Shown piece by piece: positions 1 through 64,000 of a DNA stretch of 64,000 nucleotides. The position numbers and the translations under genes were made by a program. This DNA comes from Fimbriosthenelais zetlandica (taxonomy: Eukaryota): positions 24,552,001 through 24,616,000 of the forward strand of contig OZ365111.1 in assembly GCA_977030845.1 (NCBI GenBank), read 5' to 3'. A model generated the notes under the pieces. It was not told the origin of the DNA. It ran no database searches and worked only from the letters and a program-made list of their open reading frames with translations. Within the stretch, counting starts at the first letter, position 1. Each line of letters begins with the position of its first letter.

Positions 1-12100: not shown

Positions 12101-15100
12101 TAAAAATTCGAACTAAAAAAAAAAACAATAAAAAACTTTTCTCCCAAACGAAACAATTTTGTTATATGTCAGACGTTAAATTCCAACAATCTGGTTAAAA
12201 GTTGGACTTGTGTAATTAAAAGTCTCCGATTACTTGACGGTTAAAAATGTTATATTGAAAATAATATCTAAAGAAATATGTTTTTTTTTCATAGCATGAC
12301 ACGAGTGTTATTTCGGAGAAACCTAAATTTGAAGAATTTGGTTTGCACGAAGTCTTCATTATTTACAAGAAAGAAATGAGAGACGAGATTGAAACTGTAG
12401 CCAAATCATTGAACAAAATATTCAATGGAGTCCTAGGCATTGTACTCATGGAAGAGTAAGTCTTATTTTTGTCCTACTCAGATATTGTTCTTTCATCCTT
12501 TTGATTAATATTAAATTTTTGATTAAGTATTTTTTGAGTTCATAAGCAATATCTTCATTCGTTGAAATATGGAGCCATTATGATGAATTGTACCGTAAGT
12601 ATCAATTCCTCTTATCAATATTAAAGGATTTAACTTAAAGTTTTCTCCTTTGTGTTACAGAGGTTTTGAAGCAGTAAAGGAAGTATTTTCAGTGGGCCTG
12701 GAACAACTCCCAGCAGTTGCAATTAAATTGCGAGGATCTGTAAGTCACATTTCTACAAATGCTAAACAAATATTTACTGTGCAAATCGAATCATTCAAAC
12801 CATTAGTAATTATATTTTGCATAATTCATAAAACGTGAAAGTTCCCATGAATTTGGCATGAATACTTTAATTTTCTACGCTTGAACTTTGGTTATTAGGA
12901 ATGATCATTTATGTACTTAACAAGTACCTTTCTGTATTGTAGGATCAACCTTTAGTGATGCCTGGTATTTTTAATTCCCTGTCTGTGGAGGCATTTGTCT
13001 CTCATGCTTTGGACAGCACCTTACGTGAGGAATCTTTGATAGAACCTCCTGTTCCCTTCGAAGAGGAAGGTGATGCAACTATTCAAGATATTTCATGAAC
13101 GATTAATCCTTTTTAAAATTTAAATTGCCTGACTGCCAATATTTTTATTATCTGACCCAACCCTTCGCAGAGACATGCGTCTAAGCATGTCCGAAATAAT
13201 GTTTTAACTGAATTAAAATAGAATAAAACGGTAATATATGTCGATTCCCTTATACAAATCCCTCTTAAAAATGTTTCTGTAAACTTTCATGATTTCATGT
13301 GAGTTAAGCTTTGAGTTTCTCGATTAACATCGTTCAAACAAATCAATCAATGCTCATAATTATTCAAATGGGGAATGATCAAATTCACTCAGATATTTAG
13401 TAAATTCCATAAATAATTATTTTTTATTTTTCAGACGAGGCGGATGAGGGTATGCTGGCTGAAGTAGAGAAGCAGGATGACCAGGTAGCTGAGGCTGTGA
13501 GTAGACTAGATGATGTAGAGATAGACAGAAGCTTCATCCCTGTACTCACAGACAAGACATTCACTCCTCAAACCACTGAGTCCAACCTAAAAATTGTTCT
13601 CTTCTATTTAACATGTAAGTTAAACTTACCATGGACTTTTAATTCTCAAATATTTTCTTCTATAATTCTTAAGCAAGGATCGTTATATTTTGGCTATAAT
13701 AACTTTATATATTTACATATTTTTGTTTGTCTATACACTTTTGCTATTACCGTTAAAAGACATACCTTTTTATGTTTTAATTTTTGATATCAAGGTATGA
13801 TTTTCACATGATTTACTCTTTATATTCAGTTTTGTTAAAATCAAACATTTTCTTTTAATCAAACATCATAGGAGCAAAATGTTTTGTCCTAGGATTGGTT
13901 TTCATTCGAGTATAAACGGGTTTCTGCCAATAAAACAAAATAATGTTTAGTTTTATTTTTTCAGTTGATGCTGAGAGTATGGCGTTCATGAGGTCGTATG
14001 TGGACGCCTCCTTCATGCTGGCCAATGATAAACTTCATCCACTAGCGGCCATAGACTGCTTTGATTGGACAGACGTGTGTGGCAAAAATAACATTACAAG
14101 TTATCCCACCATCCGTATCTACAGAAAGGGACATGACTACACCACTTATAAAGGCATGCTGGGTGCCATACCCATCGTCAGTCTGGCCAAAATGTGAGAC
14201 ATCTCTGTTTTCTTTATTACAGTTTTAATTAATTGCATGTGGTGACAGGAATGTACCAGTAAAAGAAACATCGACCGAGAAGAGCAGGCCATTGTGTGCC
14301 GAGTATTTCCCTCTCGTCCTGAGATAGCTGAAGAATTGCTAACCTATGTCAAAATATTAATTATGAAAAATATTTTTAAAAAAACATGTGTATTTTGATT
14401 CTAAAATTTAACTAATTTTATGGGTAGTTTCTAATATTTCTAATCATAATATTGACTTGCAGGCTTCTGGTTGAATCCCCGCTTGTCCTGTCAAAACAGG
14501 AGGACCATGATCGTTTTGTGAAGGGAGAATACCCGAGCAACCTGAAAGATGCCACTGACACAGCTGTAGTTGGCATCTTCAGGGATAAAGGAGATGTTAA
14601 AGGTACCTGTACTTTTTAAAATTAAATTAATTTATTGATTAAATTTACCTAAGTATTTTAATTAAATCCTTTTACCTAAGTATTTTAATTAAGTCCACTC
14701 TAGACTCTCCCCAGCCCTCAATAGAGGCTGTGACACAAATATATCATTGAATTTATTTACAGTTTATTAATTCATTTCAGAATTTTCCTCGTTCAAGAGG
14801 GTGGCAGATCTAGAGTTTGGAAACACCTTATTTGGTTATGCTTCTCCCGGCCTCCTGCCTTCACTGTAAGCATAGATTTTCTACCCTTTTGAGAAATTGT
14901 TGTGGAATTAATTTCAGGATTTTCTTGAATTTATTTCTATTTTTTGAAGGTGCAAATATTACGGAGTAGAAGCACCAGTCATCGTGTTACTTAAGCGTCA
15001 CGACAAGTTAAACTCAGTGAGAATTCTCAACAAAGACATCAGAACCTCCACCATACTAAGTTTTGTGAAGGAAGCGTCTCTAGCCATATTTGTAAGTTTT

Positions 15101-16951
15101 AGAAATCATTTTAAAAGATACAAATTCACCTCTATTTTGTTAACTATAATATAGGCATATTCCATTCCAGTCAGATATCCATGGGTTGGCCCAGATATTT
15201 TAATTCATTTGTATTAATATTGTAAAGTTGTATTTTTTATCTTTCCACCCCTCAAAGAGGAGGTGCATTTAGGTGCAAATCTTTTGTTGAGGATTCAAAT
15301 TGGAATTCAAATTCAAATTTGTCATTACTCCTTCACTGAAATGGTTGTAAATATTTTAAAATTATTTTATAATTAATAAATGAATCGATTGATCTACACA
15401 GGGGAATTAAATGTATTTTTGATGTATTTTTCAGCCTGAGATTACCCCTGTTAATTTCCCGGCCTACTTCAGCCAGAAGAAGCCTTTTGTTCTCTTATTT
15501 GATGAGAATATCTTGGAGGGGCAGGGTGCTCACGGGGAGGTGGCCGCCGTGGCTGCTACCATGCAGTTCCCTCAATTCATCTTCGGCTGGCTAGAACTGT
15601 AAGTCTCAGCTGTACCCAAGGAATGAATGAATGAATGAATAGAGGAATGAATTAATGGATTAATGAGTGGAGGAATAATGGCTGGAAGAATGGATAAAGA
15701 ATGAATGGACGGGGGAATGAATGGAGGAATAAACGCATGAATGAATGAATGAATGAATGAATGAATGAATGAATAAATGAATGGATGAATGATTGAACGA
15801 AGGAAGGAATGAATGTAGGAATATAGGAATCAATGAAAGAACATGAGTACCATAATCTATTTATTATAATTTACATGCCCTTTTTTCTATGTCCAGGACC
15901 CGTGATGATGGTGTTGGAGGTAAGATCTTGCTGGAGTATAATTCTGAGGCTGAACCCCCGTCCCTCTTCATCGTCGACCACTCAACGGTACGGAGCTCAA
16001 TATTTTAATTTAGTTCATTATTAGTATTCTTCATCTAAATTCTTTTTTAAAGTGCTAATTGGAATTATTCATAACTATAGGATATCATTTAGTATTTTCA
16101 ATTGTAAATTGTATGATTAATTTTTTTCCAGGCTGCAATATACAGTTATCAAGGCGGAGAAGTGAAGAGGGACCAAGTCGATGAATGGCTTCGTAGTGTT
16201 CATAGAGGCGAAATCAAACCTTGGAGTAAGATTTTATTCCATTTATTATTGATATCTTTTAAGTTTTACGATTAGAAATAATCTATTTGTCTTTGGAACC
16301 CTATCTGAATTTTACTTGCTAATCTCAACATGAATTTGTATTTTAGAGATGCTTCAAAATGAGGAATGGAAACCGCTAAATCCTGGTTATGATTTCTTGA
16401 GAATGATTGATGAAGAAAATGCAGAGGAGGAAGAACGCTCTGCTTACAAAGGTGTGTACACATGGCTATATATAACTAATCAATGTACCATACATTAATT
16501 AGTTGCATTTTACATTGAGTATAATGCTTCGGAAGAATGTCTTTTGTGGCCTTGAAAAGCAGTTCTTTTTCAAGATTTAGAGCCTTAAAAACTGTATTTC
16601 TGTTCAAGACAGTTCTTATTAAATAGGCCTGTTATCCTACCAGAATATATATTATCCCAGGTAAACAGAAGAACTCCATTTAAACTAATTTTGACACTTT
16701 TCATTATAACGTAATTGTGACTGATAATCATATATAATGACAAAAACTGGTCATCACTTATATATATATTTCTCACCCAATCCGGCACTACAGCGCCACC
16801 AATGTGGAGCCGGCGAACTGCGCCACCAGACGAGGAGAAGGAGAAGCAGATCCGAGCTGAGCTCCACTCCATGTATCTACAGTCTAACGAGATGTCTTCA
16901 ACTACAACAAAAACACCGCCTAACATGGAAAACCCACATTCCGAACTGTGA
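3131..16951 (+). CDS. TXNDC16: Thioredoxin domain-containing protein 16 (ERp90-like), 20 coding exons
   Basis: Exons 3131-3311, 3617-3699, 3812-3894, 10896-10970, 11227-11348, 11611-11701, 11808-11958, 12295-12455, 12661-12739, 12943-13069, 13435-13614, 13965-14193, 14463-14602, 14781-14865, 14950-15091, 15435-15598, 15897-15987, 16132-16225, 16347-16451, 16794-16951, all GT-AG and frame-consistent. N-terminal signal peptide; [10 protein letters not shown] and SMAF...[10 protein letters not shown]...YPTIRIY...YKGMLG motifs resemble TXNDC16; no CxxC active site; ends HSEL-stop. Confidence 0.88.
3948..4215 (+). repeat. 5' LTR (268 bp)
   Basis: Reads identical to 10315-10582 by eye; TG...CA ends with 8-bp terminal inverted repeat. 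Confidence 0.95.
4217..4231 (+). other. Primer binding site, tRNA-Leu-like
   Basis: TGGTACCTAGGAGTG lies 1 nt after the 5' LTR. It is complementary, with one extra T, to the remembered 3' end of tRNA-Leu(UAA) (CACTCCTGGTACCA). Confidence 0.7.
4235..6414 (+). mobile_element. Helentron-type non-autonomous element (HINE-like) nested in the LTR element
   Basis: 5' AATCCCATTTCCCC subterminal repeat folding back on GGGGAAAATGGG, then a T/TTA-rich tract. The inverted copy GGGGAAATGGGATT (6371-6384) is followed by a small hairpin and CTAG|TT. Both ends and about 800 bp of body are shared with the copy at 52670-54060. Confidence 0.7.
7376..9061 (+). pseudogene. Gag-like ORF (about 560 codons) interrupted by one in-frame TAA
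   Basis: ORFs 7376-7903 and 8192-9061 are in the same frame, and 7904-8191 is open. Domains: N-terminal HhH-like segment, Arg/Ser-rich tract, KIPTYDG...W..Y..QF retrotransposon-gag core, coiled coil, and a knuckle [14 protein letters not shown] with the last Cys replaced by Trp. Confidence 0.85.
9052..9096 (+). promoter_or_regulatory. Programmed -1 ribosomal frameshift signal (G GGA AAC plus downstream GC-rich stem-loop)
   Basis: The heptamer GGGAAAC (9052-9058) is in XXXYYYZ phase directly before the gag TAG. After a 5-nt spacer, CAGGGG (9064-9069) pairs with CCCCTG (9091-9096), with an inner GGCC/GGCC stem. Confidence 0.7.
9148..10032 (+). CDS. Second ORF of the LTR element (-1 frame relative to gag), Pro-rich with 23-aa repeats; function unknown
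   Basis: 294-aa ORF whose frame is already open from the slippery site at 9052; repeats of [23 protein letters not shown] type. Confidence 0.45.
   Translation: MPHNSPQGDDKSDKAMGLGGSLVSSATSRGVTCELQNGLQGHPHSTQHAVARTSMVSNSHSHQPYDAWKLGCAPQTPVHRAGLASPPPPTDRPPDGTLRVVHGAGFSSPPPPTDRPPDGTLRLVHGAGFSSPPTPTDRPPDGTLRLVPGAGFSSPPTPTDRPPDDTWRPVHGTGLVSPPTPTDRPPDDTWRPVHGVGLISPLTPTDRPPHGTQEPALVPGAGSDTCLSPTSRPPDGSPPPSCDHSGWFPGSETSIRNVEFRETWGPLGLDFRRKLPAAVIMELAAANAEALFRL
9398..9850 (+). repeat. 69-bp minisatellite, about 6.5 copies
   Basis: CCAGTCC unit starts at 9398, 9467 and 9536 (period 69), diverging towards the 3' end. Confidence 0.9.
10301..10314 (+). other. Polypurine tract
   Basis: AAAACAGGGGGGAA abutting the 3' LTR. 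Confidence 0.85.
10315..10582 (+). repeat. 3' LTR (268 bp)
   Basis: Reads identical to the 5' LTR by eye. Confidence 0.95.
10583..10690. repeat. (CCAT)n microsatellite split by the LTR insertion (left part 3932-3947)
   Basis: CATC/CCAT units on both sides of the element. Confidence 0.85.
15624..15815. repeat. (AATG)n microsatellite in a TXNDC16 intron
   Basis: Imperfect GAAT/AATG run. Confidence 0.9.
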
Positions 16952-18807
16952 TTTACAGCCACAGTGACCATGATATTATATTATTGACACGACCAGTCAA
17001 AAGACTTACATTAGGGACCACTAAAACTTATCTTCGTATAAATCTGTAGCTACGAAGTGAACCAAACCAAATCAAATGTCTTCTTTTATTAATTATATTT
17101 ATACATATTATTTTTGATGCCATGGATAATGTCTGTATGAGTAATATTGTTAGATCTTAATGGACTTTAATGATCTAAAGATTATTCTAAGGGACAAGAT
17201 CTCGTTCTCATATTTTCTGGAGATTAGACCGAATATAGTTTTTTCCACATGAACTGATAGTTATATATCTGGTACATTATTGCCTAGATAATATAATTAT
17301 ATTGTATCTTATATCGTGTTAATGTGTATTCATTGTGTCGTTTACAGGCATGTGTCATGACTTTTGTTAAAATTATTTTTCACAGATACCGGTATTAAGT
17401 CTACATGTGAAAACTGTGATGTTCTCAAGTACTTACATTCCCATGGGTCGGGCATAGGCCTATATATTGTTGTCATATATTTAATCATTTATTGTTGTTC
17501 TACAGCAAGTCCAATACGAAAATCCCCAAAGACATTCCTTTTCATGTGTTTGAATTATGAAGTGTGGCACAGATTTTATGTTAAATATACATTATGAAGT
17601 AATTTGAAGAATTACATAGAATAAGGTAGACACTTTTTGTCTCTCAAAGAAGATGTTATTTTCAAGTCTTTTAACCAGTCTCTTTGACGATTATGATGGA
17701 AATAAAATAGTATATTCTGTATTAATTCCGATGTTCTCTGAATAAACGTCATTGAATGTCGTACTAATTATTCATATCTTTCATTTCAATACTTATGAGT
17801 GTTGACAGTAATTGTCCCACACAAATCTCAAAGGGTTACCAACTTTTATAATTGAATAACATGGTACTTGTGAATCACATAACCAACACCATTAATCAGT
17901 TAGGGACAGATCTATGTCGTAGATGCAAAGTTCTAATTTATACAGAAGCGGGTTGTTTGAATTTAAAATGGGTCATTTTTCTTTGCTGACAATATTGTGA
18001 CAATCAAAATACATGGATCCACGAAGATCTCTTGGATGATAAGAATATGCATAGGCAATGCAGGCAACTTTATGATCAAGGGAATATGACAATCACACAG
18101 GACTGTCCTACAATGAATGGTGTAGCATTGAAACATGTTAAAGCCATGTCTTAGTTACATACGATTTTTCCTCTTTCAAACAAATTCAATACAAAAATGT
18201 ACTTGTTCATGCATTCAGATTATCCCCTAATTAATCTTCTAGGAATTAATGGGGTTTGCTATATATAGTCAAGCGGACAATGGGGGTAATTGTACAGGAT
18301 TTGCGAAAATGTTATTATTAGTACTCCCCACATCCTTTTCAGAACACCCAGGCCTGGGGTATGTTTCAAAAGAAACATGCGCTTCATGGTACAATGGGTT
18401 TAACACGGGGTAATGCTGCACTTTTTATTTATGAAACGGGACCTTGAAACAACCAGAACGCCATCGAGGCCAAAGCAGCAGTTGAAGCAGCACTGGTCAC
18501 AAACTATAGAAGTAGGCATAGCTTCTGCTGCAGCTTTAATACGGCCTGCCTAGCACTGCAAACAGCTGCAGCCTACTCCATCCCATGGATCATTATTGGT
18601 TCGCATATCATTACTACTGACCCTGAACGCGTGGATAGAAGCAGGGACGCTTGTCACATAGATGACAACAATAGCTAGGCATCCTTGTCCTCACTTATAA
18701 CATTGAACCTCCTTGTCAAAGATAGTGGAAATTCTGATAGCGGATATAGATAACACTAAAGGAAAAGGCAGGGGTTCTGAGATTACGTGAGGAAACCATT
18801 GGGCAAA

Positions 18808-21800
18808 ATGTCGGTGACTTACGAGGACATCCTTGCAGCAGCCAAAAGGATCCAACCCTATATCCACAGAACGCCGGTTTTCACCTCATCTCACATAGAC
18901 CAAGTTGTGGGGAGACAGGTGTATTTTAAATGTGAAAATTTTCAGAAAACTGGATCTTTCAAAGCTCGAGGAGCGCTCAATGCAGTGAGTTTCACTCTTC
19001 TTCTCTTTTTACTCAATTAAATCGGCTAATATTAAATATCGGTTAATATGTTTTATTTTTAACAAATATTGAGATCAGATTTAGGCTATCTTTATGACTT
19101 TGATTTCCTTGCCTCCTGAACTGAAGTTTTTAACACAATATTTACTTATAAATACTCCCGTGTATGACTAACCTATATACCGGTACATAGTCAAGGACAT
19201 TGGTTGCCCTCGCAGATTAACTGGAGGAGGGCATTGTAGGCCTATTATAGGCGATTATCCTGTCACATATTTAGCACAACCGATTTTAATTGCACAAACA
19301 CAACCCCCATCTATTTGCTACATGTATAAGTCCCGTATAATTGTAGTAAAATATGTAATACCTTTTCAATTTTGTGTGTGTAATACAATGGTTTTATAGC
19401 TAAAGCAACGAAATGTTTTGCTCCAGAATACACAATATATACAAGCATCGATATCTATATTCAAACAAACAGTTTAGACATTGCACGGAATATGTTTCGG
19501 TTAAAGGGGTTTTTATTTGGATTAGTTGTCAAAACAAAGGTTCCAAATAGTAAAGAAGATGGGGTTTGATCTATAGAGGCATCCAGTATCAAAACAAAGG
19601 TTCCAAATAGGTCTACTTTCAAAATATATCAAAATATATGTAATATTCTGGGGGTCAATTGCTCCAATATGTTATAATTGTTCGTCTTTCTTTTAGGTGC
19701 TTAAAATAAAGGAAGCAGACCCCAACCATCCTGGAGTAGTGAGTGTTTCCTTTTTTATCTAAAAAAAAATAGAGTATACATCACTCATTAACTTATGTAG
19801 CTTATTGCTATATAACTTAATTAATTGATATTTTCTATGAAAAGTTTGAGAATTTGATAATAAATGTCTACCATCTCTGCAGTTAATGAGTTAAGCCCAA
19901 CGGAAGAGGTCAGAAATTGGGCCATATTACTATCTATTGGGGCATAAATCCATGGTTTATCAATGCTTGATGTATACAGAGAATTCCTAAAATAGACAAT
20001 GATATAGACATCAATGAAGTAACTATCTCTATCAGTAGATCTAAATCTATAGATAGGCTGGGCAAACAATTAAGTCTACTAAGGGGGCGGATCCAGCGTT
20101 TTGGAAAGGAGTTAGGAGGTGTACTATTTGGCTATATTTAGTATTTGAGAACAAATTTCCTAAAGGGTTTGGGAGTAGGGGGAGGTTCTGATCCCCTAAG
20201 ATCCGCCTCTGTTCTAGTGAAATTCAGTTTGATAATATTTATAAATCGTGGCAGATTGTATACATTTAAATCTAATTTATTATAGGTCGGGAACATTGTA
20301 TACATTTAAAGAGCCCCAGCCACCAATAATTAAATTTTATTTTAATTTATTTCAGGCCACACACAGTAGTGGCAACCATGCCCAAGCCCTGTCCTATGCT
20401 GCAGGTACAGCAGGTTTAGCGGCATCAGTGATTGTACCTAACAACACACCCAGTGTGAAATGTGATGCTATCAGGGGGTATGGGGGGACGCTTTACTTCT
20501 GTGAACCTAATCCCGTCTCCAGGTAACAAAATTTATTATGTTTTACATGAAAATTCACTAGTAACGCAACTTAATTGATCAGGCAGCATAATTATGGTGT
20601 TGTAATAGTCATGGCAAATTCACGCAACGTTAGAAAATATTACATTTATATCTCTGAGAGCAAAGCCACACATTTTGGTAATTGGAAAGACCAGGGACTG
20701 GTTTCAGAAAAGCTAGTTTCAGAGAAGCATTGCACTATCCAATGGTATAGAAAAGGTAATCCTAGAAATGAAACGCGTCTTTCTTCTGTGGGTTCCACGA
20801 TAATCTTTTCGCATAGATTAATAATTTACCTATGTATATATCTTTACCTATGTACCTATGCATAGATTCCTATTTATTTATAATTTCCAACGGCATTATT
20901 AGAATGGGCAGGTGCAAACCAAATTAGACACGCTGACCTCGAGCGTTGTTCCATGCATATACGCGATGCATTATGCATTAAAGCTATAATTCCATCAGCC
21001 CTTGCATCTCATGCAAGCATGACGAAGCTATATTATTAGAAACATGGGCAACTAATCTGTCAGGTAGATTTTTAAACTGAATCTTTGGCGGATCCAGAAG
21101 GCCTGGGGTGGGGTCAGGACCAAAGATGTTTTCACATCTTGTGAAAAAATACTATTTTTTTGTGATTAATTTACAGGGCAGAGACGTGTGAAGAAGTCCG
21201 CCAGCGTTTGGGACAGACGTACATATCCTCTCACGATCATCTTGATGTCATTGCTGGACAGGTAAAATAATGAATAATTATTATAAATTATAAAAGGTCA
21301 TTATGAATAAATGAATTCCTACTTTAAATTGTAAAGTTATTAGGACTAAATTAAGGCCCCCAGAATCAAACCAGAGTGAGTCACTCACCTGAATTAATAA
21401 ATTTTTGTTTCAAATTTTAAAATATTTTCAGGGTACGATAGCCATTGAGATGCTGGAGGATGTTCCTGATTTAGATGCTTTGTTTGTCTGTGCATCAGGG
21501 GGAGGTCTTATCACTGGTAATGGACTGGCTATGAAACATTTAAGACCTGAATCCAAAGGTAAAAATACGTTATACTAATCTATAGTCTATCATGCCTAAT
21601 CACCTATAGTACTAAAAGTATGATTATACTAAAATCAATTAAAATCCATAATACAATTATGAATATAAAATAAATTAAATGTATTATTCTGTAAATATCC
21701 ATGTATAATTTGACTATTGTACATTTTTGCATTGAAATTTTCTCTATTTTACAGTGTACGTTGTGGAGCCGAAGGGTAAAAATCTTGGGCCTTGTATGGA

Positions 21801-22571
21801 GTCAGGTAGGTCTAAATGTATTAAAATATCCTGGTCCCTCTACACTTTTAATTATTGTCTCTAAACAGTAATAACTTTCACCAATGGTGCAATATTTTGT
21901 GAAAATTTGGACAAAGAAATATCCATTATCATCACTACTAATAGTTTATATTTAAGTTTTTATTATGAAAGGTTTTCCCTTCCAGGAAAGAGACTTTGGT
22001 CCAATCCACCAGAATATGTGGATACCATAGGTGACGGTATAAGGGTACAACAGATCGGACATAACTGCTTCCCTATGATCTTAAAAATGGTGGAAAAGGA
22101 TGTCTTTACTGTGGTAAGTGCCTATACTATTTTCGTTAGATAAATTTCCAATTGAATACAGTTCTCTTTCCTTCAATAGTCCTATAGCATATATGCTGTA
22201 TGTGGTCAATATATTTTTCAATTCTAGAACAACCATGAGATTTCTGAGGCCATGAAACTTATTTGGGCTAGGATGAAGGTGGGTCTGCTACTTGTCATAT
22301 GACATTTTACATCTCCTTTTTCAGTCGTATATCTTACGTACAAATCTCAGTCCATTTTAACACTTTAGTCGCAGGCTTTGCCCAATGCTAATAATATTAT
22401 TGTTATTTTTTTTTTATTCAGCTTGTCATCGAAACAGCTGCCGCTGCAACAGTGGCCGCAGTCCTCTCAGAGAAGATGAAAACCCTCGATCCTTCCATAA
22501 AAAAAGTGGGAGTCATACTCTGTGGTGGCAATGTGGACCTGGAGAAATTACCCTGGCAAAACGGTTACTAA
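18808..22571 (+). CDS. SRR: PLP-dependent serine/aspartate racemase family enzyme, 9 exons, 325 aa
   Basis: Exons 18808-18984, 19697-19738, 20356-20522, 21177-21261, 21432-21558, 21755-21805, 21986-22113, 22228-22278, 22422-22571. Motifs: KCENFQKTGSFKARGALNA (PLP Lys), THSSGNHAQA, IAGQGT, SGGGL, CGGNVD. Confidence 0.92.
20082..20211. mobile_element. Short GGCGGATCC...GATCCGCC TIR-type MITE in an SRR intron (related remnants near 21087 and 62751-62859)
   Basis: AGGGGGCGGATCC at the left and GATCCGCCTCTG at the right; no clean TSD. Confidence 0.55.
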
Positions 22572-23425
22572 AAAATTATAGTCGCATTTATAGCGGACCA
22601 ACCCGCATTGTTACCCTATACCCCTGTTATTAAACATTATTGCAGTGTTTAATTTTTTCCTAGATATTTCTAGTGATTAACGATAACCGTTATAAAAATA
22701 TACTGTTACCTGTTAGCTATTTTTCTTTGAAATGTTCACCACTACCGATTGGATGCTGTACAATTTTTTTCATTGTCTTAGTTATGGAGTAATGCAAAAA
22801 CTAAGAACATAGATATTAACAATCCGTGATAAGATTTTATCATTGTTCGTAAGCAGAGTCATTGATAGTTAGAATTATACATGCTGTGTTTAGCTGCAGG
22901 TTTGACTGAAATTTATTGCTAGGAAAGAAACTGTGGGGCATTACCGTAATTTAAATTCCTAGTAGAATGTTATGATATATTACAATGTATAACATAGAGA
23001 AACCTTATTTTGGTCGTGGTATTTTCCTATTTTCTAATACTTTTAGAGATGGAGAATAAACATATGATGTGCTCCGGTGTAGATATTATGACACATGTAC
23101 TTTGCCAGAGTCACGTGTTCTTTTTCAAATGCCACCCAATAGTTATTGGTTTGTGAGTCACTCTATGTGATATTAATTCTACAGCCTACAACTTGATTTC
23201 ATAGATTTATTAGCAAGATTGCGATTTACATTTTAACATAAAAATGAATAAAGTTGAATAGAATTGATGATGTTTCACGCGTGCTTTAATACATTCGAGA
23301 TTTGTTCTTTTCATGAGTTTTTCGACAGACTATTTTATAACGGTGGATAAATCTAGTTCCAATCCTGCCAATCCTGTAAACTCCTATCTATCGTTAAAAA
23401 CATCTCTTTGATTCAAATTTAATTT

Positions 23426-24484
23426 TCAAGCAAATATATCATCACCAGAGAAAAGGTCTATTTTCGCTACGGGTACCCTTTGTTTAGAGTTCCTGATGTT
23501 AGGTGGGATCACTTCCCCTGTGGCCTGTTCCCCTGTGGCCCCTCTTTGGGGTCTGTGTAAATTCCTAGGGGAGGCTTTTCCAGAACCAGCTCCGTTGGAG
23601 GGCCTGCAGCTCGTTTGTGATTGGCTGGCGTCCACTGGAAGTAGGGCGACCCTAGCGGCAGAGTAGGCTGCAGTCGGTAAGGCTGGACTGGCAATGGGTG
23701 CAGTGAAGCCGGTGAGGGGGCTGGCACAAGGCACGATCTGGTCGTCTGTGAACAATTAAAGTTGATGTTCAATTCGAAAAATGAATATAGTTGATATAGT
23801 TTTACAATAACTATTATAAGCAAGTTTCTGTTTCCCGTGCGTGTCTAGGGCTGATTCCACTTATTATTTTTTGTAAAAAAAAATTGTGTTGACTTAATAA
23901 TTTACTAAAAATATTGATAGCCTATAGAGTCTAGGCTATACTTAATAGCACTACAGAAATAAGCAAGGATAGGGGCTTACCACTGCATTTGGACTGAGCT
24001 GAAGTAAAAATGCTCCTTCCAGGGGTATTCTGGCTACCTTGGGAATCCCTACTCACTATAGGCCTATCAATCCTGTTTCTCATTGGCGTCACTGGCATCT
24101 GAAAATTTCCTGTAATTTAAACAAGTTACCGGTATTTCTTTATTTCTTTTTATATTTCTCAATCTGCCTAGGCCTACACATGTGCAAATTAGTGCGGTAG
24201 GGCCTACCAATAATTAAAATTAGCTTTAATATTGCTATTTTGATAGGAATACAATTCAGAATTATTCTGCGTAGGCCTACATTACAAGTCAAATATTACG
24301 GTACAGGTGAAATCCTACCGGACAGGAATGGGCTCCTAGACCTAGGATCTTGCTCCCCAAATGAACATGTAGGCATATTTCTGACTTGGGGCACCACTGC
24401 TGCTGGCGATTGGGCATTTTGGTTGTTGACAAAAGGTGCAATAGTCCCAAGATTGGGTGTACCTGGCACGTACTGGCTCATCAT
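23426..24484 (-). CDS. Uncharacterised low-complexity protein, about 205 aa, probably 3 coding exons
   Basis: Exons 24305-24484, 23981-24098 and 23426-23745 join in frame (MMSQYVPGTP...MPVTPMRNR...DDQIVPCASP...IDLFSGDDIFA-stop). Upstream non-coding exon donor near 24711. The first donor (CCT|GTACCG) is weak, and a 2-exon alternative exists. Confidence 0.5.
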
Positions 24485-24711
24485 TGGATATCTTAGCCAA
24501 GTGAAACAATAAAAACCTGAGGCTGAGCCTGAGCCTGAGAAAAACACAAAAAAAAGTGTCAAAATCAAGAGATAAATAAGAAAATCGGCAAAAATACGTG
24601 AGTAAAGAGAAAGTTAAGTCTACTATGACTAGACAATGAGTTCCTGGCAGGTCAAGTGTTTTATAGAAGTTGTTTTACGTGATTATTTAACTATTTTCAC
24701 TGGTTTTTTAC

Positions 24712-24812
24712 CTTGTCTGCTTCACGGGAACGTGATCTTGGAGAACCGGAACCGGAAGTATGCGCAGCAACCAGACGTAAACAACAAGCCGACTTCGAGG
24801 AAGAAGTGGAAA
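24712..24812. promoter_or_regulatory. Very compact bidirectional promoter / first non-coding exons of the orphan(-) and MEIKIN-like(+) genes
   Basis: Minus-strand donor at 24711 and plus-strand AAAG|GTAAGT donor near 24813, about 100 bp apart. Tandem ETS-type ACCGGAACCGGAAGT at 24745-24759. Confidence 0.55.
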
Positions 24813-25327
24813 GGTAAGTCTTCCCGAATTTCACTTTAAATCTTGGTTATTTTGGCATGTAGTCTGACAGGAATGTATCTACAACTTAATCGATGATTCT
24901 TCTTCGTTATTGTGGTTGGAAACCCTGTTTCAGGTCTTTAATCGGGCTGTGAGAAGCTGAAATGAACAACTTTTTTGTGAGCAGGGACCTGTCCCTGGGT
25001 CCTTAGTCAGTTCGTGCCTGACCCTCGATACGGGCATACCCATGTTGTGCAGAGTCAGGCACGAACTGACTATGGGTCCTGGGATCATGGTCCATGGAGG
25101 TCGCTGGCATCGGGTCATGGAGCCACGGTACCCGCTATGGTGCCAGTCAGTGGTCTTCAACACTTGACCGGTTTCAACCCGCCTTTTCTGTAATGATATT
25201 GCTTTCTGGTGCTTAATTAATTAGTTGTAATCTCAATATGACAAGAGAAGGGTGAAACATGCATGGGCGATGTCTTGGTCACTGCACTGGACTGGTGATC
25301 AACTTCAGTTCAGGCCACCGCCCACTA

Positions 25328-25358
<31 letters not shown>

Positions 25359-25659
25359 TTATATAGAGGCACTAGTCTAATCTGAAACTCCACATGATCG
25401 GCTCCTACCCCCAAGCGGGACACAGGGATGGATATTTTATCTAGATCTACCTATTTTCCCAGGTCACTACTGCAGTACAGTACAGTGACCGTATCGCCTT
25501 TCCAAAACTCCCTATACATCTACTAAAAGTCTGAACAGAGATTGTCCCAAATTCTATGGTCTGCCTCACTATGTCTTGGTCTTATCAGTTGATAGTTTTT
25601 TTAATATTTGACCTTGTCATACAGTTTAGGTTTATTGTGGATGTGAATGGTAAACCACC

Positions 25660-28600
25660 ATGTCGAGGCGTAAATCAATGAAAAGTGAGAGGACAGGAGC
25701 GACTCCTGGTAGGACCGGGCAGCCCACAGCAGTATTCAACCCTGATTCTGACCTCCCTGAACCTCCCTCCGGGTATACATACATGACAACCTACACCTGG
25801 ACCATGCAGACCGACTCAAAGGAATCCTCCATGGAAATAGAGACGCCCAGGAAAGAACGGGAAGCTCCCCAAGGTAGGCCCTGATTTCAATTTTCAAGTA
25901 AAAAAAAAGTTTAAAAATACCTTTGGCTTTGGACCTAAAGTTTGATATTTTATAACACGTTAGAGAATAAAAGTATTATCAATATGGTTAACCTGACGAG
26001 ATTGAAATTGAAAATAGCCTTCATTAGATTTCAATTTGAAACTGGATATTTCTTAAAATTCGGATGCTTATCTATTAGTATTCGGATGCTGATGAAACTA
26101 GAAAAATTGTAGGAAAAATCCTTAGTTTTAAATTTGTTGATTCTAAATGAATAGTTCAATATCTCATGTTAGAGTAATACAGATTTCACCAGTGTATGTC
26201 TATAAATAAAGATTTAAAGGTTTCAAAAATATTTAAGATTTGTGTTTGTATAACATGTTTTACAGATATGAGTTTTGAGCCTATCCTGCCTGTCGAACTG
26301 GATTCTGATGAGGATCTCGGTATAGGTAGATATGAGTCACACCATCAGGCAGTTTACAAGAGAAAGTCTTGCCCAAAATGTGAGTATATATAGGCCTAGC
26401 CTGTGGGTGTTAATCTTGGAAATAAGTATATATTTCCAATAAAATAATATTCAATAAAAGATATGTATAGTTTATTGTAAAAATATAATTATACAACAAA
26501 AGTGATGCTTACAAATAACATATTTTGCAGCACATCGTCTAAGGGGGAAATTTCTAGCCCAGAGGGGATCGTCCCAGGAAGAAAAGACAGTCTGTGTGCC
26601 GGAGAAGAACACTAAGAATGAAGAGGGGGAGAAGGAAAGGGACGAGGTATTCTACTCTATGGAATGTGATAGCACCTTGTATTTCCAAGGCGGTAAGTGC
26701 ATCCTCTAATAAAGTATGTTATAGCCAAATTTTTATTGTCTATAGACCTACTTTTTGACATTTACCGGTAGTGTGTGGGTCTAATTTGCTCAAACTGTAA
26801 GTAGTATATGGGATATGTACATAGACTCAGGCTTAGTCCCATACTTCGCTGTATGTAAATTATAAATTAAACTTGAATGAATTAACTTTATGATATGAAA
26901 GAAATGATATACTAAAGAGACATGAATATGAGGCACTTTTTAATACAGATACAATTTTCTTCTTTTTTCTCAGGGAACCAAGTGTTAAACAAAGGCCTCA
27001 GAGTTAAAAATTCTACTCTGCTGGATTCTGCTCAAGCGCGTCCTGCCGCGGAAGTATTAAGAAATCTGGACCTCTCAAATATAAAAGGTGAGCAACAGTG
27101 AGAATCAGTGACTTTTCCAGCTACCTCAGGACGAGAAGGAAACAAGCTGTCGGCGCACCATGAACTGCTCTTGAACTACGGCAATGGTTTCTTTTATATA
27201 TACCTCTCACCATAGGTATGAGATAGGTGTGCCGTGCCAGGATACTGTATGGCATATACAACCTTTGATATCCCAGTTAGCAGAAATGTTAGATGGAGAA
27301 CAATTTAAATGGAACTGAGAATATGTAATATTAAAATTAGGATCTTAGAAAACAATTATATCTAAATTTTATTAGTTATCATATTTTGTGGATGAACTTA
27401 GATATGACTAATATTTTCCTTGGTTTCAGATAAAAGGATCGCGTGGAATTCTACATTGTTGGATTCGTCCAAAGCCAATAATGCTGGGGACGCTTTGGGA
27501 AAAATCGGCCTTTCCACGGTTCGAGGTAACTTCATACCCTTGAAATCATTTTTTCGTTACAATCATGAATTGTATTTTAATTAACCAAGGCCACTTGGAA
27601 GCTACGGGGCAAAATTGGCAAGATATATTTTACCTAAATCTTTTTGCGTAATATAATGAACCTTTATTTTTTATAACGTTCGTCTAGAATTGGAAACAAA
27701 AGAAGTAAATGAGATGGGAAGTCTCCAAGTGCATGAATCCATTTCAACTATACACAAAGTAGAGACTACTCCTGCCTCCAAATCGACATCAAGGACGCCC
27801 GGGTCTGCATCACTATTTTATTTGTTAATTTTGGGGTTGTTCTTCATTGTGTTCTCGAAATTTACTCTGAGTTCAACAATTGATCAAAGCTCTTCGAGCA
27901 CAGAGCACAGATGGTGTAAGTAAAGTATTCATGGTGCAGATGGTCTCGTTAAATGATTCATTTAAACGAACAAAGGTAACAGGGAATGAAATAAAATATT
28001 CTGTATTGATTTGTTATACCTAATCCAGGAGGCCCCCAAAGAAGAAGAAGGAGGTACTGACGCCAGCAAAGATACTTGATCTTGGTGAGCCTAATAATTT
28101 GTATTTTATTTAATGTCCACCAAAAATGGAGTTAAATTGGTCCCAAGAGGCTACAATTCTGGTAATGATAATATTGAAATGTTTCATTAAAATCTTCACA
28201 CCTATGAATGCAGATGGTGAAAAAAACAAAGTAAAGTTGCGACCGCGAAAGGTCAGAAGCCTAATTTGCACTATATTTTAATTTAGTTGAGTTATCCGTT
28301 CCAGTTTATTGCATACTCCCCATGAATATTTTCTGATCAGTTTCAAAGTCAAGGAGAATTATTAAAATTTTAAAGTTTTGAGAAAATTGAGGTTCTGCCA
28401 AATCCTTCATGAATGGGGATAGTGGACTAGATTCTTGGTCAACTACTCCGCCCCTTCCAGTTAAATGCCAACGAAACTTTGGGTTTTATTTCTATTTTTG
28501 TTTATCAAATTCAATACAAAATTAAAGGAAAGGAATATGAGAACTTATGTGCTGAGATCACCCAACGAACATCTGAAAAACGAAATTTTCCAGGGAGCAT

Positions 28601-29958
28601 GCATGATTTTACCAATGAACATCTAGTTGGGTTGATTAAAATGTCCTTTCACACGTTTATCTTCTTGACTAACATCAATGTTACCGCTAGATTTAAACCA
28701 ATTAAGGAGAGAGTTATTTCAAGCAGGTATAAGAATGGCATGAATTGATTTTACATTTCTCAGGCAGAAGGGTCATTATTTACCGATTATAATACAGAAT
28801 TCTAAGAAAAAAACAAACAATTATATTAATATTCGTCGTAAAACATTTTCTATATATATTTAGTTATTTATTTATAAATATTATTTACAGAATTATTTAT
28901 AAATGTATTATTGCTAATTAGAGTTCTATGACAAAGACAAGTACGCCGATAGGATGCGATATAAAGGCTCAGGAAGAAGGATTTGAAGTAAGTGTACCAC
29001 TGAAATTAAATTTACTACGGAAATTCTTATTTTCAAAAAAGTGACAATAAAAAAAAGATCATCGCTTGGGAAATCTGTCCGTCGCAGCTCAACTGAGCCA
29101 TGTTTTCTAGGAATTTTTCTCTCGTTAAATACTGTACTTATCATATATACAGTGTACTTTCTCTTGATTCCAGGGTGACCTGTCTTCAGTTAAATTTAGA
29201 AATGTCACTGGTGTTGAATTGGACATTGAAGAATCTCGCTTCGTGAACAGTGGAGAGATCCTCACTATGTCTGAATGGCATCTAAACGACAATGACGAGG
29301 TAAATGGAGCAAAATTATTACATTTTGTTTTAAGTTTAAACAATTATTTTAGTACCATTGCTACCGTTCGTAAAAATGATGATATACATGTATATAAAAG
29401 AAATAACATAATAAATTCAACGCTAAAAAATCCAAGAAAAAAGATTTGTAAAAAGGAATAGAAATTTAAAAGTAGCTAGGATACATTTGCTGATTTATTT
29501 ATGAATCTTTTGCTTCAGTCAGTTGAGGAATGTGACCTCTGCTATGACGAAGATGTTATACCATCGCCACGGAGACTGGGCGGAATGGTAGACTATGAAC
29601 TGGAGATATCCGGCATACCAGAAGGTGGGTAGGTTTTTTTATTTTTTTTTAATTTAGGATATTTATACAGCGAACAGAGGGGTTGTAGGCTCACGGGACA
29701 CAATAAATGTGGCTAGTCCATAATATTCTGCTGTTTTTCTAGGTGCAGACTAGGGAGGAGCTTTGAGTGGGTTAGTAGAAAGGTTGAGGTTGTTAGTATT
29801 ATTTTGAGTAGTGATGGATGGTGGGTTAATGGTAATGGTTTGTGCGTGCAAGGTAAAGACAAATGTAATTCTTTTTTTTTCTTCTTTTTTTTTTTACAGA
29901 TTATTTATCATTGGATCCGTTAGAAGACGATGTGTTCATGTCAGAGACAGAAAAATAA
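25660..29958 (+). CDS. MEIKIN: MEIKIN-like meiosis-specific kinetochore protein, 12 coding exons, about 421 aa
   Basis: Exons 25660-25873, 26266-26379, 26531-26692, 26974-27087, 27430-27525, 27688-27802, 28029-28084, 28214-28251, 28922-28987, 29174-29299, 29519-29624, 29900-29958 give one open frame. Motifs in order (WNSTLLDSSKA; TPGRPPKKKK; TSTP; GF..DLSSV; VNSGEI) parallel remembered human MEIKIN segments (WKNSTLLDTSKA; TPEKTKKKK; LTSTP; GFVIDLSSV; VNSNEI). The exons at 27688 (donor) and 28214 (acceptor) are the least certain. Confidence 0.65.
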
Positions 29959-31918
29959 TATATTACTTAAAGATTATTTATATCATACAACCAAACTTAA
30001 TTATAATTTAAAAATATTGTAGCTTATAAGTTAGTTGCTGATAGACTTTAATTTTAAGACTAGCTGTTGGGAGGCTCTACCATTGAGTACTGTTTATAAG
30101 AACAAAAAAATGTTTCTGAAAGTTGATTACTTTTTGCCCTTTTTTGTCGTACTTCACTATTTTGAGACATGAAACATGAAAGTAACAAAAAGTTACAATA
30201 ACAAATAACAAAAAGTTAATGTTCTCTGAAAAAGTAAATGTCTGATATTTATTTTTGTACCAAGTTTTCTTATACATGTAAAAAGTACAGAGTAGGACAA
30301 AATAAAATACGGAACAAAAAATAGTTTTACTGGTTTATTTCAACTTAGCTACATCAGTGAGGTGGAAGGAGGGATTTACCCTAATGAGGCAAATACTAGA
30401 GGCAGTCCTTAGGAAAAAGACATTTTCAACACAATGTAGTGCATGTTATTACATATGTACATAGCATATGTAAAAAGTTGGAATACGATGTAGCATTCAT
30501 ATGGTATGTAGTTCCTTTACACATTCAGACTAGGCTTAGAGTATGGAATGAGAGGAAGAAGTGACATATTGTAGACAATTTGGGAAAACTTTTCCCATGT
30601 TTTTGTTCAAAATGGTGAATGTAAAATTTCCCGAATGTGATATAAAGCATCCGATTTTAGTCTACAATTTGTATAACAAATACCTAACAGTGTAAGTGTA
30701 ACAAGTCCTATTTTATCCGGTTAGATAAAACAGCTATCAACATCTGCTCAATTTACTAAGTTTTTGTATGCAAACTGTTAAAGAAAACAATTTTCAGTGA
30801 CCTTGTCATTAGTTATGACCTACTAAAAAATATAGCTTTCCTGAGAAAGCTTAAATAAATATTGATATTTGTTATAGGAGCACTGTAGTATAGACTTTAA
30901 AAAAAATAAAAATTGTAAGATAGTGTCAGGTAAGCGATACCTCAAGAAATCGACACTACAAACTAATTTTTGATTTTCTGGATATACATATAGTGACACA
31001 TATAGGCCTATCCTTACACATATATATTAATGGGCCAAATCTGATACAGACAATTAAGTGCAAATAATGCACTACACTTATACGTAAATCTAGACTAAGT
31101 TCAGCAGTGTTAAGAAAACAAAGTTAAATTATGCAAAAACACTTATTACCCCACCTTAAGATATATTTCCTATGCACACACCGGTAAAATCCGTTAGCTA
31201 TGATTTGGATACATCTTTGGTAAAATCCCGATTACATGTCTATGTCAATGGCTTCAAAATGAACCAAACATATTAAGTTAGTTACTTAGTCAGTAATAGC
31301 CTATATCTTTTCTTCGAAGCTTTCGTATATTTTCCAATACAATTCATAACAGCAATATTTCAATACTTTAGTGATGCTAGTAATCGAGTTTATAATCACT
31401 TACCGTGTATACCCTTAAATTAATAAAAGCTCAGATATTTCTGTAACACAACTTCAACAATAGTATCACATCCTTGATACTGAAACCTTCCAAGGTTTAC
31501 AAAAGTCAAATATAAATCCAACTGAACATACTTGAATAGCTGGACGAGATCACATAAGTAGTTTAAATTAGCATCTCCAGGGTTCCTAGCTTTAGAGGAG
31601 AGAAAACTCTTTTCCAGGACCAAAATTCAAATACTTGTTTCTTTTTTGGCCGACACAAACCTGGCAAGAAATTTAGAATTTGTCGAAAATTCACATTACC
31701 GTCATTTTTCCCAGGATTATTACTGGTTTTCCAGTATAGAATTAACAAATTTTCATGTTATTCCAGAAGATTAGGAACCCTGAGATTAAGTGCAAATTGC
31801 GCAGCTAGTATTTGTGCATGGGAATGATGCAGTAGAGTAGGTGAGGCAGGGGTAGCGTAGTCAACTAGGACGAAGCCACAACACAAACTTGTCTAAGCAC
31901 AATTTCCGTTTGCCACAG

Positions 31919-34900
31919 TCAGCTGTTGAGCTTTCCTGCCATAAAATCTCTGAAAAAAATTACATTAATCATTAATTACTTTTAAATAAACGTTTCTATG
32001 AGTGTTATTACAATGCAAGAAACACGTTAATTTGAACTAAATTAAAAGAAAATGATTTTTATGAATTATTTTAAACAAAATAGGTAAAAATTAAATTGAA
32101 ACTGACTTGATAATTCTAGGGAGGTGAGGGGCTTTCCATATGTGGTCATGTCCATAGTTGTGCTGAGGTTCAAAGTTAATGAAGAAGGTCGATTTGCCAG
32201 CTTTTCCTTTAGATGCAGCCTCGTATAGCTGCGAAAAAGACACAAATTTATAATTAACAATATTAGTTTGTTTCTGATCGATAATATACTGTTTATTACT
32301 CCAAGAAAATTTGATATTGATCTGAGATGCACAAGTCAGTGCCACATATGTATGTGGCCAAACAGAGAACCAAAAAATTCGAGATTTGTAAATAAATATA
32401 TATATATACTCAAAGACTACAACATATTTCAAAGCCTACCATTTTGCCCTGAACGAAAGGCACCACGGCATCGTCCTCAGCATGTAGTATCAAGATGGGC
32501 ACTGTGATGTCCTGGATACTAATAAAAAAACAAAAATTTAAATAGGTCAATGGTTTGAAGCAATCTTCTCCTCTCTATTCTTCTCAGAGAGCAGACCAAA
32601 CATAAATCTAGGGATCTTTTAATCCATAATGTACTTACTGTTTATCATTGGCAAAGTAGATGTCATTGTACTTCAAAGATTCCACGATAACCCAAGTGAA
32701 ATATGGCATATAGCGGAATGGCTGGAAAAAGTTAAGATAAGAAATTAACAAACCATGGAAATGGAAACATGGTAAATTAATATCAGCTAATTCCATCATC
32801 AATTTAATGTTCCATAAACTCTATTGTCCATCACCGGTACATAAAACTATTAAAATTGAAATAATTTTTTTATATTTTATAAATTTTAAGCTATAGAAGA
32901 GAATCTTACCGTTGCGAGTGGGTGCTTACTGGCCGCATCAATGATGTTAGTGAAAGGTGCATCTAAGATGACACCACTGGGAGGAGTCCCTGAAAAGAAA
33001 ATTAATTTAAAAATTTACAAAATATAGGGCAAGACTCGAGATGTTACCATAAACTATTTCAGTAATACAATAACGTACCTCTCTTGCATGATCTAGCTCC
33101 TGTCTGTGTAGCAACGCTGCAAAATTAAAATTAATTCAAAAATTAGTTACTTTTACAAAACAACATAAATGTTTCAGAAATCTATTCTAGCCGAAATTAA
33201 TTATTTATGTAGTATAAAAATTCAAATGAGCTCCTAAAAATTGCCTTCTGAGAACAAATTTTTTCTAAATCAATATACTACACCTAACTTACCCAGAACC
33301 TAGTGAGTGTCCCCAGATGTAGACCGGTACTTTTCCTGAATGTTTCTTTACCCAGTCATACACAGCTAAACCGTCTTCAACTAGTCCTTCCTCACTGGGC
33401 GTCCCAGTTGAATCTCCAAAACCTGAACGATGAATTAACACACAGAAAATGTTCAAACTTTAGAATATAAGCTGCACAATACATAACTTATCTGAGTATT
33501 TCATCTGTATCATCTTACGGAAGGAATGGATAAACTTATATTTCTTATTTGATAAACAGTGAAGAAATTAATTAATTAATTTAATTAATTAATATCATAC
33601 CTCGGTAGTCTACAGCAATGACGTGATATCCAGCGTTAGCCAACACTTTGTAGATGGAAATTCGATGTGATACAGCTCTGAATAAGAATTAAATTAATTA
33701 GGATTAGGTTTATAAAGAAAAGACTTTATTTAAGAGAGAAAAAAGAGTGGCGAATGATTGAATATTTTGTGGCCAAAGGTCGAAAAAAAAATTGCCTCTC
33801 ACCATAGACAGTGGCTGGCCTTTGATATCTAAGCTAGCAGCACTGTGTGGAGAAGGACAATGGTTAATTTTTGGACAATGTTCTATAAGTGGTGTTACCT
33901 GGTGCCAGCATTGCCGTGGTAGTATATGATGATTGGTTCACCGTGCTGGAGTAAGGCTCTGTATTGTTTCCCTTCTGTCAGTTCACGATCCTGGAGGGAT
34001 TCAGGAAGAATATGCCTGAAAAATACAAACTTCAGCATTAAAAAGACTGGCATTTCAATGTGTATAGAAATTGTCATTTCAGTCAGTCCCAGGTTTGTAG
34101 CATTAGAGGAACCAAAATTCCAAAACTTCTCCAGGAGAGAATTGCCGTTTTCCAGGACCAAAATTTCTCGGCCCAAAAGGGAACCCTGCGTGCTTTCCAG
34201 AGATTCTAGAAATATCATAATGTTCTCTTACCATGCTCCAAGTTTGACGTCATCTGTTGAGGGAATAGCGAAGTTAAATGTTCCATTCAGGCCAAGACGT
34301 TCAGGTTTGGTCAAATCCACAAAGAATGGTACTTTGACTGAAAAAAAAAGAGAGAAAAGTTCAGAACATTATGTGACCTAATCATAGACTCTCCCATTTT
34401 CTTAAGAGTAATTATACGCACCAAATTATATTATTAATAAATTTGTAAGACTTACATCTATGAAGGAATGCTATTTCTGACATGATCCAAGGGTTTAACT
34501 TCACTATAGCTGGGACGAGAAAATACATGACGACAAGAGACCATGCTCCGACCTTCAGAGCTAGCAGCACCGTCCGACTGTGTGGCCTGTAATATACAAT
34601 ATTTACATCAATGATGAGTGTCAATAGTTAGCATAATTTTAGTCATTTTAAAGCTATCATGGACATAAGTGTTAATCTGAAAAGTCTTCTATATTCAATA
34701 TAATTCTTGGTACAAAGTTATTATGTTTATTGAAGTTAAGTTTATTGAAGTTCAGATACTCACCTTACACTTCCCTCTTTCATTGGTGTGGGTTTAGTAG
34801 CACTTGTGTTGCTGGGTTTAATTTTGCTCGCTGCAGCTGCCACTGTGACACACCCACCCACAAGTGTAGATGTCAAACTGGCCGCCTCAGTCTCAGAGAC

Positions 34901-35209
34901 AACACTCGCTGATGCTTCTGCCAGATAATCAGCAGGAGTTTTAATGAAAATATTATGTTCTGGAGAGCCATTAAATGTACCAGGCCCGTTATTGCCGTCC
35001 ATGTCAGCCTTACCTCGTCGGGGAGTTCGGGGACTAACCTCGGGTTCTAACTTGTTGGGGGTTGGGTCCACAGTCGCCGCGGACCCGTTCCTCCTGTCAT
35101 CGAGGTTTTGGGTCGTTTCTGAAGAGAGTTGTTGGATTTGAGATGCATCACCGCTCTGAGTCGGAGCATCCTGCTCGTCCTCACAAACCTTACCGTTCCT
35201 TAGCCTCAT
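31919..35209 (-). CDS. ABHD12: Lysophosphatidylserine lipase ABHD12, 12 coding exons
   Basis: Exons 34764-35209, 34456-34586, 34232-34337, 33899-34015, 33601-33677, 33293-33422, 33079-33116, 32910-32989, 32639-32721, 32440-32518, 32107-32228, 31919-31949. TM helix, YYHGNAGTR, DYRGFGDSTG.PSE.G, WGHSLGS nucleophile, LHAEDD, YGHDHIWK catalytic His. Confidence 0.93.
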
Positions 35210-35443
35210 TTCTGAATAGAAAACGACGAATAAACGTCAAATAACATGAGTAAAAAAGAACCCGGCGCGCCTAGGCAGCCATTTTACCGGAAGAGCCTCC
35301 CAGACAGGAACCGGAAATAGACTTACGAAGGCGCTGATTGGCTCGCTCGCAGCGGACCAATCAGAGCCTCGCTTACATCTAGACAAAATTGTTTTGGAGC
35401 GAAACTTGAAAAGGCTTGAAGCGTGACAAAACTGAAGAGGAAA
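35210..35443. promoter_or_regulatory. Bidirectional ABHD12/GINS1 promoter
   Basis: 234 bp between start codons. YY1-like GCCATTTT (35278-35285), CCGGAAG (35287), and two opposed CCAAT boxes (near 35337 and 35357). An E2F-like TTCGCGGAAAA lies just inside the GINS1 CDS. Motifs were spotted by eye only. Confidence 0.65.
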
Positions 35444-37676
35444 ATGTTCGCGGAAAAAGCATTAGAGCTGGTCAGGGAGCTACATAGATGTAGAGAAGGA
35501 ACTCTTACACCTTACAATGTAAATATGACAACATTTATTCATTTAAACACTTATAAATACACTTTTTCGGTATCTCTGCCGACACCGCGGTGCTCGATGG
35601 GCGATAATCGGGGTTGTTGCGGGAATCAACAAGCCAACCAGCGTGACATTTAGTTACCCGTTGTTACGTGCGATCAGCTGACCCCGTGACTATGCCCATA
35701 GACATAGAAATAGACTATTTCTATGTCTATGCTCTGCCTAATACAAATTGATTCTTCTAATATTTTGCAAACTGGTAATTGTGTGGTCGGGTGCTGCTAG
35801 GCTGCCACCGGGTCCGTTCATGCACGTGGCAAAAGTTTGGCAAAGGCCAAAATTTAGCCTATTGGCTGACAGTGTGGATACTGGAATGTATAATGGCATG
35901 CCTCTGGCCTGTTTCGAATCCTGGATTATACTATAAATAGATTTAAATAATATATATTATACTATAAATAAGAAAGAAGATGTTTACTATTTAATAAAAC
36001 ATATCTGAATGCCTGCTGTATTTTATTTCCTCCAGGAAGATCGTGTGCGACAAATTTTGGAGGAGATGAAAGTACTTTTTGATCAGAACCAACAAGAAGT
36101 GTGAGTATTTATGATGATTGAATTTCACAAGTACCTTTACTGAATGTGAAAATATGGAACCGATATGAAAAATTTTCTAGAGTTAGGCCTGCTAAGTTAT
36201 ACCTTTTTCTGCCTGAGATTAAAGATTACACATTACAGTGATTATCAGAATTTGTCGGGAAATTCCAAAGTGTATTTAGAATAAAGTCATGAAACTTTGA
36301 TCCTGAACATTACTGGGAACTATAAAAGTTAGTTTATTCTGCTCTCCTCTAGGGGGTCGGCATTGGCTGGTGAGCAGCAGTTTTTCCCGGGCATTCAGCT
36401 GCGCCACGCTGCGTTAGAACGTAACAAACGATGTCTCCTCGCTTACATGTGAGTAAACTGTTCATTTAATTTAATAATGTCATTTTTAAAGTGATACTGT
36501 CTCAAAAGTTTTACTAATTCCCTGATGCAAATCTGACTAAGATATAATGCGATAAAAAAAATTTAATTGTGCTGAATGTGCTCTTTTTGTTTTGTGATGT
36601 AATTGATTCCCATCATTTTGTGTAGGTGCCGACTCACGTTCTCAATATTTATGTTTTCTTAATTTTCGCGCTCTATGGTATCTGTATAGATATAACCGAC
36701 TGAGTACCATTGGTAAAATGAGGTGGGAATTCGGAAGTGTCCTCCCAGCTGATATTAAGCTCAATCTCTCGGAACAAGAGGTGAGTCATGGAATATGAAA
36801 TTGCAATTACTTCTGTTAATTATTTGATTGCATGATAATTTATAATCGCCTTCCAAAGATTATGACATAATTTTGTCATATGCAAATATATTAAAAAACA
36901 AAAAATTAATTTGCTGTTTTTGACTGGGAATATGGATTTAATTTCAGGTCCAGTGGTTTAATAAGTACAACAAATCGCTTGCCAACTACATGAGATCAAT
37001 CGGTGGAGCAGGTGGTCTAGATCTAACTCAAGACATGAAGCCTCCAAAAACTCTCTACATAGAGGTGTGTATAAAATATACGTGACCCTCCACCCCCGCA
37101 AAAAAGTCAAAAATTCCCTATACAATCTCCTATATCTCTGATAGTGTATAAGGGTAGGAGTCCGTGTCCACTGTGAGTGGGTGCCTGCCGTGGTGCCACC
37201 TGGTGTCATATCCGGGAATCTCATATAATTAACCCCGATATCTCTGAATAAGTCAGACTTTTTAGACCGAATATCATGGATAAATAGCTATGCCTACCTA
37301 TTGTAAGTTGATTTATTCACCATAGAAAGACAATAGAATTTTTACATTATTGGAAAGGTCAGAATCTCCTTGGGAATAACATGTGTTTGTGTTTCAGGTT
37401 CGTTGTCTGGTAGATCATGGGGAATTTGATACACAGGACGGCAATGTTGTAGTGCTGAAGAAAGACACACAGGTAGGAAATACATTCTAATTTATATACA
37501 TCCTCGTTATATCATTTAATCAATCAACATTTATTCCTGGCAAATTTAATTCTCCTGATACGGTATATCATGTCCAGGTAAACTTAATCTGATCTTTCCT
37601 TTTTCAGCATTTCCTGTTAAGGGCAGAATGTGAACATTTCATCCGACAAGGAGTCCTCGAGCATATCGTCCATTAA
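35444..37676 (+). CDS. GINS1: DNA replication complex GINS protein PSF1, 7 exons
   Basis: Exons 35444-35518, 36036-36100, 36353-36448, 36690-36780, 36948-37064, 37398-37472, 37608-37676. Motifs: [68 protein letters not shown]. Confidence 0.96.
35697..35731. repeat. Perfect 35-bp palindrome (17-bp arms) in GINS1 intron 1, likely a MITE remnant
   Basis: CATAGACATAGAAATAG-A-CTATTTCTATGTCTATG. Confidence 0.8.
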
Positions 37677-37739
37677 GTCTCCATTGTAGATTATAATATA
37701 AACCTCTAGACCTACCTGTACTATATTTCATTACGGTAA

Positions 37740-37920
37740 TTCATTCATTCATTCATTCATTCATTCATTCATTCATTCATTGAAATTCCTTTCTTCATTC
37801 ATTGAATTTCCTTCCTTCATTCATTGAATTTTCTTCCATTCATTCTTTCATTCATTCATTCATTCATTCATTCTTCCATTCATTCATTCTTCCATTCATT
37901 CATTCATTCATTCATTCATT
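37740..37920. repeat. (CATT)n microsatellite after the GINS1 stop
   Basis: TTCA/CATT run. Confidence 0.9.

Positions 37921-64000: not shown

Follow-up and report, generated by a model that had tools for sequence, protein, structure and literature searches.

MEIKIN has been described as a vertebrate kinetochore protein of meiosis I, and its yeast and fly counterparts have almost no sequence in common with it. Among these counterparts, Moa1 also binds CENP-C, and the removal of Spo13 depends on APC/C instead of separase. Human MEIKIN is a protein of 373 aa, and its separase site ELFR is at positions 151-154 (SPELFR at 149-154), its Plk1 sites are S175, T176, T180 and S181, its STP polo-box docking sites, in the C-terminal half, are T251, T264 and T276, and its C-terminal CENP-C-binding domain includes the isoleucine-rich motifs ICCII at 333 and DIII at 367 (Maier et al.). 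The separase ExxR motif is located about 40% along the human protein, N-terminal to the Plk1-binding region. In the literature searched, invertebrate MEIKIN is not mentioned, and the motif strings of the protein described here do not occur in the paper texts.

A candidate gene was analyzed in a 64,000-nucleotide stretch of the Fimbriosthenelais zetlandica genome (contig OZ365111.1), which is referred to as the window. The sequence evidence leans towards a divergent MEIKIN-family protein. Orthology with vertebrate MEIKIN, and with it an origin of the family before vertebrates, is plausible but undemonstrated.

Gene Structure

The preliminary description had joined 12 small exons into one gene, and this chain is borne out: the forward strand between 25660 and 29958 yields an open reading frame of 1,266 nt for a 421-aa protein with no internal stop (Table 1). 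All 11 introns are of the GT-AG type. The GC content is 0.457 in exons versus 0.307 in introns; it is at least 0.39 in every exon except exon 12, and at most 0.36 in every intron. Of the 11 donors in the chain, ten are placed within the best 13 of 226 GT sites. The initiation codon has a Kozak context (ACCACCATG) and stands immediately 3' of an in-frame stop, and the first AATAAA downstream of the gene is at 30301. Two splice sites are weak, the donor of exon 6 (GTCTGC) and the acceptor of exon 9 (44th percentile). In-frame read-through of exon 6 to around 27916 would add a hydrophobic segment.

The intact reading frame, the GC contrast, the donor ranks, the Kozak start and the synonymous-only differences in the duplicated core described below together point to a real coding gene in a genome that is probably annelid, with a predicted exon chain. 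The best explanation for its product is a nuclear, almost wholly disordered adaptor of about 421 aa, which would dock polo-like kinase through short linear motifs, much as MEIKIN does.

Table 1. Exons and sequence motifs of the candidate gene. Positions are those of the window.
Feature	Position	Strand	Residues (aa)	Description
Exon 1	25660..25873	+	1-72	Start codon, disordered N-terminus, ETPR motif; donor 98th percentile
Exon 2	26266..26379	+	72-110	Phase 1-1
Exon 3	26531..26692	+	110-164	
EEGEKER (exon 3)	26620-26640	+	140-146	ExxR with acidic P4 and P6; first candidate separase site
Exon 4	26974..27087	+	164-202	114 nt; phase 1-1; duplicate unit A
NSTLLDS (exon 4)	27009-27029	+		Core of duplicate unit A
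EVLR (exon 4)	27051-27062	+	190-193	ExxR with two hydrophobic residues, compare human ELFR
Exon 5	27430..27525	+	202-234	96 nt; phase 1-1; duplicate unit B
KRIAW (exon 5)	27432-27446	+		RVxF-like motif
NSTLLDS(S) (exon 5)	27447-27467	+		[ST]2-x3-[ST]2 cluster; within WNSTLLDSSKA, aa 207-217
Exon 6	27688..27802	+	234-272	Weak donor
Exon 7	28029..28084	+	272-291	
PPKKKKE (exon 7)	28033-28053	+		NLS-like patch; with LTPAK, aa 274-286
LTPAK (exon 7)	28057-28071	+		L-T-P at T283
Exon 8	28214..28251	+	291-303	Basic
Exon 9	28922..28987	+	304-325	Phase 0-0; weak acceptor
S-T-P (exon 9)	28940-28948	+		T311, within TSTP (aa 309-312); sole S-T-P; candidate CDK-primed polo-box site
GFEGDLSSV		+	323-331	Spans the exon 9/10 junction
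Exon 10	29174..29299	+	326-367	Least polar part of the protein
FVNSGEI (exon 10)	29240-29260	+	348-354	
Exon 11	29519..29624	+	368-403	
CDLCY (exon 11)	29531-29545	+		Two-Cys patch
ISGIPE (exon 11)	29606-29623	+		LxxIxE-like motif
Exon 12	29900..29958	+	403-421	Includes the TAA stop codon
DDVFM (exon 12)	29926-29940	+		Acidic-plus-three-hydrophobic motif, 8 residues before the C-terminus

Duplication of the Putative Docking Exon

Exons 4 and 5 arose by tandem duplication long ago and have the same phases. Their NSTLLDS cores are separated by four synonymous and no non-synonymous changes (P ~0.004), and the synonymous sites between the two exons are near saturation (pS 0.71). Synonymous-only differences at this level of divergence indicate that the core is translated in the predicted frame and that NSTLLDS is under purifying selection. 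The ExxR motif EVLR is observed in exon 4 only, and DALG occupies the matching place of exon 5. When only one of the two exons is used, the protein length is 383 or 389 aa, compared with 373 aa for human MEIKIN.

Comparison with Human MEIKIN

The candidate was compared by the order and spacing of motifs, not by sequence alignment, with the coordinates of human MEIKIN printed in Maier et al. All motifs that had been listed for the protein (WNSTLLDSSKA, a polylysine patch with TP, TSTP, GFEGDLSSV and FVNSGEI) are present in the order claimed. Five human landmarks have candidate counterparts that follow one another in the same order: ExxR, the Plk1-site cluster, STP, the two-Cys patch and the acidic-hydrophobic tail motif. 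The distance from ExxR to the cluster is 24 residues in human MEIKIN and 19 in the candidate. The S-T-x3-[ST]-S cluster occupies 175-181 and 209-215, respectively, and the STP threonine follows it at a distance of 101 and 102 residues. In the candidate cluster, S209-T210-x3-S214-S215, the residue at -2 is N for T210 and D for S215. The L-T-P threonine T283 sits where human MEIKIN has T251. The two Cys residues of CDLCY are at most 8 residues away from the position predicted from the human ICCII, and the acidic-plus-three-hydrophobic motif is 6 residues from the C-terminus in human MEIKIN and 8 in the candidate. If exon 4 is skipped, the landmarks fall at 143/171/273/375, against 151/175/276/367 in human MEIKIN. 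In the interval from the separase site to the C-terminal domain, human MEIKIN and the 434-aa mouse MEIKIN show a difference of about 54 residues; homology thus does not demand such close spacing, and its closeness in the candidate is in part a matter of luck.

The landmark test is post hoc, being designed after both proteins had been seen, and its rates are to be read in that light: the cluster plus STP spacing was obtained in 0.1-0.3% of shuffles, the C-terminal acidic-hydrophobic motif in 2-7%, and all landmarks jointly in 0 of 40,000, including shuffles that preserve regional composition. For the absolute positions, the marginal rates, likewise post hoc, multiply to 8.5e-7. Of the two candidate ExxR sites, EEGEKER has an acidic P6, and EVLR has Ala, not Ser or an acidic residue, at P6; ExxR motifs are common generally. 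No run of three aliphatic residues is present anywhere in the 421-aa protein.

The match to MEIKIN had been proposed from five human motifs. Every published human landmark has a candidate counterpart, with the order kept and the spacing nearly kept, which would be hard to explain if the proposed matches were invented. The proposal holds to this extent. Against it, the exon searches gave no sequence or profile match to any protein. The candidate S-T-P polo site is present, but as a single copy versus three in human MEIKIN, and the isoleucine-rich run is missing. The docking site suggested earlier can be placed at T311, 102 residues past the S/T cluster, and polo kinase binding there is predicted from sequence alone.

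Homology Searches and Flanking Regions

The queries were single-exon pieces of 22-71 aa, which have little power. With nine exons, including the C-terminal ones, no Pfam match was found at E-values up to 10. Exon 10 revealed no relative among 1.84 billion protein representatives; two matches from this collection were rejected as artefacts of tandem-repeat proteins. An exact match of two short motifs would reach an estimated 35 bits or so, which is non-significant in a library of this size. PDB searches with exons 1, 5, 9, 10 and 11 returned no relevant match, and what the ESM Atlas returned for exons 5, 10 and 11 was noise, for example pentapeptide-repeat proteins recognised at a low level. 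Neither the exon 5 open reading frame nor exon 1 brought up a candidate in a word-index protein search, JGI metagenomes searched with exon 1 and the exon 10 open reading frame gave no relative, and Rfam had no match over the whole window.

The neighbours of the candidate gene within the window are an exon of a PALP enzyme and a PTK7-like gene. The contig of the nearest relative, reached from the PTK7-like neighbour, shows 80-86% nucleotide identity in exons; it stops where the window has position 42.4 kb, 12 kb before the candidate locus would be reached. The contigs of a second relative stop 2 kb beyond the kinase exon. In tblastn searches of the flanks of the PTK7-like gene in Capitella and Paralvinella, nothing similar to the candidate was found. 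Neither a PALP enzyme nor PTK7 is known as a neighbour of vertebrate MEIKIN. Synteny with vertebrate MEIKIN was rejected as a test of orthology, because the neighbours differ and the evolutionary distance is too great to be informative.

Alternative Explanations

The locus may encode a real but lineage-restricted disordered nuclear protein with docking motifs for polo kinase, CDK and phosphatase, whose likeness to MEIKIN is convergent or coincidental and whose role is perhaps elsewhere in cell-cycle or chromatin regulation. This is a serious possibility, if an unlikely one. The exon-piece searches without a sequence or profile match are consistent with it, as are the single STP, the lack of an Ile-rich motif and the post hoc design of the landmark test, and motifs such as STP, ExxR and [DEN]x[ST] arise readily in S/T-rich disordered proteins. 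However, none of the 40,000 shuffles reproduced all five published human landmarks together in their order and spacing, and the motif singled out independently at first reading is the very one that shows the S-T-x3-[ST]-S pattern known from the literature. Even if the resemblance is convergent, the locus is a clean case of a short linear motif fixed in anciently duplicated exons.

It is quite improbable that the protein belongs, in diverged form, to some other known family of cell-division regulators with short motifs, such as the adaptors of the shugoshin, sororin or CENP-U type. The low search power of the query pieces leaves room for such a family, and the RVxF-like KRIAW and the LxxIxE-like ISGIPE would suit it; motifs of these two kinds are found in other kinetochore scaffolds too. 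Yet even the C-terminal exons, where signature domains sit, had no Pfam match, and the composition shows no evident coiled coil or folded domain. Very improbable is an exon chain that is an artefact of choosing GT and AG sites to keep the frame, or a locus that is a pseudogene or a non-coding transcript. The two weak splice sites and the failure to find a relative in any collection searched would fit such an origin, but the GC contrast, the donor ranks, the duplicated NSTLLDS core with its synonymous changes only, and the Kozak start with a clean stop all argue against it.

Proposed Function and Significance

As a MEIKIN-family member, the protein would work through two kinds of docking site. 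Both N-S-T-L cores match the Plk1 consensus ([D/E/N]-x-[S/T] and then a hydrophobic residue) as well as the S-pT core of polo-box ligands, which would make them self-primed docking sites. S-T311-P would be a CDK-primed polo-box site. The last 54 aa, which are acidic and hydrophobic (exons 11-12, from CDLCY to DDVFM), may tether the complex to the kinetochore via CENP-C, and an ExxR motif upstream of the docking region (EKER143 or EVLR190) may permit separase cleavage at anaphase I. The sequence shows the gene structure, the constraint on NSTLLDS and the motifs with their order and spacing; from these we infer that the protein would bind Plk1 and CENP-C, be cleaved, be expressed in meiosis and share its ancestry with vertebrate MEIKIN.

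If the family assignment is true, a protostome member would date MEIKIN to the bilaterian ancestor and would provide intermediates with which to ask whether Moa1, Spo13, Matrimony and MEIKIN truly form a single family. It would also single out the residues that matter: the N-S-T-L-L-D-S core under constraint, the one STP, and the acidic-hydrophobic tail at the C-terminus. A wider reading combines several of these points: MEIKIN would be bilaterian-wide, with the order and near-positions of its landmarks kept for more than 500 million years, NSTLLDS would be an ancestral self-primed polo docking site, and alternative use of exons 4 and 5 would generate isoforms with or without the candidate separase site EVLR. 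Taken as a whole, this combination is decidedly doubtful.

Relation to Known Systems

CENP-U/PBIP1 and BUB1, self-primed polo-box receptors of the kinetochore, are reported to combine CDK-primed and Plk1-self-primed S-pT docking motifs, as the candidate would. They have folded domains and known partners, in contrast, and the candidate resembles only their short motifs. Moa1, Spo13 and Matrimony ('MOKIRs') are likewise small, poorly conserved proteins that bind polo kinase via an S-[ST]-P type site; they share essentially no sequence with either MEIKIN or the candidate and are comparable by mode of action only. Vertebrate MEIKIN differs from the candidate in its number of STP sites (three in human, one in the candidate) and in its isoleucine-rich ICCII and DIII, in place of which the candidate has CDLCY and DDVFM, whereas the docking motif of the candidate is doubled as a tandem exon pair. 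It is similar to the candidate in length (421 aa, or 383/389 aa, against 373 aa in human and 434 aa in mouse), in its mostly disordered nature, and in the order of its landmarks.

Gene Structure and Exon Duplication

The region 25400-30200 was translated in the three forward frames, and 12 GT/AG-bounded segments were joined. The joined exons constitute a 1,266-nt ORF (421 codons and TAA), and the start ATG lies within ACCACCATG, immediately 3' of an in-frame stop. The five motifs listed in the preliminary description (WNSTLLDSSKA, a TP-plus-polylysine patch, TSTP, GFEGDLSSV, and FVNSGEI) were all recovered from the protein in the order claimed, GFEGDLSSV crossing the junction of exons 9 and 10. 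GC content is 45.7% in the exons and 30.7% in the introns; by segment, every intron is at or below 0.36, and all exons except the last are at or above 0.39. When the 226 GT dinucleotides of this strand were scored with a generic donor matrix, 10 of the 11 donors in use came within the top 13; sites exceeding that score are about half as numerous on the opposite strand.

Exons 4 and 5, each of phase 1-1, form a tandem duplicate pair: aligned as protein they score 61, whereas the best of 2,000 shuffles reaches 45. The pS of 0.71 in the aligned codons indicates that the duplication is old. Within the seven codons of NSTLLDS, the two copies show four synonymous and no non-synonymous differences (P ~0.004 for four random changes). 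This synonymous-only pattern shows both translation in this frame and selection acting to keep NSTLLDS in each copy. Because the two exons share phase 1-1 and have lengths divisible by three (114 and 96 nt), skipping either would leave the frame intact, and the protein with just one of them is 383 or 389 aa long. Of the pair, only exon 4 carries an ExxR motif (EVLR), with DALG at the corresponding place in exon 5.

If the exon 6 donor is read through, the frame runs on without a stop for 39 further codons and gains a hydrophobic segment resembling a membrane span. The stop that follows overlaps a good GTAAGT donor, and splicing there would fit the frame of exon 8, not that of exon 7. As in the introns, the read-through sequence is rich in AT, and is therefore probably not coding.

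Similarity Searches and Genomic Neighbourhood

Similarity searches were run exon by exon. Pfam returned no family for nine exons at E-values up to 10, PDB no relevant match for five exons, and exon 10 against 1.84 billion representatives just two matches, both tandem-repeat artefacts. Atlas searches with candidate exons gave noise, the word-index search with the exon 5 ORF and exon 1 zero candidates, and metagenome scans with candidate exon sequence no match. For a 42-aa query and a library of 2.4e11 residues, two exact shared motifs (9 and 7 residues) are estimated to give ~35 bits, which is far from significant, so these exon-wise negatives weigh little. The genome's own proteins and the close orthologues of the candidate are absent from the collections searched. 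No paper mentioning an invertebrate MEIKIN was found in a literature search.

The closest named relatives of the PTK7-like kinase exon are from annelids (Capitella teleta and Paralvinella palmiformis, 67%; bivalve, 57%), and other contigs match it at 89-93% identity. One of these, L001 (Logan, 17 kb, from run ERR14368249 of a close relative), is collinear with 60.7-42.4 kb of the window, with 80-86% nucleotide identity in exons and several conserved blocks beyond the 3' end of the PTK7-like gene (42.4-44.3 kb). In Capitella teleta, the next gene past this 3' end (L005 15706-17040) is intronless and encodes 444 aa with no Pfam family; tblastn revealed no similarity between it and the candidate. 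The walk from the PTK7-like neighbour toward the orthologous locus in relatives found nothing similar in the flanks reached.

Features of the window and landmarks of the candidate protein
Feature	Window (nt)	Protein (aa)	Strand	Remarks
gag-like retroelement remnant	7376-10032			GC-rich (56%); HHH-motif ORF and Retrotrans_gag ORF, followed by a further ORF built of ~23-aa repeats
PALP-enzyme exon	20248-20526		+	Upstream of candidate; serine racemase/dehydratase type
Candidate gene	25660-29958	1-421	+	12 predicted exons
Exons 4 and 5	26974-27525		+	26974-27087 and 27430-27525
KRIAW	27432-27446			Directly before second NSTLLDS; fits PP1-docking RVxF pattern [KR][KR][VI]x[FW], possibly by chance
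Exon 6 read-through	27803-27920			
ISGIPE	29606-29623			Acidic residues follow; fits PP2A-B56 LxxIxE pattern, possibly by chance
ORFs downstream of candidate	33895-35209		-	No Pfam match; apparently alpha/beta-hydrolase-like (ABHD12/13-like HGNAG motif)
PTK7-like pseudokinase gene (kinase and Ig exons)	46.7-60 kb; 46740-48034 and 59806-60072		-	Inactive tyrosine kinase 7-like
ExxR motifs		190-193; 140-146		EVLR; EEGEKER
S/T cluster		209-215		S209-T210-x3-S214-S215, within NSTLLDSS
TP motifs		T283; T311		LTP; STP
Cys patch		372-376		CDLCY
Acidic-hydrophobic motif		412-416		DDVFM

Landmark Comparison and Possible Function

Motif positions were compared with those that Maier et al. give for human MEIKIN (bioRxiv 10.1101/2020.11.29.402537). 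Human MEIKIN (373 aa) has a separase site (S149-P-ELFR154), Plk1-consensus sites (S175, T176, T180, S181, and S196), STP motifs (T251, T264, and T276), and a kinetochore/CENP-C binding domain (328-373) that contains 333-ICCII and 367-DIII (bioRxiv 10.1101/2020.11.29.402537). The candidate shows 19 residues from ExxR to the S/T cluster (24 in human), 102 from the cluster to the last STP threonine (101), 61 from that threonine to the Cys patch (57), and 8 from the acidic-hydrophobic motif to the C-terminus (6). With exon 4 skipped, its landmarks fall at 143, 171, 273, and 375, versus 151, 175, 276, and 367 in human.

The Plk1 site consensus is [D/E/N]-x-[pS/pT], Spo13-Polo prefers the phosphosite to be followed by a hydrophobic residue, and polo-box ligands read S-[pS/pT]-P (papers including bioRxiv 10.1101/2020.11.29.402537). 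The N-S-T-L of the candidate matches the Plk1 consensus; once phosphorylated, it would present an S-pT polo-box core and serve as a self-primed dock, as Maier et al. invoke for human S175-S181 (bioRxiv 10.1101/2020.11.29.402537). S-T311-P would serve as a primed dock of the CDK type, and PPKKKKE resembles an NLS. Candidate roles are CENP-C tethering for the final 54 residues, which are acidic-hydrophobic, and separase cleavage for the ExxR motifs. For these motifs, the sequence shows presence, constraint, order, and spacing; the interactions are in each case inferred. The MEIKIN reading is partly supported: on paper, the candidate would work like MEIKIN, and its landmarks fit the published map.

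The exon chain has two weak splice sites: the donor of exon 6 (GTCTGC) and the acceptor of exon 9, which is poor; the sole STP lies in exon 9. The GC contrast, the splice-site ranks, and the exon 4/5 duplication are three independent lines of evidence that the chain goes beyond an open frame picked by hand. A real gene, with predicted exon junctions, is very probable, and an artefactual chain is highly improbable. Membership of another known family is improbable too, though somewhat less so: Pfam offered no such family for nine exons, in searches whose negatives carry little weight.

An unrelated, lineage-restricted polo-docking protein is a more serious alternative, if still an unlikely one. 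In a test devised after both proteins had been seen, composition-preserving shuffles (a null that is naive with respect to real disordered proteins) gave the cluster-plus-STP spacing in 0.1-0.3%, the C-terminal motif in 2-7%, and all landmarks jointly in 0 of 40,000, including 25-60-residue block shuffles retaining regional composition; for absolute positions, the product of marginal rates is 8.5e-7. Human and mouse MEIKIN differ by ~54 residues between the separase site and the C-terminal domain (Maier et al., bioRxiv 10.1101/2020.11.29.402537); homology therefore does not require near-exact spacing, which is partly luck. Membership in the MEIKIN family is the reading we lean toward, by a modest degree of belief. 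The orthology proposed earlier is plausible: the published landmark map is matched, the assignment itself coming from motif geometry and not from alignment. If confirmed, the candidate would be a new protostome member of the known MEIKIN family.

The candidate differs from human MEIKIN in having one STP instead of three and in lacking an aliphatic run like ICCII/DIII. Even so, NSTLLDSS, from the very motif singled out in the preliminary description, has the S-T-x3-[ST]-S arrangement published for human MEIKIN, which would be unlikely if the proposed match were without substance.
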